Source of the DNA: Bdellovibrionales bacterium | Lineage (GTDB): Bacteria > Bdellovibrionota > Bdellovibrionia > Bdellovibrionales > UBA1609 | DNA: 64,000 bases | Assembly: GCA_965116155.1 (NCBI GenBank) | Contig: OZ220488.1 | Span: 1,496,318 to 1,560,317 of the forward strand | Direction: 5' to 3' | Shown here: positions 1 through 64,000 of the stretch, piece by piece | Layout: each line of letters begins with the position of its first letter | Position numbering within the stretch: the stretch's first letter is position 1 | Notes under the pieces: model-generated | Seen by the model: only the letters and a program-made list of their open reading frames with translations | Databases searched by the model: none | Told to the model about the DNA's origin: nothing | Program-made: the position numbers and the translations under genes

Positions 1-286
1 TAGGAGGCTTGGTTCTTGTTGTTATGTCGGTAGATTTGCATGCGCCCCAACCAAGAGCCAGAACCAAAAGCATTACCGTAATGCTTAAAAGCTTTAAGGC
101 CTGTGATTTAAGTTTTAACCCCACAAGGCACTAAGCCTCTTTAAAAGAGAAGGGTTGTGTTTCTGGGTGGGTATGCGCGTATGAGCTTGAGGCGGCTTGC
201 TTACAGGTGCTTTAGATTCTAGAGATTTTAAAGAACCCGCAGCATGGAGTTTATTGTAGCAAGCATGACAAGTATGAGTGGAGTTA

Positions 287-311
287 CCCCCCCCCCCCCC
301 CCCCCCCCCCC
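287..311. repeat. 25-nt homopolymeric C tract (G25 on - strand)
   Basis: Read directly: c at every position 287-311, flanked by gagtta and tatctt. Non-coding DNA downstream of the 518..1066 (-) gene. Confidence 0.95.
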
Positions 312-317
312 TATCTT

Positions 318-353
318 AAAATTAGGCCTAAAATTAGGCCTAGGATTAGGCGC
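318..353. repeat. 12-bp direct repeat x3
   Basis: aaaattaggcct (318-329), aaaattaggcct (330-341), aggattaggcgc (342-353), starting 7 nt after the poly-C tract. Confidence 0.9.
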
Positions 354-517
354 AGGTTGAAGACTAAGGTGGGTACGGTGGCGGAGACTAGGCAAAAAAA
401 TAAAAAAACTCACAGCACTTTATATTTAAACAACTAAAGAACGGTGTTGGTATTTTATTGTTGCCTCCGCAGAATATTGCGGCGTTAGTAGGGCTTTGTC
501 CCACACGCACCAAAGGC

Positions 518-1066
518 CTAGTCTAAAATAACTTCTGCGCGCTCAAATGAGGGCTCTTGTGAGCAGTATAGATCTAGGTCTCTAGCAAAGCGGCGCACCA
601 GCTTGCCTTGAAAGCCAAAGGTCAAGCTATACCCACTACTGCCGGCACTATGCGCATCCACCTGGAGGTGGGACCTGTCATTCGAATAAGGCCAAAAAAC
701 AAATTCGTCCTGGTAGCCTTTGCAGTCAAAATGATGCAGCAGCCCGCGGTTTTTGCTGTTGCCATTGCTCTCGCTAGTGTACCGGCAATAGCCTTCGTCT
801 TCATAGGGATTGTGGCGGCTGTTTTTGCTGATCACACGCAGGCCGTCTTCGCCATGCACGGCCTCAAAAGCGATCTTCATATTAGGCTGCCCATAAGGTG
901 TGCCGCAAAAAAACTCTTTATGTATGTCAAAGGGTGCAACATCATAAAATGCCACGGTCTCAAAGGCAGTATCGGCTACTATTTTAGGTATACGCTCTGT
1001 TGCAAATGCAGCTATAGGCCCCCAAATCGCTCCCAAAAACAAAACCCTAAGCACTGTGCGTACCAT
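518..1066 (-). CDS. hypothetical secreted protein (182 aa)
   Basis: ORF 518..1159. I prefer the ATG at 1066 because AGGAGG precedes it (caggaggggttacttgATG on - strand). N-terminus MVRTVLRVLFLGAIWGPIAAFA looks like a signal peptide. No family recognised. Confidence 0.6.
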   Translation of the reverse strand: MVRTVLRVLFLGAIWGPIAAFATERIPKIVADTAFETVAFYDVAPFDIHKEFFCGTPYGQPNMKIAFEAVHGEDGLRVISKNSRHNPYEDEGYCRYTSESNGNSKNRGLLHHFDCKGYQDEFVFWPYSNDRSHLQVDAHSAGSSGYSLTFGFQGKLVRRFARDLDLYCSQEPSFERAEVILD

Positions 1067-1183
1067 CAAGTAACCCCTCCTGTTATTCAAGCGTTCCCAG
1101 TTATCCTTACCAATTGCATTTATTTTAAGGCCCCAATCGCCCCCATGCACAAGCCACAACGCGCGTTGTTAAAGACTTGGCCG

Positions 1184-2116
1184 TCAAAGCACTTGAGCTA
1201 GGTTTGTAAACTTAAACTCAAAGCCGGCCTTAAGGAGCTTATGGGGCACGGGATTGGGAGAGCTTAATACGAGCTCTTGCATATCGCCCAATAAGCTCCT
1301 AACTGCCCATGCGGGAGCAGGTAGCTGCAAAGGCCTTTGCATGCAGCGCGCCATGGTAGTGGCAAATTCCCGCTGCCGTGTGGCTGCGGGAGAGCTAAGG
1401 TTAACCGCACCGACAAGGTTAGGGTTTTGCAAAATAAACTGCACCGCCCGCACCCAGTCCGCAATGTGGACCCAAGGGACAAAGTGCTCCCCATTCCCAA
1501 TGCGCCCCCCTAAGCCCCATTTGGTGAGTTTTTGCATAAGAGGCAAAAAGCCACCACCCGGCGAAAGCACGGCAGCAGTGCGCAAAAGCACCACCCGCCT
1601 TTTGGGGGCGGATAACTTTAAAGCCTCTTGCTCCCACTTGTGGCACACGGAGCGCAAAAACCCTCCATCACTTGCGGCTTGCGGTAGCACGGTGTCTTCG
1701 GCTTGGCCTTGGTTGAAGCTGTCAGGATATATACCCACACCGGATGCACAAAAAAAGTGCTTAAGATTAGGCGAGGCGCCCAGGTGCTCGTGCAGCACTT
1801 GGGTGCTTTTAATGCGCGAGTCTAAAATGCGTTGTTTTTTACTCTTGGTCCAAGGGAAGCTTGCCAAGCTCTCCCCCGCCAGATGCAGGGCGGTGTCAAA
1901 ACTATGCGCCCACTCGGGGCTCTGCCACAGCTGCCGCCACTTAGCGCCCTCTTGCGGCCAAGCTGCGACTTCATGCACCTCCAGTGTACGCAATTTAGTA
2001 TGGCTAGGCTCGCGCCCCACAGCTGTAATAAAAAGGTGTGGCGATTGTTTTTTTAAAGCCTCAACCAGCGCTGTACCCAGCAACCCGCTTGCACCTGTGA
2101 TAAGTGCTTTTTGCAT
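1184..2116 (-). CDS. yfcH: TIGR01777/YfcH-type NAD-dependent epimerase family protein
   Basis: 310 aa. N-terminal Rossmann motif ITGASGLLG; C-terminal ...KLLKAGFEFKF typical of the DUF1731 tail of this family. Confidence 0.7.
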   Translation of the reverse strand: MQKALITGASGLLGTALVEALKKQSPHLFITAVGREPSHTKLRTLEVHEVAAWPQEGAKWRQLWQSPEWAHSFDTALHLAGESLASFPWTKSKKQRILDSRIKSTQVLHEHLGASPNLKHFFCASGVGIYPDSFNQGQAEDTVLPQAASDGGFLRSVCHKWEQEALKLSAPKRRVVLLRTAAVLSPGGGFLPLMQKLTKWGLGGRIGNGEHFVPWVHIADWVRAVQFILQNPNLVGAVNLSSPAATRQREFATTMARCMQRPLQLPAPAWAVRSLLGDMQELVLSSPNPVPHKLLKAGFEFKFTNLAQVL

Positions 2117-2119
2117 AGT

Positions 2120-2785
2120 CTAAACGAGGCCTGCAAACTCTTTTGTTGCAGCACTAATGCCTGAAAACACCTCAAACGCACTTGCCTCGCCATAAAGGTA
2201 AGCGGGCGTGCAAACCAAACGCCGCTCGCGGTCTGTTAAAAAATCCTTCACTCCGCAAGGGCTGTGCGTAGCGCCGGTTTTTTCTAACTCTTGCGATAGC
2301 TCACCTTCGGCGCCCACACTTAAAGTGGGCGCGTGCCGCCCCAATACGCGGCCCAAAAGCACAGGCGCTACACAAATAGCCAAAATAGGCCTTTCGTTTT
2401 GGTGCATAAACTCTATGGCTTTGCGCACCTCAGGCATAATGTCACACGAGGCGCCTTTTTCTGCCCAATCCGACAAATGCAAAGCCGCGCCATAACCTCC
2501 CGGAAACACCAGCCCACTAAACTTAGACGCATCCAACGCCGCTAAGGGCTTCACTTGCCCTCTGGCGATGCGAGCCGACTCGTGCAAAGTGTTGCGCTCT
2601 TGTGGAGTGTGTGCCGGTTGCTCTGCTTCCATATGTGGCACGGGTTTAAAATTTTTGCTAGGCGCAAAGCACTCCATTTGCAAGCCTTGCTGCCCCAAGG
2701 CTATCATTGCACTTACGCTTTCTGTAATTTCAGCCCCATCCAAATAACCACAACCTGAAAGTATAACCGCTACCGGTTTATCCAT
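2120..2785 (-). CDS. elbB: ElbB-like DJ-1/PfpI superfamily protein
   Basis: 221 aa starting KPVAVILSGCGYLDGAEITESV, with GGYGAA and ICVAP blocks as in ElbB. Abuts the aconitase stop, so operonic. Confidence 0.7.
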   Translation of the reverse strand: MDKPVAVILSGCGYLDGAEITESVSAMIALGQQGLQMECFAPSKNFKPVPHMEAEQPAHTPQERNTLHESARIARGQVKPLAALDASKFSGLVFPGGYGAALHLSDWAEKGASCDIMPEVRKAIEFMHQNERPILAICVAPVLLGRVLGRHAPTLSVGAEGELSQELEKTGATHSPCGVKDFLTDRERRLVCTPAYLYGEASAFEVFSGISAATKEFAGLV

Positions 2786-5122
2786 TTATGCCTCCTTATG
2801 AGAGTGCTTGGCTTTTTGTGCATTAAGTGCCGAGCCATGATGGAACCACAGCACCTGCTCGGGGTTAAGGCTGTGCGCACATACCACTCGGTGTACTTGT
2901 TCACAGGGCACTTGTTCGCTGGGTGCTTGTTGCTCTTGAGTAGGGGCCGTGCGTGTTTGCACTATGAGCTCTACATTTTTACCCGGTTCAATGCCTTCGA
3001 CCTCCCGAACACTCACATGGCTTTGGGCTGCAAACAAATCGTAATCCTCTGGTTGAGTAAATACCAGCGGCAGTATGCCTTGTTTTTTTAAGTTGGTCTC
3101 ATGGATGCGTGCAAAGCTTTTGGCCAAAACCATAAGGCAGCCCAAAAAACGGGGCGACATAGCCGCATGCTCGCGGCTAGAGCCCTCGCCGTAGTTGTCT
3201 TCTCCCACAATCATCCACGACACCCTTGCAGCCTGATAAGACCGCGCCACCTGAGCATAGGCCTGATCCGCCTGACCCGTAATAAGGTTCAGCGTCGTAC
3301 CACGCTCTTTGGTCCACGCATTGGTAGCGCCCGAAAGCATATTGTCCGAAATATTATCCAAATGCCCCCTAAACCTCAGCCACGAGCCTGCAGGCGAAAT
3401 GTGATCCGTAGTGCACTTGCCCTCAACTTTAAACACACGCACGTCGCTCCACCGCTCACTCTCTAGGGGTTTAAAGTTTTTTAATTTTTGCAAGCGCCGC
3501 GAGTGGGGGTCGATTTTAACCTCTGGTGCCGCGCTGTCATTTGTGCTTCCATCTTCTTTTGCGCCAGAAGTAAAAAAACTAAAATCCGACAAAAACCCCT
3601 TCTCTGGTAACTCGGGCGCCTCAGGTGGCAATAACTTAAGCCCGGGCTGAAGCTCGTCTGTTAAGGGGTTAAAATCCAAACGCCCAGCAAGGCCAATGGC
3701 CATGGTGATTTCTGGGCTGGCTAAAAAAGACAAAGTCTCAGGGTTGGCGTCATTGCGCCCTCGAAAGTTGCGATTAAAACTGCTTATAATAGTGTTAACC
3801 TGCCCACGCTTAAAATTGTCACGCCTCCATTGACCAATGCAAGGCCCGCAGGCATTGGCTAAAACCGTGGCCCCAACCTGCTCTAAAGTTTGCATATAGC
3901 CATCACGTTGTATGGTTTTTTTAATTTGCATACTGCCAGGCGAAAGCATAAAAACCTGAGGCATTTTAACCCCAGCCTCCAAAGCCTGCTTGGCCACATG
4001 CACGGCCCTCCCGATATCTTCGTACGAGCTATTGGTGCAAGACCCCACCAAAGCTGCCGAAAGCTCCAAAGGCCACTTATGCTTTTGTGCTGCGGCTTTT
4101 AGTTCGCTCACAGGCCGCGCAGCATCAGGAGAGTGCGGCCCCACCACATAAGGCTCCAGAGAGCTAAGGTCGATCTCAATCACTTCGTCATAAAAATTAT
4201 GCGGATCCTGCAAAACCTCAGCATCCGCACAAAGCTGCTCTTGGTGCTCCTGGGCCAAAAGCGCCACATGCTCCCTTTGGGTTGCCTTAAGGTAACGCTG
4301 CATGCTGCTGTCCCAAGGGAACACCGAACAAGTGGCTCCCAGCTCGGCTCCCATATTAGTAATGGTGCCCTTGCCTGTGCAGCTGATGCTCTCACAGCCG
4401 GGTCCGAAGTATTCAATAATTTTGTTAGTACCCCCCTTGACCGTCATAAGGCCGCACAACTTAAGAATAATATCCTTAGGCGCGCTCCAGCCACTAAGGC
4501 TGCCTTTAAGGTGCACTCCTACGATCCAAGGCTGCTTAACCTCCCAAGGCAGCGCCGCCATAACCTCTGCAGCATCAGCTCCTCCCACACCGATAGCAAG
4601 CATGCCCAAGCCTCCCGCATTGGGAGTGTGCGAATCGGTGCCCAGCAATAAGCCTCCGGGGAAGGCGTAGTTCTCCAAAACCACCTGGTGGATAATGCCA
4701 CTGCCAGGCCCCCAAAAATCCAAGCCATACACTTTAGAAGCAGAGCTTAAAAAATTATACACCTCATTGTGCTGCAAACGCGCTTGCACCAGGTCATCGC
4801 TTTCGCCTCGGTAAGCTTGAATCAAATGGTCACAGTGCACCGAGCTGGGTACAGCGGTTTGTTTTTGCCCTGCAAGCATAAACTGTAACAAAGCCATTTG
4901 TGCCGTGGCATCTTGCAAAGCCACTCGGTCAGGCCACAGCTTCAAAAAAGCCTTGCCACGTTCAAAGGGTTGCTGAGGGTCCTGCAGATGCGAAAAAAGT
5001 ATCTTCTCACTCAAGCACAAAGGGCGCCTCAGTCGCGCCCGCACCCCCTGCAGCTGCTCCCTTTTATGGGTGTAGGTTTTTTTTAAAGCGTCTTTATCTA
5101 GCCCTCTAAAAACAAGAGACAT
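2786..5122 (-). CDS. acnA: aconitate hydratase, mitochondrial-type (778 aa)
   Basis: Motifs VHCDHLIQA, GTDSHTPNAGGLG, VGSCTNSSYEDI, NACGPCIGQW, SFNRNFRGRNDANPET. Length and motifs match the ~780-aa mitochondrial-type enzyme rather than the ~890-aa AcnA or AcnB. Confidence 0.9.
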   Translation of the reverse strand: MSLVFRGLDKDALKKTYTHKREQLQGVRARLRRPLCLSEKILFSHLQDPQQPFERGKAFLKLWPDRVALQDATAQMALLQFMLAGQKQTAVPSSVHCDHLIQAYRGESDDLVQARLQHNEVYNFLSSASKVYGLDFWGPGSGIIHQVVLENYAFPGGLLLGTDSHTPNAGGLGMLAIGVGGADAAEVMAALPWEVKQPWIVGVHLKGSLSGWSAPKDIILKLCGLMTVKGGTNKIIEYFGPGCESISCTGKGTITNMGAELGATCSVFPWDSSMQRYLKATQREHVALLAQEHQEQLCADAEVLQDPHNFYDEVIEIDLSSLEPYVVGPHSPDAARPVSELKAAAQKHKWPLELSAALVGSCTNSSYEDIGRAVHVAKQALEAGVKMPQVFMLSPGSMQIKKTIQRDGYMQTLEQVGATVLANACGPCIGQWRRDNFKRGQVNTIISSFNRNFRGRNDANPETLSFLASPEITMAIGLAGRLDFNPLTDELQPGLKLLPPEAPELPEKGFLSDFSFFTSGAKEDGSTNDSAAPEVKIDPHSRRLQKLKNFKPLESERWSDVRVFKVEGKCTTDHISPAGSWLRFRGHLDNISDNMLSGATNAWTKERGTTLNLITGQADQAYAQVARSYQAARVSWMIVGEDNYGEGSSREHAAMSPRFLGCLMVLAKSFARIHETNLKKQGILPLVFTQPEDYDLFAAQSHVSVREVEGIEPGKNVELIVQTRTAPTQEQQAPSEQVPCEQVHRVVCAHSLNPEQVLWFHHGSALNAQKAKHSHKEA

Positions 5123-5277
5123 ACTTTTTCCTCACAAGACCTTCCAGTGGGGAGGCAGACCAAAGGCGCACCTAGCCCATTTTTAGAAGCTTTGCCATTT
5201 TGGTGGTGGCTGTTTTTAAGCCGTCTGTTTGCAGTATAGGCGAGCTTTGTGGGACTTTACAAACGAGCTCTTAAGGC

Positions 5278-5320
5278 AAAAAAAAGGCGACCTGGAGGGG
5301 GTAAGGGGGACCAGGCCGCC
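5278..5320 (-). terminator. intrinsic-terminator-like hairpin plus U8 on the - strand, no annotated upstream gene
   Basis: - strand reads ggcggcctgg-(15 nt loop)-ccaggtcgcc-tttttttt. Stem is 10 bp (9 WC + 1 GU). The loop is large, so this is weak. Confidence 0.3.
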
Positions 5321-5530
5321 AAAAGAGACTAAATTAATCAACGCTCCGTGCGTGGTAACAACAATCAAGAGGCCTACCAGCACGAGAACAAAACATACTT
5401 AAAGGCTTTTTGCCCTGTGTGCCAGGTTTTTCTATTCAATTAAAAAATTTATAGGCTTTTTTAACTCTGTGCAGCATTTGGGGCTTATCAAAGGCGTATT
5501 GAGGGCTTATGGGGTATACGAAAGCTATCT

Positions 5531-6862
5531 ATGTTTACGGGCATTGTAGAGGCTAGGGCTCAAATTAAGCAGGTGCTGTGGGCTGAGCCAGGAGCTGGGG
5601 CGCGTATTGTGGTGGAGCGCCCACGGGCTTTTGGGCATGCGGTGGGGGCTGTGAGCCCGGGAGATTCCATTAGTATCAACGGGGCCTGTTTGACCTTGGA
5701 GAGCTGCACGGTAGAGGATATGCAGTTTTTCATCAGTGGGCACACTTTGGCCGTGACGGGTTGGGAGCCCAAGCTCTTGCAGGTGGTCAATATGGAGCGG
5801 GCTTGTACTGTGTCCCATGCGCGCCTGGGTGGTCACATGGTAACAGGCCATGCCGATGGGGGGTTAAGGCTTATCAAAGTAGAGCCCCAGGGCGAAGCGC
5901 GCGAACTGCATTTTGCGTTACCTACTGCCACGCACTACCGCAGGCTTATTATGCCCCAAGGGAGTGTGTGTTTAAATGGCGTGAGCCTTACGGTGGCGGC
6001 GGTTAAGGAGCGGAGCTTTAGCGTATGTGTGGTGCCGCACACCTTGGCTCATACCAACCTGGGGGGACTAAAAGCGCAAGACTCTGTCGTGGTCGAGTAC
6101 GACAGGGAGGCAAAATTTTGCACCCATCAAGCACGTCCTGCAGTGCCTGCATCTTCCCAGGGACACACTGCTTTGGTTGAGGACCTGGTGCAAGATATGC
6201 AAAAAGGGCAAATGGTGATCTTGGTGGACGATGAAGCCCGCGAAAACGAAGGCGACCTCGTGATAGCGGCACAGTTTGTGAGCGCTGCTGTGGTGAATTT
6301 TATTTTAACCCACGCTCGAGGGATGATGTGTTTGGCTATGGCTCCGGCGCAGGCAAAAAAGCTCAAGCTCCCGCTGATGATTCCAGAGGAGCAAAACCAA
6401 AGCGCGCACAAAACGGCTTTTACTTTGAGCTTTGAGGCAGCTAAGGGGGTGAGTACGGGTATTAGCGCTGCGGATAGGGCAAGGAGCATTTTGGCGGCTT
6501 CTAACCCTAGGGCTGTAGCGGGCGATGTGATTTCTCCCGGGCACATGTTTGGTCTTATAGAGCACTCCGGTGGCGTGCTAGCGAGAGCCGGGCATACGGA
6601 GGCGAGCTTGGCTTTAGCGCGCTTGGCGGGTCTTGAGCCGGCGTGTGTTATTTGTGAGGTGCTTTTGCCTTCGGGCGAAATGGCGCGCTTGCCGGAACTT
6701 ATGCAGTTTGGTGCGCAGCATGGCATCAAGGTGGGTAGAATTGATCAAATAATAGAGCACCTTAATGTTTTTTCTGTCCCCGGGCCTGTTCCCGGTTCTG
6801 CTCCAAGGCTAACAGCCCGCCAAGCGCCTGCGCTTTATACAAAGGCACCTTATGCAGACTAA
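5531..6862 (+). CDS. ribE/ribB: fusion protein: riboflavin synthase (RibE) + 3,4-dihydroxy-2-butanone-4-phosphate synthase (RibB)
   Basis: N-terminal ~195 aa MFTGIVE...INGACLT...LNGVSLTV (two RibE barrels). C-terminal half MVILVDDEARENEGDLVIAAQ...GHTEASLALARLAG is DHBP synthase. No GTP cyclohydrolase II domain follows. Confidence 0.85.
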   Translation: MFTGIVEARAQIKQVLWAEPGAGARIVVERPRAFGHAVGAVSPGDSISINGACLTLESCTVEDMQFFISGHTLAVTGWEPKLLQVVNMERACTVSHARLGGHMVTGHADGGLRLIKVEPQGEARELHFALPTATHYRRLIMPQGSVCLNGVSLTVAAVKERSFSVCVVPHTLAHTNLGGLKAQDSVVVEYDREAKFCTHQARPAVPASSQGHTALVEDLVQDMQKGQMVILVDDEARENEGDLVIAAQFVSAAVVNFILTHARGMMCLAMAPAQAKKLKLPLMIPEEQNQSAHKTAFTLSFEAAKGVSTGISAADRARSILAASNPRAVAGDVISPGHMFGLIEHSGGVLARAGHTEASLALARLAGLEPACVICEVLLPSGEMARLPELMQFGAQHGIKVGRIDQIIEHLNVFSVPGPVPGSAPRLTARQAPALYTKAPYAD

Positions 6863-7343
6863 CACTTGCGCGCTAAAACCTTTGCAGCATGTGCCTCAGC
6901 ACATTTCTCATCTTAAGATGGGCATAGTGTGCGCGGAGTTTAACGCGCCTATTACGAGCAAACTGTTATCGCAAGCGCGTAAGGCCTTGGATGACATCCA
7001 GTGGCCCGCGCAAAATCGTGTGCAGTTAAAAGTGCCCGGTGGCTGCGAGCTGCCTTTGGGCTTGCATTGGTTGTGCACGTATTACAAAGTAGATGCTGCT
7101 GTGGTTTTGGGAGCAGTTATTAAGGGCGAGAGCGCGCATTTTGATTGGGTTTGTAAAACTGTGCAGGAAGGTTGCCTGAAAATTCAGCTACAGAACAATT
7201 GTCCTTTAGGCTTTGGGGTACTTACGGTGTATAGCCAAAGCCAGGCTGAGCAGCGCGTTTATGCGGGCACGCAGGCAGTGCATGCGGCTTTAAGTATGTT
7301 AGATATTAAGCTTGCAGCCCAAAAGGGAGCCTCCAATGCCTAA
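6852..7343 (+). CDS. ribH: 6,7-dimethyl-8-ribityllumazine synthase
   Basis: 163 aa. GIVCAEFNAPITSKLL and GAVIKGESAHFDWVC blocks. Overlaps the upstream gene by 11 nt. Confidence 0.85.
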   Translation: MQTNTCALKPLQHVPQHISHLKMGIVCAEFNAPITSKLLSQARKALDDIQWPAQNRVQLKVPGGCELPLGLHWLCTYYKVDAAVVLGAVIKGESAHFDWVCKTVQEGCLKIQLQNNCPLGFGVLTVYSQSQAEQRVYAGTQAVHAALSMLDIKLAAQKGASNA

Positions 7344-8649
7344 AACTTTACGCTCGGATATTTGTTTTATGTCGCGTGGTTTTTTTAACACCTTGCGCGA
7401 GGCACCACATGATGCAGACCTGGTTAGCCACAAGCTTTTGGTGCGTGGGGGTTATATGCACCGGGTGGGTCAGGGGGTTTTTGTGTATGGTCCATTGCTT
7501 TTAAAAAGCATGCGCAAGCTAGAAGATATTGTGCGAGAAGAGCTAGAAACCCGCGGCGCCCAAGAGGTGCTTATGCCTATGGTGCAGCCTGCGCGCTTGT
7601 GGAAACAGTCGGGGCGTTGGGACCAAATGGACGCTTGCTTGTTAAGATTTAAAAACCGCTTGCGTCAGGATTATTGTTTGGGCCCTACGCATGAAGAGGT
7701 GGTGAGCGATTATATAAAACCAGGCCTAAAAAGTTGGAGGGATTTTCCAAAAACTGTTTACCAAATACAAACCAAGTACCGCGATGAAATCCGTCCGCGT
7801 TTTGGTCTTATGAGGGGTAGAGAGTTTTTAATGAAAGACGCCTACAGCTTTGATGTGTCTAAGGCAGATGCTCTTAAAAGCTACAAGCGGATGTTTGAGG
7901 CTTATGCCGCTATTTTTGGTCGCTTGGGTGTAGAGACGCGCCATGTGGATGCAGACTCTGGCGACATAGGGGGGGATTATTCGCAGGAGTTTCACGTGCT
8001 GGCAGAGCGTGGTGAGAGTGAGCTTTTGGTGAGCACGGAGCCAGGAGGCTTTGCGGCTAATGTTGAGACCTGCCCTAATCTGCGTGCAGGGGATGCAGCG
8101 CCAGGCGGCAAAGGGCACGTGCTTAAAAGTGTGCGAGGCATAGAGGTGGGGCATGTTTTTTATTTAGGCACAAAATACGCGCGCAGCATGGGGGTGCAGT
8201 TTTTAGACCCTAAGGGACAAAAATGTTTCGCTGAAATGGGCTGCTACGGCATTGGTGTGACCCGCACTCTGCAGGCGGTGGTGGAGCAAAGCCACGACGC
8301 TAAGGGTATTGTGTGGCCCAAAGCCTTGGCTCCCTACGATGTGCATGTGTGTTTGCTAGACCCTGAGAGTGGACTTTGCCAAAAAGTGCTAAAAGAGTTT
8401 TTAGCAAAGGCTGAGGCAGAGGGGTGGAGTGTGCTAGTGGACGACCGTGCCGCCAACCCAGGGGTAAAATTTAAAGACGCAGATCTGTTGGGATTGCCAC
8501 TGCGGGTTAATTTAGGTGAGCGAGGCCTTAAAAACTCACAGCAAAATCAGCAGTGTGAAATTATTTTAAGGTCACAGCAAGAGCGTTACCCTTGCTCGGC
8601 AGATGGGCTTTTTGACACGGCGTTAGAGCAGCTTAAGGGCGCTAAATAA
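7336..8649 (+). CDS. proS: proline--tRNA ligase, bacterial type lacking the INS editing domain
   Basis: TLREAPHDADLVSHKLLVRGGY, GPTHEEV, QTKYRDEIRPRFGLMRGREFLMKDAYSF, RGIEVGHVFYLGTKY. Start is uncertain: ATG 7336 has a GGGAG RBS; alternatives are 7312 and 7369. Confidence 0.85.
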   Translation: MPKTLRSDICFMSRGFFNTLREAPHDADLVSHKLLVRGGYMHRVGQGVFVYGPLLLKSMRKLEDIVREELETRGAQEVLMPMVQPARLWKQSGRWDQMDACLLRFKNRLRQDYCLGPTHEEVVSDYIKPGLKSWRDFPKTVYQIQTKYRDEIRPRFGLMRGREFLMKDAYSFDVSKADALKSYKRMFEAYAAIFGRLGVETRHVDADSGDIGGDYSQEFHVLAERGESELLVSTEPGGFAANVETCPNLRAGDAAPGGKGHVLKSVRGIEVGHVFYLGTKYARSMGVQFLDPKGQKCFAEMGCYGIGVTRTLQAVVEQSHDAKGIVWPKALAPYDVHVCLLDPESGLCQKVLKEFLAKAEAEGWSVLVDDRAANPGVKFKDADLLGLPLRVNLGERGLKNSQQNQQCEIILRSQQERYPCSADGLFDTALEQLKGAK

Positions 8650-8831
8650 AAACACTTACATATCTTCAAGCAAAATCGAATATTGCGTGCCTGCGTATTT
8701 GCGAATCGCGCTAAATCGCGTGGGGTGTGTTTTTTTTTCAGGCTTTTTAGCTGCTTAAGTCTCAAGAGGTTACTATTGTGTGCATACGAATACGCATAGA
8801 TAGTACTAAAAAATAGGTAAGGAGTATCAAA

Positions 8832-10097
8832 ATGCGAGCTCTAATAGTTTTGGTTTGTGCTTTAGGTCTTTTTGTGAGTGCAGGGTGTTCGGACAAACCT
8901 ACAAAAAAAGGTAGCACAGGCACGATTGCAGAGCCAAAGGGCTCAACAGAAGACGCGCCAGCAGAAGACAAAGCGGATTCAGCAAAAGAGGATAAGGAGC
9001 CTGAAGGCCCAGCGGAAACCAAACCAGTCCAACAAGAACCATCACAGGCCGAGCAAGAGCCGGCAGTATCGGTAGCTGCAGCAGCGGATGTGAAGGAAGC
9101 GCCTGAAAATGTGGATCAAAAGGCGGTTCAAATTTCCATGCCGGAGATCATGCCGGGCGAAATTGTGGGCGTGACTTCCTGTCGCGGGCTTTATTTTGCA
9201 GTGAGAGATAACAATGTGTCAGAAACAAAAAACTGGCTAAAACGTTGCAAGCCCTATCATGTAGTGCTCAAAAATGGAGCAACGCCTTTAATGGTAGCGG
9301 CGGCTTTGGGCAACCTTGAGATGGTGCAGATTCTATTAGATGAAGGCGCTAAGTTGCATAAGGAACAAAAAGGCTCCGCCGGTAAGGGTACGGCTTTAAC
9401 CTATGCATTAGCTAATGGGCATGTGGAAGTGGCTAAGTATTTGGTGCAAAAGGGAGCCTTAAAGGAAGCTGAGCTTCAGGTGCATGCCTATGATTTTCAA
9501 GATGATCAAGGCGGATGGAGTAATACTGGGTGGCATCAAATTTTGCGCCAAGAGGGTGAGGATAAGCTGGACCAAGAGGTTTTAAAAGCAGCAAAATTGG
9601 CTGGTTTGCCTGTAAGCGAAGGCGAGGGCTACGAGCCGGAATTTTTAAGCTGGCTTTTCCGTACTCGCCTTAGCAAGCGCTTTAGCCCCTTGGGGCATGT
9701 GTTGATTGCGGCATCTCGTGCAGGCCAAGTGGAGTCTGTGAAATTTTTAATGACCCACCACTATGAGCATTTGCGTAGAGTAGAAATGCTAGAGGCCTTT
9801 TATGCGGCACGTGCAGGTGCTAGCGCGTGCGATAGAGTTGCTTATTGGCCGTCTTTAGGTTTTAAAGAGCCGGCTGTGTCGCAAAAAGTGGAGCCATGTA
9901 ATGCGGCTCAAGGTGCTAGTCAGCCCCACAGGCGCGTAGAGGCAATGCTTATAGCTTTTTTATGGCAAAAGGATGAGCCTTTGGGCGCTTTGATAGTTGC
10001 TGTTGATGCGGCTGCGTTCACTTTAGGTATGGATTTTGGAGCTTTTGTTTATGAGTATACGCAATTAAGGAAGCAGCATTACCCTAGGAGCTTTTAA
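8832..10097 (+). CDS. ankyrin-repeat lipoprotein (421 aa)
   Basis: Lipobox LFVSAGC near the N-terminus, an acidic low-complexity linker, then ANK motifs (NGATPLMVAAALGNLEMVQILLDEGAKL; GTALTYALANGHVEVAKYLVQKGA). AAGGAG RBS lies upstream. Confidence 0.75.
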   Translation: MRALIVLVCALGLFVSAGCSDKPTKKGSTGTIAEPKGSTEDAPAEDKADSAKEDKEPEGPAETKPVQQEPSQAEQEPAVSVAAAADVKEAPENVDQKAVQISMPEIMPGEIVGVTSCRGLYFAVRDNNVSETKNWLKRCKPYHVVLKNGATPLMVAAALGNLEMVQILLDEGAKLHKEQKGSAGKGTALTYALANGHVEVAKYLVQKGALKEAELQVHAYDFQDDQGGWSNTGWHQILRQEGEDKLDQEVLKAAKLAGLPVSEGEGYEPEFLSWLFRTRLSKRFSPLGHVLIAASRAGQVESVKFLMTHHYEHLRRVEMLEAFYAARAGASACDRVAYWPSLGFKEPAVSQKVEPCNAAQGASQPHRRVEAMLIAFLWQKDEPLGALIVAVDAAAFTLGMDFGAFVYEYTQLRKQHYPRSF

Positions 10098-10112
10098 AAA
10101 AGGAGGCCACAT

Positions 10113-10790
10113 ATGTTTTTAAGATTTTTTTGTATTTTGTTTGTAAGTAGTGCTTTGGTGGCGGGTGGCCTTTTGGGTTGCTCGGATAAAGACAAATCTA
10201 AAAGACACACGCCCGATACTGTGCCGGCAGAAGAAACTCAACCTGACACTCAGGATCAAGATGATACTGCTTCGGATGAGGATGGTGCGGCTGACACTGC
10301 TGGTGTCGACATAGAGTTCGAAGCCAATTCTGCAGCCGTCGATCAAGGCTTTAAGGCTGCGGATTTTGACAGGCTTAAAAGATCTATTATTGGTGGTGAT
10401 GATGCTTTTGCGGTAGTGGCGGAGTTTTTAAAGCTTGGGGGAGACCCTAATTTGCATGAGCCCACAAGTGGCTATGGGCTTTTGCATATAGCGGCATATT
10501 CTTGCCGCACGGATGTGGCGCAGTTGCTGGTAGAGGCTGGGGCGAATTTAGAGGCTTACACGGCTTGTTGTGGAGGGCATACGCCCCTTATGGAGGCGGT
10601 GAGTAGTGGTTGTGCGCATACAAGTGAGGCGCTAATATCAGCGGGGGCTGATGTGCAGGCTGTAAGTACGGGCGAGGGTGTAGGGCCTGATGCTAAACAT
10701 TCGCGCAATTTGTACGACCTTGCCCGTGGTGCTCCCAGCAACCCTCAAATCTTAGACCTATTAAACATACACATAGGCCCAGCAAATTAA
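10113..10790 (+). CDS. ankyrin-repeat lipoprotein (225 aa)
   Basis: Lipobox GLLGC, an acidic linker, then ANK motifs (GYGLLHIAAYSCRTDVAQLLVEAGANL; HTPLMEAVSSGCAHTSEALISAGADV). Confidence 0.75.
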   Translation: MFLRFFCILFVSSALVAGGLLGCSDKDKSKRHTPDTVPAEETQPDTQDQDDTASDEDGAADTAGVDIEFEANSAAVDQGFKAADFDRLKRSIIGGDDAFAVVAEFLKLGGDPNLHEPTSGYGLLHIAAYSCRTDVAQLLVEAGANLEAYTACCGGHTPLMEAVSSGCAHTSEALISAGADVQAVSTGEGVGPDAKHSRNLYDLARGAPSNPQILDLLNIHIGPAN

Positions 10791-10797
10791 AGCGCTA

Positions 10798-10881
10798 GCC
10801 AAAACACCTCTTGTATGAAGCGCAGCCTGGTACAGCACCTTTGGTACACCAGGCAAGCGAAAAGGCAAGAGGTGTTTTGGC
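10798..10881. repeat. 84-nt three-tier hairpin (family H)
   Basis: Perfect 16-bp outer arms gccaaaacacctcttg / caagaggtgttttggc. Relatives at 37123-37205, 57047-57137 and inside each 239-bp unit at 47071-47787. Confidence 0.85.
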
Positions 10882-10900
10882 GGTCTATGCAGCCTCCGCA

Positions 10901-11039
10901 ACTGGCATATACTCTTGGGCCTCGGGTTAGCGCACAACCTTGGGTTCAATTAGCTGCCAATCCACCCAGTATCCTGCGTCACCAGATCTCATCCAATTAA
11001 GACTGGCGCGCTAAAATCGGCCCAAGAGTATATGCCAGT
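10901..11039. mobile_element. MITE-like 139-bp element with perfect 21-bp terminal inverted repeats
   Basis: actggcatatactcttgggcc (10901-10921) is the exact reverse complement of ggcccaagagtatatgccagt (11019-11039). No coding capacity. Confidence 0.5.
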
Positions 11040-11110
11040 CACAATGGCTGATTAGCAAGATAGTGCCAATTGCATGTTTGGTGCACCAAACAACCTCAAG
11101 GCCCTGCATG

Positions 11111-11440
11111 CGTAAGCATTAGAGTGCTAGTAAAATTCTCTGGGATTAAGCGACGCTATTATCGCAGCCTTCTGGAAGAAGGCGTCCGCGATAATAGCAA
11201 GCGTAGCTGAGAATTTTGCGGCCTATAAGGCTACTATAAGCCCGTACCCGCAAGTACGATTTCAGGTAAACTGAGGCAAACGCCGCCTGCGGCCGGGCTT
11301 TATTGGTCGCAAAAAAACCAGGCGTGACCTAAGCTGCCAGATTGGCTTAACGCCATGAACAACCTCTTGTATGAAGCTACTATGACCCTGTAGCGCAGGC
11401 CCGTAGCGACCACACCTACGTCAAAAAAGCCTTGTGTATA
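11111..11440. repeat. mosaic repeat block: module A + hairpin B + reverse-orientation copy of the 239-bp unit
   Basis: cgtaagcattagagtgctag, then hairpin B (11131-11219). After that, aagcccgtacccgcaagt..ccgggctttattg..caggcgtgacctaagctgccagatt..cttaacgccatg matches the reverse complement of the 47071-47787 unit. Confidence 0.8.
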
Positions 11441-11450
11441 GACAGCTATA

Positions 11451-12008
11451 CTATGAGGAGCCTAGCAGCTCCGTGCACTCTGCTATTCTGCCTGCTGCAG
11501 TATCATTATGCCCGCCGCCCTGGAGAATTAGGTTGCGCCTTATTAAGGCCTGGCTACTCGCGGCTTTGAACAGTGAGTAGCTATGTACAAAGAGGCCGGC
11601 TATCCCCGCCCTAAACGGAGCATGTATATGGTGGGTGAGTGTGCCCACAACCTCTCCGGTGTTTAAATTGATAATGGGAGAACCAATAGCAAAATCATAC
11701 ACAGGCCCTATTTCGGCGATATCCTGTCGCTCCCAAGCGCTCCACTCAAAACTATCACCTTTGATTTTGCGTATTAAAAAATCCTCTGCTGTAATTAGCC
11801 TGCCATCATTATGTAAAACAGCTATGGGTGTTTTTTTAAGCAGGGGCTCTTTTTGCAAGTCAAACCACCCATTTCCCCAGTGAATGCGATCCGGTGAGGG
11901 TTTTTTTGCGCTATCTATACCTGCAGGTGCGCTCTGTGCCACTACTAAAGCACTATTAAGCACCAAAACCAAACATCCACAAAAGGTCTTACGAATTTTT
12001 GAATACAT
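11451..12008 (-). CDS. hypothetical secreted protein (185 aa)
   Basis: ORF 11451..12020. The ATG at 12008 gives MYSKIRKTFCGCLVLVLNSALVVAQSA, which is signal-peptide-like. Divergent from the family-2 gene. No family recognised. Confidence 0.5.
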   Translation of the reverse strand: MYSKIRKTFCGCLVLVLNSALVVAQSAPAGIDSAKKPSPDRIHWGNGWFDLQKEPLLKKTPIAVLHNDGRLITAEDFLIRKIKGDSFEWSAWERQDIAEIGPVYDFAIGSPIINLNTGEVVGTLTHHIHAPFRAGIAGLFVHSYSLFKAASSQALIRRNLILQGGGHNDTAAGRIAECTELLGSS

Positions 12009-12073
12009 CACTCTCCACACTCCTTCTCACAATCTATTGGTCTATTCGTTCTACCTCTTGTATCATAAAAAGA

Positions 12074-14311
12074 ATGCGATTCAAGGCCTTTGTGGTAGTG
12101 GTGGCGATTGGGGTTATGGGCTGCAGCAGCGTGCGCGAGCGCGTGCCCCAACGCGTGCCCTCGTCGCAAGCCCAAGAGCAGCAAAATGCACAAATTCTGT
12201 TAGAGCGCCAATTTTTGCGGCAGCTTGCTAGTAGGGTAGAGATTGCAGTAGATGCGAACCGGTTTTTTTTAGAGCACTTGTACGCTTGTACACTCTACTA
12301 TAAGCAAAAGTCCATGCCGCCTGTTGAGTATTCAGAATATCTTTTAAGAGAGGTTCCAGATGCTATTGCGGCTAGCCGGATAAATTTGCAACTTAAGGAG
12401 TATTCTAAAAAAGAGGAGAATGCTTTAAAAAAACAGTGCCCTGCTTTGTTTTTGCATGTGGTGCAGATGGTGCAGAAAGTGCTGCCGGCAATTAAAGAGA
12501 GCCTAACTGTATATAGTGTGCTTAAAAAGCAAAGCATGGATCAGCTTTTTGACCTTATGCTACGTCAATTGCAGTACGAGTTTTTTAAAAAAACGGGGCA
12601 CAAGCTGCAGTATGCATATGCTAGCACATCGTCACATTATGGAGAGCCGCCACTGCATGCGACTCCATCTATGAAGTGGATGCAAAAAGAGTATAAGGTT
12701 GAAACATTTCAAAATCCTAAAAAGTTAGTTTTAGAGAGTTTAGATTTTTCGTTGCCTTTAAAAGCGGGTTCGCTTTCTGGCGTAGCAGGCCACACGGATG
12801 CATTTGCTCCTTTTGATGCATTTTATGGCATAGGGAGTGGGGAGATCGCGAGTTATGTAAAACATGTGGCTTTTACGGATAACAAACCCACACCACAAAG
12901 CACTGCCATTAGGCTAGGCGATGGCGAAGACGCATTCACACTTGAGGGTGTGCTTTCCGAACACGCATATGCCCCTAAGGCGATTAAAGAGTACTACAAG
13001 CGCTTTAATGATGCATTGTTTAATGGCCAACATAGTGGCGGAAAAAGCGTTTCTTGTGAGAGCTACCATGAAGCACTATTTGATTTCAGTGAGCGCCTCA
13101 CAACATACAAACCCAGAGCCTCTGAGCCTAAAAGAGCAACGGCAGACACAGCGCAAGCAAGAGAAAAATCCCGTAAAGAGGCCCAAGCCCATTGTGTTGG
13201 TGATGAAGAATCTGTTTATGCCGACCTCTACTTGAGCAAAGCAAATAACCAGGTAAAAAAATCCATTGAACTTTGGGATAATCTGGAGCTTCAGTATGAC
13301 AGTAGTGAGGTAGATGCGAGTAAGCACAAATATATTTTTAGGTTTGAGTTTTCAAAATTATCTAAATTATCAAAAGCAGAGCTAAAAAAGCTTTATTTAG
13401 CAGCTGCGGTGTTGAGGCATTTTTCGCGCCAGAGCTTGGACAGCATTATGCAAGCAGGCGAACGCGATGCCTCCCCGACCTCCCTTAAAGGATGGTGGTG
13501 GTATAAGTTTTATCATGCAAAACTTGCTTCTCTTGTACAAGGGGCTCCTTTTTTAGCTATGCTTAAACCCGCAACATTGCAACAGCTAGCAGTTTGGCAA
13601 GATCACTCTAACTGGAAGGGTTTAGATCCAAGTGCTTGGCGCGATATGGAAAGGGTGTTTTTTACTATGAGGTACAAGGGCCAAAAATTCTACAGTCGAG
13701 TTAAAGGTGACATCAAAACGCTTGATAAGAACCTTATGCAGTTTGGTGCGTTAGTTGACAGCGTGGCTGAAAACGGCGGCCCCCGAGATTTTTTACAAGA
13801 TACTGACATAACGCAAGTGGTGGAGGAATTAAAAGCGCAATACGAGAGCAAAATATCTAACAGGGAGATCCGAGCAGGTTTGGTTTTGCTGGGAGCTTGC
13901 TTGGCTCCGTTGGTGTGGGGGGCGGCGGGTAAATTACCTATATTAGGGAAAGTGGTACAAAGGCTTCGCGCTGCACCCAAGCTTATGGCACTTAAGCCTA
14001 AGGGTTTAGTGAAAGACCTGCTGCTTTGTGGTTTATCTTTTGACCTTGCGGTGTTCGTTGGTTGGTCGGCGTTTGTAGCGCATAACAGGGCTATGGTATT
14101 TAGTAGTTTTTTGTCTCAGGGCATAGTTATAAATGACAAGGGCAATGTGGAAAATGCTACTCTTACAAAGTATGCGGATTTTTCTGAAGCCCAAAAAGAG
14201 ATATTTTGGGAAACGGTGTTTGAGCTGGTAGGATTTTTTAGTATAAAGAGCACTAGCAAGGATTTAATGCGACGCCTGGGGGAAAACCTTTCTAAAGGAG
14301 CTACGCCTTGA
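12074..14311 (+). CDS. family-2 paralog a: large lipoprotein with C-terminal transmembrane segments (745 aa)
   Basis: ATG at 12074 gives MRFKAFVVVVAIGVMGCSS (lipobox). Hydrophobic stretches lie near the C-terminus (LVLLGACLAPLVWGAAG; LLLCGLSFDLAVFVGWSAFVA). Paralog of 32968..35094. Confidence 0.7.
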   Translation: MRFKAFVVVVAIGVMGCSSVRERVPQRVPSSQAQEQQNAQILLERQFLRQLASRVEIAVDANRFFLEHLYACTLYYKQKSMPPVEYSEYLLREVPDAIAASRINLQLKEYSKKEENALKKQCPALFLHVVQMVQKVLPAIKESLTVYSVLKKQSMDQLFDLMLRQLQYEFFKKTGHKLQYAYASTSSHYGEPPLHATPSMKWMQKEYKVETFQNPKKLVLESLDFSLPLKAGSLSGVAGHTDAFAPFDAFYGIGSGEIASYVKHVAFTDNKPTPQSTAIRLGDGEDAFTLEGVLSEHAYAPKAIKEYYKRFNDALFNGQHSGGKSVSCESYHEALFDFSERLTTYKPRASEPKRATADTAQAREKSRKEAQAHCVGDEESVYADLYLSKANNQVKKSIELWDNLELQYDSSEVDASKHKYIFRFEFSKLSKLSKAELKKLYLAAAVLRHFSRQSLDSIMQAGERDASPTSLKGWWWYKFYHAKLASLVQGAPFLAMLKPATLQQLAVWQDHSNWKGLDPSAWRDMERVFFTMRYKGQKFYSRVKGDIKTLDKNLMQFGALVDSVAENGGPRDFLQDTDITQVVEELKAQYESKISNREIRAGLVLLGACLAPLVWGAAGKLPILGKVVQRLRAAPKLMALKPKGLVKDLLLCGLSFDLAVFVGWSAFVAHNRAMVFSSFLSQGIVINDKGNVENATLTKYADFSEAQKEIFWETVFELVGFFSIKSTSKDLMRRLGENLSKGATP

Positions 14312-14447
14312 TGCTCAAGCGTGTTTTAGAGCCTCGGATTTTGCAAAGACTGCAAAATGAGAGGTCCTCTTGTTGTGGTTATATTTGCTGTTGATCTGGG
14401 AGGTTAAGCAGTAATATTTGTTGCTGCTGTTTTGTTGTGGGGCTTGT

Positions 14448-15602
14448 ATGGCAAAAGGTTTTAAAAAGATAGAAGTTATTGAAAGTAACAATATTGGCGC
14501 ATTTGTTTACCAGCGTGCAGGCCATGTTTTTCCTTTGCCAGATAAAAAAGATTTACGATCTCTAAAAAAGTTTGTTGAGAGCAAGGGGTTTTTAGCCAAA
14601 AAAGGCAAAGAGCTAAGCCTTATTAGAAACGCCCTTAAGTGGTCGAGCTCTCAATGGAAGCACAATGGCATGAATGAGCCTCCAAAGGGTGCGCGGGCTT
14701 TAGATATACTGAAAAATGTATTTACTAATAAAGCACAATACCGCTGTGTTGAGTACGGAATTGTTTTGGCTGAATTGTTGCAATCCTATGGGTTTATTAC
14801 TAGAACAGTGGGTCTTAAATCAAATGAAGTTGCCTATGGCGGGCCTGGCCAAGGGCATGTTGCAATGGAAGTATGGAGTAACGATTTAAATAAATGGATT
14901 TTTTTAGACCCTCAGTTTGGTACGTACCTTAGCTTTGATGACTCTATTTTAAATGTGCATGAGATATATGAACTAAAAAAAAGAAAAAAATGGCAAAGCA
15001 TAAAAGTGAAATCCCCTAAGAGGCTAAGCAAAAAGGAGCGGCGAGATTATAAAAAATTTTTAGTCAATTATTTTGGACTTATGTATGTATCTGATAATAA
15101 AGGTGCTGTGACTGCTCTTTTTCTTGAAACAAAGCTGCCCGTTTTAACTTTTCAAGGAATGGCTTTTTCAGCAGCAGTGGTTTTTACAGACAATCGAAAC
15201 GAAGTGTACCCTCAAATCAACAAAGTAGCTGTTTTTTTAGATTTTAAAGCAAAAGCTAAAAGTGCCAAAGAACAAGCCAAACTTTTTTGCAATTTAAGGA
15301 AAAAATTAAGCATTAAAACTAACGAGGATTATTTTAATAACAGGCACGCATTTAACGAGGGTTATTTAGATAGCATGCACGCATTTGCTCCAGAGCCGAA
15401 ATTCGCAGTAGAGCTTAAGAATAATATGCCTATGTTCTCTTTTTATGAGTATAGAACTTCAAGAAAAAATAATTGGAAAAAAATTAGTAAAAGCACATTT
15501 AATTGGTCTGCAGAAAATAAAACTAATCTGCTAGAAGTACGCGCAGTAAATGATTTTGACAGGCGGGGTCCTATTGCCTTCATTAAGCTGAGGTACAATT
15601 AG
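14448..15602 (+). CDS. transglutaminase-like (cysteine protease fold) domain protein
   Basis: Cys-His-Asp arrangement: YRCVEYGIVLAELLQSYG ... GHVAMEVW ... WIFLDPQ. A+T-rich by eye. Start is ATG 14448 or TTG 14418. Confidence 0.55.
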   Translation: MAKGFKKIEVIESNNIGAFVYQRAGHVFPLPDKKDLRSLKKFVESKGFLAKKGKELSLIRNALKWSSSQWKHNGMNEPPKGARALDILKNVFTNKAQYRCVEYGIVLAELLQSYGFITRTVGLKSNEVAYGGPGQGHVAMEVWSNDLNKWIFLDPQFGTYLSFDDSILNVHEIYELKKRKKWQSIKVKSPKRLSKKERRDYKKFLVNYFGLMYVSDNKGAVTALFLETKLPVLTFQGMAFSAAVVFTDNRNEVYPQINKVAVFLDFKAKAKSAKEQAKLFCNLRKKLSIKTNEDYFNNRHAFNEGYLDSMHAFAPEPKFAVELKNNMPMFSFYEYRTSRKNNWKKISKSTFNWSAENKTNLLEVRAVNDFDRRGPIAFIKLRYN

Positions 15603-15756
15603 TCGGCGTTAAAAAACTGCTTTTCGTTTAGCGTGGGAGGCACCGCCTTTGCGGTGTGTCCATAGACTGCCAAATGTGACGGCGCTCTAATAAAGCTTGT
15701 GCTGCTAACACTCTAATTGCGCCCTATTCATCTTAACCAAGCACATCCGGCTGCAG

Positions 15757-15820
15757 GCGCCTTTGACGGGAGTGTGGTCGCCTTGGGTCTATCGAACACC
15801 CAAGGCTACAGGCTCATAGA
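15757..15820. repeat. module C in reverse orientation
   Basis: gcgcctttgacgggagtgtggtcgccttgggtctatcgaacacccaaggctacaggctcatag is the reverse complement of the ctatgagcctgtagccttgg...cgtcaaagg consensus. A module-A-like ctaacactctaattgcg lies at ~15705. Confidence 0.8.
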
Positions 15821-15852
15821 TGCCGTATAGCCCAGAAAATTTTATTAGGCCT

Positions 15853-16746
15853 TTAATTTACTATATATTCTGAATGTTGGCCGTATTTAGGGTGGGGCTG
15901 GATGGCGCTTAAAAAATCTTGGCCTTTTTCTAAATCAAGCTGCAACAAGGTTTTAACCCTCTTAGCAGACAAGCTCTCTCTTAACATACGCACCACCGCT
16001 TGCCCATACCTCATATGAAACGAACCCACCACCAAAACCACCACATGCCGCGGGTGCGCCTTAGCAAAATTACCCACAAACCACGCCATAGTAGAGTCCT
16101 TTAAACTCTGCGCTAAAAAATACCTCCGCATCCACTTTTGTGCTTCAGCATCCGCAGTATCCGCATCAAAACCATGCCCAATATCGGACATCATTTTTTT
16201 AAACCGCTCCCAATACTCCTTAGAGCCTGGCTGAAAATTGGGCGGAATGAGCCGCCGCGCCTTAGCAGGCAAACCCTCCAACCCCAAGCGCGCCACCTGC
16301 GCCGCCAAAGGCCGCGGCGTGTTAGGAGCCAAGCTTGCACCCCCCACACTTAAAGGGTATCGCAACTGCACACCCCAACGCTCCAGCGAACGATCGCTCC
16401 AACCCACAGCCTCCTTAAAGGCCTCGTTATCTACCTCGCCACGCACCCACTGCGTTAAAATCTCCTGGTCTAAAAAATCCAAATGCTCTAGTGCAAAGCT
16501 CACCGTGCCCCCCAAGCGCCGTAAAAGTTCCCTTTGCTGCAATTGGTGCATCAAAACACCATGCGACTCACCCACCACCAAAACCGTACCCGGCACAACC
16601 GTGCTGATAAATTCTTCTAACTCTAAAAACCTACTTGCACCTGTATCGTACACACCATTAGCAAAAAACCCCGCCCCATAAGCAGTGCTTCCAAAACTCC
16701 AAAGTACAAACCAAAAAAACAAACGCATAAGGCAAAACCCCCGCAT
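15853..16746 (-). CDS. ChaN/Tiki-superfamily (DUF399) putative haem/iron-related periplasmic protein
   Basis: Signal peptide LFFWFVLWSFGSTAYGA. VLVVGESHG motif near the N-terminus and a late VVLVVGSFH, typical of the ChaN family. Confidence 0.55.
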   Translation of the reverse strand: MRGFCLMRLFFWFVLWSFGSTAYGAGFFANGVYDTGASRFLELEEFISTVVPGTVLVVGESHGVLMHQLQQRELLRRLGGTVSFALEHLDFLDQEILTQWVRGEVDNEAFKEAVGWSDRSLERWGVQLRYPLSVGGASLAPNTPRPLAAQVARLGLEGLPAKARRLIPPNFQPGSKEYWERFKKMMSDIGHGFDADTADAEAQKWMRRYFLAQSLKDSTMAWFVGNFAKAHPRHVVVLVVGSFHMRYGQAVVRMLRESLSAKRVKTLLQLDLEKGQDFLSAIQPHPKYGQHSEYIVN

Positions 16747-16864
16747 ATATTAGATTTATTAACACCACACCCTGCATACGCCCAATTAAATCACTGTTGC
16801 GACCTATACAGCTTACTCAATACGCTTGCACCCTCAACCCATACAAGGCACATTGCAATGCAAC

Positions 16865-18364
16865 ATGACTTTTTCTCCTCACGAACTCACAAAGCTCGCG
16901 CCAGGCCTTAAATGGCACGGGCCCCACTGCCGAGAGCCCATTACGGGACTAAGCATTAACACCCAAAGCATCAAAAAGGGCCATGTGTTTTTTGCCATAA
17001 AGGGCCACCACACCGATGGGCACCTGTATCTAAAACAAGCCATTCAAAAAGGCGCCTTTGCCCTAGTGGTGCAAGACCTTAAGCTCTTGCCCACCCGCAC
17101 CTCCGTACCTTACGCCCTGCACCCTCACCCACAAAAGCTTTGTGCCCAAATGTGCAAAGTGTTTTATAAAAACCCCACTCGAAATATGTTTTTAACCGGC
17201 ATCACAGGCACCAACGGCAAAACCACCACCGCCTATATTACCGAGCACTTACTGCGCGCGCACAAGCTGCGTACGGGAGCCATGGGCACAATTGACCACC
17301 ATTTTGAGCGCCACACTTGGCCCGCGCAAGGCTTAACCACTCCCAACTGCGTAGAGCTCCATAGGCGCATGGATCAAATGCAAAAACTCGGCGCAAAAGG
17401 CCTTGTGCTAGAAGCCTCAAGCCACGCTCTTAGCCAGCACCGCCTAGAAGCCCTGGAGTGGGACTGCTGTGTATTCACCAACCTCAGCCACGACCATTTG
17501 GATTACCACATAACACCCGAGGCCTACCTAAATGCCAAGGCTGAGCTTTTTAAGGGACTAGCATCTAGCGTCAAAGACCACCACCTTGCTGTGCTAAATG
17601 CCGATTGTGCTTTTGCACAAAAACTTTCACGCAGCCCCAATCTTGCTAAAATGCAAAAGCTGTATTTTGGCACCCATCCAAACGCCGACCTAAAGGTGCA
17701 AGTGTTAGCACAAAGCCTTAAAGGGCTGAGTTTTAGCCTCAAGTATCGTGGGGAGGTGTGTATGGTAAAAAACTTCCCCATGCTAGGCACACATAATGCC
17801 GCTAATGCTGCAGCTGCTGTAGCTGTAGGGCTTGCTAGGTTCCCTTTTGTCAGCCTTTGCAAGGAGCTAGAGAGTTTTACCCATGTGCCAGGGCGCATAG
17901 AAAACATCCCCCTACCCCAGCTGCCGTTTAAGGTTTTTATCGACTATGCCCATACCCCTCAGGCCCTTAGCATGGTGCTTAAAACACTGCGCCCCTTTGC
18001 TAAACGTTTGTTGTGTGTTTTTGGTTGCGGAGGGGAGCGCGACCCTTTAAAGCGCCCTCTAATGCTTAAGGCCTGTGCTGAGTACTGTGATACCATATTT
18101 ATAACCTCAGACAACCCCAGGGGTGAAGACCCTGAGCAAATTGTGCGCGGTATTCTAACGGCTAAGCACCACTGCAAAACCGCACCCATACTAGAGCCTG
18201 ACCGTGCCCGCGCCATACACTTGGCCTTGGACCATTGCAAGGCCCAAGACATTTTGCTCATTGCTGGTAAAGGGCACGAGGCGCACCAAATTATCAATAA
18301 CCAAAAAATTCCTTTCAGAGACGAAGATCCAGTGCGAAAATGGGCCCATGGCTTGCGCGCTTAA
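16865..18364 (+). CDS. murE: UDP-N-acetylmuramoyl-L-alanyl-D-glutamate--2,6-diaminopimelate ligase
   Basis: GITGTNGKTTTAY P-loop, LEASSHAL, DYAHTPQAL, and GCGGERDPLKRP...DNPRGEDP (DNPR motif). First ATG in the ORF is at 16865. Confidence 0.9.
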   Translation: MTFSPHELTKLAPGLKWHGPHCREPITGLSINTQSIKKGHVFFAIKGHHTDGHLYLKQAIQKGAFALVVQDLKLLPTRTSVPYALHPHPQKLCAQMCKVFYKNPTRNMFLTGITGTNGKTTTAYITEHLLRAHKLRTGAMGTIDHHFERHTWPAQGLTTPNCVELHRRMDQMQKLGAKGLVLEASSHALSQHRLEALEWDCCVFTNLSHDHLDYHITPEAYLNAKAELFKGLASSVKDHHLAVLNADCAFAQKLSRSPNLAKMQKLYFGTHPNADLKVQVLAQSLKGLSFSLKYRGEVCMVKNFPMLGTHNAANAAAAVAVGLARFPFVSLCKELESFTHVPGRIENIPLPQLPFKVFIDYAHTPQALSMVLKTLRPFAKRLLCVFGCGGERDPLKRPLMLKACAEYCDTIFITSDNPRGEDPEQIVRGILTAKHHCKTAPILEPDRARAIHLALDHCKAQDILLIAGKGHEAHQIINNQKIPFRDEDPVRKWAHGLRA

Positions 18365-19754
18365 CTTTGCAGAGCTCTTACGCGCCCTAGGCGACCACCC
18401 AGTTGTTGCGCGCTCCACACTCCACAATAAACCAACAGCCTTTTGTGGTGTTAGCACCGATACCCGTGCGGAGCTAAGTGGTAAAGTCTTTTTTGCACTT
18501 AAGGGGCCCAACTTTGATGGGCACGATTTTTTGGATACCGCAGTACAAAAAGGCGCACATTATCTCGTGGTAGAAAAAACCCCACGCGTCGCTATCGCGG
18601 CCGCTAAGCTTGCAGGTGCTGCGGTTATTAAAGTGCCCAGCACTTTGCGCGCGTTGCAAAATTTGGCCTCTTTTTGGCGCGAGCGGCTCACGCGTACAAC
18701 AGTGGTCGGCATAACAGGCACTAACGGCAAAACTTCTACCAAGTGCCTTGCCCACTCTATTTGTGCGCCCTTTTTAAAAAGCTACAAAAGCCGCGCCAGT
18801 TTTAACAACCACATTGGCGTGCCTTTGGCCTTGCTCGATACACCTCTTGAAACGCAGGTGGCTTTTTTAGAGCTCGGCATAAGCGCCCCCAACGAAATGC
18901 CCGCGCTTTGCCGCATAGCAAGCCCTCACATAGTGTGCGTTACTAACGTTGGACAGGGGCATTTAGAAAATTTTAAATCCATCGATGCCCTCGCAGAGGC
19001 CAAGGCTCAAATTTATACCCACTCTCCTTTAGCGCGGGTGCGGATTTTTAATCTCGACAACTCCTTTACTCAAACGATGTACCAGCAATACCAACCCCTA
19101 GGGTCAAGTGTGCTTTACTCTGCCCACAAGCCCGAGGCAGATGTATGCTTTAAAGGCACAGCACATGGATTGGGATCTATGCAAATAACAGGGCGCGTGC
19201 AAAATGCCTTGTCTCAATCCCGTGTGCCCTTTAGTGGCGAACACAATGTGCAAAACCTTATGGCGGCAAGCAGCATAGCTTTGGCTTTAAATTTAAAACC
19301 CCAACAGATTTGGCAAGCTTTGTCCGGGGCGAAGCTTCCTTTGCAAAGGGGGCAAATTATGCCCGGGGGGGCGGGATTTGATGTTTTTTTTGACGCTTAC
19401 AATGCCAATCCCAGTAGTATGCAGGCCTTTTTACATCAGCTAGCATACACGCCTCAGCTGGGCCTTATATTGGGCGAAATGCTCGAGCTAGGGCCGGGCC
19501 TCTCTGCCAAGGCTCATTTTGAGCTGGGGGTGGCAGTGGCAAAGCTTAAGCCTGTGGCGGTGGTGTTTGTGGGTGCAAGTTGTGAAAGCTTTTTAAAAGG
19601 CTTGGGAGACAGCACCACGCATTATGTGGCGCCAAATGTTACGGAGGATTTTTTGCGAACCAGCACCACGGCACTAAGGGGTTTGGGGCTTAAAACCCTG
19701 GCTCTTAAAGCCTCGCGCGGCATGCAGCTTGAAAGATTTCTACGGCATCTATGA
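18348..19754 (+). CDS. murF: UDP-N-acetylmuramoyl-tripeptide--D-alanyl-D-alanine ligase
   Basis: GITGTNGKTSTK, ELGISAPNEM, DAYNANPSSM. The ATG at 18348 (MACALNFAELL) overlaps the murE end by 17 nt. The last codons and stop lie inside a module-C repeat. Confidence 0.9.
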   Translation: MACALNFAELLRALGDHPVVARSTLHNKPTAFCGVSTDTRAELSGKVFFALKGPNFDGHDFLDTAVQKGAHYLVVEKTPRVAIAAAKLAGAAVIKVPSTLRALQNLASFWRERLTRTTVVGITGTNGKTSTKCLAHSICAPFLKSYKSRASFNNHIGVPLALLDTPLETQVAFLELGISAPNEMPALCRIASPHIVCVTNVGQGHLENFKSIDALAEAKAQIYTHSPLARVRIFNLDNSFTQTMYQQYQPLGSSVLYSAHKPEADVCFKGTAHGLGSMQITGRVQNALSQSRVPFSGEHNVQNLMAASSIALALNLKPQQIWQALSGAKLPLQRGQIMPGGAGFDVFFDAYNANPSSMQAFLHQLAYTPQLGLILGEMLELGPGLSAKAHFELGVAVAKLKPVAVVFVGASCESFLKGLGDSTTHYVAPNVTEDFLRTSTTALRGLGLKTLALKASRGMQLERFLRHL

Positions 19755-19872
19755 GCCTGTAGCCTTGGACGATTTTTAGGTCCAAGGTGACCACGCTTGC
19801 GTCAAGGCCTCGTGCCTTTAAAGTGATACTGGACGCTTTGGGGCTAGAGGGCCCCCAAAGCTGCTGGCGCTT
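19748..19872. repeat. module C plus family-D right flank
   Basis: ctatgagcctgtagccttggacgatttttaggtccaaggtgaccacg...cgtcaagg, then gctggcgcttttatccttgcg (compare gctggcgcttttatgcttacgc at 37087 and 48998). Confidence 0.8.
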
Positions 19873-21597
19873 TTATCCTTGCGGGCCAAGCTCTTTCAAC
19901 TCCAGCTCAATATCTTGTAGCTTGGTTTTTGCTTCTTCAATCTGGTGGGTGATTGTTTTTATTTCTTCTAGAGGCGTGCTACTCATAAGCTCATTAAAGT
20001 CAATCTTCGCACTGTGCGCATAGTGAGGATAAGGAGCATCTTTATATTCAGTAGTTAAAAACAACCACTGGTTTTGCCCAAAGTGTATTACCTTCTTTGG
20101 CCATTGCACAGCGCTAAGCGTGGAGGACAAGGGCGCCCCGCCCTTAATATCATAAATGTAAAAACCGGCAGCGCCTCTATTAATCTCATCGATCTTATGA
20201 GTAAAATCATCAGAGTAAAAAGGGGGACGCTCAGCTGTAACAATATAGGAGCCTGATGCATCTACTGCAGCATCCACAAATATGTTTCCGCTATTTAAAG
20301 CACTAGGCTCAATTTTCAAAGTGGTTTTAGAAACAGCTCTATTTGGTGTTTTATAGGAAGTAGAAAACTTAAACACGCTCAAAATGTTTTGACCCTTGTT
20401 TAAAGACACTCCATAAATATTGCCGCTGTTATCAACCGATACAAGCCTGTCGAATTTGTTTTTAAAGCCTTTGATATAATGAGCTTGTCTAGATTTAAGA
20501 TCAACAACAAAGGCCGATTTTGATTTTGGGTATATAGAAATTAGCTTTCTGCCCGTAAAAAAAGACCTAGGGGCCTCTTGGGTATCATCTAGGATTTTGT
20601 TAAACATTTCGGATATTGCATTTGTTGTTGTTTTTTTTGAGTAAATTCTAAAATGATTTATATCAAGCGCAGTACGGGTTTTCATAGAAAGGGGCAGCAA
20701 CGTAACCTTTGCAGCATCAAAATCTACAATAACAAACCTGTTTTTATCTAAGTCATCCGCCACCAAGATCTTTGCATCTGCTATATGTGCCATATGTGAA
20801 ATAGACGCACTCTTTGCATTATTTATAGTGAGCGCTCTAGTAGATATATGGCCCTCTGTTTTTGCACAAAATGCTACAATGTCTCCATTATTATCTATAA
20901 CAGTATGCCAATTGCGATAGCGCATCGACTCTTTCACCTCGGTAGAAGATCCACTAAAAAAATTTTTTCCATTAGGGTGCAATAGTGTCTCTTTGTCCCA
21001 TAATGCAATGGAGTCCTTTTTATAATCCATTGCCACGCGAGGCGCGTCTGCCCATTCCCATGGGCCATCAAATTTTGCTTCTACAAAACTAAATCGCTTG
21101 CCAAGTTGTGTTTTGTGGCTTTCATAGGTTTCTATATTTTTAATCAGCGCCTCGCGCTCGTGCTTAAGTTCTGCTAAGGTTTTTTGCTTTTTGTTTTCAG
21201 TCACCTCAAGATTTGCAGCCACTTTTGACACCAAAGCTTCTACTTCAATAAGCGCCGCTTTATGCTGATCTTTAGATAGTTGCTCTTGAAGCTGCTTGTC
21301 TAACACATCATAAGCCGCCCTTAAGCCTATGTCCTCAGCCTTGCGCTGAGATTGCTTGCCTTTATGTAAAAGCTTGTTCTTACTAAGCTCCATTTTGATT
21401 GCAGCCATGCGTTTAATAATTTTGTCGTAAGGTTTTTGATCCAGCAACTTCTCACATGTTGCTGCGCCTTTAGCTGGCGCATGGTTAATTGCAGCATCAT
21501 CCTTAGCGAAGGCTGACGCGCTAACACATAAGGCCAAGCATAATAAGGCCAAGCATTTTAGTGCTTTTATAAAAATGGGACTGTGTTTTTCTGTCAC
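19873..21597 (-). CDS. family-1 paralog a: secreted coiled-coil protein with a non-helical C-terminal body (fold unassigned)
   Basis: The maximal ORF runs to 21708. A GTG at 21597 (GGAG 11 nt upstream) gives MTEKHSPIFIKALKCLALLCLALCVSASAFAKDD and 574 aa, the same length as paralog b. Both ATGs used by paralog c are mutated here. Confidence 0.65.
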   Translation of the reverse strand: MTEKHSPIFIKALKCLALLCLALCVSASAFAKDDAAINHAPAKGAATCEKLLDQKPYDKIIKRMAAIKMELSKNKLLHKGKQSQRKAEDIGLRAAYDVLDKQLQEQLSKDQHKAALIEVEALVSKVAANLEVTENKKQKTLAELKHEREALIKNIETYESHKTQLGKRFSFVEAKFDGPWEWADAPRVAMDYKKDSIALWDKETLLHPNGKNFFSGSSTEVKESMRYRNWHTVIDNNGDIVAFCAKTEGHISTRALTINNAKSASISHMAHIADAKILVADDLDKNRFVIVDFDAAKVTLLPLSMKTRTALDINHFRIYSKKTTTNAISEMFNKILDDTQEAPRSFFTGRKLISIYPKSKSAFVVDLKSRQAHYIKGFKNKFDRLVSVDNSGNIYGVSLNKGQNILSVFKFSTSYKTPNRAVSKTTLKIEPSALNSGNIFVDAAVDASGSYIVTAERPPFYSDDFTHKIDEINRGAAGFYIYDIKGGAPLSSTLSAVQWPKKVIHFGQNQWLFLTTEYKDAPYPHYAHSAKIDFNELMSSTPLEEIKTITHQIEEAKTKLQDIELELKELGPQG

Positions 21598-21787
21598 CTT
21601 TGACTTGGCTCCTATCGCGGGCCTCTGGCTGGGTACTGGGCTCACTTGTACTTTGCGGAGACCTTTTGGGTCAATACGTGTTGCACTGTGCCTTGTCTCG
21701 ATGGCCACGGCCTCGTTATAAAATGGGGGGAGCTCGAAGGGGGCTAGTGCTGCGCGATAAACCGACTGACTTTTAGGGTAATGCCAA

Positions 21788-22867
21788 ATGTTCTATGAAT
21801 GGCTTTATGCGTTTTCAGACAGCCTGCCGAGCCTTAACGTTTTTAAGTACATTACGGTTAGGGCGTTTTTGAGTTTTTTTATGAGCTTTGGGGTGTTTTA
21901 CTTTTTGGCGCCTTTTTTTATAGCAAAGCTCAAACAAAACAAACTGCGCCAAAAAATCCGAGACGACTGGGCCCAAGAGTCCGCCCCCTCTAAAAAACAA
22001 GCCGTCACCATGGGGGGGGTGCTTATTATCCTTAGCAGCCTGGTAGCGGCTTTGTTTTGGGTGGATATTACCAACCCTTTGGTGCTGTGCAGCATTGGCG
22101 TGTGTATAAGTTTTGGCTTGGTCGGTTTTTGGGACGACCGCCTTAAGGTACTGAGCCAGAGCACCCGAGGGCTTAGCATGCGAGCGCGGCTGCTAATAGA
22201 GTTTGGGATTGGCATTTGTGCCTTAGGGGCGCTTTATTACGCTGGGGCTTTGCCAACTGGCATTAGCCTGCCTTTTTTTAAGCACAGCCACATACCCCTT
22301 GGGGGTTTTTATATTTTGTGGGGAGCTTTTGTTATTGTGGCCAGCGCCAATGCGGTTAATATGACCGATGGTTTGGATGGGTTGGCCGTGGTGCCGGTTA
22401 TGGTGTGTATTAGCACCTTGATGGTTTTTGCTTACGTAGCTGGACACTTTAACATAGCCCAGTACCTGTACATACCTTTTGTGGCAGGCGCGGGGGAGCT
22501 TGTACCCTTGGGTGCTGGAGTGGTGGCGGCTTGCATGGGCTTTTTGTGGTTTAACGCTTACCCTGCTACTGTGTTTATGGGCGATGTGGGGAGCTTGAGC
22601 TTGGGGTCTTTTATAGGTATTAGCGCCCTTTTGAGCCGGCAGGAGCTCTTGCTAGTGGTTTTGGGTGGGGTCTTTGTGGTAGAAGCAGGGTCGTCGCTGG
22701 TGCAGATTTTGCATTTTAAACTCACACGGCAGCGCATTTTACCTGTGGCTCCTTTGCACCATTATTTTGAAATGCAAGGGGTGAGTGAGAACAAAATTGT
22801 GGTACGCTTTTGGATTATTTCTGTACTGTTAGCCGTTTTGAGTCTCAGTGCCCTAAAGTTGCGCTAA
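21788..22867 (+). CDS. mraY: phospho-N-acetylmuramoyl-pentapeptide transferase
   Basis: 359 aa polytopic protein. NAVNMTDGLDGLA and FMGDVGSLSLG motifs. Confidence 0.92.
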   Translation: MFYEWLYAFSDSLPSLNVFKYITVRAFLSFFMSFGVFYFLAPFFIAKLKQNKLRQKIRDDWAQESAPSKKQAVTMGGVLIILSSLVAALFWVDITNPLVLCSIGVCISFGLVGFWDDRLKVLSQSTRGLSMRARLLIEFGIGICALGALYYAGALPTGISLPFFKHSHIPLGGFYILWGAFVIVASANAVNMTDGLDGLAVVPVMVCISTLMVFAYVAGHFNIAQYLYIPFVAGAGELVPLGAGVVAACMGFLWFNAYPATVFMGDVGSLSLGSFIGISALLSRQELLLVVLGGVFVVEAGSSLVQILHFKLTRQRILPVAPLHHYFEMQGVSENKIVVRFWIISVLLAVLSLSALKLR

Positions 22868-22908
22868 ACTCCAAAACAGTTAGAAGGCAATAAATAAAAG
22901 GCAAAAAA

Positions 22909-24294
22909 ATGGAAGCATCTGAACTAAAAAACAAACGCATACTCATTGTGGGCCTTGGTCAGACAGGGCTAAGCTTAGCCCACTGGCTTGTAAGGCAAAA
23001 GGCCAAGGTGACTGTGAGTGATCACAAGTCTAAGGCGGAGCTAAGCGAGTCTTTAGAGAAGCTGAACCCTATTATGAAAGAGGTCAACTTGGCCTTGGGG
23101 GGGCACAGCCCGAAAGTGTTTTTAGACCAAGACCTTGTGATTTTAAGCCCTGGGGTATCGCCTCATTTGCGCATTTTTGATTATATCAGCAGCCATGGAG
23201 TGCAAGTAACAGGCGAGCTAGAATTTGCTGCACAATTTGTAAAAGAGCCCATGGTGGCTATTACGGGCACTAACGGAAAAACCACCACCGCATATTTAAC
23301 GGCCCATATGCTAAAGCGTAGCAACAAAAAGGTTTGGCTCGGTGGCAATTATGGGTCACCCTTGTGCAATTACTTGTTACACAGAGAAAAAGCCGACGTG
23401 GCTGTGGTAGAGATGTCTAGCTTTCAGTTAGAAAATGTCCAAAAGCTAGCTCCACAAACGGTGGTGTTTACTAATTTGTCACAGGGGCACCAAGACCGGC
23501 ACCGCAGTATGGAGGACTATATTGCAGCCAAGCGCAAAATTTTTCTTAACACCAGCGCCAATACCACCAGCATACTCAATGCTGACGACGATGCTGTGGT
23601 AGAGCTCGCCCGTGATCCCAAGGTGCAAAAGGGGAAGATTTTTTATTTTTCATGCAAGCCTGCCTTGGAGCCTCAGATTATGAACATTGGGGGGTGCGTA
23701 AAAATTGGCTCTCAGGTGCGTGTGCGCACGGGGCCCGAGATTGAATACTTTGATGTTGAGCATATGCGGGCCAAGGGCTCTTATATGGCAGAGAACCTTA
23801 TGGCTGCAACCTTAGCCGCTAGAGAGTTTGGCGCCACCCACGAAGCCATTGACCATGTGATTAATAATTTTTCTGGCCTCACGCACCGTTTGGAGTATGT
23901 GCGTAAAGTGGGAGGGGTGGAGTTTTACAATGACTCTAAGTCTACTAATCCCAAGGCGGTCGAAAGGGCTTTGGAGTCTTTTGGCGAGAACGTAATTTTA
24001 ATTATGGGCGGTAAAGACTCGCAAATGGACTACTCCTTGTTGCAGAAACAAATTTTACAAAAAGTAAAAACCCTATTCCTGGTAGGCGAGGCCAAAGAGC
24101 GGATCAATCGTGACATAGGCGATTGCTCTGAGACGTTTTTAATTGGCACCTTTGACGAAGCCGTGTTTACCGCGTTTAAAAAAAGCCGCATAGGTGACAC
24201 CGTGCTGCTAAGCCCAGGGTGCTCGTCGTATGATCTTTTTGCCAGCTACATAGAGCGGGGGAACTATTTTAAAAAACTCGTGCGAGATTTTTAG
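22909..24294 (+). CDS. murD: UDP-N-acetylmuramoylalanine--D-glutamate ligase
   Basis: ILIVGLGQTGLSLA Rossmann start, ITGTNGKTTTAYL, NDSKSTNP, SPGCSSYDLF. Confidence 0.9.
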   Translation: MEASELKNKRILIVGLGQTGLSLAHWLVRQKAKVTVSDHKSKAELSESLEKLNPIMKEVNLALGGHSPKVFLDQDLVILSPGVSPHLRIFDYISSHGVQVTGELEFAAQFVKEPMVAITGTNGKTTTAYLTAHMLKRSNKKVWLGGNYGSPLCNYLLHREKADVAVVEMSSFQLENVQKLAPQTVVFTNLSQGHQDRHRSMEDYIAAKRKIFLNTSANTTSILNADDDAVVELARDPKVQKGKIFYFSCKPALEPQIMNIGGCVKIGSQVRVRTGPEIEYFDVEHMRAKGSYMAENLMAATLAAREFGATHEAIDHVINNFSGLTHRLEYVRKVGGVEFYNDSKSTNPKAVERALESFGENVILIMGGKDSQMDYSLLQKQILQKVKTLFLVGEAKERINRDIGDCSETFLIGTFDEAVFTAFKKSRIGDTVLLSPGCSSYDLFASYIERGNYFKKLVRDF

Positions 24295-24302
24295 AACTTT
24301 TT

Positions 24303-24776
24303 TTAGAACTTAAAGTTTAAAATTTCGTACTCTTTTTCGCCCTTAGGGCTCAAAAAAACCACGTTATCCCCTTTGCGTTTGCCAATAATAGCGCGGGCCA
24401 GTGGAGAGAACACCGATATTTTTCCCTTTAGCACATCGGCTTCGTCTTCGCCTACAATTTTGTACACTGCTTTGGTTTCCGTTTCAGCGTCTTCTAGTTC
24501 TACAGTGGCACCAAACATAATGGTGTCGGACTGTATCTGAGAGGTGTCGACCACTTCGGCATTGGCGATCTTGTTTTGTATTTCGCCTATGCGCGACTCA
24601 CAAAAAGCCTGGCGCTCTTTTGCTGCGTCGTAGTCCGCATTTTCACTCAGGTCTCCATGGCCGCGCGCTTCTTCAATAGCCTGTATCACGGCCGGTCGTT
24701 CCACTTTAAGCAGGTGCCGCAGCTCTGCTTCTAGCTGTGCCTTGCCTTCAATAGTCATGGGTTGTTTGTTTAGCAT
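24303..24776 (-). CDS. greA: transcription elongation factor GreA
   Basis: 157 aa. MT..G...L..EL..L....RP.V...I..AR..GDLSENA.Y.AAKE pattern and a C-terminal SP.ARA.IGK block. Confidence 0.92.
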   Translation of the reverse strand: MLNKQPMTIEGKAQLEAELRHLLKVERPAVIQAIEEARGHGDLSENADYDAAKERQAFCESRIGEIQNKIANAEVVDTSQIQSDTIMFGATVELEDAETETKAVYKIVGEDEADVLKGKISVFSPLARAIIGKRKGDNVVFLSPKGEKEYEILNFKF

Positions 24777-25014
24777 AGTCGCTCCTCGTATGTACTAGTC
24801 GTATATAGTATTCCCCCAAACGCCCCCCGCCCCAAACGCACCACCCAAAACGCACCAGAAGACACATCAGCAGATGCGCCCACTTGCGCGCGCCCCGTTT
24901 GCAGGGCGCATTTTAGCCACAATAAAACAAAAAACACAAGCCCCATTAAGTATTAGGCGTATTAAGGACTAATTATTGCGCCATCATCAGGGCGCATTCT
25001 ATAAAAAACACCAT

Positions 25015-26442
25015 ATGCCCCGATTTAAAAACCCTATCTGGCTAAAACAGCTTGCACCAAAAGGATCAAAAGCTAAAGCTGAGCTCAGCGAGGGCGGCCT
25101 GTATCGGCGTTTAAAGCCCTTGTTGGCGTCTTCTGACCCTAAGCCCTTGCAACAACTGCTAGAGAGCCTGACGGCGGCTCAGTTAGCACCCCTGGGGCTT
25201 GCGCTAAGCGCACAGGAGCTTAGGCTGCTATTTTTGCAACTATTAAAAACGCAAAAAGCCTCTCTCGTAATTGACAAAACCCCTGCGCGTTTTAGAGAGG
25301 AGCTTTTTGAAAAGCTCGACCTCGGGGTTTTAAAAAAGGTCATGCAAGAGGCCAGCGTGGAAGATATCGCCTCTTGGTACGACGAGGAAGCCACACTGCA
25401 TACCCAAGCGCCTCAGTGGTTTAAAAATCTTCCCCGCACACGCCAGGCCAAGGTGCGTTTGTTTTTAATGTACCCTGAGTCGAGTGTGGGTCGGCTTATT
25501 CAACCTGAGGTGTTTGCGCTGCCCACGGATATTAGTGTGCGGGAGGCCTTAAGGCTTTATCGCAAAGGTGCGCAAAGCCAGGAGGGGTTTTATTACATTT
25601 ACTGCGTGAACGAGCAAAAGCAGCTACAGGGAGTTTTGTCTTTAAAGGAGCTTGTTACAGCGCCTTATGAACAGAGCATTTTGCAGCAGATTACTAAAAA
25701 TCCCATTACGGTTAATGCTCTTGACAGTGTCGATACTGCGGCGCGCTTAATTGCAGATCACGACTTTATTGCCTTGCCTGTTGTGGATCAAAGGCAGGTG
25801 TTACTGGGTGTGATTAATGTGGATGACATTTTGGATGTCATTCAAGAGCAAGCCACACAGGATGTCTATGCGCAGGTGGGGCTAAAAAAAGACGACCGTG
25901 TTTTTTCTCCTATAAAAAGCAAAATCGCAACCCGTTTGCCTTGGATGTTTTTAAACCTAGGGCTGGCGGCTTTAGCCAGCAGTGTGGTGGGCTTGTTCGA
26001 GGGCACTATGCAGCAGCTCATTGTGCTAGCAACGTTAAAAAATATCGTAGCCGGCGTGAGTGGCAACACAGCAATACAGAGCCTTACGCTTATTACTAGG
26101 GGGATTTCTATGGGTGATTTTGCTTATATTAAGCGCTTTAAAGTGGTGCTTAACGAGCTGGCAGTGGGGGCTGTTTTAGGCGTAGTGTTGGGCCTTGGAG
26201 CCGCGGTGTTGATTTTTTTGTGGCAAAAAAGTTTGTTTGTGTCTACGGTTATTGGGCTGTCGATGTTTTGTAACTCTATTGTGGCGAGTTTATTTGGGTC
26301 TTTGGTGCCTTTGGGCTTAAGGCGCCTTAATTTCGACCCTGCTGTGGGGAGTGGAGTGCTCGTCACCACTGTGACGGATATATTTAGCTTTTTCTCTTTC
26401 TTAGGAATTGCAAATTTAGCTCTTAAAGCTCTAGCTGCGTAA
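25015..26442 (+). CDS. mgtE: magnesium transporter MgtE
   Basis: N-terminal helical domain, CBS pair (ALPVVDQRQVLLGVINVDDILDVI), then five C-terminal TM helices. First ATG at 25015; the ORF opens at TTG 24976. Confidence 0.85.
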   Translation: MPRFKNPIWLKQLAPKGSKAKAELSEGGLYRRLKPLLASSDPKPLQQLLESLTAAQLAPLGLALSAQELRLLFLQLLKTQKASLVIDKTPARFREELFEKLDLGVLKKVMQEASVEDIASWYDEEATLHTQAPQWFKNLPRTRQAKVRLFLMYPESSVGRLIQPEVFALPTDISVREALRLYRKGAQSQEGFYYIYCVNEQKQLQGVLSLKELVTAPYEQSILQQITKNPITVNALDSVDTAARLIADHDFIALPVVDQRQVLLGVINVDDILDVIQEQATQDVYAQVGLKKDDRVFSPIKSKIATRLPWMFLNLGLAALASSVVGLFEGTMQQLIVLATLKNIVAGVSGNTAIQSLTLITRGISMGDFAYIKRFKVVLNELAVGAVLGVVLGLGAAVLIFLWQKSLFVSTVIGLSMFCNSIVASLFGSLVPLGLRRLNFDPAVGSGVLVTTVTDIFSFFSFLGIANLALKALAA

Positions 26443-28147
26443 GCATTATATCTTGTAGCTGAGCTTTTGCCTCTTCAATATGGCGGGTGATTTTTTCTGT
26501 TTTTGCATCATCTATTGCATCATTCAATTTAAGTTTGGCACTGTATATATGAGAAGGCTTAGAGGTGTTGTGCGAAATAACAGGAAAAGGCTTATATCCG
26601 TGGTCTCCAACCGCTAGAAATAGCAACTGGTTCTGGCCATAGTTTATTATTCTATGCGGCCAGGGCTCCTCTTTATCTAAAATAGAGCTATTGGAGACCG
26701 CTTTCCCAGTTGCCATGCTATAAATGTAAAATCCAGCATCTTTGTTAGGCTGAGGACCTGCGGGCCGCTCAGCTGTAATAATAAGTGCACCCGATGAATC
26801 TACCGCTACATCCCAAAACAAGTTTTTTCTTTTAAAGCCACTGTCATCAATTTTTAAAGTTGTTTTAGAGACAGCCTTGGCAAGTGTTTCGGACTCTGGA
26901 GAAAATTTAAAAACCTCCAACACTTTTCTGTCGTCTTTAAAAGCAACCCCATAAATGTTCCCTTTGTTATCAACTGATATCAGCCTTTCTATTTCATCTA
27001 TGAATTGGTTGTCAATGTATTGAGAATCTCCCGATTTAATATCAACTACAAAGGCTGATTTGTCTTCTGGGTATATGGCAATTAACTTGTTGTTTACAAA
27101 AAAGGGCATCACCTCCGATGAGGAATACTCGGGGAGACTTGATAGCTCTTCGCTGAAATACTCCCCACTTGAGTAGGCTTTTTGGCCATTGGGATAAATA
27201 CTAAAACTATTTAGGTCAGTGTGCCATGTGTGGCCTGTTTCGTTATCTATGGTAGTGACTCGCGCCTGGGCAAAGTCTGCTATGATTAACTCTTTTCCAT
27301 CATCGGAATGCGCGGCCAATGACTTAGATTTCGATACTTTTTCTTTAGCAATTATCTTATCTTTATTATCAACGGTCCGCTTGATATTCTTAGTAAGAAG
27401 CACCAGGTCGCCGTCACTATCTACAAAAGCAAGGTGGTTAGAGCGAGCAATACCCCCCTTGGCCTTTCGTGTTTTAATTTTACCAAAGTAACTTTTGCCA
27501 TTAGGAAGAAACAGCACAGGATGGTATACGTCATAGTCACTCCACAACAAAACAGAGTTATTTTTAAAGTTTCTTATCAAACGAGTGCCTGCGCGTTTTG
27601 GCCACCATATTCCTTTGAACTCCATATTTAAATCAAAGTCTTCAATTTTTAAATCTTTGACCTGTTCCTCAATCCACTTGGCCCGTTTGTTTTTTGTTTT
27701 GCGCAAGTTTTTTTCATAGGTTTCTAGCTTTTTAATAAGCTCCTCGCGAAGCGCTATTAAATTTGCTGATTTTTTCTTTGCATCCGACTCAAGCTTTGCA
27801 GTCACTTTTGAAACCAAAGATTCTATTTCGATATGCGCCGCTTTATATTGCTCTTTAGGTAGTTGCCCTTGAAGCTGCTTATCTAAAATATCATAGGCAG
27901 CGCTTAAGCCTATGTCCTCAACCTTGCGCTGAGATTGCTTGCCTTTATGCACAAGCTCGTTCTTACTAAGCTGCAATTGGATCGCAGCCATGCGTTTAAT
28001 AGTTTTGCCGTAAGGTTGTTGGTTAAGCAGCTCCTCACATGCTGTCGCGCCTTTAGGTGCATGGTTAATTGCAGCACCCTCCTTAGCAAAGGCTGACGCG
28101 CTAACACATAAAGCCAAGCATGCGAGCACTTTTAAGCCTGTCTTCAT
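26423..28147 (-). CDS. family-1 paralog b: secreted coiled-coil protein with a non-helical C-terminal body (574 aa)
   Basis: MKTGLKVLACLALCVSASAFAKEG signal peptide. Shares N-terminal, internal (NIYGV, VFKFS, AVSKTTLKI, TAERP, GFYIY, GQNQLLFL) and C-terminal (HIEEAKAQLQDI) blocks with 19873..21597 and 29894..31669. The 3' end overlaps mgtE by 20 nt. Confidence 0.7.
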   Translation of the reverse strand: MKTGLKVLACLALCVSASAFAKEGAAINHAPKGATACEELLNQQPYGKTIKRMAAIQLQLSKNELVHKGKQSQRKVEDIGLSAAYDILDKQLQGQLPKEQYKAAHIEIESLVSKVTAKLESDAKKKSANLIALREELIKKLETYEKNLRKTKNKRAKWIEEQVKDLKIEDFDLNMEFKGIWWPKRAGTRLIRNFKNNSVLLWSDYDVYHPVLFLPNGKSYFGKIKTRKAKGGIARSNHLAFVDSDGDLVLLTKNIKRTVDNKDKIIAKEKVSKSKSLAAHSDDGKELIIADFAQARVTTIDNETGHTWHTDLNSFSIYPNGQKAYSSGEYFSEELSSLPEYSSSEVMPFFVNNKLIAIYPEDKSAFVVDIKSGDSQYIDNQFIDEIERLISVDNKGNIYGVAFKDDRKVLEVFKFSPESETLAKAVSKTTLKIDDSGFKRKNLFWDVAVDSSGALIITAERPAGPQPNKDAGFYIYSMATGKAVSNSSILDKEEPWPHRIINYGQNQLLFLAVGDHGYKPFPVISHNTSKPSHIYSAKLKLNDAIDDAKTEKITRHIEEAKAQLQDIMLTQLEL

Positions 28148-28192
28148 ATTTTTCTTAATTGCCAGAGGTTCATAGTGTGTTTGCCCGATGTA

Positions 28193-28346
28193 CGTGGCTT
28201 TGACGACGATCTGGTCGCCTTGGACTTAGAGATGCATTGGTGCCTCTAACGAAAGTGTGGCAAATAAGGTCACGTTTCATCCACTTGCCTCAAGCAAACC
28301 CTGACACAGGCGACACTATTTGCCTCAATTTAGGCTAGCACTCTAA
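28193..28346. repeat. repeat fragments: reverse module C and reverse module A
   Basis: cgtggctttgacgacgatctggtcgccttgg (28193-28223) and ctagcactctaa (28335-28346), ending 10 nt from the 5S 3' end. Confidence 0.7.
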
Positions 28347-28356
28347 ATTAATTTAC

Positions 28357-28476
28357 GTTGGTATCGTGCTACTCTCGACACAGGCGTGAGCCTGCACTAC
28401 CATCACCGCAGGTGAGCTTAACTGCTGAGTTCGGAATGGGTTCAGGTGTACCCTCACCGCTATAAACACCAACAGG
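28357..28476 (-). rRNA. rrf: 5S ribosomal RNA, not adjacent to a 23S gene
   Basis: - strand reads cctgttggtgtttatagcggtgagggtacacctgaacccattccgaactcagcagttaagctcacctgcggtgatggtagtgcaggctcacgcctgtgtcgagagtagcacgataccaacg. It has CCGAACTCAG, GATGGTAGT and GAGAGTAG blocks, and helix I ttggt/accaa. Ends are +/- 3 nt. Confidence 0.9.
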
Positions 28477-28480
28477 TAGT

Positions 28481-28510
28481 ATTTTTATGCGAGTATTTTT
28501 TATAAGTCAA
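28481..28510 (-). promoter_or_regulatory. sigma70-like promoter for the 5S gene
   Basis: - strand: TTGACT (28510-28505), 17-nt spacer, TAAAAAT (28487-28481). This places the start about 5-7 nt upstream of the mature 5S 5' end. Confidence 0.55.
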
Positions 28511-28556
28511 TATTATTCCATTATTGGTGTATGTTAGGGGTCCACTAGGGGAAGTT

Positions 28557-29882
28557 ATGCGTATGTGCAGCAACAAAACAGCTTTTTTGTCCATAGGGAT
28601 ATGGGTAGCGCCTTTGTGCGTCTGTGCTTTTATGGGGTCCCTTATGGGGCTGAGGGTGGCCCAAGCCGCAGAACCAGCATCAAACCCAGTGGAGCCCGTG
28701 GCGGCCAATTGCTTTAAAATTTTACAAAGCGCCTATGCTCAAGGCACTCAAGAGTCTTTGGGCGAGGCTTTGGGCAGGGTAAATGACAAATATCTCAGCG
28801 AGCAAGATTTGGCCCAGTGGAGGGCTTTAAGCGCCAAAAGGTATAAAGATTTCAGAGCCCATGCTTTGCACAATTTGCGCGACAAAGAAAAAAAACAACA
28901 CCTCCTCATTTTAACTAAAGAGCACCTGGAAAAAACTTTAGCTAGCATTAAAAACAGCAAATCTGAAGCCCTGGGCCGTTTAGAGCAGTTGGACACTGAG
29001 TATGGCACTGAGCACTTGAACCGCTTTCAGCGAGAAGAAGCCAGCGTGCAAGAAGAGCTAATGAAGCTAAAGGACCAGATGCGTAAGAAGAGCTTTCTGC
29101 TGCGTCCTTTTTGGCGCGCAAAAACTTGGCCTACAAAACGAGCTCTAAGAAGCCGGCTGCATAAAATCCATGTTAGCGTTTTCTCAAAAGGAGAGTCTAC
29201 TTCCAGTGCTACGTGGAGTGCTTTTGTCAAAATTGGTTCAGAGGTAGAGCAGTGGAAAAAGCTCTCCCAAGACTCCGAACTGTATGAACAGGTGCTTAAA
29301 ACACAATTGGCATTTTTAGAAGATCAGATCAGAGAGATAGAAATGATTTTGCAGCATAAGCGGCTCTACCAAGAGGGCTTTGAGCAAGAGGAGCTGCAAG
29401 ACGGCCAAGATCACACAGAAACAGAAGGCAATATATATGATTATATGTTTTTGGCAGACAAAGAATACGCCGCCGGAGAGCAGGTGGTTTTAATGCTATT
29501 ACAGTATTCTAGCTTTCAAGAAAGTTCTGGCGAAGATGGCCGGCGACTTTTGGATGATTTGTTTTTGGAGGCTGCTTTGCGCGGCGAAAATCTGGATGAC
29601 TTAAAAGATAACATAAATGCTCTTAGACAAAAGTGGATGCGCGCTGACATTCGCAGCAACACGATCAACCAAGAACGCGTAAGAGCTTTAGAGAAGCAGG
29701 TTTTAGATCTAATAGCATCTAGAGATCAAGTGCAAGCCCAGCACGAGCAGGCTGAGAAAGACTTTGCAAAGCGTTTGCACAAACTCAAAAAAAACCGATT
29801 TAGAAAAAGCTTTCTCTTAGGCACAACGGCCTTTGTGGTATTCGAAATCGGGTATCATACCTTTTTATGGTATTTCACATAG
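28557..29882 (+). CDS. secreted/membrane-anchored coiled-coil protein (441 aa)
   Basis: ATG 28557 preceded by aggggaag. N-terminal hydrophobic LSIGIWVAPLCVCAFMGSLMGLRVAQA, a long charged heptad-rich body, and a C-terminal TM (FLLGTTAFVVFEIGYHTFLWYF). No family recognised. Confidence 0.6.
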   Translation: MRMCSNKTAFLSIGIWVAPLCVCAFMGSLMGLRVAQAAEPASNPVEPVAANCFKILQSAYAQGTQESLGEALGRVNDKYLSEQDLAQWRALSAKRYKDFRAHALHNLRDKEKKQHLLILTKEHLEKTLASIKNSKSEALGRLEQLDTEYGTEHLNRFQREEASVQEELMKLKDQMRKKSFLLRPFWRAKTWPTKRALRSRLHKIHVSVFSKGESTSSATWSAFVKIGSEVEQWKKLSQDSELYEQVLKTQLAFLEDQIREIEMILQHKRLYQEGFEQEELQDGQDHTETEGNIYDYMFLADKEYAAGEQVVLMLLQYSSFQESSGEDGRRLLDDLFLEAALRGENLDDLKDNINALRQKWMRADIRSNTINQERVRALEKQVLDLIASRDQVQAQHEQAEKDFAKRLHKLKKNRFRKSFLLGTTAFVVFEIGYHTFLWYFT

Positions 29883-29893
29883 AGTATTTGCAT

Positions 29894-31669
29894 ATGCCCA
29901 TGTTTATAAAAGCACTAAAATGCTTGTTCGCATGCTTGGCTTTATGTGTTAGCGCGTCAGCCTTCGCTAAGGATGATGTTGCAATTAACCATGCACCAGC
30001 TAAAGGCGCAGCAAAATGTGAGGAGCTGCTTAACCAACAACCTTACGGCCAAAAACCTTACGGCAAAATTATTAAACGCATGGCTGCGATCAAAATGCAG
30101 CTTAGTAAGAATGCGCTTGTGCATAAGGGCAAGCAATCTCAGCGCAAGGCTGAGGACATAGGCTTAAGGGTGGCTTATGATATTTTAGATAAGCAGCTTC
30201 AAGGGCAACTACCTAAAGAGCAATATGAAGCAGCGCTTATTGAAATAGAATCTTTGGTTTCAAAAGTGACTACAAAGCTTGAGGTGGATGAAAACAAAAA
30301 GCAAAAAACCTTAGCAGCGCTTCAGCACGAGCGCGCGGCGCTGATTAAAAATATAGAAACCTATGAAAGCAAAAGAAGGGATCTACTTCAGGGAGCGTTG
30401 GGTGAAGCTGTAAAAATGAAAAAATGGGATTTAAAGGTAAAGTTCGACGGTGCATATTGGAGAGTTCGCAGTGGGGCCATTTTAATATGGGACTATAGTA
30501 ATAGTAGCAACTCTGTTGCCTTAATTGATAACAAGGCAAGATTTCTGGATACAGATTCACCGTCTAAAGAAATCCCACTGTACTATAAGGGGGGCAGTTA
30601 TTTTGGTAATACGTTTAAGTTTTCATCTAGCAGTGACGCAGAAATTGGGGACATGGTCAGTAGTTATTCAATGCATAGGGTTAAACAGGCCTTTTTAAAC
30701 ACGGAAGCAAACCTTGTAATTTTTGATAAGGGTTACGAATACACGATTAATAATACAGGTAAAGTGATTGATAAAAAAAGAGTGTCTCAAACAATGCCCT
30801 TAGTGGGTTTTTCGCAGAGCCAAATAATGGTAGCAGACTTCAATGGCTCAAAACTTACCACAAAAGACACCGGCACAGGCAATGAGGAAAGTGTTGATCT
30901 AACTCGTTTTAGTATTTATGACGGCAGCAAGGAAAGAGAGGCAAGCCCACTTGAGTTTGACAGGGTTTTAAAAAAGATGTCAAAAAATACGGTACCTTTA
31001 TCTGTTGTAACAGACAGCAAGTTGATTGCTCTATATGAAAAGGATGCCTTTATTGTTGATAGCATGTCTGGGCATGCAAGATTAATTAATTTCTTTGAGC
31101 CTGAAAGCGTCCAGTATCGTCATAGAAAACAGTTGGTATCCGTTGATAGAGACGGAAACATTTATGGGACTTTTATAAAAAAAGGCGAAAAAGTTTTGGA
31201 GGTTTTTAAGTTTTCCCCAGAGTCCCAAACGCCTAATACAGCTGTTTATAAAACCACTTTGAAAATTGAACTTAATGCTTTTAATAGCGAAAATATATTT
31301 GATGATACTACTACTGTGGACTCAACAGGTCGTTACGTTATTGCCCTTGAAAGGGGGCCAAGTGCACCAGGGGTTTATCTGTATAGTATGGAGCTGGGTA
31401 TCAAACTAGGTAATACTTCTATATTAGAAGGCCTAACAGACCCGAGTGACGAGGTGATAGATGTGGTCAACCATGGTCAGAACCAGCTGATGTTCGTACT
31501 TGCCTCTGAAGATAATGAAAGCGGGCGTACGGTTTTTTATGTGTCTAGCGCTAAGTTTAATTTTAATGACAATAAACTCGGCGAAGTGGATAAAATCATC
31601 CACCAGATTGAAGAGGCAAAAGCTCAGCTACAAGATGTTGAGTTGAAACTTGCGGAGACAAGCAAGTAA
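29894..31669 (+). CDS. family-1 paralog c: secreted coiled-coil protein with a non-helical C-terminal body (591 aa)
   Basis: MPMFIKALKCLFACLALCVSASAFAKDD signal peptide and the same conserved blocks as paralogs a and b. Contains a 15-nt internal duplication (QQPYGQKPYG). Confidence 0.7.
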   Translation: MPMFIKALKCLFACLALCVSASAFAKDDVAINHAPAKGAAKCEELLNQQPYGQKPYGKIIKRMAAIKMQLSKNALVHKGKQSQRKAEDIGLRVAYDILDKQLQGQLPKEQYEAALIEIESLVSKVTTKLEVDENKKQKTLAALQHERAALIKNIETYESKRRDLLQGALGEAVKMKKWDLKVKFDGAYWRVRSGAILIWDYSNSSNSVALIDNKARFLDTDSPSKEIPLYYKGGSYFGNTFKFSSSSDAEIGDMVSSYSMHRVKQAFLNTEANLVIFDKGYEYTINNTGKVIDKKRVSQTMPLVGFSQSQIMVADFNGSKLTTKDTGTGNEESVDLTRFSIYDGSKEREASPLEFDRVLKKMSKNTVPLSVVTDSKLIALYEKDAFIVDSMSGHARLINFFEPESVQYRHRKQLVSVDRDGNIYGTFIKKGEKVLEVFKFSPESQTPNTAVYKTTLKIELNAFNSENIFDDTTTVDSTGRYVIALERGPSAPGVYLYSMELGIKLGNTSILEGLTDPSDEVIDVVNHGQNQLMFVLASEDNESGRTVFYVSSAKFNFNDNKLGEVDKIIHQIEEAKAQLQDVELKLAETSK

Positions 31670-31689
31670 GCATGAAAAAAGCGTCTAGG

Positions 31690-31987
31690 CTCTCTTTAAA
31701 AGCACGAGGCTTTGACGAGAGTGTCGCGGCCTTGGGCGTTGACGGGAGTGTGGTAAATCGAGTTTGCTCAGTTTGTCTTAGATTAAGCGCACTCGGACAC
31801 AGGCGTGGTTATTTGCCTAGGCCAACATTAGCCCCATTTCAGGTGCGCCGCTTTAACTCGATTTACAGGGCCATAAAAGCCTTATAGGTCGCAAAACAAA
31901 CTCGGGCCTTTCGTTTGTCCCAAGAATAGACGCGCCTGAGCTGCCCTTGGGACGGCACTTACTGGCCAAGTTTGTTTTACTAGCGCT
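31690..31987. repeat. mosaic repeat block (reverse module C, module F, module E, reverse module A)
   Basis: gcacgaggctttgacgagagtgtcgcggccttgg (31703-31737). gtgcgccgctttaactcgatttacagggccataaa (31843-31877) is also at 36947. ttataggtcgcaaaacaaactcgggcctttcgtttgtcccaag...cccttggga is also at 46985-47060. ctagcgctctaa lies at the right end. Confidence 0.8.
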
Positions 31988-32704
31988 CTAATCCTTTAAA
32001 AAAGCGTTCCATTCGGCGCTCCAAGGAGGCGGAAGGCTTTGGCACTGGTAGCTAAAATCTACCTCGTCTACGGGTTTCCAGTAGGATTGGGGACTGTAGA
32101 AGGTGTTAGGCTCATGGAATACGCGCTTTTGGTCCTCTGGGTCTAAGGGCTGCACAGAGACACGGCTTTTTTGGGTGTTTTTAGGGCCAAGCTCCACGCG
32201 GTTAGAGTGGGTTTTTTCTGCAGGGTGCAAATAGTACTCGTATACGCCGAGCCTTAGGGTTTGCTTGTCAAAAACAAAGGTCTTTAAGCCTCTAAAGAGC
32301 GCATAATGCCATACCATATAAGGGTGCTCGCCGACGCCTTTTTTTTCGTCTTCGCGGCTTAGTACGGTGCCATCAGGCAGTTCCCACTTGCCCATGGCGC
32401 TGCCTTGCACGATGGCGTACATGAGATACCGCTCGTCCTCTTGTGCTTGGTGCATATAATGACCGCCTTGCGTAAAGGGTGTAATAGGCTCTTTTTGAGC
32501 ATGCCGAAAATCAAACAAATGCATACCGCGCTTAATAGAGTTGTGCGAATGCAAAAGCAGCTCCCTATGGGGAGGGTTTTGTTGATTTTTGCACAAAAAA
32601 GCATCATCCGACCCCAGTACAGTAAAAAACCACATAAGGGTCGAGGCAATACTCTGCACGATGTTTTCTCCCCAGCCGGCCATATGCATGGCCGTATCGG
32701 TCAC
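31988..32704 (-). CDS. hypothetical protein (238 aa)
   Basis: ORF only, no recognisable motifs. Starts at GTG 32704, or at ATG 32689 or 32683. Divergent from family-2 paralog b. Confidence 0.45.
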   Translation of the reverse strand: MTDTAMHMAGWGENIVQSIASTLMWFFTVLGSDDAFLCKNQQNPPHRELLLHSHNSIKRGMHLFDFRHAQKEPITPFTQGGHYMHQAQEDERYLMYAIVQGSAMGKWELPDGTVLSREDEKKGVGEHPYMVWHYALFRGLKTFVFDKQTLRLGVYEYYLHPAEKTHSNRVELGPKNTQKSRVSVQPLDPEDQKRVFHEPNTFYSPQSYWKPVDEVDFSYQCQSLPPPWSAEWNAFLKD

Positions 32705-32950
32705 TTGAAGTTAGAGCGTTAGTCCAATATCCTGGGATTAAGCGTCGGCGTCCTGATAGCCTCTGGAAGAGGCGGCCATCAGGGCGCCAAGCGTCCCGCA
32801 GAATATTGGGCGGCCTATAAGGGATCTATGGCCCTGCGGCTTTGGGCGATTTTTAGGCCCAAGGCCGCGACGCTTACGTCAAAGCCCCGTGCATTGAGTA
32901 AGCCTAAGTTAGAGCGTTAGTCCAATACTCTGGGATTAAGTGCTGGATGA
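32705..32950. repeat. A-B-C repeat unit plus truncated second unit
   Basis: gttagagcgttag, hairpin B with core ctgatagcctctggaagaggcggccatcag (32753-32782), module C ctatggccctgcggctttggg..cccaaggccgcgac..cgtcaaagc..gtgcattgagtaag, then a second gttagagcgttagtccaatactctgggattaag truncated before the 32968 start. Confidence 0.85.
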
Positions 32951-32967
32951 TTAGGTGAGAGGCTGTT

Positions 32968-35094
32968 GTGGCGCAATTACGCAACATAATACTTGGCAAG
33001 GCCTTTGTGGCAGTGGTGGCAATTGGGGTTGTGGGCTGCAGCAGCGTGCCCCAGCGCGAGCCCCAACGCGTGCCCTTGTCGCAAGCCCAAGAGCAGCAAA
33101 ATGCGCAAATCCTTTTAGAGCGCCAATTTTTGCGTGAGCTGGGTACTAAAGTGCACTCTGTAGTAGAGGCGAACACTTTTTTACTAAGGCGCCTTTATGT
33201 TTGCGTAACCTATGCTCGCTACCATGCGCGCCCGTTGCCGGAGTTTGTAATGAGGGCAAGAGCCTTAGAGGTAGAAGATAATATGCGCCTTAGCGCGAGT
33301 GTGAGGAGCACTAATAGCTGGGGCTCTTTTGATAAAGACGATTTAAAACAGACCTGCCCGCAGTATTTTTATCAAGTACAGCAGATGTCTCAGCAAACCT
33401 ACCCTGCCATTAAAAAACTACTTGCTATGCATGGGGTTTTAAAAAAGCAAACCATGCAGCAGCTGTGGGGGCTGATGTTAAAAGAGCTACAGTACGCGCA
33501 TTTTAAAAAAACGGGCACTAAATTGAGTTATAGTTTAAAGCTTACAGCAGTAGAAACTCCAGCTGGCCCTACTGTTGGGCCTAGGCGCTGGGTGTATAAA
33601 AAAGCCAGCGCCCCAGCCAAGCTCCCTAAAAAGTGGGGCGTAGAGGGTGTGGATTTTTCGCCTCCCGTTAAGAGTAGCCATATAAACAATGTGTTTCATA
33701 ATATCGAAGGCTTAGAGTTTAGCGGGCTTGATATAGAGCGGTATGTGTTTGATAGTAACGCTAAAGAGCATGGCGCCATGCCGGGCAAGGTTGTGCCGGT
33801 GGGTTTTGGGCAAAACACACGCATGCTGCAGCCGCATCAAGCTGTTTATGCGCCTAAGGCTTTTAAAAATTATTGTGATGTATTTAATTTTAGCTTGCAC
33901 TGGGGTGAGGGCTCTAGGGCCCAGTGCCATGCGTACCATAAAACACTTTTAAAAGTAAGCCAGCATTTGGGCATTGCAGAGCACCAAGATCCAGATTACG
34001 CGCAAGCCGAAAGCGCATCTAAAGCGCGCTGCACGCAGGGTGAGGCGGTAGATAGTGTGCTGTTACAAAAAATCCAAAAGGCCGTGGATAAAAGCTGTGC
34101 CTTGTGGTCTGGGTTAAATTTTAACTACGATGTTAAAGCAAAAAAAAGAGTATTTAGTTTTGACTCAAAAAAATCGGCACAAAAATTATCAAAGCTCACT
34201 ACAAAAGAGTTAGAGCAGCTCTATTTGGTGGGGAGTGTGCTAAAGCAATTTTCTAACGAGTGGAGCTTTGATGAAATAAAAAAACACCAAAACCTTACTG
34301 GCCTCTGGGTTAAAGACACGCTAATTAACATGGTGGGGGCGGTGCCTTTTTTGGTTATGCTAAAAACCTTTGCCTTGCAGGATCTAGCGGATTGGCAAGA
34401 TGTATCGGATTTAAGAGGGCTGAGTGATAAAACCTGGCAAGATATGGAGCGTGTGTTTGCTTACAAGCTAAAGCGTGGGCATGCGTTGAGTGCACACACT
34501 CAGCAGCATATAAACGAGGCTCATTTGGATCTTATGCAGTTTGTACCCTTGGTTACAGACATGGTCCAAAATCCTCCACAAAGCTTTCTGGCGCAGGGCT
34601 TGAGTGCGGAGGGTGTTGAGCGTCTGGCTGCAGGTTTAACCAAGCGTTATGAGAGCCTGTGGCACCAGGGCAAAACTGTAGCGGTGCTTTTTATTGCGAC
34701 AATAGGTTTTTGTGCGGCTCCTTTTTCAAAAGCATTAAAGGCTTTCAAATTTGTTAAGGCCGCTGCCAAGGTGGAGAGTTTAAGGGCGTTGCCTGGCATA
34801 GGAGGGGCATTTTTTTCTTGTGGTTGGTCGTTTGATGTTGTGGCTAATGCGGGCTATTTTGTTTGGGCGGCTTATGATGGAGCCAAGGTAGTGGATGGGT
34901 TTTTATCTATGGGTAACAAGCTTGTGCGGTACGAAGATTTAGACCAAGTGCAAAAAGACGTCCTTTTTGAGATGGCATTTATGCCAGTGGGCATAGCTGG
35001 CACAACAAAGGCTGCGCGTGCGCTTCGTCAAAAGCTCCAAAAACAAAAACAAAAAGCCCACAAGGCCTTGCAAAAACTACGTGCGCCCAATTAG
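32968..35094 (+). CDS. family-2 paralog b: large lipoprotein with C-terminal transmembrane segments (708 aa)
   Basis: GTG start. AFVAVVAIGVVGCSS lipobox. Shares SQAQEQQNAQILLERQFLR, YPAIKK..VLKKQTMQQLW, HFKKTG.KL.Y, PFL.MLK...LQ.LA.WQD and WQDMERVF blocks with 12074..14311. Its stop codon lies inside module A. Confidence 0.7.
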   Translation: MAQLRNIILGKAFVAVVAIGVVGCSSVPQREPQRVPLSQAQEQQNAQILLERQFLRELGTKVHSVVEANTFLLRRLYVCVTYARYHARPLPEFVMRARALEVEDNMRLSASVRSTNSWGSFDKDDLKQTCPQYFYQVQQMSQQTYPAIKKLLAMHGVLKKQTMQQLWGLMLKELQYAHFKKTGTKLSYSLKLTAVETPAGPTVGPRRWVYKKASAPAKLPKKWGVEGVDFSPPVKSSHINNVFHNIEGLEFSGLDIERYVFDSNAKEHGAMPGKVVPVGFGQNTRMLQPHQAVYAPKAFKNYCDVFNFSLHWGEGSRAQCHAYHKTLLKVSQHLGIAEHQDPDYAQAESASKARCTQGEAVDSVLLQKIQKAVDKSCALWSGLNFNYDVKAKKRVFSFDSKKSAQKLSKLTTKELEQLYLVGSVLKQFSNEWSFDEIKKHQNLTGLWVKDTLINMVGAVPFLVMLKTFALQDLADWQDVSDLRGLSDKTWQDMERVFAYKLKRGHALSAHTQQHINEAHLDLMQFVPLVTDMVQNPPQSFLAQGLSAEGVERLAAGLTKRYESLWHQGKTVAVLFIATIGFCAAPFSKALKAFKFVKAAAKVESLRALPGIGGAFFSCGWSFDVVANAGYFVWAAYDGAKVVDGFLSMGNKLVRYEDLDQVQKDVLFEMAFMPVGIAGTTKAARALRQKLQKQKQKAHKALQKLRAPN

Positions 35095-35645
35095 AGTGTT
35101 AGCCCAATATTCTGGGATTAAGCGCTCGAGGCAAGAGCAGCACCCTGTAAGGGTGCGACCTATGAAGCTACTATGAGCCTGTAGCCTTGTGCGGTCTTTA
35201 GGCACAAGGTGACCAGATTGTCGCCAAAGCCTCGTGCGTTGAGTAAACACAAAGTTAAAGGACTAATAAAATTCTCTGGGATAAAGCGGCGGCACACTGA
35301 TAGCCCCAACGGGGCGGCCATCAGGGTGCCAAGCGTCCCGCAGAGAATTTTATGGGCTATACGGTATCTATGAGCCTGTAGCCTTGTGCGGTCTTTAGGC
35401 ACAAGGTGACCAGATTGTCGCCAAAGCCTCGTGCGTTGAGTAAACACAAAGTTAAAGGACTAATAAAATTCTCTGGGATAAAGCGGCGGCACACTGATAG
35501 CCCCAACGGGGCGGCCATCAGGGTGCCAAGCGTCCCGCAGAGAATTTTATGGGCTATACGGTATCTATGAGCCTGTAGCCTTGTGCGGTCTTTAGGCACA
35601 AGGTGACCAGATTGTCGCCAAAGCCTCGTGCGTTGAGTAAACCCT
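35092..35645. repeat. tandem array of the 197-bp A-B-C structured repeat (2.4 units)
   Basis: ctatgagcct recurs at 35171, 35368 and 35565, an exact 197-bp period. The units look identical by eye. Confidence 0.95.
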
Positions 35646-35695
35646 ACAAACCCCTTGTCCTTGTATGGTCTGGGTAGTTATATGGTTTAGCGAAA

Positions 35696-36946
35696 ATGAG
35701 AAAACTTTTAATCGCTTTTTTGGCTTTAGTTCTGTGCTCGTACGTTTGGGCTGAGGGGGTAGGGTATGAAGGGATTGGTAAAGGCACGCGCGATGACTAT
35801 TATTGGGGCAAGCCCCAAGCAGCTAGCGATCCAATAAACTTGCCGGATTCTGTTAAAAATATGCTGGATGAGGAGGTTTTGACAGGCGCTATGCTGCCTC
35901 TTTTTTGGGCCATTAAACACAAAGATTACGCTCTTGTAAAAACTTTGTTAAACCACAAAATAGACATCAATGCTCAAGATGCCCAGGGCCGCACGGCTCT
36001 TATGCAGGCGGTGCAAATGCCTAACTATGCAGATATTGAAACTTTGTTGGGCCATGTCGGCGTTGATATTAACCAAACAGACGACTATGGCAAAACGGCT
36101 CTTTTTTGGGCTGCGCAAAGGGGCCGGCTGCACTTTGTGAAAACTTTATTAAATAGTGGCATTGATGTTAACGCCAAAGACAAAGGTGGCGATACAGCGC
36201 TTATTTGGGCTGCGTATTACGGGCATGAAGAGTCTGTGCAAGCTCTTTTGTCTCATGAAGATATTGATGTTAACGCCAAGGACGATGCTGGCGATACAGC
36301 GCTTAGTTGGGCGGCGTATAACGGGCATGAAGAATCTGTGCAGGCCCTTTTGGCTCATGAAGATATTGATGTTAATGCCAAGGACAAAGATGGCAATACA
36401 GCGCTTATTTGGGCTGCGCGCAGAGGGGGTGAAGAATCTGTGCAAGCTCTTTTAGCTCATGAAGATATTGATGTTAATGCTAAGGGCGAATATGGCTATA
36501 CAGCTCTTATTGGGGCTGCGTATTACGGGCATGAAGAATCTGTGCAAGCTCTTTTAGCGCGTAAAGATATTGATGTTAATGCCAAGGACGATGCTGGCGA
36601 TACAGCGCTTATTAGGGCTGCGTATTACGGGTATGAAGAATCTGTGCAGGCGCTTTTAGCGCGTAAAGATACTGATGTTAACGCCAAGGACGATGCTGGC
36701 TATACAGCTCTTATTGGGGCTGCGTATTACGGGCATGAAGAATCTGTGCAAGCTCTTTTAGCCCATGAAGATATTGATATTAATGCCAAGGACAACGATG
36801 GCGAGACAGCTCTTGAGAGGGCGAAAAGCAAAGAAATTTCAGAGGCAATACACCTTGCCCTACAAGCCAGGGGCTTACAAGCTCATGCCGAATCATCGTG
36901 CGTAATCTTATTAAAGAGTATTAAAGAAATATGGTCTTCTCTCTGA
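35696..36946 (+). CDS. secreted ankyrin-repeat protein (416 aa, about 9 ANK repeats)
   Basis: Signal peptide MRKLLIAFLALVLCSYVWA, then repeated G.TAL..AA..GHEESVQALLAHEDIDVNAKD units. Confidence 0.85.
   Translation: MRKLLIAFLALVLCSYVWAEGVGYEGIGKGTRDDYYWGKPQAASDPINLPDSVKNMLDEEVLTGAMLPLFWAIKHKDYALVKTLLNHKIDINAQDAQGRTALMQAVQMPNYADIETLLGHVGVDINQTDDYGKTALFWAAQRGRLHFVKTLLNSGIDVNAKDKGGDTALIWAAYYGHEESVQALLSHEDIDVNAKDDAGDTALSWAAYNGHEESVQALLAHEDIDVNAKDKDGNTALIWAARRGGEESVQALLAHEDIDVNAKGEYGYTALIGAAYYGHEESVQALLARKDIDVNAKDDAGDTALIRAAYYGYEESVQALLARKDTDVNAKDDAGYTALIGAAYYGHEESVQALLAHEDIDINAKDNDGETALERAKSKEISEAIHLALQARGLQAHAESSCVILLKSIKEIWSSL
36188..36799 (+). repeat. intragenic 102-bp (34-aa) tandem repeat x6
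   Basis: aa 165-368 of the ankyrin protein are six consecutive 34-aa units. They differ mainly at a few positions (IW/SW/IG/IR, YY/YN/RR, SHE/AHE/ARK). Confidence 0.9.
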
Positions 36947-37204
36947 GTGCGCCGCTTTAACTCGATTTACAGGGCCATAAATAGCTGTCTAGCGCGCAAT
37001 ATTACCTTGAAGCCTACGTTTGCCATCTTGGCTAATGCCCTATGGGCAGCCAAGATGGCTGCACTCTCAGGTTCAAGGGTAACATTGCTGGCGCTTTTAT
37101 GCTTACGCCAGCTGCATAGACCGCCAAAACACCTTGTTATTCCGCTTGCCTGCAGCACATAAAGGTGCTTAAGCAGGCGGCACTTCATACAAGAGGTGTT
37201 TTGG
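36947..37204. repeat. mosaic repeat block (module F, family-D hairpin element, family-H hairpin)
   Basis: gtgcgccgctttaactcgatttacagggccataaa, then the D element 36983-37108 (agctgtctagcgcgcaa ... gctggcgcttttatgcttacgc), then the H hairpin 37123-37205. Confidence 0.85.
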
Positions 37205-38554
37205 CTAGTCTGTAATTTTCTTCCATGGGGCAACGACACTAAGTAAAAGCATGCCAGGCAAGGCCATAAAAAAGCACAAAATAAAAAACCTCGTCCACCC
37301 GAGCCCACCGAAGTTGCCGATCCAGCTAAAAGCTTGCCAAAAGCTCTCAGGAGCCAGCTTAGACCAGTCCCACCCATCTACCAAAAAGCCCGTAGACATA
37401 CTGGCGGCATTGCGCGGCAAGGCCATAATGCTGGTAAGCAGCGCCATTTGCGTGGCAGTGAAGTTTTTGTTTGTACTGCGCGCCATAAAGGCCAACAGAG
37501 CCGCAGAGCCCAAGCCCGCAGCAAAATACTCCCCCATAACCACAACACCCAAAACCCACAACTGCGGCACGGTGCTCAGCCATGCAAAACCCAAAATGGT
37601 CAGCATTTGCACAAAGCCAAACACCCACAAGGATTTATTAATCCCCAGGCGCAGCATCATAAGCCCCCCCACAAAACCGCCCGAAAGCACACTAGCCACG
37701 CTGACCAGTTTTACAATGCTGCCGATATGGGTCTTAGTAAAACCCATATCCAGAAAAAAAGGCGTCTGCAGGGCCGTTGCCATGTTGTCACCCAGTTTAT
37801 AAAGCATAATAAAAAACAAAACCCCCAATGCCCCCCCAAAAGCTCCGCGGGCCTGGCCGTGCTTGTGCCCAAAAAAATCCCTAAAAGGCTCCACAATAGC
37901 CGCCAAAAGGCTGCCTGGCACCTTTACCCCTTGGGTGATTTCTTTAATCAACAAACTATGCAGCACACCTATGCCCATAAAAAGAGCCATCACCATATGC
38001 GTTTGAGACCAGCTGATGTGGTCTGCTAGCACTAGCCCCAGCCCGCCGGGCACAAAGCCTGCTACTCTATAGGCATTGGCATAAAAGCTGTTCCCCAAGC
38101 CGAGCTCGTTGTCTGGTAGCAGCTCGCGCCTGTAAGCATCGAGGGCAATGTCCTGTATGGCCGACCAGAGGGTCACTAAGGTCACAGCTGCGGCGATAAA
38201 ACGTATATCTCCTGTGGGGTCAAGGCTTGCGCAGCCCAGCATGCCGGCAATGCAGCCCATTTGCGCTATAAGCATCCAGCTGCGTCTGCGCCCTAGAGGC
38301 GAAAGCCTATACCGATCGCATAGGGGCGCAATTAAAAACTTAAAACTCCAAAAAATTCCTAAGCCCGTTACGAGCGAAATCGCCTGCAAACTTGCGCCCT
38401 CATCCCGCATCCAGGCAGGTACAAACTGATAAAAATAATAAAGCGGCAAGCCAGCCGAAAAGCCATTAACAGCACACACCAGCATGCGGCGTAGCGATTG
38501 GGGCTCGAGGTGGAGTTTTTTTAAAAGATTTTGGCCCATTTTTTCCCAATACAA
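37205..38554 (-). CDS. ampG: AmpG-family MFS muropeptide permease
   Basis: 449 aa with about 12-14 hydrophobic segments. N-terminal GFSAGLPLYY..... and LGRRRSWML motifs resemble AmpG/SLC33-type MFS proteins. Confidence 0.65.
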   Translation of the reverse strand: MYWEKMGQNLLKKLHLEPQSLRRMLVCAVNGFSAGLPLYYFYQFVPAWMRDEGASLQAISLVTGLGIFWSFKFLIAPLCDRYRLSPLGRRRSWMLIAQMGCIAGMLGCASLDPTGDIRFIAAAVTLVTLWSAIQDIALDAYRRELLPDNELGLGNSFYANAYRVAGFVPGGLGLVLADHISWSQTHMVMALFMGIGVLHSLLIKEITQGVKVPGSLLAAIVEPFRDFFGHKHGQARGAFGGALGVLFFIMLYKLGDNMATALQTPFFLDMGFTKTHIGSIVKLVSVASVLSGGFVGGLMMLRLGINKSLWVFGFVQMLTILGFAWLSTVPQLWVLGVVVMGEYFAAGLGSAALLAFMARSTNKNFTATQMALLTSIMALPRNAASMSTGFLVDGWDWSKLAPESFWQAFSWIGNFGGLGWTRFFILCFFMALPGMLLLSVVAPWKKITD

Positions 38555-38673
38555 CTGCGCACCCTCCTGGTTGGGCCCTTATGCGGGTAGTGCCTATCTG
38601 TGTTACAAACGGGCACATGCCTTGCCAAGTTATAACCCGAGGAGCTTTTGGCCCAGGGGCTGATTTGTGGATT

Positions 38674-39030
38674 ATGCCTGAAGAGGCGCTGTGTCCGCCC
38701 ATACAGGGTATAGATTGGGAGCTCAACTTTCAACTTCGTGCCGCAGCGTGCCTTGCGGTGCCCGGCGCTCCGGTGCTCGTAAGCAGCTCAGCGGTGTTTG
38801 AGAACCGTTTTTGCTTAAAGCTGCCCTGGCAAAAAAATTGGATCTTGGAGGCTATGAAGCATATGGCGGATTTTTCTAATTACAGTGTGCGTGTGTTTTT
38901 AGCAAAATCCATTGCGGTTGAGGATTTTTGCGCGGCCTGGCATGGAAAATCAAGGGAGCATTTGTTACAAAAGGGTCCTAAGAGGGTGCAGTTGGTGGAG
39001 GCCACGAGTTTAGAGCGCCTCTTGCTGTGA
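38674..39030 (+). CDS. hypothetical protein (118 aa)
   Basis: ORF 38581..39030, internal ATG at 38674. No motifs recognised, so coding status is uncertain. Confidence 0.3.
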   Translation: MPEEALCPPIQGIDWELNFQLRAAACLAVPGAPVLVSSSAVFENRFCLKLPWQKNWILEAMKHMADFSNYSVRVFLAKSIAVEDFCAAWHGKSREHLLQKGPKRVQLVEATSLERLLL

Positions 39031-39061
39031 CAGTGTACTCGTTAAGATACAGTATTAAAAC

Positions 39062-39120
39062 CCTAATGTGGCATGAGTACGCGCCAGCCGGAAGCCGGAG
39101 GACATACTTCAGTCACGACT
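39062..39120. repeat. solo right half of the 51654-51797 MITE-like element
   Basis: taatgtggcatgagtacgcgccagccggaagccggaggacatacttcagtcacga compares with taatatggtatgagagctcgccagccggaagccggagaacatacttcagtcacga at 51748-51802. Confidence 0.75.
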
Positions 39121-39124
39121 AGAT

Positions 39125-40204
39125 ATGCCTATACACTTAAAAATCAAACAAAAAATCCAAGAAACACCCGACACGGTGTCGTTGGTGCTAGGTGTACCTG
39201 CAGAGCACCAAAAGCAGTTCCAGTACCAAGCGGGGCAGTTTGTGACTTTGCATTTGGATGTTCTGCCTGGTGGTGGGGTGCTAAAGAGGTCGTATTCTTT
39301 TTGTTCTGCGCCCTTGGTGGATGCAGACATTAAAATTAGCGTTAAAAAAATCCCCCAAGGTGTGGCGTCTGGGTTTTTAGTGGACCAGTTACAAGAGGGT
39401 GACAATGTGCTTTCGTCGCTTCCTAAGGGGAGGTTTTTGTTGCCCAATACTAGCCGCTCGCAGTGTGTGTTTCTAGCGGCAGGTAGTGGTATTACGCCTA
39501 TAGTGTCGCTTATTAAAGAGGCTTTGCGGCAAGGCAAAAACGCGGCTCTGCTTTATGGCAGCAGGGATGAGGGGAATATTATTTTTAAGCAAGAGCTCGA
39601 TCAGCTTACGCAGCGGCATAAGGGGCGCATTAAAGTGGAGCATTTTTTAAGCGCGCAAAAAGGCCGTTTGCAGCAAAAGGATTTGGAGACTTTTTTTATA
39701 AAACATGCACCTCAACTAACAGAGGCAGAGTATTTTTTTTGTGGCCCCTTGGAACTTATGAAAAATGCGTGTGAGTTTTTAGCACAGCAAGGCGTGCCCA
39801 AGGCGCAGCTGCATAGGGAGTCTTTTGGCAAACCCAACACAAAAAAAGCCCAAGCGGCTCAGGTTGCAAGCTCAGCTCCCAAACTTTGGGTGGGCGCAGA
39901 GGCTTCTGAAGGCCCATCTGTGCATAAAATAAAAGTCACACTGGACGGCAAGGCGCATAGTTTGGAGTGCCATAGAGGTGAGAGCTTGCTGGAGGCCTGT
40001 TTGCGCGAGGGTTTGGAGGCGCCGTTTTCTTGTACTGAGGGTGCATGTATGTCTTGTTTAGCTAAGCTTACAAAAGGCAGCGTGCGCCAAAAGGATTATG
40101 GTATTTTGACTGAAGATAATATTAAGGACTTAGAATTTTTAAGCTGTTCGGCTTTTCCGGAAGAAGGCACAGGTGTGGAGTTTAGTTATGACAGTACAGA
40201 GTAA
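39125..40204 (+). CDS. FNR-family flavin reductase with C-terminal plant-type [2Fe-2S] ferredoxin domain (PaaE-like)
   Basis: RSYS FAD motif, AAGSGITP NAD(P) motif, and C-terminal CTEGACMSCLAKL (C-x4-C-x2-C). Confidence 0.75.
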   Translation: MPIHLKIKQKIQETPDTVSLVLGVPAEHQKQFQYQAGQFVTLHLDVLPGGGVLKRSYSFCSAPLVDADIKISVKKIPQGVASGFLVDQLQEGDNVLSSLPKGRFLLPNTSRSQCVFLAAGSGITPIVSLIKEALRQGKNAALLYGSRDEGNIIFKQELDQLTQRHKGRIKVEHFLSAQKGRLQQKDLETFFIKHAPQLTEAEYFFCGPLELMKNACEFLAQQGVPKAQLHRESFGKPNTKKAQAAQVASSAPKLWVGAEASEGPSVHKIKVTLDGKAHSLECHRGESLLEACLREGLEAPFSCTEGACMSCLAKLTKGSVRQKDYGILTEDNIKDLEFLSCSAFPEEGTGVEFSYDSTE

Positions 40205-40712
40205 GCAGAGTGTGCTTTTTATATGTTTGGGCAATATATGCCGCTCTCCTGCAGCAGAGGCGGTGTTTAGGCAAAAAATTAAACACCAAAACTTGCAAGA
40301 GTATTATGAGGTAGACTCTTGCGGCACATCGGCTCATCACGAAGGGCAGCTGGCAGATAAGCGCATGCGTGCTGAGGGCGAAAGGCGCAAAGTGCCAGTA
40401 ACAAGCATTAGCCGGCCTTTTGTGGAGGAGGATTTTAGTTGGGATCACTTAGTTGTTATGGACACCAGCAATTATCAAGATGTACTAAACTTTGATACTC
40501 AAAAGCTCTACCAAAACAAGGTTCATAAGCTTTTGGATTTTAATCATTTAACTGCGGCCAAGTCTTTGCCTGAAAATCTGGCAGCTATAAAAGAGTCTGT
40601 ACCCGATCCGTATCATCAGGGCCAGGAGGGTTTTGTTTTGGTGTGGGATTTGATCGCGCACTCAGTGGACAATTTGCTTTTGTTTTTAGAACGCATTCGG
40701 CTAAGTAGATGA
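40188..40712 (+). CDS. low-molecular-weight protein-tyrosine phosphatase
   Basis: VLFICLGNICRSPAAEA (C-x5-R-S P-loop) and a VPDPY Asp loop. ATG at 40188. Confidence 0.85.
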   Translation: MTVQSKQSVLFICLGNICRSPAAEAVFRQKIKHQNLQEYYEVDSCGTSAHHEGQLADKRMRAEGERRKVPVTSISRPFVEEDFSWDHLVVMDTSNYQDVLNFDTQKLYQNKVHKLLDFNHLTAAKSLPENLAAIKESVPDPYHQGQEGFVLVWDLIAHSVDNLLLFLERIRLSR

Positions 40713-42076
40713 GCGTGCCTTTGTGCGATTTACTGATTCAAGGGGGCACGATGCTACTGCCGTGCCCAGAGGGCTTGGTAGAAAGCGATGCCTTAATAGC
40801 TGTAGAGGGTTCTAAAATTGTGGGCGTGGGGGAAAGCGCGCGAGAGTTTCGTGCAAGGGAGCAGTTTTGTGCAAAGGGGCTCATGGTTTTGCCGGGGCTT
40901 TTAGATACACAGGTGCATTTTCGTGAGCCGGGTTTAACTCACAAAGAGGACATAGAGCATGGGAGCTTGGGCGCTGTGTTGGGTGGGGTGACGGGATTTT
41001 TTGAAATGCCCAACACCCAGCCGCCTACCACAACGGCTAGGTCTCTAGAGCATAAGCTGCAGGTGGCAAAGGCTAGGTCTTATTGTAATTATGCTTTTTT
41101 TGTGGGGGCTGCGCCTAATAATTTAGAACACTTAAAGCATCTGGAACAATTAGAGGGCGTGTGTGGGGTTAAGATTTTTATGGGTTCTAGTACGGGTAGT
41201 CTTTTGCTAGATCGTACGCAGCTTATAAAGAGAGCCTTTGAGTTGGGGCAAAAGCGGGTAGCGGTGCATGCTGAAAACGAAGCCCGCTTAAAAGAGCGCT
41301 TGGCTGTGTTTGGTAAAAAGGGCGGGGTAGGTTTGCACCCTTTGTGGCGGGACGAAGAGTGTGCCTTGCTGGCTACTAAAGAGGCTTGTGCTTTGGCAAG
41401 GGCTGCGGGTAGGGCTTTGCATGTGTTGCATGTGTCAACGGCTAAGGAGATGGAGTTTTTAAAAAAACAAAAACAACAAGACCCGCTACTTTCGGTAGAG
41501 GTTACACCGCAGCATCTTACTCTTGCGGCGCCTGAGTGTTACGAGCGCGTGCAAGCTTTGGCTCAGTGTAACCCACCCATAAGAGACAAAAGGCACCAAG
41601 AGGCTTTGTGGCAAGCGGTGCAAGAGGGTGTGGTGGATGTTTTGGGCTCTGATCATGCTCCGCATACGCTGGAAGAAAAATCTCTTCCATGGCCTAAGAG
41701 CCCTTCTGGCTTAACGGGTGTGCAGACTATGGTGCCCATTATGTTGACCCATGTGCACAATAAAAAGCTTAGTCTAAAGCGTTTGGTGGAGCTTATGTGT
41801 GTGCGTCCGTGTGCGCTTTTTGGGGTTAAACACAAAGGGCGTATTGAGGTGGGTTATGATGCGGATTTTAGTATTGTGGATTTGGGAGCCAGGCATAGGT
41901 TGAGCAATAAACATATTGTCAGCAAAAGTGGCTGGACGGCCTTTGATGGTTTTGATTGTGTGGGCGCTGTGCACAGCTGCATTGTAGGGGGCCGCGTGGT
42001 TGTGCGCGAAGGCGCCTGCGTGCTGCCCTCTCCCCCTTGGCCTGCGCCCCACACCGCACCCGTCGCCTTTTCATAA
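40709..42076 (+). CDS. pyrC: dihydroorotase (amidohydrolase, long form)
   Basis: DTQVHFREPG, AVHAENE, HVLHVST, LGSDHAPH metal-ligand blocks. ATGA overlap with the upstream gene. Confidence 0.8.
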   Translation: MSVPLCDLLIQGGTMLLPCPEGLVESDALIAVEGSKIVGVGESAREFRAREQFCAKGLMVLPGLLDTQVHFREPGLTHKEDIEHGSLGAVLGGVTGFFEMPNTQPPTTTARSLEHKLQVAKARSYCNYAFFVGAAPNNLEHLKHLEQLEGVCGVKIFMGSSTGSLLLDRTQLIKRAFELGQKRVAVHAENEARLKERLAVFGKKGGVGLHPLWRDEECALLATKEACALARAAGRALHVLHVSTAKEMEFLKKQKQQDPLLSVEVTPQHLTLAAPECYERVQALAQCNPPIRDKRHQEALWQAVQEGVVDVLGSDHAPHTLEEKSLPWPKSPSGLTGVQTMVPIMLTHVHNKKLSLKRLVELMCVRPCALFGVKHKGRIEVGYDADFSIVDLGARHRLSNKHIVSKSGWTAFDGFDCVGAVHSCIVGGRVVVREGACVLPSPPWPAPHTAPVAFS

Positions 42077-42086
42077 CTGATGTGCT

Positions 42087-42851
42087 TTAATCTTTTGAAA
42101 TTTCGCAAAGCCGATCTATTTCAGTAGTATAATGGGGGTAAGCGATTAACCCATAGCCTTTAATGTTGCCTTTTTTGTGCCTAAAGCGTGGCCTCATAAC
42201 TTTAAAATATGTGTCATCTTTTTCTTTTATTGCACAGGCAATGCTGCCCACTACATAATCTGCGATTTGCATTAATGGATTGTCTGCTTCAAAAGAAAAA
42301 CAAAGAGAGTAGTCTAATAATTTAAGCTCAACCATTTTTTCTTGAAGAGAAGCGCGGTTGCTTCGTATTTTATAATATTTTTCACTAAAGCCTCTAGGTT
42401 CTTTGGGGCCAGGATAAGCTAGAACAATACACCCCCTAGCCTTATTTTGGCCAGAAGATTTTTCTTGCAAGAAAAACTGCAGCCTTGTAGATAAGTCATT
42501 TATAAGCTGAAAGCCCATCTTGGTAAAATCCAGATCTTTCGATCTTTCTTTGGCATAATACGCGCCCATTAAGGTCACATCAGAATCTGCAATTAGGCGC
42601 ACCATTTTACTTCGAAAGCTGTTTCCATCTTCTATGTCTCTTTGTGGCTTATATCTGGGATCTTTTGGTGGGCTAAATTTTACAGAGTCGTATGGGCTTA
42701 ATTTAAATTGAGCTTTTAGTTTAAAAAAATTTTGCAGCAAGCTTTCTTCGGTAGATTTTTCAACAATAAATCCACCCCATACCAGGTTTTCTGATGGTCT
42801 TTTTGGCCGCAATGCTCGGCTGTCATCCACATAGAGAGTGTACAGGCGCAT
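42087..42851 (-). CDS. DUF3800 domain protein (254 aa)
   Basis: N-terminal LYVDDS (DUF3800 Y.DES-like acidic motif) and C-terminal LMQIADYVVGSI (Q.AD motif). A+T-rich by eye. Start abuts the stop of the 128-aa gene. Confidence 0.6.
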   Translation of the reverse strand: MRLYTLYVDDSRALRPKRPSENLVWGGFIVEKSTEESLLQNFFKLKAQFKLSPYDSVKFSPPKDPRYKPQRDIEDGNSFRSKMVRLIADSDVTLMGAYYAKERSKDLDFTKMGFQLINDLSTRLQFFLQEKSSGQNKARGCIVLAYPGPKEPRGFSEKYYKIRSNRASLQEKMVELKLLDYSLCFSFEADNPLMQIADYVVGSIACAIKEKDDTYFKVMRPRFRHKKGNIKGYGLIAYPHYTTEIDRLCEISKD

Positions 42852-43238
42852 TTAAGGTATCATTAAGCCCACAGGGTTTTTATCTGCCCATTCTTTTTTG
42901 GGCTCCAGCTCAAAGCCTGTGTCCTCTAGAGACACAGGCTTTAAGGGAGGCTCTGGCAGCGCTGCAAAGTCTTTGGTGGGCTGTTTTGTTTTAGGAAACA
43001 CAGGGTGGCATGTGCCATTGGCGCTCGATAAAAAGCCAACGCACCTCCCGTTTAAATCTCGTAATACCCCGTCACTATCCAACCAACCTCTTTGGTTACC
43101 GTTAAAATCATATGCGCGGCCTTTCTCTATATATCCGGCGTAAAACTTACGCTCACATGGGGCAAGGTATTCATCTCGCACAATCCGCAGAGATGGCTTA
43201 CCATTTTTATCAAAAATTACGTCTTTTAAGTTGTCCAT
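42852..43238 (-). CDS. small hypothetical protein, possibly 4-fold beta-flower-like (128 aa)
   Basis: Repeated short beta motifs: IFDKNGKPSL, AYDFNGNQRGWLDSDGVLRDLNGRCVGFL. The family assignment is from memory of the motif style only. Confidence 0.4.
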   Translation of the reverse strand: MDNLKDVIFDKNGKPSLRIVRDEYLAPCERKFYAGYIEKGRAYDFNGNQRGWLDSDGVLRDLNGRCVGFLSSANGTCHPVFPKTKQPTKDFAALPEPPLKPVSLEDTGFELEPKKEWADKNPVGLMIP

Positions 43239-43307
43239 GGAAAACCATTCTACAGGCGCCTTCGCATATGGTCAAATTAGGTGTTTCATGTTGTGTCAGT
43301 TGTGTGG

Positions 43308-44900
43308 TTATTCCATGGGTAAATAAGCGGCAATAAAAACTTCAAACAAAAAGGCAACAAGGAGCGCCAAGGCGAGCCAGGGCTCATTCATGTAGAGAGT
43401 GCGTGGAGCTTGAGGGGCAAAAGCAATATCATACACCTGGGTCCACGCAGCATCTAAAGGGCTTTTAGACAGCACGCGCCCATTAGCAAGCACTGCCGTG
43501 CTGATGCCTGTATTGGTCGCCCGCACCAAAGGGCGACGCAGCTCTATTGCACGGGTAAGGGTCATATAAAGGTGCTGCTGGGGCTCGAAGTTTTTGTCAT
43601 ACCAAGAGTCGTTGGTAATATTCACTAACACATCTACCGGCTCATCTGCTCCTCCCAGAGCCACATCGCGCACATAGTGTGCAAACAAAGACTCATAACA
43701 AATAAACGCTCCCAAACGCGCAACCATATCCTCGGTGCCAAAAGAAACTTCAAACGGCGCACCTGCGCCAGGGCCCGGAGTAAAGTTCCCGGCTGGCACA
43801 AGCCTGCGCAGTGAGGGCCATATTTTGCTGCCCGGCACGTACTCCCCAAACATCAACAAATGGTGCTTGCTGTACACTTGCGACTGCTGTGCAGGCACCG
43901 TATTTTGCAACAGCACCATCGCCGTTGTGTGCTGCCGGGCTTTCATATCATAAGAGTACGCACCCGTTAAAAGTGGCAGGTTCCACTGTTGTAGTTTTTG
44001 GACGAGGCGTTTTTGCTTGGGCATAAGAGGCACATGGGGCGAAAACACAAACCTTAAGGCGGTTTCGGGCCATAAAATGAGATCGGGTTTTTGCTTGGCC
44101 CTTTGCAAAGCGCTTTGGGTTAAGCTCCAATAGTGCTCGGCCGCAAGAGCTTTGGGAGATAAGTGCGGGTGGTGCGGTAAAAAAGAGATATGCCCAATGT
44201 TACCCTGCACGACTAGGACTTTTAAACTTTGCTCTGGCTGCGGTAAGCGCTGCTTAAGGTATTGCCCCGAAATATGCGCCCCCCCCCACACGCTAACTAA
44301 GCACAAGCTGGGTAAGAGGATTTTTTTTGCCCTTAAGCCCCAGAGCGCAAAAATGTTACTTAGCACAATCAAGCTACCCATGCCTTGTATTCCTACTAGC
44401 TCGGCGTTGTGCACCCAAGCTACATAGGGTTCCAGTGGCATAAGGGTGTAGCCCAAGTGCCACCTAAAAATACCGGGCAAGTGCGCACACAAAGCAATGC
44501 AAGACAAAACCATCGTCGAGTTGGGTAAGGTATAAGGCGAGGTGTTGGGGCGCAAGCGTTGTCCTAGGCGCCTAAGCCCCCACCACAAAGCTCCTGCTGC
44601 CATTAAAAAGTAATTAGCAAAACTACTAAACCCCAAAAGTACTAGCAAGCTAATGGGCCAAGGTAGCCTGCCAAATTTGTGGGCGGTTTCGGCGATCCAC
44701 CAAAAGCCTATTAGGCTGAGTATAAAAGAGCACAACCACCCTCCAAAGAGTATGCGCTTGAGGTCGTGCGCGTGCTTTTGCCAAAAAAGCGCTAGGGGCA
44801 CAAAGCAAAAAAACACCCCCCAGGGCCAAAAGGGCAAATAACTAGTGCCCACCAAGATGCCGGACAACACGGGGGCTAGGCATAGCTTTAAAAAGGCCAT
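43308..44900 (-). CDS. lnt: apolipoprotein N-acyltransferase
   Basis: 530 aa. N-terminal polytopic membrane part, then a C-terminal nitrilase-like domain (ILWPETA, ICYESLF, NITNDSWY). Confidence 0.88.
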   Translation of the reverse strand: MAFLKLCLAPVLSGILVGTSYLPFWPWGVFFCFVPLALFWQKHAHDLKRILFGGWLCSFILSLIGFWWIAETAHKFGRLPWPISLLVLLGFSSFANYFLMAAGALWWGLRRLGQRLRPNTSPYTLPNSTMVLSCIALCAHLPGIFRWHLGYTLMPLEPYVAWVHNAELVGIQGMGSLIVLSNIFALWGLRAKKILLPSLCLVSVWGGAHISGQYLKQRLPQPEQSLKVLVVQGNIGHISFLPHHPHLSPKALAAEHYWSLTQSALQRAKQKPDLILWPETALRFVFSPHVPLMPKQKRLVQKLQQWNLPLLTGAYSYDMKARQHTTAMVLLQNTVPAQQSQVYSKHHLLMFGEYVPGSKIWPSLRRLVPAGNFTPGPGAGAPFEVSFGTEDMVARLGAFICYESLFAHYVRDVALGGADEPVDVLVNITNDSWYDKNFEPQQHLYMTLTRAIELRRPLVRATNTGISTAVLANGRVLSKSPLDAAWTQVYDIAFAPQAPRTLYMNEPWLALALLVAFLFEVFIAAYLPME

Positions 44901-44935
44901 ATGATTTTATGTTGTATACTAGTTAGGGGGGCAGG

Positions 44936-45694
44936 GTGAAGCTTTTAGGTGTGCTGGTTTTTTTGTGTTCTGTGGTGTACGTGGGGTGGGCAAATGTATG
45001 GGGGGCTAAAACGGAGCGCAGCCCATTGGAGTTTTTACCGCCCAATTATGAAAATATCGAAAGATTCAGCTTTGGTTATCAGGACAATATTGCCGACAGC
45101 CTATGGTTGAGGCTTGTGCAGGACTACCATTACTGTGGACAGCAGAATCTGAAAAAACAAGGCATCGAAAAAGGAGTGGATCAGTCTATTTTTGGCCCGG
45201 ACCGTGTTATGAACTGCAATAAGGGCTGGGTGTACCATATGTTAAAAAGCATTTTGCAGCTGTCGCCGCATTTTTTGGGCCCAGCGCGCACGGGGGGCAT
45301 TATGCTTAGCGTGGCGGTGGACGATGTGCATGGGGCGACAGAGGTGTACGACTTGGCTATTAAGGGCTTTCCGCACAATTGGAACATTTTGTATTCCGCG
45401 GCTTATCACAACCTGTTTGAGACTAAGGATAAGGACATGGCTGCGGACCTTTTGGTGCGTGCGGGTAGACTGGGTGCTCCGTGGTGGGTGTTTAGTTTGG
45501 CGTCTGAAATTTACACCGAAGGAGGCAGCATAAGGGTGGCTTACCGCACCTTGCTGGACCTTTATGCGGATGAAAAAGACCGCGATCCCAACAGTGATTT
45601 GCTTAAAAGCCTGGAGGTGGAGTTGGAAGAAGTGCGCAAAGAGGCCAGCCGCAAGGGAGTTGCTTTGCCCAACTTGAGCGCGTATGGGTACTAA
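44936..45694 (+). CDS. hypothetical membrane-anchored/secreted protein (252 aa)
   Basis: GTG start after aggggggcagg. N-terminal hydrophobic LLGVLVFLCSVVYVGWA. No family recognised. Confidence 0.5.
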   Translation: MKLLGVLVFLCSVVYVGWANVWGAKTERSPLEFLPPNYENIERFSFGYQDNIADSLWLRLVQDYHYCGQQNLKKQGIEKGVDQSIFGPDRVMNCNKGWVYHMLKSILQLSPHFLGPARTGGIMLSVAVDDVHGATEVYDLAIKGFPHNWNILYSAAYHNLFETKDKDMAADLLVRAGRLGAPWWVFSLASEIYTEGGSIRVAYRTLLDLYADEKDRDPNSDLLKSLEVELEEVRKEASRKGVALPNLSAYGY

Positions 45695-45714
45695 TCTAAT
45701 GAGGTACTAAGCCA

Positions 45715-46134
45715 GTGGAGCCTATAAAGCTAAACCTGTCGGCATTAGAGAAAACCATTAAATCACTGGAGCGCTCTTTAGAGCTTTGTGATGAGTTTAA
45801 GGGTACAAAGAAGCTGCAAGAGGCTTTGCGAGAGAGTGTTATTCAGTCGTTTGAGGTGTGTTATGAGGTTGCGCGCAGATTAATGTTTCGGTACCTAAAA
45901 CAGGCCACAGATGAGCGCGTGGATGAGATGGCGGTGCATGATGTGTTTAGGCTGGGGCATAGGAGTGGAATTTTGTCTCATGTATCTAGCTGGTTTGAGT
46001 ATAGAAAAAAAAGAAACCTAACCAGCCATATTTATAATGCCGATATAGCGGAAGAGGTTTTTTGTGCAGCGGCGCCTTTTTTAAAGGATGCTAAGTTTTT
46101 GTTAAAAAAATTAGAGGAAAAGATTGAAGCTTGA
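45715..46134 (+). CDS. hepT: HI0074-family nucleotidyltransferase substrate-binding (HEPN) protein, putative type VII toxin
   Basis: 139 aa. LS.LEK.IKSLE..LE start and the helical pattern typical of HI0074-like proteins; R....H-like RNLTSH near the C-terminus. Paired with an MNT gene. Confidence 0.7.
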   Translation: MEPIKLNLSALEKTIKSLERSLELCDEFKGTKKLQEALRESVIQSFEVCYEVARRLMFRYLKQATDERVDEMAVHDVFRLGHRSGILSHVSSWFEYRKKRNLTSHIYNADIAEEVFCAAAPFLKDAKFLLKKLEEKIEA

Positions 46135-46423
46135 TCTAGCGCCGCGCTATGAGGAGGCGGTTAAAAAAATTTTTCTTCGGCACTTGCCCCATGCTAAGGT
46201 GTGGGCTTTTGGCTCTCGGGTGAGTGGGTCTGCTGTAGAGACTTCCGATTTGGACCTTGTAATTGTTGCGGACGAAAAAACAAACTTTAAAGCGCTTAGC
46301 TTGTTGCAGGTGGATTTTGAGGAGTCCGACATCCCCTTTAAGGTGGATGTTTTGGACTGGCAGCGGCTTTCTGCAGACTTTCAAAAAGTCATCAAAAACC
46401 AATACATTGTTTTTATAAGTTAG
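46124..46423 (+). CDS. mntA: minimal nucleotidyltransferase (MNT), putative antitoxin
   Basis: 99 aa. GSRVSGSAVETSDLDLVIV (G-S ... D-x-D polymerase-beta-type motif). TTG start overlaps the HEPN gene by 11 nt. Confidence 0.75.
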   Translation: MKLDLAPRYEEAVKKIFLRHLPHAKVWAFGSRVSGSAVETSDLDLVIVADEKTNFKALSLLQVDFEESDIPFKVDVLDWQRLSADFQKVIKNQYIVFIS

Positions 46424-46835
46424 TGCGTAAGCATTAGAGCGCTAGGAAAATGCCCTGGGATAAAGCGCAGTCTCTAGCGCAACCCCCTTTAGGGGGTGTC
46501 CGCGATAGAGACAAGTGTCCCGCAGGGCATTTTCCGACCTATGAAGCTACTATGGCCCTGCGGCTTTGGATGTCCTAGGTCCAAAGCCGCGACACTTCCG
46601 TCAAAGTTCCGTGCGTTGAGTAAACACAAATTAGAGCGCTAGCCTAATATTCTGGGCAAAGCGCAGTCTCCCTGATAGCGCCTGAAAGGCGCGGCCATCA
46701 GGGAGATAAGCGCCCCACAGAATATTAGGCGGCCTATAAGGGATCTATGGCCCTGCGGCTTTGGATGTCCTAGGTCCAAAGCCGCGACACTTCCGTCAAA
46801 GTTCCGTGCGTTGAGTAAACACAAATTAGAGCGCT
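46424..46835. repeat. two tandem A-B-C repeat units
   Basis: Module C plus A (ctatggccctgcggctttggatgtcctaggtccaaagccgcgacacttccgtcaaagttccgtgcgttgagtaaacacaaattagagcgctag) is identical in both units. Hairpin B differs almost completely (ggaaaatgccctggga... versus cctaatattctgggc...). Confidence 0.9.
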
Positions 46836-46959
46836 AGTAAAATAAAATGGGGCAATAAGAGCCAACCTCAGAACAGCCTCTTTAAGACTGGCATATGTCC
46901 TGTGGACGATTCTGGGGCGCCTTGCTTGAGCTGCAGGGGTGTGGTGATAGCAGGAGCTC

Positions 46960-47810
46960 AGGTAGACGGATGGCTTGTAGTAGCTTTATAGGCCGCAAAA
47001 CAAACTCGGGCCTTTCGTTTGTCCCAAGGATAGACGCGCCTGAGCTGCCCTTGGGACTGCACTTTCTGGCAAGAGGTGTCCATGGCGTTAAGTTAATCTG
47101 GCAGCTTAGGTCACGCCTTGGTTTATCGCGATCAATAAAGCCCGGACGCAGGCGACATTGTTTTTCTCGGCTTATATAAATCGCACTTGCGGGTACGGGC
47201 TTAGACCTAACCTGCAGGGCCATAGACAGCTTCATAGACCGCCAAAACACCTCTTGGCTTTCCGCTTGCCTGGAGCACCCAAGGGTGCTCATCAGGCTGC
47301 GCTTCCAGCAAGAGGTGTCCATGGCGTTAAGTTAATCTGGCAGCTTAGGTCATGCCTTGGTTTATCGCGATCAATAAAGCCCGGACGCAGGCGACATTGT
47401 TTTTCTCGGCTTATATAAATCGCACTTGCGGGTACGGGCTTAGACCTAACCTGCAGGGCCATAGACAGCTTCATAGACCGCCAAAACACCTCTTGGCTTT
47501 CCGCTTGCCTGGAGCACCCAAGGGTGCTCATCAGGCTGCGCTTCCAGCAAGAGGTGTCCATGGCGTTAAGTTAATCTGGCAGCTTAGGTCACGCCTTGGT
47601 TTATCGCGATCAATAAAGCCCGGACGCAGGCGACATTGTTTTTCTCGGCTTATATAAATCGCACTTGCGGGTACGGGCTTAGACCTAACCTGCAGGGCCA
47701 TAGACAGCTTCATAGACCGCCAAAACACCTCTTGGCTTTCCGCTTGCCTGGAGCACCCAAGGGTGCTCATCAGGCTGCGCTTCCAGCAAGAGGTGTTTTG
47801 GCTAGTCTGT
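46960..47810. repeat. module E followed by a 239-bp tandem repeat x3 (47071-47787)
   Basis: aagaggtgtc recurs at 47071, 47310 and 47549, with aagaggtgtt at 47788, giving a 239-bp period. Units are near-identical (for example tcacgcc / tcatgcc / tcacgcc). Each ends in a family-H hairpin. Confidence 0.95.
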
Positions 47811-47821
47811 AACTTTAACTT

Positions 47822-47898
<77 letters not shown>

Positions 47899-47913
47899 CT
47901 TCGTATAATAATT

Positions 47914-48783
47914 CTACTTAAGGCCCACAATATAAGCCACCCAAGAATCCACCTCCTCCTGCGTAGCTTCGCATGCAGCAAAATCTCCACTCCCCTCGCC
48001 CTCTGGCGTAGTACCTTCCCAGTACACCAAGCAGCGTTTGAACCCAACCTCTAAAAGAATATCCTTCAGCTCACGCATTCCCCAAAGGCGCCAATCGTAC
48101 TCGAACACCTTTTCATACTTGCGCCCCTTGAAGGGCCGAAAATGTATCCAAAACTTCCCCTCTTGATTAATGGGGTCATAAAAATCCTGATCCCAATAAT
48201 AGGTGAACTTATTGCCATGGCGCGTAGACTCCTCCACTGCACCCATAACATCTCTACCACCAAAACAGTCTAAAACAAAAATGCCATCCCTCTTTAAGCG
48301 CCGCAAGCTAGAGGCAAAATAAGCCCGCATTTGAGCGCGCTCCTTTAGCACAAAATAAGAAAAATTCTGCGCCACCACAATATCTAAACCCCCAGGTAGG
48401 TCTTGATCTAACACACTTGCTCTGCACAATTGCAGGCGTGATTTTTCGTCCTTGCTTAGCTCGGCTCCATAAACCCGTTGCCCATAATCCAAAGGCTCCT
48501 GGTCCATGTCCACACCCACAGCTCTTCTATGAGCGCCTGCCTTTATCCACTCGCAACTAATTGCAAAAGTCCCGCAAAAATCCTCCCCCAATCGTTGGGC
48601 AGGTTTATTGCGCAGGTCTTTATAAGCCTGATCCAAAAACTCCACATCCCTCTCCGGCGATTGCACAGCTTCACGATAATAAGCGTACTTATCAAAAACT
48701 TTGCCCAAACCCGATGTGCCTTTACGCCGCCGAACCATGGCCTGTTGTATTAACACACTCAGAACCTTAATGCCATGCATCAA
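47914..48783 (-). CDS. class I SAM-dependent methyltransferase
   Basis: 289 aa. LGEDFCGTFAIS (motif I-like) followed by VGVDMD (acidic motif II). Substrate unknown. Confidence 0.6.
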   Translation of the reverse strand: MMHGIKVLSVLIQQAMVRRRKGTSGLGKVFDKYAYYREAVQSPERDVEFLDQAYKDLRNKPAQRLGEDFCGTFAISCEWIKAGAHRRAVGVDMDQEPLDYGQRVYGAELSKDEKSRLQLCRASVLDQDLPGGLDIVVAQNFSYFVLKERAQMRAYFASSLRRLKRDGIFVLDCFGGRDVMGAVEESTRHGNKFTYYWDQDFYDPINQEGKFWIHFRPFKGRKYEKVFEYDWRLWGMRELKDILLEVGFKRCLVYWEGTTPEGEGSGDFAACEATQEEVDSWVAYIVGLK

Positions 48784-49025
48784 ATGGTTTACTCAATGCA
48801 CGGAGCTTTGACGAGAGTATCGCCGCTTTGTCCCATACTATTGGGCTAGCACTCTAATTGCGTTTCAACTTGGCCCGGGTTTTGCATGGGTCAGCTGTCT
48901 AGCGCGCAAAAATGCTTCAGGCAGGACCACTTGTCCATCTGATGGCCCGCGCCTGGCAGCGCTATCAGCTGGACTGCGTAGGGCTGAAGACATTTTTGCT
49001 GGCGCTTTTATGCTTACGCAAGCAA
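48784..49025. repeat. mosaic repeat block (reverse C, reverse A, family-D hairpin element)
   Basis: gtttactcaatgcacggagctttgacgagagtatcgc, then ctagcactctaattgcg, then the D element 48893-49019 with the same flanks as 36983-37108 but a different interior. Confidence 0.85.
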
Positions 49026-49042
49026 GCCATATGGGGGCTTAG

Positions 49043-50326
49043 ATGCATCGCGCAATAGTTTCTCTATTTATTGGGCTCTTGATTTTGGGCTCTTTGTCCC
49101 ATGGGGCGAGGGAGTTTTTTAGCTTAGGGGTGGGGGATGCGCACTATATCAGCGCCGAAGGAGTGCAAAAGGTGCTGGTACAAAAAGAGGGGGTGGTGCG
49201 CGTAGAGCCGGTGGAAGATGGGCGGGTTAAGGTGGTGGCTTTGGCCCCAGGGAGCGTGTTGGTGCGCGCACAGGGAGCCCATGGCGAGAGGGTGTACAGT
49301 GTCAGGGTGCATGCGCAAAGTGCGTTGCAGCACTTTCAAAAAATCAAGCAAGTTGCACAAAAAGCCAAGGGTTTAAGCGCGCACTTGTTGGGTGGTCGTA
49401 CCTACGTGCGGGGGCGGCTTAATAAAATGCAAGACTGGCACGACCTGGCGGCCTTGAGGGTGCCGTATAGTTTTTCGGCTCTAGTGCCTAAGGCTTTGCG
49501 GTTGCAGAGTTTGTTGTTTTTTTCAGAGCTTTCGCAGGCGCATCATTTACCTGTGCCACTGATATATTTTTATCCTGAGACTTATGTGAGCTTGGGTGGT
49601 GCTAAAGACAGCCTAGATCTAAACCGTGTGCGCAGTCTGTTTAAAGCCTATGGTTTAACCGTGCACCACAATCCACAGCAGCTACTGATAGAGCCCACTT
49701 TGCGCATACAGGTTGTGCTAGCGGAGGTGAACCTTAAATCCAGCCGTCTTTATGGTCTTAACTGGGGCAGTGGTTATGAGGCCGAGCTTTTTAAAGCCAG
49801 TCCCAAGTGGCCGAGTTTAAAGGTGGCCTTGAATGCCATGGCCACCAAAGGGCATGGGCAAATACTAGCGGCGCCGACTCTTTTGTGCCGCAACAAAGGT
49901 GAGGCTAAGTTTTTAGCTGGCGGCGAGTTTGCGGTTGTAAGGCAAATCAGCCGCTTTCGTAGCAGTGTCAGCTGGAAAGAGCACGGCATAAAGCTAACAC
50001 TAAAGCCCCAAGTGCGGCGTAATGGGCGGATGAAGCTTGATGTAGATATTGGGATTTCTCTTATAGATGAATCTCAAAAAATACCCGGCGGTATGCCGGC
50101 GCTTAAAACCAACAAAGTGTCTACACAGTTTGATCTTAACTCCAGCCAGAGCGTTTATTTGTCGGGCCTGATTAGGCGTAGCTTGGGCCGGTCTTCTGAT
50201 GGGCTGCCTTTGCTAAAAGATATTCCAATTTTGGGTGCACTTTTTGGTAGTCGTGCTTTTCAGAAAAACAAAACAGATTTAGTAATTTTTATTACACCAG
50301 AGCTGGTGAACCACAAGCCTATTTAA
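49043..50326 (+). CDS. secretin, CpaC/RcpA-like (427 aa)
   Basis: Signal peptide. N-terminal pilus-assembly beta domain (VLVQKEGVVRVEPVEDGRVKVVALAPGSVLV). C-terminal secretin signature GLPLLKDIPILGALFGS....K.DLVIFITPELV. Confidence 0.8.
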   Translation: MHRAIVSLFIGLLILGSLSHGAREFFSLGVGDAHYISAEGVQKVLVQKEGVVRVEPVEDGRVKVVALAPGSVLVRAQGAHGERVYSVRVHAQSALQHFQKIKQVAQKAKGLSAHLLGGRTYVRGRLNKMQDWHDLAALRVPYSFSALVPKALRLQSLLFFSELSQAHHLPVPLIYFYPETYVSLGGAKDSLDLNRVRSLFKAYGLTVHHNPQQLLIEPTLRIQVVLAEVNLKSSRLYGLNWGSGYEAELFKASPKWPSLKVALNAMATKGHGQILAAPTLLCRNKGEAKFLAGGEFAVVRQISRFRSSVSWKEHGIKLTLKPQVRRNGRMKLDVDIGISLIDESQKIPGGMPALKTNKVSTQFDLNSSQSVYLSGLIRRSLGRSSDGLPLLKDIPILGALFGSRAFQKNKTDLVIFITPELVNHKPI

Positions 50327-50341
50327 GTTTAGGAGGCCCCC

Positions 50342-51520
50342 ATGCAGCAAGCTATTTCTCACCCTCTAATAGAGCACAAGCCCTTGCGGGCTGAGGCTGT
50401 GCCTAATAAAAACTTAGACCCAGAGGTAAAGGGTTATTTTGATAAAATTTTTGAAGAAGCGCAGGTATCTTTAGATTTAGACTTAGCGCAAATACACCAA
50501 ATGAAAAGCACATATGACTGCATTTTTCAAAAATGCGAAGCCCTGCCTCAGAATGTTAAAGGCCGTGTACAGTGTGAGTTTTTTGGCTTAGGGCCTCTAG
50601 ATGCTTTGGTTGCTTGTCCAAGAGTGACGGAGGTTATTATTAACTCGTATAACAATATTTGGTTTGAAGAGGGTGGCGGGCTAAAGAGGCTTAAAGATAG
50701 TTTTTTGTCGCACATTACTTATACGAACTTTGTTTTAAGGCTTTGTCAGCAAAGCCAGGTGCAAACCCATTTGAATCAGCCCTTTGTAGACACCATGTGG
50801 CGCGGTTTCAGGGTGCATATTATCCAGCCCCCTTTGGTAAAGGGCCAGGTGCATATGTGCCTAAGGCGTCACCCTGATAGCCCTTGGACTTTGGAGCGTT
50901 TGCAGGAGGCTAATTGGTGTACGGCACAAGAGGCAGATTTTTTGTCACTTCTGGTGCGTGATAAAAAAAGCCTGCTCATTGTGGGTCCTACTAGTACAGG
51001 AAAAACATCTGTAATGAATGCTCTAATACAAAAAATCCCTCATAACGAAAGGCTGCTCATTATAGAAGATACCGATGAGCTTAGTTGCCCCAACGCAGCC
51101 AGTGTCAAGCTGTTAACGCGCACGAGTGGCATGGGGCAGTTGCGAGATTATTTGCAAGACGATCTACTGAAGCAGGCGTTACGGATGCGCCCTGATCGCA
51201 TTGCTGTAGGAGAGGCAAGAGGTTCGGAGGCTAAAGATTTGCTTATGGCTTTTGCTACAGGGCATAGTGGTGGCTTTTGCACTCTGCATGCTCAAACAGC
51301 ACACCAGGCTTTGTACAGGCTGGAGATGATGATCCAAATAGGGGCGCCTCAGTGGAGTGTGCAAACTGTGCGTAAACTTATAGGCTTGTGTGTGCCTTAT
51401 ATATTGGTTTTAGAAAACACCAAAGGCAGCCGCAGAATTAAGTCTATAGAGCGGGTGGCGTCTTTAGAGCCTACGGGCTTTTGTTTAGAGCGTATAAATT
51501 GCCATGAATACATGAACTAA
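50342..51520 (+). CDS. CpaF/TadA/VirB11-class secretion ATPase (392 aa)
   Basis: Walker A VGPTSTGKTS, LIIEDTDEL, LRMRPDRIAVGEARGSEA, TGHSGGFCTLHA. AGGAGG RBS. Confidence 0.85.
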   Translation: MQQAISHPLIEHKPLRAEAVPNKNLDPEVKGYFDKIFEEAQVSLDLDLAQIHQMKSTYDCIFQKCEALPQNVKGRVQCEFFGLGPLDALVACPRVTEVIINSYNNIWFEEGGGLKRLKDSFLSHITYTNFVLRLCQQSQVQTHLNQPFVDTMWRGFRVHIIQPPLVKGQVHMCLRRHPDSPWTLERLQEANWCTAQEADFLSLLVRDKKSLLIVGPTSTGKTSVMNALIQKIPHNERLLIIEDTDELSCPNAASVKLLTRTSGMGQLRDYLQDDLLKQALRMRPDRIAVGEARGSEAKDLLMAFATGHSGGFCTLHAQTAHQALYRLEMMIQIGAPQWSVQTVRKLIGLCVPYILVLENTKGSRRIKSIERVASLEPTGFCLERINCHEYMN

Positions 51521-51552
51521 ATACATGAACTAATTTTTTTGCTGCATCTGCA

Positions 51553-51824
51553 TGGTAGTATAAAAAGCATGCAAAATGAGAGGTTCTCTCTGGGGGGTCC
51601 TATAGTGCACGAAATATGTAACTTGTCGCAGGTTTAAGTATTAGCCCTTGTGCACTGAAGTATGTTCTCCGGCTGACTCTGGCGCAAGTTAGGGCGCTAG
51701 ACAGCTAAAAGGCATCTATGTGCCTGTAAGACATATTGTCAAAGCTCTAATATGGTATGAGAGCTCGCCAGCCGGAAGCCGGAGAACATACTTCAGTCAC
51801 GATGTGGTAGTATAAAAAGCATGC
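51553..51824. repeat. 252-bp insert bounded by 20-bp direct repeats
   Basis: tggtagtataaaaagcatgc occurs at 51553-51572 and 51805-51824. The second copy contains the ATG of the TPR gene. Confidence 0.85.
51654..51797. mobile_element. MITE-like 144-bp element with perfect 20-bp terminal inverted repeats
   Basis: actgaagtatgttctccggc (51654-51673) is the exact reverse complement of gccggagaacatacttcagt (51778-51797). The interior carries reverse family-D flank gcgctagacagct. Confidence 0.55.
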
Positions 51825-53071
51825 GCTGGTACATAGGTTGGGTTAGTGTTGTGCTTTGCTGCGGCATGCCGCATGTGGCGTGGTCTAGCAAAAACACCAA
51901 GTCTCCCCCAGGTCGCTCTAACCAAACTAAAATCGAGGTAGAGCCCGGATTTAGTTTAGAGCGCTCAGGTCCTGTTAGTCAGCAGCCCAATACACAAGCC
52001 AACAAGCACCTCAACAAGCGCCCTGGCCGCGTGCAAAAGCCGCAAAAAACTCCACAGCGGCATATTGCTAGCGTGCAAAAAAGGCGTGCGCTAGAAATAA
52101 AGCTCAAACAAAATCCAGACCATGTGCCCACTCGTGAGGATTTAGCGGACCTCTATTACAAAAGCAAAAACCATAAAAAGGTGGTTGTAGTGTTGGCGCC
52201 TTACTCTAACGAGATTGGTTTTGATAGTGTAATGCTATTGTCGGATTCCTATGCTCAGCTCAAAAAATGGGACGCCAACATTGCACTTTTAGAAAGGCTG
52301 ATTCAAAAAACCACCCCCCCGAGGTTTAGACCGTATTTTTTGTTGGCAAAAGCGCTTTTACAAAAAGGCAATCAGGATGAAGCAGCAAAAAACTTAGAGC
52401 AAGCCACACTTTTGGCGCCGAAGCATTTGCCGAGCTTTAGAATGCTTGTAGAGTTTTACGAGGAGCAAAAAAACTGGTTCGCGCAAAGGAGCCTAATTTT
52501 AAACGCCATGAAGGCCATGGGGCCAAGAGGGGAGTTTTTAAATGCACTATGCTCGGCTCAAACTCAAGCCAAGTTGGTTAAGGAGAGCATTTTAGCCTGT
52601 AAAAGGGCTATTAAAAAAACCCCCTCCTACGAACCCAACTATATAGACTTAGCTTATGGTCTAGCTTATCAGGGCAAAACGGCGCAGGCAGAAAAAGTGC
52701 TAACCCAGGCGGCTAAGAAGTTTAAAGGGTCAGAGTTTATACAGTGGTCGGTGGGGGAGTTTTTTTTCTCTCAAAAAAATTTCATGGTAGCGATAAGGTT
52801 TTTAAAAAACGCCGTACAAAACAAGCCCAACTCGGCGCGTGGGCATTTGGCTTTAGCGATTTCTTTGTTTCAAGGGGCTTTTTACAAAGACGCTCTTAAG
52901 CATTATATGCTGGCCTGCAAATATGAGGACTCTGGGCCTCAAAAAAGCCTAGAAGAGTTTCGTACAGCTTTGGCTAAACTTAGTACCTTGAGCCAGACAG
53001 ACCCCGAGCTGCTTAGCATGCTAAGTGCATACACCAAGCAAGAAGCGCGTTGTGTAAAGGCTCAACCATAG
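51821..53071 (+). CDS. secreted TPR-repeat protein (416 aa)
   Basis: Signal peptide VVLCCGMPHVAWS, a basic Pro/Gln-rich linker, then helical repeat units with the A..Y/L..A TPR pattern. Confidence 0.6.
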   Translation: MRWYIGWVSVVLCCGMPHVAWSSKNTKSPPGRSNQTKIEVEPGFSLERSGPVSQQPNTQANKHLNKRPGRVQKPQKTPQRHIASVQKRRALEIKLKQNPDHVPTREDLADLYYKSKNHKKVVVVLAPYSNEIGFDSVMLLSDSYAQLKKWDANIALLERLIQKTTPPRFRPYFLLAKALLQKGNQDEAAKNLEQATLLAPKHLPSFRMLVEFYEEQKNWFAQRSLILNAMKAMGPRGEFLNALCSAQTQAKLVKESILACKRAIKKTPSYEPNYIDLAYGLAYQGKTAQAEKVLTQAAKKFKGSEFIQWSVGEFFFSQKNFMVAIRFLKNAVQNKPNSARGHLALAISLFQGAFYKDALKHYMLACKYEDSGPQKSLEEFRTALAKLSTLSQTDPELLSMLSAYTKQEARCVKAQP

Positions 53072-53087
53072 GCTAAACTGGCCTTGT

Positions 53088-54680
53088 ATGTTGAGCGTGG
53101 GTGTAGATATTGGCAGCTATAGCATTAAGCTTGTTGCAGCCAAAATGGCGGGCACGCGTTATGAGGTGGTGCGCGCAGAGGAGTTTAGGTTTTCTACCAA
53201 ACCCAATGCCGACATTAGTCTGGAGACTTTAGAGCACTTAAAGCATATTGTGTCGCTTTTTAACACCGGGCAGGCGCGGTTTGTGTTGGCTTTGCCTGAT
53301 CGGCACGTGTGCACGAGGTCGATTTTTTTTCCGTTTAAAGAAAAGCACAAAATTTTAAAAACCCTGGCTTTTGAGCTAGAGGATAAAATTCCGTTTTCTA
53401 TGCATAACTCTGTGTGCGATGTGCAAATGGGTCGCCCCATGTTGGGCGGAGTGCAAACTTTGGGTGTGGCGGCTTTAAAAGACAAAATCGGCGGTTATTT
53501 AGAGACCCTTAAAACTTCAGGCCTGCAGCCTTATGTATTGGGGGTAGAGAGCTTGGCATTTGCGAATGTGTTTTTGTTGTCGCAAAAAAATGCAAAAGCA
53601 GAAAGGTCAAAATACTGTGATGTGTTGTTAGACTTTGGGCACCAAAGCACTAAGGTGGTTTTGGTATCGGGCCAGTATATTTTAGATGTGGGCAGTGTGG
53701 ATTGGGGCATGCACAATGTTATTGAAGCCATCGCGCACAAGTACAGCTTAGGTTATTTAGAGGCCTTAGGGGGAGTGCGCAGCAAGGGGCTTAAGGTTTT
53801 GTTAGATTACAAAGATGCCTCAAGGCGCGATACGGCGTTGTCTCAGGTGGTAAAAAAGGCTTTTGGGCCTTTCTTAAGAGAGTTGATGCTGCTTTTAACA
53901 GAGTGTCAAAGCGAGCATTCTGTGCAGTGTGGTCGTGTGCTGTGTAGTGGTTGGGGTGCGCGCATAGAGAACGTGGCAGGTTTAATAACCCAAGGGATCA
54001 ATATGCCAGTGCATGTTTTTGATGAAACCGGCACAGGAGTGCGGGGTGACTGGTCGTTAAAGGAGCATCCGTCTTATCTTGGGGCCTTGGGTTTAGCGCT
54101 TGAGGGGTTTAAGCGCTCAAGCACTCGGGGGCCGAACTTTTTAAAAGGTGCTTTTAAGCCTTCGGGTCAGGATATAGGGGCGATGTTTAAGCGTTGGCGT
54201 GTGGGTTTGTCATCGGCTGTAGCGCTGTATTGTTTGGCTTGTGTGTGGGGCGTTTGGAGCGCATCACTGGGTCAAAGGCTATCCGATGATACCTATGCAG
54301 CTTTAACAAAGCATGCAGTAAGCATTACGGGCTTGCCACGCAGTCAGGTTAAAGTGCCTACTATTCAAAGTTATATAGACTCTGCAGATGCGCGCAAAAA
54401 ATTCTATGCTTCTTATGAGAGTTGGCAAAAGGCTCCTTCGGCGCTGCATGTGTTAGCACGTTTAAGTGAGCTTATGCCGAAGACATCTTTGGTTGTGCAA
54501 AAGTTTTTATTTGAGCCGTCGGTTTTAAAAATCGCAGGCCAAGGAGAGCCGACGGATGTGCGTGCTTTGCGAGAGGGGCTTAAAAACTTGGGCTTATCTG
54601 TTGAGGTAAACGACTTAGCTGCAGGCGAGCGGCCTGAGGGTGCGGGTTTTGGTTTTGAGGTGCAGATAAAAAGCTTGTAG
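53088..54680 (+). CDS. GspL-like bitopic protein (PilM-type actin-like domain + TM + periplasmic domain, 530 aa)
   Basis: N-terminal VGVDIGSYSIKLV (actin/HSP70-fold phosphate-1 motif), a single TM VGLSSAVALYCLACVWGVWSA at about aa 370, and a C-terminal ~140-aa periplasmic part. Confidence 0.6.
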   Translation: MLSVGVDIGSYSIKLVAAKMAGTRYEVVRAEEFRFSTKPNADISLETLEHLKHIVSLFNTGQARFVLALPDRHVCTRSIFFPFKEKHKILKTLAFELEDKIPFSMHNSVCDVQMGRPMLGGVQTLGVAALKDKIGGYLETLKTSGLQPYVLGVESLAFANVFLLSQKNAKAERSKYCDVLLDFGHQSTKVVLVSGQYILDVGSVDWGMHNVIEAIAHKYSLGYLEALGGVRSKGLKVLLDYKDASRRDTALSQVVKKAFGPFLRELMLLLTECQSEHSVQCGRVLCSGWGARIENVAGLITQGINMPVHVFDETGTGVRGDWSLKEHPSYLGALGLALEGFKRSSTRGPNFLKGAFKPSGQDIGAMFKRWRVGLSSAVALYCLACVWGVWSASLGQRLSDDTYAALTKHAVSITGLPRSQVKVPTIQSYIDSADARKKFYASYESWQKAPSALHVLARLSELMPKTSLVVQKFLFEPSVLKIAGQGEPTDVRALREGLKNLGLSVEVNDLAAGERPEGAGFGFEVQIKSL

Positions 54681-55454
54681 GTGGGTGTGCAGGATATTGT
54701 AGATAGATTAAGGGAGCTTGTTAAGCAGCTACTGTTTAGGTTGCAAGAGAGTGCTTTATACTCTCAGGTGGAGGAGAGATTTTTTGCTCTTTCTCTTAGA
54801 GGGCAACGACTAGTGGTGTGGGGTCTGGCTGTGACACTGCTTTTAGTGGTGGGCAGCGTGCCGTATGCGTTTTACCAGGATGCGCGTGCACGTTTTACAG
54901 TGGTGCAGCAGGATCGGCAGCTTTTGAACCATCTGTTTAAGGCAGCTCAGGTGCCCTCGGCCTTTAGTGTGCCGCAGTTTGGGGCAGGGGAGCTTGTGGA
55001 GCGTATTAGTGCATTGTTGCAAACGGAGCTGCTAGCGCCTCAGCAGGTGCAGGGGGTGGGGGTTGCGCAAGGTCGGTCGCCGCGCTTGCAGGGCGTGTCG
55101 GTTGTGGCGCAAGAGGTAGTAGAGCTAAAGCTGGCGGGGTTAAATGTGTCGCAGGTGGTAAAATTAGCAGAGCAAGTGGAGTCTTTGAGTCCGAGTGTGA
55201 AGCTAGCGGGTTTGCATATGGAGCCTTCGGCTTTAACAGAAGCCCAAGGCAGTGCTGGGTATTTTGATGTGGTGTTTCACTTTGCTGCTGCTAAGTTTCC
55301 TGAGACAAAGCCGCTTGCGCAGGCAGTAGCAGAAGGTGCAACGCAGCCTGCTGCTCCCTCTGGTGCGCCGGGGGGTGATGCAGGTGCGCCGGCCACGCCT
55401 CCTGCTGTTCCTGAAGCTCCTTCGGCTGATGCGCCCGACACAGGAGGCGTCTAA
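54681..55454 (+). CDS. GspM/PilO-like bitopic protein with Pro/Ala-rich tail (257 aa)
   Basis: GTG start directly after the upstream stop. Cytoplasmic helix, TM LVVWGLAVTLLLVVGSVPYAF, periplasmic domain, then tail AAPSGAPGGDAGAPATPPAVPEAPSADAP. Confidence 0.45.
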   Translation: MGVQDIVDRLRELVKQLLFRLQESALYSQVEERFFALSLRGQRLVVWGLAVTLLLVVGSVPYAFYQDARARFTVVQQDRQLLNHLFKAAQVPSAFSVPQFGAGELVERISALLQTELLAPQQVQGVGVAQGRSPRLQGVSVVAQEVVELKLAGLNVSQVVKLAEQVESLSPSVKLAGLHMEPSALTEAQGSAGYFDVVFHFAAAKFPETKPLAQAVAEGATQPAAPSGAPGGDAGAPATPPAVPEAPSADAPDTGGV

Positions 55455-56398
55455 TGGGTCTTATAAGGGGCTTGGCACGGTTTTTAACTTTGATTTTAAA
55501 GTCCCACAAAAGGCATGTGTTTTTGTGGGTGGTGGTGTTTTTTGGTTTTGTGGTGCTGCTTTTCCCGTACCAAGAGGCTTTGGAGTATGGGGCGGGTTTG
55601 GTGTCTCGTGCTACTAATCAAAAGTTACATATGAATTTTGAGCAAGCAGGGCTTAGTTTTTACCCTTTGGGGTTGAAGCTTACTAAGGTGAGTGTAAAAA
55701 GTCCTTTAAGGCCGGGGGCGCTAGAGGCTGAGAGCCTTGTATTGGTGCCGGTGTGGCGCGAGTGGGCTTTGCTTAAAATGGCTCTTGGGCTTAAGCTGAG
55801 CAAAGTGTTTGGTGATGGCGAAATGGACATTATGTTAAGCCTGGGTCGGGGTTTAAGTGGTGAAAAAGGTCTAAAGCTGCGAGCTAAGGATGTAGATGTA
55901 GAGCCTTTGTGCATGCTTTTAGCTTGTCCCGTTGTGTTGAGGGGTAAGTTGGGTGTGGATGTGGGCGCCCAGGTGGATATGGAGGATTGGGCTCAGTCTC
56001 AAATAAGTTTGCGTGCTAAGGCGCAGCCTTTGGGAATGGCGTCTGGTAGCTTGGCAGGTTTTAGGTTGCCAGGCTTGGAGTTTAAGACGGCGCAACTGGG
56101 CGTGGTGTTTAAGGAGAGCAGGTTAGACATGAGCGAATTGGCTTTGGGTGAACCTGCGGATCCTTTGGCTGTAGAGGCGAGGGCGCGGGTGGCTTTGAGC
56201 GACAAGCCTCAGTGGAGCGTGGGTAAGTACACGGTGGACATGAAAATCAAGGCCAAGCACTCTATAAAAGAGGAGCCTTTTATTCAGCTGGTACTGAGTT
56301 TTGTGGATCAGTTTAAGACTCCTCAAAGTGGCCAAGACAGTTACGCCTTCAAAATGACCGGCACCGGCCTGAGTAACCCGCCCCAGCTAGCACCTTAG
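55454..56398 (+). CDS. GspN-like membrane-anchored protein (314 aa)
   Basis: The start overlaps the upstream TAA stop by 1 nt (taATGg). N-terminal TM VFLWVVVFFGFVVLLFP followed by a beta-rich body. Assignment rests on position and architecture only. Confidence 0.4.
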   Translation: MGLIRGLARFLTLILKSHKRHVFLWVVVFFGFVVLLFPYQEALEYGAGLVSRATNQKLHMNFEQAGLSFYPLGLKLTKVSVKSPLRPGALEAESLVLVPVWREWALLKMALGLKLSKVFGDGEMDIMLSLGRGLSGEKGLKLRAKDVDVEPLCMLLACPVVLRGKLGVDVGAQVDMEDWAQSQISLRAKAQPLGMASGSLAGFRLPGLEFKTAQLGVVFKESRLDMSELALGEPADPLAVEARARVALSDKPQWSVGKYTVDMKIKAKHSIKEEPFIQLVLSFVDQFKTPQSGQDSYAFKMTGTGLSNPPQLAP

Positions 56399-57047
56399 CT
56401 GTTCAAATACCGCTCTAGCTTTCTTAATGAGACGTATAGCAGGTTTTTAAAAAACGGCGCGGGTCTTAGTGCAAAAAATCAAGAGCGTTTTCGTGCCATT
56501 TCGGAAAAATTAGGTGCTTTAAGTATTCAGTTTAACGACAACCTTAGGCGAAGTACTGCGGACTTTAAGTTATATTTGAGCGAGGATGAGATATCAGGGT
56601 TGCCTGAGGATTTAAAAGCCGTCGCCTGCAAAAAGGCTCAAGCTGCAGGCGGTAAAAATCAATACGTGATTGGCATAGACTATTCGGATTATCTACAAGC
56701 CATGAAGTACTTAGATAGTTCTGAAGCTCGGCGTAAGCTATGGGACGCCAAGGGCAAGGTGGTGACCTCCCCTTAAAAATCATAGTGTGTCTTTAAGTAT
56801 GGGGCATATATTTTACAGTGGATACGATGCGGTTTTATACAGTTACCTTTGGTCTGAGATGTTGGTGGCGGGTGCTTGGCCGGTGTTTGAGCGGGGTGGT
56901 TTTTTGTCACACAAAATGGGGCGCCGGTTTGAGGAGTGTATTTTATCTAAAGGCAACACTCAGGATGCGGAGGTTTTGTTTGCGGATTTTTGCCCACACC
57001 AACCTACTGCCCAAGACCTAATCCAATTTTGGGGATTTAAAGACTAG
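56399..57047 (+). pseudogene. remnant of an M3-family peptidase (Dcp / oligopeptidase A) lacking start, catalytic core and HExxH
   Basis: Frame 2, 56399-56776, has no start codon until 56576 and reads FLKNGAGLSAKNQERFRAISEKLGALSIQFNDNL...EISGLPEDL...YLDSSEARRKLW (N-terminal third of Dcp/PrlC). Frame 3, 56787-57047, reads GHIFYSGYDAVLYSYLWSEML...RRFEECILSKGNTQDAEVLF (extreme C-terminus). About 400 aa in between are missing. Confidence 0.8.
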
Positions 57048-57137
57048 CCACAACACCTTGAGGCTTTCGCTCGCCTCCTCGATATGCCCTTCGGGCACCA
57101 TCGCAGAGCCAGCGCTCGGAGCTCAAGGTATTTTGGC
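57047..57137. repeat. family-H-like long hairpin
   Basis: Arms gccacaacaccttgag / ctcaaggtattttggc (2 mismatches). Sits between the convergent pseudogene and rpoZ, so it could act as a bidirectional terminator. Confidence 0.65.
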
Positions 57138-57143
57138 CTGCCT

Positions 57144-57386
57144 TTAACGATTTAAATATTTTTCTAGCTGCTGCTGGGGGGTGGGGCCTTGGGGGTCGTG
57201 CTCAAAGCCCACCGTGCCCCCTGCGACCTCTCGCAGGGCGTTTACGACGCTCATGTTGCCGCTTTCTTGCACAGAGGTGAGCGCTGCACCCTTGATCAGC
57301 TGCTTGGCTCGCTTAGAAACCAACACCACCAGCGAGAACCTGTTGGGGACTTTTTCTAGACAATCTTCTACCGTTACCCGTGCCAT
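57144..57386 (-). CDS. rpoZ: DNA-directed RNA polymerase subunit omega
   Basis: [30 protein letters not shown] is the canonical RpoZ N-terminus. Confidence 0.92.
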
Positions 57387-57471
57387 GCTCTACAGCAGCT
57401 CCTTTATAGTACCCCAATCGCAATGCGCAGCAAGCCCAGGGGGCTCCGCAAGCTCCTAGGGGACCCACAGA

Positions 57472-57798
57472 CTATGCCTGAGGCGCACTTTTTGTCAACA
57501 GGCTTTGCAACTCACCGGCTTTATACATCTCCATCATAATATCACACCCCCCTACAAATTCGCCCTTTATGTAGAGCTGGGGTATGGTGGGCCACTGGCT
57601 GAAGTCCTTAATGCCCTGGCGGATTTCGTTGTCCTCCAGCACATCTATGCCCTTAAAGTTGGCCTGGAGCTCTTTTAGCACTTCTACCGCTCGGGCCGAA
57701 AATCCACACTGAGGGAAACTGGGACTCCCTTTCATAAACAGCACCACCGGTTGTGATTGCAGCAAATGCTCTATGCGTTCTTTTATTTGTGTTTGCAT
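57472..57798 (-). CDS. grxD: Grx4-family monothiol glutaredoxin
   Basis: VVLFMKGSPSFPQCGFS active site, WPTIPQLYI.GEFVGGCDI. Confidence 0.9.
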   Translation of the reverse strand: MQTQIKERIEHLLQSQPVVLFMKGSPSFPQCGFSARAVEVLKELQANFKGIDVLEDNEIRQGIKDFSQWPTIPQLYIKGEFVGGCDIMMEMYKAGELQSLLTKSAPQA

Positions 57799-57851
57799 AT
57801 CTTTAGGCTCCTTTGCTCTTTGGCTCCTTAAGGATTGTTTTTCGCTAAAAA

Positions 57852-58601
57852 CTAAAAAAACTCTTTTAACCCTTTTAATACCTTGGGGCTTAGCTCGTGC
57901 CCTCCCTCAAAGGGAACAAACTCCACCGATAGGACTTTTTGTTCTAAAAGGCTCTTAAGTTTAAGGGCGAGCTCAAAATCTAAAACCTCATCCCCTTTGC
58001 CATGCGACAAAAACACTCTAACACCCTTAAGACGGTTCAGGTTCTTTTGCCACAGTGTACGACAGATTAGGGTGCCAGAACAAAGCGCCAAGCCATCTAG
58101 CGGCAAATGCGCAAAATGCATTAGCGCCATATGCACTGACAAAATTGCCCCCTGGCTAAAGCCTCCCAGTACAAAGCGAGGCGGAGCGTCGGCGCGCGCA
58201 AACAAAGCCGCCAAAGCCTCTGACACCTGCTTGCAACTTTGGTCTAAGCCCTCAGGGTGCATGTGCTCTATTTTGCTTAAAAGCTCTGCCCGGGGCATGG
58301 TTTCAAACTCGCGAATACTAAACGGGTACCAGGCTCTGCCATACAAAGCCCCTCCCAAAGGGACCTTATAAGGCCCGTTTAAAAACATCCAGCTGCCGGG
58401 TTTGTTTTCAAAATGCCTCGCAAAAAAACTCAAATCACGGTAGTTGGCTCCATAGCCATGGAAAATCACGCGCACCACCACGGGCCCTGTGCTAGCAGCG
58501 GCCCACTCGTGCAAAGGCAAAGCGGGGTGCAAAAGGCAATCCATCCCACAGAGGGTGTCTTTGTACAAAAAATCACGCACCAAAGTGCTCTTCTTGTTCA
58601 T
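57852..58601 (-). CDS. alpha/beta hydrolase, phospholipase/carboxylesterase family
   Basis: FHGYGAN, nucleophile elbow GGFSQGA, late GKGDEV and GGHE blocks (Ser-Asp-His order). Confidence 0.7.
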   Translation of the reverse strand: MNKKSTLVRDFLYKDTLCGMDCLLHPALPLHEWAAASTGPVVVRVIFHGYGANYRDLSFFARHFENKPGSWMFLNGPYKVPLGGALYGRAWYPFSIREFETMPRAELLSKIEHMHPEGLDQSCKQVSEALAALFARADAPPRFVLGGFSQGAILSVHMALMHFAHLPLDGLALCSGTLICRTLWQKNLNRLKGVRVFLSHGKGDEVLDFELALKLKSLLEQKVLSVEFVPFEGGHELSPKVLKGLKEFF

Positions 58602-59961
58602 GGGCCAACAAACGCGCCCTAGCGTAGTAGCTTTTGTGGGGAGATAGCTGCAGAAAGTGTTTTATCTCTGACATATAAATACAAGCGTAGCGCTCCACCT
58701 GATAGGCCAAGTAGCTGTCTTCGTATTGGGCTTTCATAAGTTCTCCCCAGTAGGGGTTAAAGCATGCATGCAGGGCGTCGGATTTTTCAGTAATTGCAGT
58801 GTCGAGCAGTTGGTGTTTTTTTAACTCTGCACCTAGTAGCTCAGGGTTTGTAGGCTCGGTGCTAGCCAGGCTTTCTAGTTGACTAAGATTATGCTCGCAT
58901 TGCAGCTTTTGCTGGGTGAGGTCATGTATTGCTCTGCGTATCGGTGCGCTTTGGGCGAGTTTTAAAATTTCGTCCTCTAGCTCTTCTACTACAAGAGCCG
59001 TGCGCCAGGCGCACTCTTTTTTTAGCCTTACGACATCGCCATAAATGTGGTCTCCCACATACAAAATGTCATTAGGTAGCAGCTTGAGCTCTTTTGTAAA
59101 AGCCGTGGCGCAGCCTCCATAGTATATGCCGGGGCTGAGCTTGTGCACCTGGGAGCTCAAGTGACCACTTTTAGGATCGATGCGTAAAAATGGCAGCTCG
59201 TCATAAAAAAAGCGCGGCTTCACAGCATCAGTAATGACGTACTCAAAAAGCTCCTGCCAGTCTTTGTGCTCCTTTAAATAGGGGTTCAGGGTATGGTCTA
59301 GCAGGGTGCGCGTGTAAGCATAGTGCGAATTGGTGAGGAGGAAGATTTTTTTTCCCGACCTCTTAAGTCGCTCCAAACCCTCAGCCACACTGGGCTCTGC
59401 TGTGACATAACGGTCTAAATCCAAGGCGACTTTGTCCTTTAAAACTCCGCTCCTATGGGCGAGCTCGAGCGCCTGGTTAACATCGTCGGCAATTTCTTTG
59501 TAAGTGGGCATAGCAGACTTAGAATGAGCGTCTTTAAACTCCACCAAGCGGGCATAGATAGAAGTAAAAGCCAAAGAAAACGCGGTATCTACCGTAAGGT
59601 ACATGGAGTCTTTAAGGTCTATATAACTGCCGCTGTAGATGCTGCTGTGTTCGTCAGGGTGCATGCGCCGGGTGCCATGGTAACTAATGGCAATGGCTCC
59701 ATGGCGGCTAAGCTTGAGCAAGTTGCCGCGTATAGGGTCGATCACCAACCCCCGGATCGCACGTTGAAAATCCATTTTAAACCCCAGCACTTCCTCAGGG
59801 TAAAAGAGCTTTTTAACCAGGTAGTCTATAATGGTGTCATGCGTGAGCTGCTCAAAGCTGCGGGTTTTGTATTTGACCAGCGTGTGGTCCATGTCGAAGC
59901 CTACGCACTTAATGCGGCGCATATTTAGATATCTGTTTACATAAACTTTATTAGAGGACAT
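58573..59961 (-). CDS. HAD-IG family 5'-nucleotidase (cN-II-like)
   Basis: VYVNR.L.M..IKCVGFDMDHTLVKY (DxDxT), LLTNS, YVGDHIYGDV. Length 462 aa. Confidence 0.8.
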   Translation of the reverse strand: MSSNKVYVNRYLNMRRIKCVGFDMDHTLVKYKTRSFEQLTHDTIIDYLVKKLFYPEEVLGFKMDFQRAIRGLVIDPIRGNLLKLSRHGAIAISYHGTRRMHPDEHSSIYSGSYIDLKDSMYLTVDTAFSLAFTSIYARLVEFKDAHSKSAMPTYKEIADDVNQALELAHRSGVLKDKVALDLDRYVTAEPSVAEGLERLKRSGKKIFLLTNSHYAYTRTLLDHTLNPYLKEHKDWQELFEYVITDAVKPRFFYDELPFLRIDPKSGHLSSQVHKLSPGIYYGGCATAFTKELKLLPNDILYVGDHIYGDVVRLKKECAWRTALVVEELEDEILKLAQSAPIRRAIHDLTQQKLQCEHNLSQLESLASTEPTNPELLGAELKKHQLLDTAITEKSDALHACFNPYWGELMKAQYEDSYLAYQVERYACIYMSEIKHFLQLSPHKSYYARARLLAHEQEEHFGA

Positions 59962-60135
59962 TATAGTTTTTGCCTTATCTCCTTGTGCCAGTAGTGCCTC
60001 ATGCCGGGTTTAACCTATGGCCTTTTGCATAGTGTGCCATGTTTTTTGCCCGCCGTTTTTTTGGGCGTTAGGGTTTTTATGCATTATGCTTGGGGGCTTT
60101 GACAAGGGCGGGGCTAGTTTGGGAGGGTTTTAGTT

Positions 60136-61158
60136 TTGTTAAATGGTATACAGTTTATAGAGTATTCTTCTTCAGATCCTGAGGCTTTAGAGGCCTTGTT
60201 TAAGCAGTTGGGTTTTGCGTGTACCCATCGCAGCCGTGTGCAGCAGGTGGATGTATACTCGCAGGGCAGGATGCATTTTTTGCTAAACAAGCGCGAGAGC
60301 TCTTTTGCGGGCAAATTTGCCGCGCAGCATGGGCCTAGCATTGCCTCTGTGGGCTTTTTTGTAGATGACCCTGCGGGTGCTAAGGCTAAGGCTCAAGAGC
60401 GTGGGGCAAGGCCCTTAGAGGACAAGGGCGCGGCGTTTTTGCAACCTCCAGCAGTGTATGGCGTGGGCGATTCGCTTATGTACTTTGTAAAAGGCAGCGA
60501 GGGGGACTTTGCTTTGGATTCTGTGGTGGAGGGCTTGGAGCCTGTGCAGGGCGCGCCTCAGGGAGCAGGGGCGGGCTTGGATCGCATTGATCACCTAACT
60601 AACAATGTGCCGGTTAACCAAATGGACAGGTGGTGCGCGTTTTATAGCAAGGTGTTTGGTTTTAGGCAGGTGCGGGAGTTTAAAATCGAAGGGCAGCAAA
60701 CGGGTTTGGTTTCGAAGGTGATGGTTTCAGAAAACTCCAAGGTGATTATTCCGGTTAATGAGCCTCGGGGGGAGAAGTCACAAATACAAGAGTACATTGA
60801 TACCTACAAGGGTTCTGGGGTGCAGCATGTGGCTTTAAGCAGTAAGGGCATAGTGCAGAGCGTGGAGTGGTTGAGGTCGAAGGATGTGCATTTTTTAAAA
60901 GTTCCCGACACCTATTACGAGGCTTTGCCGCGCAGGTTAAGTGGGATCAAAGAGAATTTGGCAGACTTGCAAAAAAACCGCATCCTGGCAGATGGTGATG
61001 ACGAGGGTTATTTGCTGCAGATATTTACCCAAAATGTGGTGGGGCCGATTTTTTACGAAATCATCGAGCGTCATAGCCATGATGGTTTTGGCGAGGGGAA
61101 TTTTCAGGCCTTGTTTGACAGTATGGAAGAAGACCAGCGCCGTAGGGGGTATTTGTAA
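60136..61158 (+). CDS. hppD: 4-hydroxyphenylpyruvate dioxygenase
   Basis: TTG start. IDHLTNNV, GVQHVAL, and EIIERHSHDGFGEGNFQALFDSMEEDQ.RRG, the characteristic HppD C-terminus. Confidence 0.88.
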   Translation: MLNGIQFIEYSSSDPEALEALFKQLGFACTHRSRVQQVDVYSQGRMHFLLNKRESSFAGKFAAQHGPSIASVGFFVDDPAGAKAKAQERGARPLEDKGAAFLQPPAVYGVGDSLMYFVKGSEGDFALDSVVEGLEPVQGAPQGAGAGLDRIDHLTNNVPVNQMDRWCAFYSKVFGFRQVREFKIEGQQTGLVSKVMVSENSKVIIPVNEPRGEKSQIQEYIDTYKGSGVQHVALSSKGIVQSVEWLRSKDVHFLKVPDTYYEALPRRLSGIKENLADLQKNRILADGDDEGYLLQIFTQNVVGPIFYEIIERHSHDGFGEGNFQALFDSMEEDQRRRGYL

Positions 61159-62307
61159 ATGTTTTGGTATAAGCAAGGCCAGCCTCCTGCGCAGGCTCAC
61201 AAGGGTATACCGGACACTATGGTGGAAGAGGAGCAGGGGCTAGAGGGTTTTTACGGCCGCGTGTCGCATTTGATTAAAAAAAATCCACCCACGGGTTGGA
61301 GCAAAATTGAGTGCGAGGCTTCGATTCGGCCGTATATGTTTGACTTAAATGCCTTTGACAAAGGGGCAAGCGCTTGGGGCGAGGGTTCTTTTGTGCTGCG
61401 CAATGCCGATGTGGAGGTGTTTTTTTGGCGCAAGCCCTCCTTTAAAGAGGGCGATGAGTTGGTGCTGGACCGCCATGCTGATGGCGATGTGCTTTTGTTT
61501 TGTCACAAGGGCCAAGGCCTGGTGCTAACCGAGTACGGGTGCTTAAATTTTAAAAAAGGGGTGTATGTTTTGATCCCCAAGGGCTTGCTGTTTAGTGTGT
61601 GGCACGAGGGTGGGGCTGAGGGCAAGGCGGCGGCGGAGTTTTTGGTTGTTAAAAATCTGGGCGCGCACTTTAAGGTGCCAGATAAGGGCCTGGTGGGTCA
61701 GCAGGCTTTGTACGATGTAGGAGCTTTGGAGGCGCCCGATTTAGAAAAGCAGCACAGCTTTTTAAAGCAAAAAAAGTTGCACTCTAGGAAGATTTTTGTT
61801 CGTAAAGATCAGAACACGGCGGTTTTTACTTTTAGCCACAACCTTCTAGACACCGTAGCCTGGAAAGGGGATTTATACCCCTTGGCTTTAGACACCGCAC
61901 GTATTTGCCCTTTAATGAGCCACCGGGTGCATTTGCCGCCCAGTGCGCATACGACCTTTGATGGTGGGCGCGATTTGGTGGTGTGCACTTTTGTGCCGCG
62001 GCCTTTAGAGGAGGACCCAGACGCGCTCAAGGTGCCCTTTTATCATTTAAACATCGATTACGAAGAGGTGATTTTTTATCACGATGGAGATTTTTTCAGC
62101 CGTGACAATCTGCATGCGGGCATGATGTCTTACCACCCTATGGGCTTTACCCATGGTCCACACCCTAAGGCGCGGCGAGCGGTAAAAAACAAGCAAAAAA
62201 CAAACGAGTGGGCGGTTATGCTCGATACCCGTAGGAGTTTAACGATTGGCTCTTGTGCGCATGGGTGCAGAGTTAAGGATTATGAAAAATCTTGGCAAGA
62301 AACATAA
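61159..62307 (+). CDS. hmgA: homogentisate 1,2-dioxygenase (short form, 382 aa)
   Basis: Directly follows hppD. Cupin-type blocks including YHLNIDYEEVIFYHDGDFFSR....G..SYHP.G..HGPHP. Assignment is by motif style plus context. Confidence 0.7.
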   Translation: MFWYKQGQPPAQAHKGIPDTMVEEEQGLEGFYGRVSHLIKKNPPTGWSKIECEASIRPYMFDLNAFDKGASAWGEGSFVLRNADVEVFFWRKPSFKEGDELVLDRHADGDVLLFCHKGQGLVLTEYGCLNFKKGVYVLIPKGLLFSVWHEGGAEGKAAAEFLVVKNLGAHFKVPDKGLVGQQALYDVGALEAPDLEKQHSFLKQKKLHSRKIFVRKDQNTAVFTFSHNLLDTVAWKGDLYPLALDTARICPLMSHRVHLPPSAHTTFDGGRDLVVCTFVPRPLEEDPDALKVPFYHLNIDYEEVIFYHDGDFFSRDNLHAGMMSYHPMGFTHGPHPKARRAVKNKQKTNEWAVMLDTRRSLTIGSCAHGCRVKDYEKSWQET

Positions 62308-62935
62308 CGCCCCTATTAGCTTAGCGCGTGTTGGGTTGGAGTGGGTGGCGGGTTTAGCATGCGTTGTTGCCATGGTGTTTCCTGCCTGGGGTGGGCCAAG
62401 TGCAGGCGCAGCGGATTTGGGTGCTGGGCCTTTAGATGCTGCAATAGGTTCAGAGCGGACCGTGGCGCTGGCGGCGGAGCAGTTGAGAGAGTGCCAAGCA
62501 AAAGCCTCTGACATCGGGAGGATTTTTTTAATCGGCGCCCCTGTGGCGCTTGTGGGTGGGGCGTTGCTGTTCGTGTCGCCCCAGTTTGTGCTTAAAGCCA
62601 CTACAAAAAAAATGCAAGAGCTCCTGAGTGTTGCGGTGGAAGGTGTGGCGCTGATGGGGCTTTTTTCGGGTGTGGTGACGCTGTCGTCGGCTGCGGCTTA
62701 TTTGCTATGGGGGGCAGGGTGTTATTTAAAGGTAAAAAAAATCATCCTAGAGGATGCTAGTGTGGTGGTGGTTTTTGATGATGCTGATGGGTTTAAGGTG
62801 TCGCCCCTTAGGTGCCTTATGGATGAGAGTGGCAATGGTGGCGGATGGGATTTTGCTCTACAGCCTGAGCACTCTGGTGTGTGGTGGGAGCGCATTGTAC
62901 CAGGCACTTGCACAGGGGGTGTATGGAGCAGCTAA
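62282..62935 (+). CDS. hypothetical membrane protein (217 aa)
   Basis: ATG 62282 after aagga. Hydrophobic segments WVAGLACVVAMVFPAW, IFLIGAPVALVGGALLFV, VALMGLFSGVVTL. No family recognised. Confidence 0.45.
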   Translation: MKNLGKKHNAPISLARVGLEWVAGLACVVAMVFPAWGGPSAGAADLGAGPLDAAIGSERTVALAAEQLRECQAKASDIGRIFLIGAPVALVGGALLFVSPQFVLKATTKKMQELLSVAVEGVALMGLFSGVVTLSSAAAYLLWGAGCYLKVKKIILEDASVVVVFDDADGFKVSPLRCLMDESGNGGGWDFALQPEHSGVWWERIVPGTCTGGVWSS

Positions 62936-64000
62936 GCGCCACGTCTAAGGGGGGGTTGTTTAATCCTACGCCAGAGCATGAGATGCTGCGGCAGATGCTG
63001 CAGGAGTTTGTTAAAAACGAGCTAGAGCCTCAGGCGGAGCAGCATGATGCAAAAGAGGTATTTAACCTAGATCTGTTTTTAAAGCTTGGTGATCTGGGGC
63101 TTTTGGGGTTAACGGTGCCTGATCAGTATGGGGGCGCGGGCATGGATGCTGCGGCTAGTGTGCTGGTGCATGAGGAGCTGTCTTATTCGGACCCGGGTTT
63201 TTGTTTGGCGTATTTGGTGCAGAGTGTGCTGGTTAACAATAATTTGTACTTTAGTGCGGGTGAGGATTTGCGGCGTAGGTTTTTGCCGGATTTGTGTAGT
63301 GGTAAAAAGCTGGGCTGCATGGCTATGTCGGAGCCTGGGGTGGGCACGGATGTGCTTGGTATGCAGACCACGGCTAAGCGGTTAGACAGTGGGGATTACA
63401 GCATTAATGGGCGCAAAATGTGGATCACCAATGGGGTTTTGGACGACAAAGGCACTCCTGCGGATGTGGTGTTTTTGTATGCCCGTGGGGATGGGGGGAG
63501 GATTTCGACATTTGTAATAGAGAGGGGCTTTAAGGGCTACGCTGTGGGGCAAAAAATTCGAGGCAAGTTGGGCATGCGGGCTTCTAATACGGCGGAGTTG
63601 GTTTTTGACAACTGCTTGGTGCCGCGTACTCATTTGGTGGGTGAAGAGGGCGCGAGCTTGAAGCATATGATGCAAAATTTAGAAATCGAGCGCCTGGCTT
63701 TGGCAGGGATGTGTTTGGGAATAGGGCGCAGGTGTTTGGATGTTATGAACCGCTATGCGAGTGAGAGGGAGGCTTTTGGCAAAAAAATCCGTTCCTTTGG
63801 GCAGGTGCAAAAGCATATTGCGCAGAGTTTTGCGCAGTGGAGTGCGGCGCGCGCGTATGTGTACTGGGTGGCCAGCGCCTGGCAGCAAGGCGGCGAGGGA
63901 GGGGGCAGTAACATGGGGCGTCTCCATTCGGATGGGGTGAAGCTAGTGGCGGCGCCTATGGCAAAAAACTTAGCAGACCGTGCCATACAGGTTTTGGGGG
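62923..64000 (+). CDS. acyl-CoA dehydrogenase (isovaleryl-CoA dehydrogenase-like), 3'-truncated by the window edge
   Basis: Not in the ORF track because it has no stop. My translation from ATG 62923 is open to 64000: MEQLSATSKGGLFNPTPEHEMLRQMLQEFV...GLTVPDQYGGAGMD...MSEPGVGTDV...MWITNG...GMRASNTAELVFD...ERLALAG. Confidence 0.8.
   Translation, partial: MEQLSATSKGGLFNPTPEHEMLRQMLQEFVKNELEPQAEQHDAKEVFNLDLFLKLGDLGLLGLTVPDQYGGAGMDAAASVLVHEELSYSDPGFCLAYLVQSVLVNNNLYFSAGEDLRRRFLPDLCSGKKLGCMAMSEPGVGTDVLGMQTTAKRLDSGDYSINGRKMWITNGVLDDKGTPADVVFLYARGDGGRISTFVIERGFKGYAVGQKIRGKLGMRASNTAELVFDNCLVPRTHLVGEEGASLKHMMQNLEIERLALAGMCLGIGRRCLDVMNRYASEREAFGKKIRSFGQVQKHIAQSFAQWSAARAYVYWVASAWQQGGEGGGSNMGRLHSDGVKLVAAPMAKNLADRAIQVLG

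Follow-up and report, generated by a model that had tools for sequence, protein, structure and literature searches.

A tandem array beside a tRNA-Ile gene, probably a recent local amplification of a composite palindromic repeat

How does a near-perfect tandem array of 239-nt units come to lie directly beside a solitary tRNA-Ile gene, and is the tRNA involved in its origin? The array is located in a window of 64,000 nt, the whole stretch of DNA analyzed here, which covers positions 1496318-1560317 of a Bdellovibrionales genome assembled as a single contig (1.61 Mb, 49% GC, 93.6% complete). All features referred to below by coordinates in this window are collected in Table 1.

TRF defined the array as 3.0 copies of a 239-nt period with 99% matches and a score of 1449. 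Units 1 (47071-47309) and 3 (47549-47787) are identical by direct comparison, and divergence across the array amounts to one difference in 717 nt, a single C>T change, in agreement with a preliminary description of this locus as a near-perfect 239-bp array of three units with single-base differences only. That description closed the array at 47787; the periodicity, however, continues 2 nt to the left of 47071 and 9 nt to the right of 47787, up to 47796, and the last hairpin extends to 47812. The distance of 34 nt it gave between its array end and tRNA-Ile(GAT) is arithmetically correct. Likewise, its exclusion of a CRISPR stands, the units being contiguous and identical without spacers, and the open reading frames running over the array were rightly regarded as artefacts, as the period is not divisible by 3 and a Pfam search with five ORFs crossing the array returned sub-threshold noise only, with no match near the threshold.

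The copy number of three comes from one single-contig assembly. Considering that near-identical 239-nt units are hard to handle with short reads, the true locus might hold one or two units, with the repeat having been inflated by the assembler or polisher. We regard this as very improbable, since the same contig of 1.61 Mb carries ~10 further non-coding arrays with differing periods and copy numbers, a SNP is private to the middle unit, and the borders are coherent, consisting of a chimeric hairpin on the left and a complete terminal hairpin on the right.

Table 1. Features of the array, its modules, and its surroundings (positions in the 64,000-nt window).
Feature	Position	Strand	Remarks
H half of split copy	10795-10893	-	87% identity
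Diverged A half of split copy	11237-11368	-	83% identity
Solitary H copy with complete T1 terminus	37109-37219	+	Repeat search and genome blastn
Two ~195-nt units of the ~200-copy T2-terminus family	46424-46851	+	Repeat search, copy counts
~14-copy module TGGCATATGTCCTGTGG...	46886-46946	+	Also right after tRNA-Pro(TGG), tRNA-Arg(TCG), and tRNA-Ala(TGC)
Truncated hairpin of another subfamily	46972-47068	+	Paralog at 31878-31966; chimeric left border of the array
Tandem array, 3 x 239 nt plus 11-nt overhang	47069-47796	+	Unit starts 47071, 47310, and 47549; TRF, repeat search, unit-by-unit comparison
Left copy of the bounding 11-nt direct repeat GCAAGAGGTGT	47069-47079	+	Putative crossover or slippage site
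Module A/P of unit 1	47080-47231	+	Recurs at +239 and +478; palindromic core
Internal H hairpin of unit 1	47232-47318	+	Recurs at +239; 3' arm cut at ...GGTGT
Sole difference within the array	47353	+	T in unit 2; C at 47114 and 47592
Terminal H hairpin, the only complete one	47710-47812	+	22-bp outer stem, -60.2 kcal/mol; T1 terminus GGCTAGTCTGTAA towards the tRNA
Right copy of the 11-nt direct repeat GCAAGAGGTGT	47786-47796	+	Within the 3' arm of the terminal hairpin
Spacer of 9 nt between repeat terminus and tRNA 3' end	47813-47821		Sequence reading
tRNA-Ile(GAT), CCA encoded	47822-47898	-	ARAGORN and Rfam; apart from any rRNA gene

The 239-nt unit combines two palindromic modules, A/P and H, each of them dispersed in the genome. 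Module A/P (~150 nt, ~45 copies in the genome) occupies unit positions ~1-175 and begins with YCATRGCGTTAAG. Its core is closed by a long-range stem (TCTGGCAG..GGTC paired with GACC..CTGCAGG), which makes A a nested palindrome. The hairpin H (~100 nt, ~50 genome copies) takes up unit positions ~157-239 and the terminus, and is built from an outer stem (AGAC..GCCAAAACACC paired with GGTGTTTTGGC..GTCT), a conserved asymmetric internal loop, and an apical stem. As A and H are both palindromic, the array represents two palindromic units alternating with short linkers. The internal H hairpins are closed by CGCCA paired with TGGCG from the next A head (-49.8 kcal/mol), so that in these units the head (CCATGGCG...) has kept its pairing with the 5' end of H; the A head CCATGGCGTTAAG itself looks like a decayed H terminus.

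One of the hairpins named in the preliminary description, aagcccggac...gtacgggctt, does form in the array, but across the family its 5' side is not maintained; the pairings conserved across the family are the H hairpin and the long-range stem of module A. In an alignment of 25 H copies, 7 of 25 pairs show compensatory changes on both sides. The suggested folding of the unit gave structures far better than those of shuffled sequences, with z-scores of -4.1 on the plus strand and -6.0 in the sense of the tRNA. The two sides of the H internal loop, CTTTCCGCTTGCC and GGCTGCGCTTC (47255-47268 and 47293-47305), are conserved above the level of the stems and not complementary to each other; the loop could be a protein-binding site.

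A blastn search with one unit against the 1.61-Mb genome returned 93 HSPs in two classes, A and H, which bears out the earlier statement that the unit is also dispersed. The modules occur joined, separate, or split by other inserted modules. A and H reach ~45-60 copies and the family with the T2 terminus ~200, these copies being intergenic; sequence with at least 10 copies makes up 7.2% of the genome, coding ankyrin repeats included. Of the diverged single copy formerly placed at about 11230-11400, the A half was found at that position, whereas the H half, aligned at 10817-10893, lies elsewhere, with ~343 nt of other modules in between (Table 1). This nesting in other copies (split copy 10795-11368), together with the long TIR-like arms of H and its non-coding, multi-copy nature, resembles MITEs. 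Unlike these, H copies are found at gene ends in one polarity, and no TSD was seen at the borders examined.

Tandem arrangement is a recurrent state of these repeats. The ~10 other non-coding arrays have 2-3.2 copies with periods of 120-244 nt, and they are positioned 3' of gene ends, often between convergent genes. Identity is 97-100% inside arrays versus 82-91% between loci; sister arrays of the A-H composite elsewhere in the genome are internally 100% identical, compared with 82-86% between loci. One of them, at genome position 1005k, comprises 2.1 copies of 239 nt at 100% identity. A perfect 390 x 2.0 tandem duplication at genome positions 939708-940489 overlaps minus-strand ORFs of at least 110 aa and may be coding, unlike the other long-period arrays.

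Direct repeats mediate tandem duplication via replication slippage or unequal sister-chromatid exchange, a process general in bacteria. Based on the architecture of the repeat and its junctions, we consider the array to be probably the result of a recent local amplification of the composite repeat by slippage or unequal recombination between direct repeats built into it. A piece resembling the H 3' arm and ending in AGGTGT (consensus GCTGCGCTTCATACAAGAGGTGT) precedes ~40 of the ~45 A copies, whatever hairpin comes next. The internal junction of the array reads GGTGT/CCATGG (a slash marks the junction), and the corresponding GGTGT/YCATRGCG is found upstream of solitary A copies, with ~44 alignments crossing it. 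The junction thus pre-exists in solitary A copies and was not created by array formation. With the arm piece before A and an H hairpin of this type after it, the composite carries a built-in direct repeat ~239 nt apart. The array shares with slippage duplications in general the short bounding direct repeat, the original leftmost border, and the hybrid internal junctions. The difference is that the direct repeat is part of the family architecture and not accidental, and as a consequence a period of 239-244 nt recurs at independent loci.

The borders of the array are informative in this respect. To the left of 47069 the sequence is ACTGCACTTTCTG, versus GCTGCGCTTCCA at the internal junctions. 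In the truncated hairpin that forms this border, GCAAGAGGTGT replaces the end of the 3' arm and leaves the 5' arm GCAAAACAAACTC without a partner; the match between the arm of this hairpin and the internal junctions is confined to GCAAGAGGTGT. A comparable situation is seen in the 1005k array, whose internal junction is CTCAAGTTTT/CCATAG while its terminal hairpin retains CTCAAGGTGTTTTGG: hairpin sequence on the left is joined to the original left border on the right. An array with a 236-nt period, formed by the related A2 module, has two mismatches, both of them in the leftmost arm (b'). Such chimeras at the leftmost b', at 1005k, and in the 236-nt array are predicted by exchange or slippage between direct repeats, and not by site-specific cleavage at GGTGT^.

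The proposed course of events would start from the architecture b' - A - H5'arm-loop-b', with its two b' copies ~239 nt apart. Slippage or unequal recombination between these copies would duplicate the intervening 239 nt, and at the tRNA-Ile array this exchange would have taken place within the 11 nt GCAAGAGGTGT. The resulting 239 nt of perfect homology would permit further unequal exchange, raising the copy number from one to two to three, and the single C>T change would have followed after amplification. The position beside the tRNA would follow from the T1 terminus (GGCTAGTCT), which always faces gene ends, tRNA genes included.

Two observations count against slippage. A homology of 11 nt is short for the first duplication step. 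Furthermore, at some "single-copy" loci the hairpin arm is present a second time upstream of A, as a perfect, locus-specific copy of 26-47 nt, which simple slippage explains only if these loci are collapsed arrays or have become homogenized. We read them as collapsed arrays or as products of gene conversion; enzyme-driven copying would be the more direct explanation. The idea of a universal long target duplication was dropped, as the own-arm copies flank only A+H(B-type) composites and not A combined with other hairpins. We also rejected the possibility that a ready-made (A+H)n block had entered the upstream hairpin within its 3' arm, because the array is followed by a T1 terminus matching H and not by the rest of that T2-type hairpin.

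Enzyme-driven formation would mean that a RAYT-like or other single-strand nuclease or transposase cuts the foot of the hairpin (GGTGT^) and that further units are added, either through strand transfer or through rolling-circle copying of an excised unit, a model with a precedent in BIME-2 arrays (PMC3333891). It is consistent with the junction position, identical to the nucleotide in four independent arrays, and with H stems that keep pairing through both-sided changes. The variable-length, locus-specific partial hairpins at the gene-distal end and the constant gene-proximal terminus are moreover like one-ended or rolling-circle products. We nevertheless judge this scenario possible but unlikely. 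A six-frame search of the whole genome (93.6% complete) for RAYT/Y1 transposases (PF01797) gave zero matches, while 6 of 14 control genomes were positive, and the junction already lies upstream of nearly all solitary A copies. The chimeric junction at 1005k is, in addition, not predicted by a GGTGT^ cut of the terminal hairpin. A variant of this idea assumes RAYT-independent machinery that recognizes the hairpin foot GGTGT^TTTGGCTAG and deposits units at transcript 3' ends, of protein and tRNA genes alike, where rolling-circle-like copying would at times exceed a single unit length. If true, it would account for the strict polarity, for a constant terminus on the gene-proximal side, and for the locus-specific partial hairpin of variable length on the distal side; we rate it as unlikely. 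Local amplification through the built-in direct repeats remains our preferred reading of the array itself.

tRNA 3' ends are classic att sites. The preliminary description had hinted at such an integration site here, and a HEPN-MNT toxin-antitoxin pair and an unannotated 252-aa gene on the 3' side of the tRNA would fit a remnant of an integrative element, with the array as cargo or scar. The evidence makes this barely credible. In accordance with the earlier remark that no integrase is nearby, none was found in nine neighboring genes tested (40.7-51.5 kb), seven of which are identifiable (an amidohydrolase, lnt, HEPN, MNT, a weak methyltransferase-like protein, a secretin, and an ATPase). Nor is any att-like partial duplicate of tRNA-Ile present anywhere in the genome, so neither the integrase (among these nine genes) nor the direct repeat of the tRNA 3' end that characterize a tRNA-targeted integrative element was detected. 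The convergent spacer at 46424-47812 (1.4 kb), between the MNT stop and the tRNA, is made up to ~98% of multi-copy repeat modules according to per-base copy counts, which range from 14 to >200; the exception is ~25 nt at 46947-46971, which are nearly unique with 2-3 other matches.

The same termini are moreover found far beyond this tRNA. A repeat terminus of type T1 (AGACTAGCC) or T2 (AGAGCGCTAGC), in gene sense and 5-22 nt past the 3' end, follows 14 of the 34 tRNA genes, compared with 0.004 termini per tRNA expected by chance. Upstream of tRNAs, a terminus occurs at two genes only, both times in the opposite orientation. The closest paralog of the unit (91%) adjoins tRNA-Gly(GCC). Protein genes behave alike: 37% of T1 and 45% of T2 termini are located on or just after stops of frames with 120 codons or more, compared with 2.9% for positions drawn at random, and the TAG within the repeat terminus is often used as the ORF stop. 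With 14 of 34 tRNAs capped and 37-45% of termini placed at ORF stops, the adjacency to tRNA-Ile reflects a general habit of the family; it is normal behavior of this repeat and not integration.

The surroundings of the array provide several further observations. The MNT stop occupies 46421-46423, and the TGCGTAAGCATTAGAGCGCTAG box of the T2 family starts on the next base. The convergent units HEPN-MNT (45715-46423) and tRNA-Ile differ in the type of terminus that caps them. The ~14-copy module (TGGCATATRTYCTGYGG...GGGCYGGYGCGC) follows tRNA-Pro(TGG), tRNA-Arg(TCG), and tRNA-Ala(TGC) (genome positions 569622, 949689, and 1462752, respectively) within ~10 nt, and also closes several A-containing composites. 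In the sense of the tRNA, 47810-47821 read AAGTTA AAGTTA, six nucleotides repeated in tandem and overlapping with the terminus; at tRNA-Gly(GCC) and tRNA-Ser(GCT), the same repeat terminus is preceded by a single GTTAAAG. Directly upstream of tRNA-Ile, and like it on the minus strand, is a 289-aa ORF (47914-48783) with only sub-threshold methyltransferase-like Pfam matches; the two may be co-transcribed.

tRNA-Ile and tRNA-Ala are the two tRNAs normally found in the 16S-23S spacer. In this genome, tRNA-Ala(TGC) (genome positions 1462752-1462827) and tRNA-Ile(GAT) stand alone, 80 kb apart. A 5S gene is located at 28356-28473 in the window, the 16S gene at ~235.7-237.2 kb and the 23S gene at ~729 kb of the genome; judging from primer-motif matches only, each rRNA gene seems to be present once and to be fully unlinked from the others.

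Given their placement, the repeats might also be maintained for what they do. The array may function as a 3'-end hairpin, a terminator, or an insulator separating the convergent MNT gene from the tRNA. In its stronger form, this model assigns the array a selected cis-acting RNA or DNA function: the stacked hairpins would terminate the tRNA-Ile transcript or protect its 3' trailer and would insulate the convergent transcription units from each other, with the copy number under selection. The very stable structure predicted in the tRNA sense and the polar placement at 3' ends point in this direction, as do terminator-like hairpins with T-rich tails, predicted on the minus strand once per unit (8 sites versus 2.9 expected). 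REPs in E. coli are reported to act on 3'UTRs (bioRxiv 10.64898/2026.03.23.713779). Against the model, the terminator-like stems have only 5 bp, H is devoid of a U-tail, and termination needs no three identical copies. Rfam provided no family for the repeat either: over 46300-48000, both at the gathering threshold and at E of at most 1, the tRNA alone matches, and all other scores are far below gathering. A selected cis function would seem quite improbable, and this reading does not exclude amplification by slippage.

The 239-nt unit was not found in any of 40 relatives, 24 of them belonging to the same family. A search for a conserved 22-nt motif of A in 185,579 species genomes and in JGI metagenome contigs yielded four isolated chance 22-mer matches with no flanking similarity, and the unique junction of array and tRNA had no match in metagenome contigs. 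Among the genomes and metagenomes searched, the mosaic family is thus restricted to this genome.

In respect to known systems, we file the repeat as a new, lineage-specific family of REP/BIME/REPIN-like kind and not as a member of REP/BIME. Like the latter, the A, H, and T2 repeats are high-copy, extragenic, imperfect palindromes, and they form tandem mosaic clusters conserved within the locus, here (A/P - H) x 3. The assignment fails on the 20-40-nt units with a GTAG-type head and on the cognate RAYT: the units measure 84-125 nt, the conserved H ends are CATAGACCGCC and GGCTAGTCTGTAA instead of GTAG, and the PF01797 search of the genome gave no match. With regard to REPINs, H is a long hairpin with both-sided changes in 7 of 25 pairs; its arms, their stem broken by the conserved asymmetric internal loop, are not recognizable as REPs.

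Tandem near-identical REPINs with their flanks are known from 16 loci of P. fluorescens SBW25, the largest just above 700 bp (Bertels & Rainey 2011, PMC3116915). These clusters resemble the present ones in being tandem hairpin units with flanks at many loci (16 versus ~11 here) and in size (>700 bp versus 728 bp). They differ in that SBW25 REPINs are doublets of ~20-25 nt REPs with a cognate RAYT, whereas the palindromes here measure 84-125 nt and come in two kinds, their internal loops are conserved, their termini bear stop codons, and no RAYT was found. BIME-2 and atypical BIMEs of E. coli are likewise arranged in tandem and conserved within a locus, their number varying between strains (Ton-Hoang et al. 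2012, PMC3333891). For BIMEs, spread followed by local amplification has been proposed, with TnpA-REP or rolling-circle routes under discussion (PMC3333891). In terms of the Gilson/Bachellier classification, the likeness to BIME-2 and atypical BIMEs comprises two kinds of palindromic units with conserved linkers, tandem mosaics, and conservation inside the locus. A BIME, however, is a ~100-nt unit of 35-40-nt REPs with a GTAG head, in contrast to 239 nt and no GTAG-tagged REP here; strict polarity towards gene 3' ends and the lack of a RAYT in the PF01797 search further set the present family apart.

Taken alone, the array is ordinary, yet it shows that the repeat family is still changing locally, and it serves as a worked example of how a copy of a hairpin arm on either side of a module turns it into a mosaic prone to tandem amplification. 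The wider family is of greater interest, with its polar, stop-supplying termini, its capping of 14 out of 34 tRNAs, and no RAYT found in the PF01797 search. The arrays are potentially useful as strain-typing and copy-number markers. Should an enzyme take part, this genome would lend itself to the search for a new REP-type mobilization system; if there is none, it would show how far recombination alone can reach in building BIME-like mosaics.

Follow-up and report, generated by a model that had tools for sequence, protein, structure and literature searches.

The Tad genes of B. bacteriovorus HD100 comprise tadB together with a TadZA fusion, tadC at a place of its own, a duplicated module of rcpA and tadA, and a tadA3 that stands isolated (10.64898/2026.07.08.737194), and the preprint on this bacterium names the "duplicated rcpA2-tadA2 module" (bioRxiv 10.64898/2026.07.08.737194). 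In this species the module is dispensable for predation. Beside Tad systems, homologues of PilMNOP and GspLM were found to be absent or very rare (Denise et al. 2019). The Lsp T2SS of Legionella pneumophila lies at five distinct chromosomal loci, and some of its pieces are co-transcribed with unrelated genes (White and Cianciotto 2019, PMC6617341). In the window, by which we mean the whole 64,000-nucleotide stretch that was analysed, Tad-type and T2SS-type genes follow one another in a block of six that an earlier note had read as either a divergent, split system or an uncharacterised hybrid. We find instead that the cluster consists of three unrelated pieces and is ordinary, not a new machine; with high probability these pieces were juxtaposed by rearrangement, a promoterless gspLMN being captured behind genes on the same strand.

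The six open reading frames are all present on the + strand where the earlier note had placed them (Table 1), and platform, pilin, peptidase and GspC genes are indeed absent from the block itself. On the right flank, the decayed gene that it had described is a Peptidase_M3 remnant, the C-terminal 80 amino acids of the family matching 56787-57047 (Pfam, E 2.4e-13), with no Pfam match in 56399-56776. The proposed left boundary held in part: the 239-bp repeats are there, but they do not abut the secretin gene, since tRNA-Ile and a methyltransferase-like gene intervene.

Table 1. Features of the six-gene block and its flanks, in window coordinates.
Feature	Position	Strand	Remarks
Left flank: 239-bp x3 tandem array + tRNA-Ile(GAT)	47069..47898	.	
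239 bp x3 repeats	47069-47796		
tRNA-Ile(GAT)	47822-47898		
Methyltransferase-like gene	47914-48783	-	
rcpA2	49043..50326	+	427 aa
tadA2	50342..51520	+	392 aa
Hairpin repeat element, 252 bp, 20-bp direct repeats on both sides	51553..51824	.	read directly from sequence
Exported TPR protein gene	51821..53071	+	416 aa
gspL	53088..54680	+	530 aa
gspM	54681..55454	+	257 aa, GTG start
gspN	55454..56398	+	314 aa
Right flank: M3 peptidase gene remnant	56399..57047	+	

The first gene encodes a secretin, as had been claimed (PF00263, E 6e-36), which is of the short Tad type and carries a signal peptide. A profile of our own building matches it at E 2e-140 and gives far lower scores to the three further secretins encoded in the genome, and we assign it to the second RcpA of Bdellovibrionales as an orthologue. 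The placement of the second product among the TadA/CpaF-class ATPases was likewise sound (T2SSE, E 2e-31), its best NCBIfam matches being TadA, TrbB and VirB11 and not GspE. The best of these scores, to the TadA family (TIGR03819), is 205.7 bits and lies below the cut-off of 373, and we put its tadA2 membership at the level of class and orthogroup, not of equivalog. TadA2 is not fused to TadZ and is 36-46% identical to its orthologues in relatives. In the ATPase phylogeny that we built, the window gene falls inside a set (SH-aLRT 95) made up of tadA2 sequences only, that of B. bacteriovorus included, and remote from GspE and PilB. A secretin gene stands directly 5' of an unfused ATPase gene in all 26 Bdellovibrionales loci, and neither L/M/N nor any other gsp gene was found beside rcpA2-tadA2 in any of the 26, in flanks of up to 10 kb where the contig allows. 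By deduction, the locus L066 would be "tad locus 2", as no other unfused tadA stands next to an rcpA. In relatives a receiver/histidine-kinase gene usually stands ahead of the pair; this gene is missing here, and regulation of the pair may therefore have changed. We identify the secretin-ATPase pair of the window as the already described rcpA2-tadA2 module.

The fourth gene has the GspL architecture that had been proposed for it (PilM_2, E 4e-19, 69 bits, cut-off 27), with a PilM-like cytoplasmic domain (residues 1-341), one TM segment (372-390) and a periplasmic domain. Its score of 15.7 with the gamma-proteobacterial equivalog TIGR01709 does not reach the cut-off of 65, and we therefore class it as a GspL of the PilM-like type. 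It is the only GspL of the genome, the only other such protein being the T4aP PilM, and its orthologues come after gspK in all ten relatives and in the metagenomic T2SS loci. For the fifth product, sequence-based family searches gave no match; Pfam T2SSM (PF04612) does not match it, and one of 11 orthologues reaches E 0.064 with this family. The suggested PilO/GspM fold is supported by an AlphaFold (AF2) model (pLDDT 80.5), in which an alpha-beta-beta-alpha-beta-beta arrangement is predicted at 102-204 and for which the top Foldseek matches are PilO structures (3jc8_Oa, E 2.4e-4; 2rjz, TM 0.51). GspM is bitopic, with a Pro/Ala-rich disordered tail (~205-257). Its gene is single-copy; between gspL and gspN, nine of the ten relatives carry an orthologue by blastp and the tenth carries one by position. 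The sixth product is GspN, as had been thought (TIGR04411 GspN_Lepto, 59 bits, cut-off 50), of the Leptospira/delta type with an N-terminal TM segment; it is present once here and, as a clear match, once in each of 30 relatives. In the ancestral T2SS cluster we take gspN to have come last. L, M and N of this genome are ~16-18% less similar to those of relatives than the latter are among themselves, a mild effect; GspC (12%) and RcpA2 (9%) show a milder drop of the same kind, and D, E and F show none of that kind.

The gene order in relatives places these three genes in a T2SS. In ten of ten relatives, drawn from several families of the order Bdellovibrionales, the L/M/N orthologues close a gspC-D-E-F-G-H-I-J-K-L-M-N cluster, and all metagenomic loci of sufficient length have this order with its terminal L-M-N. 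The ssb gene follows gspN in eight of the ten; here it adjoins gspJ-K at 826 kb of the genome, and its position beside gspJ-K instead of gspN marks T2SS breakpoints. In this genome, a single contig of 1.61 Mb, all twelve T2SS genes are present and single-copy, each as one open frame with near-full profile coverage, and are spread over six loci (C-D-E; F and I, next to which G lies inverted; J-K; H; L-M-N). The nine partner genes of L/M/N, all intact, lie at the five other loci. Outside the window are GspD (TIGR02517, 527 bits, cut-off 351), GspE (TIGR02533, 717 bits, cut-off 630) and GspF (TIGR02120, 448 bits, cut-off 424), with genes at 491-495 kb and 613-614 kb of the genome, as well as GspC (NF041515 GspC_delta, 192 bits, cut-off 150) and GspG (TIGR01710, 121 bits, cut-off 89). 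GspH, I, J and K were each found once and at full length (E 1e-40, 5e-47, 1e-62 and 3e-109, respectively) with profiles built from relatives' positional orthologues, not curated families. Two Peptidase_A24 (prepilin peptidase) genes lie at 93 kb (260 aa, PilD-like) and 1198 kb (172 aa).

The genome also appears to hold a full, dispersed Tad set elsewhere, mirroring that of B. bacteriovorus HD100: a 779-aa TadZA-like fusion with a TadB-like gene (1378.6-1381.8 kb), a TadC-like gene (151 kb), a 491-aa secretin beside a 288-aa gene, putatively RcpC/CpaB by position alone (286-289 kb), and Flp/TadE/TadG-like genes (1357-1358.5 kb). These Tad names come from Pfam T2SSF, T2SSE and Secretin matches and homology to relatives, and not all were set against curated models. 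The platform, pilin and peptidase genes that the block lacks are thus found elsewhere, where they complete standard T2SS and Tad sets, an outcome that the earlier note had itself named as refuting its reading. A hybrid without partner genes elsewhere was also considered and was rejected on finding a full T2SS lacking only L/M/N, together with the full dispersed Tad set.

The remaining form of the hybrid is a functional Tad/T2SS chimera in which RcpA2 would be the pore and TadA2 the motor, joined by the TPR protein and by GspL/M/N as an alignment and platform subcomplex. Such a machine would account for the tight same-strand packing, for an rcpA2-tadA2 pair with neither a platform of its own nor an assigned function, and for L/M/N being slightly more diverged than expected, and if it were real, its use of gspLMN would give rcpA2-tadA2 a first assigned function. 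We nevertheless consider it very unlikely. The six-gene order recurs in no other genome compared (0/26 pair loci, 0/10 T2SS loci of relatives, 0/80 metagenomic L-homologue loci), the single-copy L, M and N are needed by an otherwise complete and intact T2SS, the assembly would still be without a polytopic platform or pilin, and the rarity of such homologues beside Tad systems (Denise et al. 2019) argues against it as well. We see scarcely any chance that the relocated gspLMN, sharing an operon with the TPR gene and rcpA2-tadA2, is used as an alignment subcomplex for RcpA2/TadA2. As for the two readings in the earlier note, the split holds for the L/M/N half, whose nine companions sit at five loci, but not for one six-gene system, and the uncharacterised hybrid finds no support, the six-gene order being seen at no compared locus and the pair being already known.

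Between the two halves lies a gene for an exported TPR protein, an assignment of the earlier note with which matches to several TPR Pfam families agree. It is single-copy, and the protein has only two close homologues among 5.8 billion proteins, both 39% identical. The homologue in the contig of the closest relative is solitary, with opposite-strand genes on both sides, and none was found in the rcpA2-tadA2 pair loci or T2SS loci examined. The gene would therefore represent a third source, separate in origin from both of its neighbours.

The juxtaposition that we favour would proceed by scrambling of a reduced 1.61 Mb genome, which would have brought together rcpA2-tadA2, an accessory to the main dispersed Tad pilus machine of Bdellovibrionales, the solitary TPR gene, and gspL-gspM-gspN, the end of the lineage's ordinary T2SS cluster, cut from gspK and ssb. 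The genes follow one another at distances of 15, 300, 16 and 0 nt, and the last two overlap by 1 nt, the gspM GTG directly following gspL and gspN overlapping gspM just as had been described. The 300-nt gap between tadA2 and the TPR gene contains the hairpin element, the second 20-bp repeat copy of which includes the TPR gene's ATG, and would be ~48 nt without it; with the repeat discounted, no gap between these same-strand genes exceeds 48 nt. We found no convincing internal promoter or terminator in the six-gene block, matches not being above chance, and the six genes may form a single transcript. Operon capture would best explain the packing, as a promoterless gspLMN would survive only directly behind expressed genes, and only 16 nt separate gspL from the TPR gene before it. 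The normal T2SS role of L, M and N has most likely been retained: the actin-like cytoplasmic domain of GspL would hold the GspE ATPase, its periplasmic domain would pair with GspM, and with GspN, GspF and GspC they would form the inner-membrane assembly platform that builds the GspG/H/I/J/K pseudopilus beneath the GspD secretin.

The close spacing (15, ~48 before repeat insertion, 16, 0 and -1 nt), the want of a convincing internal promoter or terminator and the missing receiver/histidine-kinase gene before rcpA2 would also suit an arrangement kept for co-expression, in which one promoter couples the T2SS platform to the accessory Tad module without a physical hybrid. This is improbable: the 252-bp hairpin could terminate or process the RNA and so split the unit, and a single genome offers no evidence of selection for the arrangement. 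Because the hairpin repeat sits exactly at the tadA2-TPR junction, the join could in principle have been made by the assembler through a dispersed repeat, the halves not being truly adjacent. We give this almost no credence, as the genome is a single contig, clean 20-bp direct repeats flank the element as in a simple insertion, the 16-nt TPR-gspL junction contains no repeat, and five other T2SS breakpoints in the genome indicate that the scrambling is genome-wide; an artefact would in any case only reinforce the conclusion that the pieces are separate. Counted against juxtaposition by rearrangement were the tight same-strand packing, with which shared regulation or function would be compatible as far as sequence alone can tell, the mild divergence of L/M/N, and an rcpA2-tadA2 pair for which neither a function nor a platform of its own is known from any species.

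Compared with the known systems, the pair shares with B. bacteriovorus rcpA2-tadA2 a short secretin followed by an unfused TadA-type ATPase, the ATPases being orthologous by tree, and has the same company, namely tadB beside a TadZA fusion, tadC at another place and a tadA3 standing isolated. It differs from the pair in relatives in lacking the upstream receiver/histidine-kinase gene, in the position of flp/tadE/tadG, which lie a few kb upstream there and ~190 kb away here, and in its downstream neighbours, which are flgM/aspS in relatives and TPR-gspLMN here. The N-terminal domain of GspL resembles PilM_2 and the GspM model resembles PilO structures, as in the PilM-PilN-PilO subcomplex of type IVa pili, but the genome has a separate pilM-N-O-P-Q operon at 483-489 kb, and the orthologues of the window L and M are the L and M of the T2SS rather than the products of that operon. 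With the delta/Leptospira-type T2SS (NF041515, TIGR04411) that forms one cluster in relatives, this genome shares the same twelve components, among them a PilM-like GspL, a GspM of PilO-class fold and a GspN above the curated cut-off, together with the order and tight coupling of L-M-N; the cluster is unbroken in relatives, whereas here it is divided over six loci, with L-M-N behind unrelated genes. The Legionella Lsp system is likewise a complete T2SS dispersed round the chromosome, although it belongs to another lineage with another GspL/N type, and its dispersal is conserved across the genus, whereas here only one genome shows it, and the relatives of that genome have an undivided cluster.

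Six plus-strand ORFs lie exactly at the positions proposed for them in the earlier note, separated in order by 15, 300, 16, 0, and -1 nt, and profile searches confirmed the protein identities assigned there to five of the six. For the window ATPase the GspE model trailed far behind TadA, TrbB, and VirB11 among the curated profiles. The exception was the fifth protein, GspM, which had no meaningful family match in Pfam, NCBIfam, and PDB profile searches and which retrieved only itself in a word-based homologue search. An AlphaFold model was therefore based on 25 GspM homologues taken from metagenomic T2SS loci (mean pLDDT 80.5); it comprises, in order, cytoplasmic helices, a long TM/coiled-coil helix, an alpha-beta-beta-alpha-beta-beta domain, and a disordered Pro/Ala tail. 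Because the best structural matches of this predicted fold are PilO (3jc8 chain Oa, E 2.4e-4; 2rjz, TM 0.51), the designation of the fifth protein as GspM/PilO-like proved right. The GspM tail (window 55290-55454, residues about 205-257, pLDDT 51-65) is Pro/Ala/acidic low-complexity sequence here, whereas it is Lys/Arg-rich in relatives.

Secretion and pilus genes of the window and of the remaining genome (w, window coordinates; g, genome coordinates)
Feature	Position	Strand	Basis or neighbours
Short secretin (rcpA2)	w 49043-50326	+	PF00263, E 6e-36
T2SSE-superfamily ATPase (tadA2)	w 50342-51520	+	best curated matches TadA, TrbB, VirB11, all below cut-off
TPR protein	w 51821-53071	+	profile searches; genuine TPR repeats
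gspL	w 53088-54680	+	complete PilM_2 domain, then one TM segment
gspM	w 54681-55454	+	PilO-like fold in AlphaFold model
gspN	w 55454-56398	+	Leptospira-type GspN curated model, 59 bits (cut-off 50)
GspC (delta type), GspD, GspE genes	g 491-496 kb		curated models; adjoin pilM-N-O-P-Q
GspF, GspG, GspI-like pseudopilin genes	g 612-615 kb		curated models for GspF, GspG
gspJ-gspK	g 823-825 kb (gspK 823-824.6 kb)		relatives' proteins and profiles; ssb adjoining
gspH	g 1356 kb		relatives' proteins and profiles
pilB-pilT-pilC-pilS-pilR	g 199-206 kb		
TadZA-like fusion (779 aa) and TadB-like gene			Tad part elsewhere in genome
TadC-like gene			Tad part elsewhere in genome; adjoins FHA-like genes
Putative RcpC (288 aa)			by position alone; adjoins 491-aa RcpA-like secretin gene
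tadA3-like gene (378 aa)			Tad part elsewhere in genome
Flp/TadE/TadG-like genes	g 1357 kb		

The origin of gspL, gspM, and gspN is evident from their gene order in other genomes. In all ten relatives whose GspN neighbourhoods we compared, drawn from several families of the order Bdellovibrionales, the L-M-N orthologues close a gsp cluster reading C-D-E-F-G, minor pseudopilins H-I-J-K, L-M-N, and ssb directly follows gspN in eight. A metagenome scan with a three-sequence L alignment, a broader one being too diverse, returned 80 loci; each contig of sufficient length showed the order gspD-E-F-G, pseudopilins, L-M-N. The present genome is a single 1.61 Mb contig (49% GC, completeness estimate 93.6%), in which GspC, GspD, GspE, GspF, and GspG all exceed curated cut-offs in a whole-genome profile search. 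Its one GspN is that of the window, its only PilM-domain genes are the T4aP pilM and the window's gspL, and it carries two prepilin peptidase genes. Each of the twelve T2SS genes occurs once, as a single open frame that matches nearly the whole profile; L/M/N are therefore part of a complete T2SS split over six loci, as the earlier note had allowed in offering a split system as one of its two readings. At genome 823281-826541, ssb (plus strand) adjoins gspK and gspJ, which are on the minus strand, and since ssb follows gspN in most of the relatives, this locus preserves both ancestral junctions, K/L and N/ssb, at which the L-M-N block was taken out.

Within genome 612264-615364, gspG is inverted relative to gspF, and a 162-aa ORF between gspF and gspI looks like repeat-derived filler and not a pseudopilin. 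Wedged between gspE and pilM is a gene for a 523-aa membrane-anchored protein with no relation to secretion (genome 489422-490993); an orthologue with 57% identity lies ~5 kb downstream of rcpA2-tadA2 in relative G030 (pair locus L042). At genome 1356341-1359176, gspH (minus strand) stands back-to-back with genes for a Flp-like pilin (115-aa ORF), TadE-like and TadG-like proteins, and a 203-aa secreted protein.

The L, M, and N proteins of this genome are 16-18% less similar to those of the relatives than the relatives' are to each other. GspD, GspE, GspF, and TadA2 show no drop of this kind, and smaller drops are seen in GspC (12%) and RcpA2 (9%). Being mild and common to other envelope components, this divergence does not mark L/M/N as having taken on a new role.

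The second reading in the earlier note, an uncharacterised hybrid of Tad and T2SS parts, was not borne out. The short secretin and tadA2 are adjacent in 26 Bdellovibrionales loci, 12 from the relatives and 14 further ones, among them three from Bdellovibrio sp. genomes and that of cultured B. bacteriovorus, and in none of them does L, M, N, or another gsp gene lie beside the pair (flanks to 10 kb where the contig allows). A distinct tadA2 orthologue was present in 30 of 30 relatives, the best match being 37-50% identical in 29 and weaker (34%) in one, and two further TadA paralogues, at about 32%, are distinct from these orthologues. In an ATPase tree, which leaves out one mis-extracted Kutzneria ORF with a very long branch, the window protein falls in a starred set, made up of tadA2 orthologues only, B. 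bacteriovorus included, with TadZA, tadA3, and actinobacterial TadA on the other side and GspE/PilB remote; monophyly of all 21 tadA2 rows was recovered with weak support (53). Over the tadA2 stop lies a perfect 13-bp tandem duplication (window 51507-51533; AATACATGAACTA x2.1), which leaves a second copy of the final codons and stop immediately after the first.

Most loci from the relatives, and the annotated B. bacteriovorus locus, carry a receiver or histidine-kinase gene ahead of the pair, and several relatives also have flp/tadE/tadG-like genes a few kb upstream. Queries from three pair loci (L037, L040, L042) found no orthologue of the receiver/histidine-kinase gene in this genome, the sole hit being a weak PilR match. 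We also sought the flagellar-type neighbours of the pair at these loci, as named from sequence motifs: the 491-507-aa gene gave no tblastn match and the MinD/ParA-like gene a weak one. A sigma-factor-like neighbour is kept at 64% identity. There are thus hints that motility and regulatory genes have been lost from this reduced genome. Tesseur et al. 2026 (bioRxiv 10.64898/2026.07.08.737194) describe the same tad repertoire in B. bacteriovorus HD100, in which deletion of rcpA2-tadA2 caused no predation defect and the module had a distinct expression profile; we deduce, on grounds other than locus tags, that the pair is their "tad locus 2". The rcpA2-tadA2 pair is an accessory module.

Between the pair and L/M/N stands the TPR gene, which is single-copy in the genome and whose product has two close homologues only, both 39% identical, in a collection of 5.8 billion proteins; no relative of it was found in the compared pair loci or T2SS loci. 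In the closest relative's contig, which is metagenomic, the homologue stands by itself, with opposite-strand genes on both sides, and both proteins start with a signal-peptide-like segment. Judged by coordinates, the TadZA gene and the best TPR homologue are 7-8 kb apart in about eleven relatives that are more distant and on different contigs in the two closest. The window gene may therefore descend from a TPR gene near tad genes (tad locus 1; TadD-like or TPR partner), and a TPR gene so placed is mentioned in the B. bacteriovorus preprint (10.64898/2026.07.08.737194). A disguised GspK, as its position would allow, was ruled out by the real gspK elsewhere in the genome and by the bona fide TPR repeats. 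A 252-bp hairpin element with flanking 20-bp direct repeats, the second of which supplies the TPR gene's ATG, lies between tadA2 and the TPR gene; the two genes would be ~48 nt apart without it. At the other end, the TPR stop and gspL are separated by 16 nt. Scans for promoters and terminators along the cluster performed no better than chance.

The Tad parts of this genome are likewise spread over several loci, and the set mirrors the B. bacteriovorus HD100 repertoire. The flp cluster lies ~190 kb from rcpA2-tadA2 here, in contrast to the few kb seen in relatives. In general Tad genes are seldom dispersed (PMC6668835); for Bdellovibrio, dispersed ones are on record (10.64898/2026.07.08.737194). 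TadA-type ATPases from two MAGs labelled Bacillota (loci L086 and L090) cluster tightly with the C-terminal domain of this genome's TadZA (support 97-100), an odd placement for Bacillota that suggests mis-binned contigs or horizontal transfer.

The organism in fact possesses a T2SS and a dispersed Tad system, each complete and present once, as well as a T4aP, and the six components are further members of known families and no new machine. Genome scrambling in a reduced genome is the simplest account of the cluster; it would have broken up both the Tad loci and the T2SS cluster, and the promoterless L-M-N fragment would persist owing to its place immediately behind genes on the same strand. Given the established GspL-GspE and GspL-GspM interactions, L/M/N most probably continue to build the T2SS inner-membrane platform together with GspE, GspF, and GspC under GspD. 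That all twelve genes are intact despite the splitting argues that the T2SS is still under selection in this small-genome Bdellovibrio relative. The main value of the analysis is a corrected annotation, as cluster-based tools would label the six-gene locus a strange hybrid and the gspC-D-E and Flp loci "truncated" or "orphan". The case would also show how fragments of an operon that have no promoter can persist once they land behind other genes, and it extends the rcpA2-tadA2 module, recently described in B. bacteriovorus, across the order as a whole, a step that may aid the search for the module's role. It is, besides, a clear instance of a secretion cluster of twelve genes, normally contiguous, that lies in six pieces with every gene intact; T2SS genes spread over several loci are already known from Legionella, which has five (PMC6617341).
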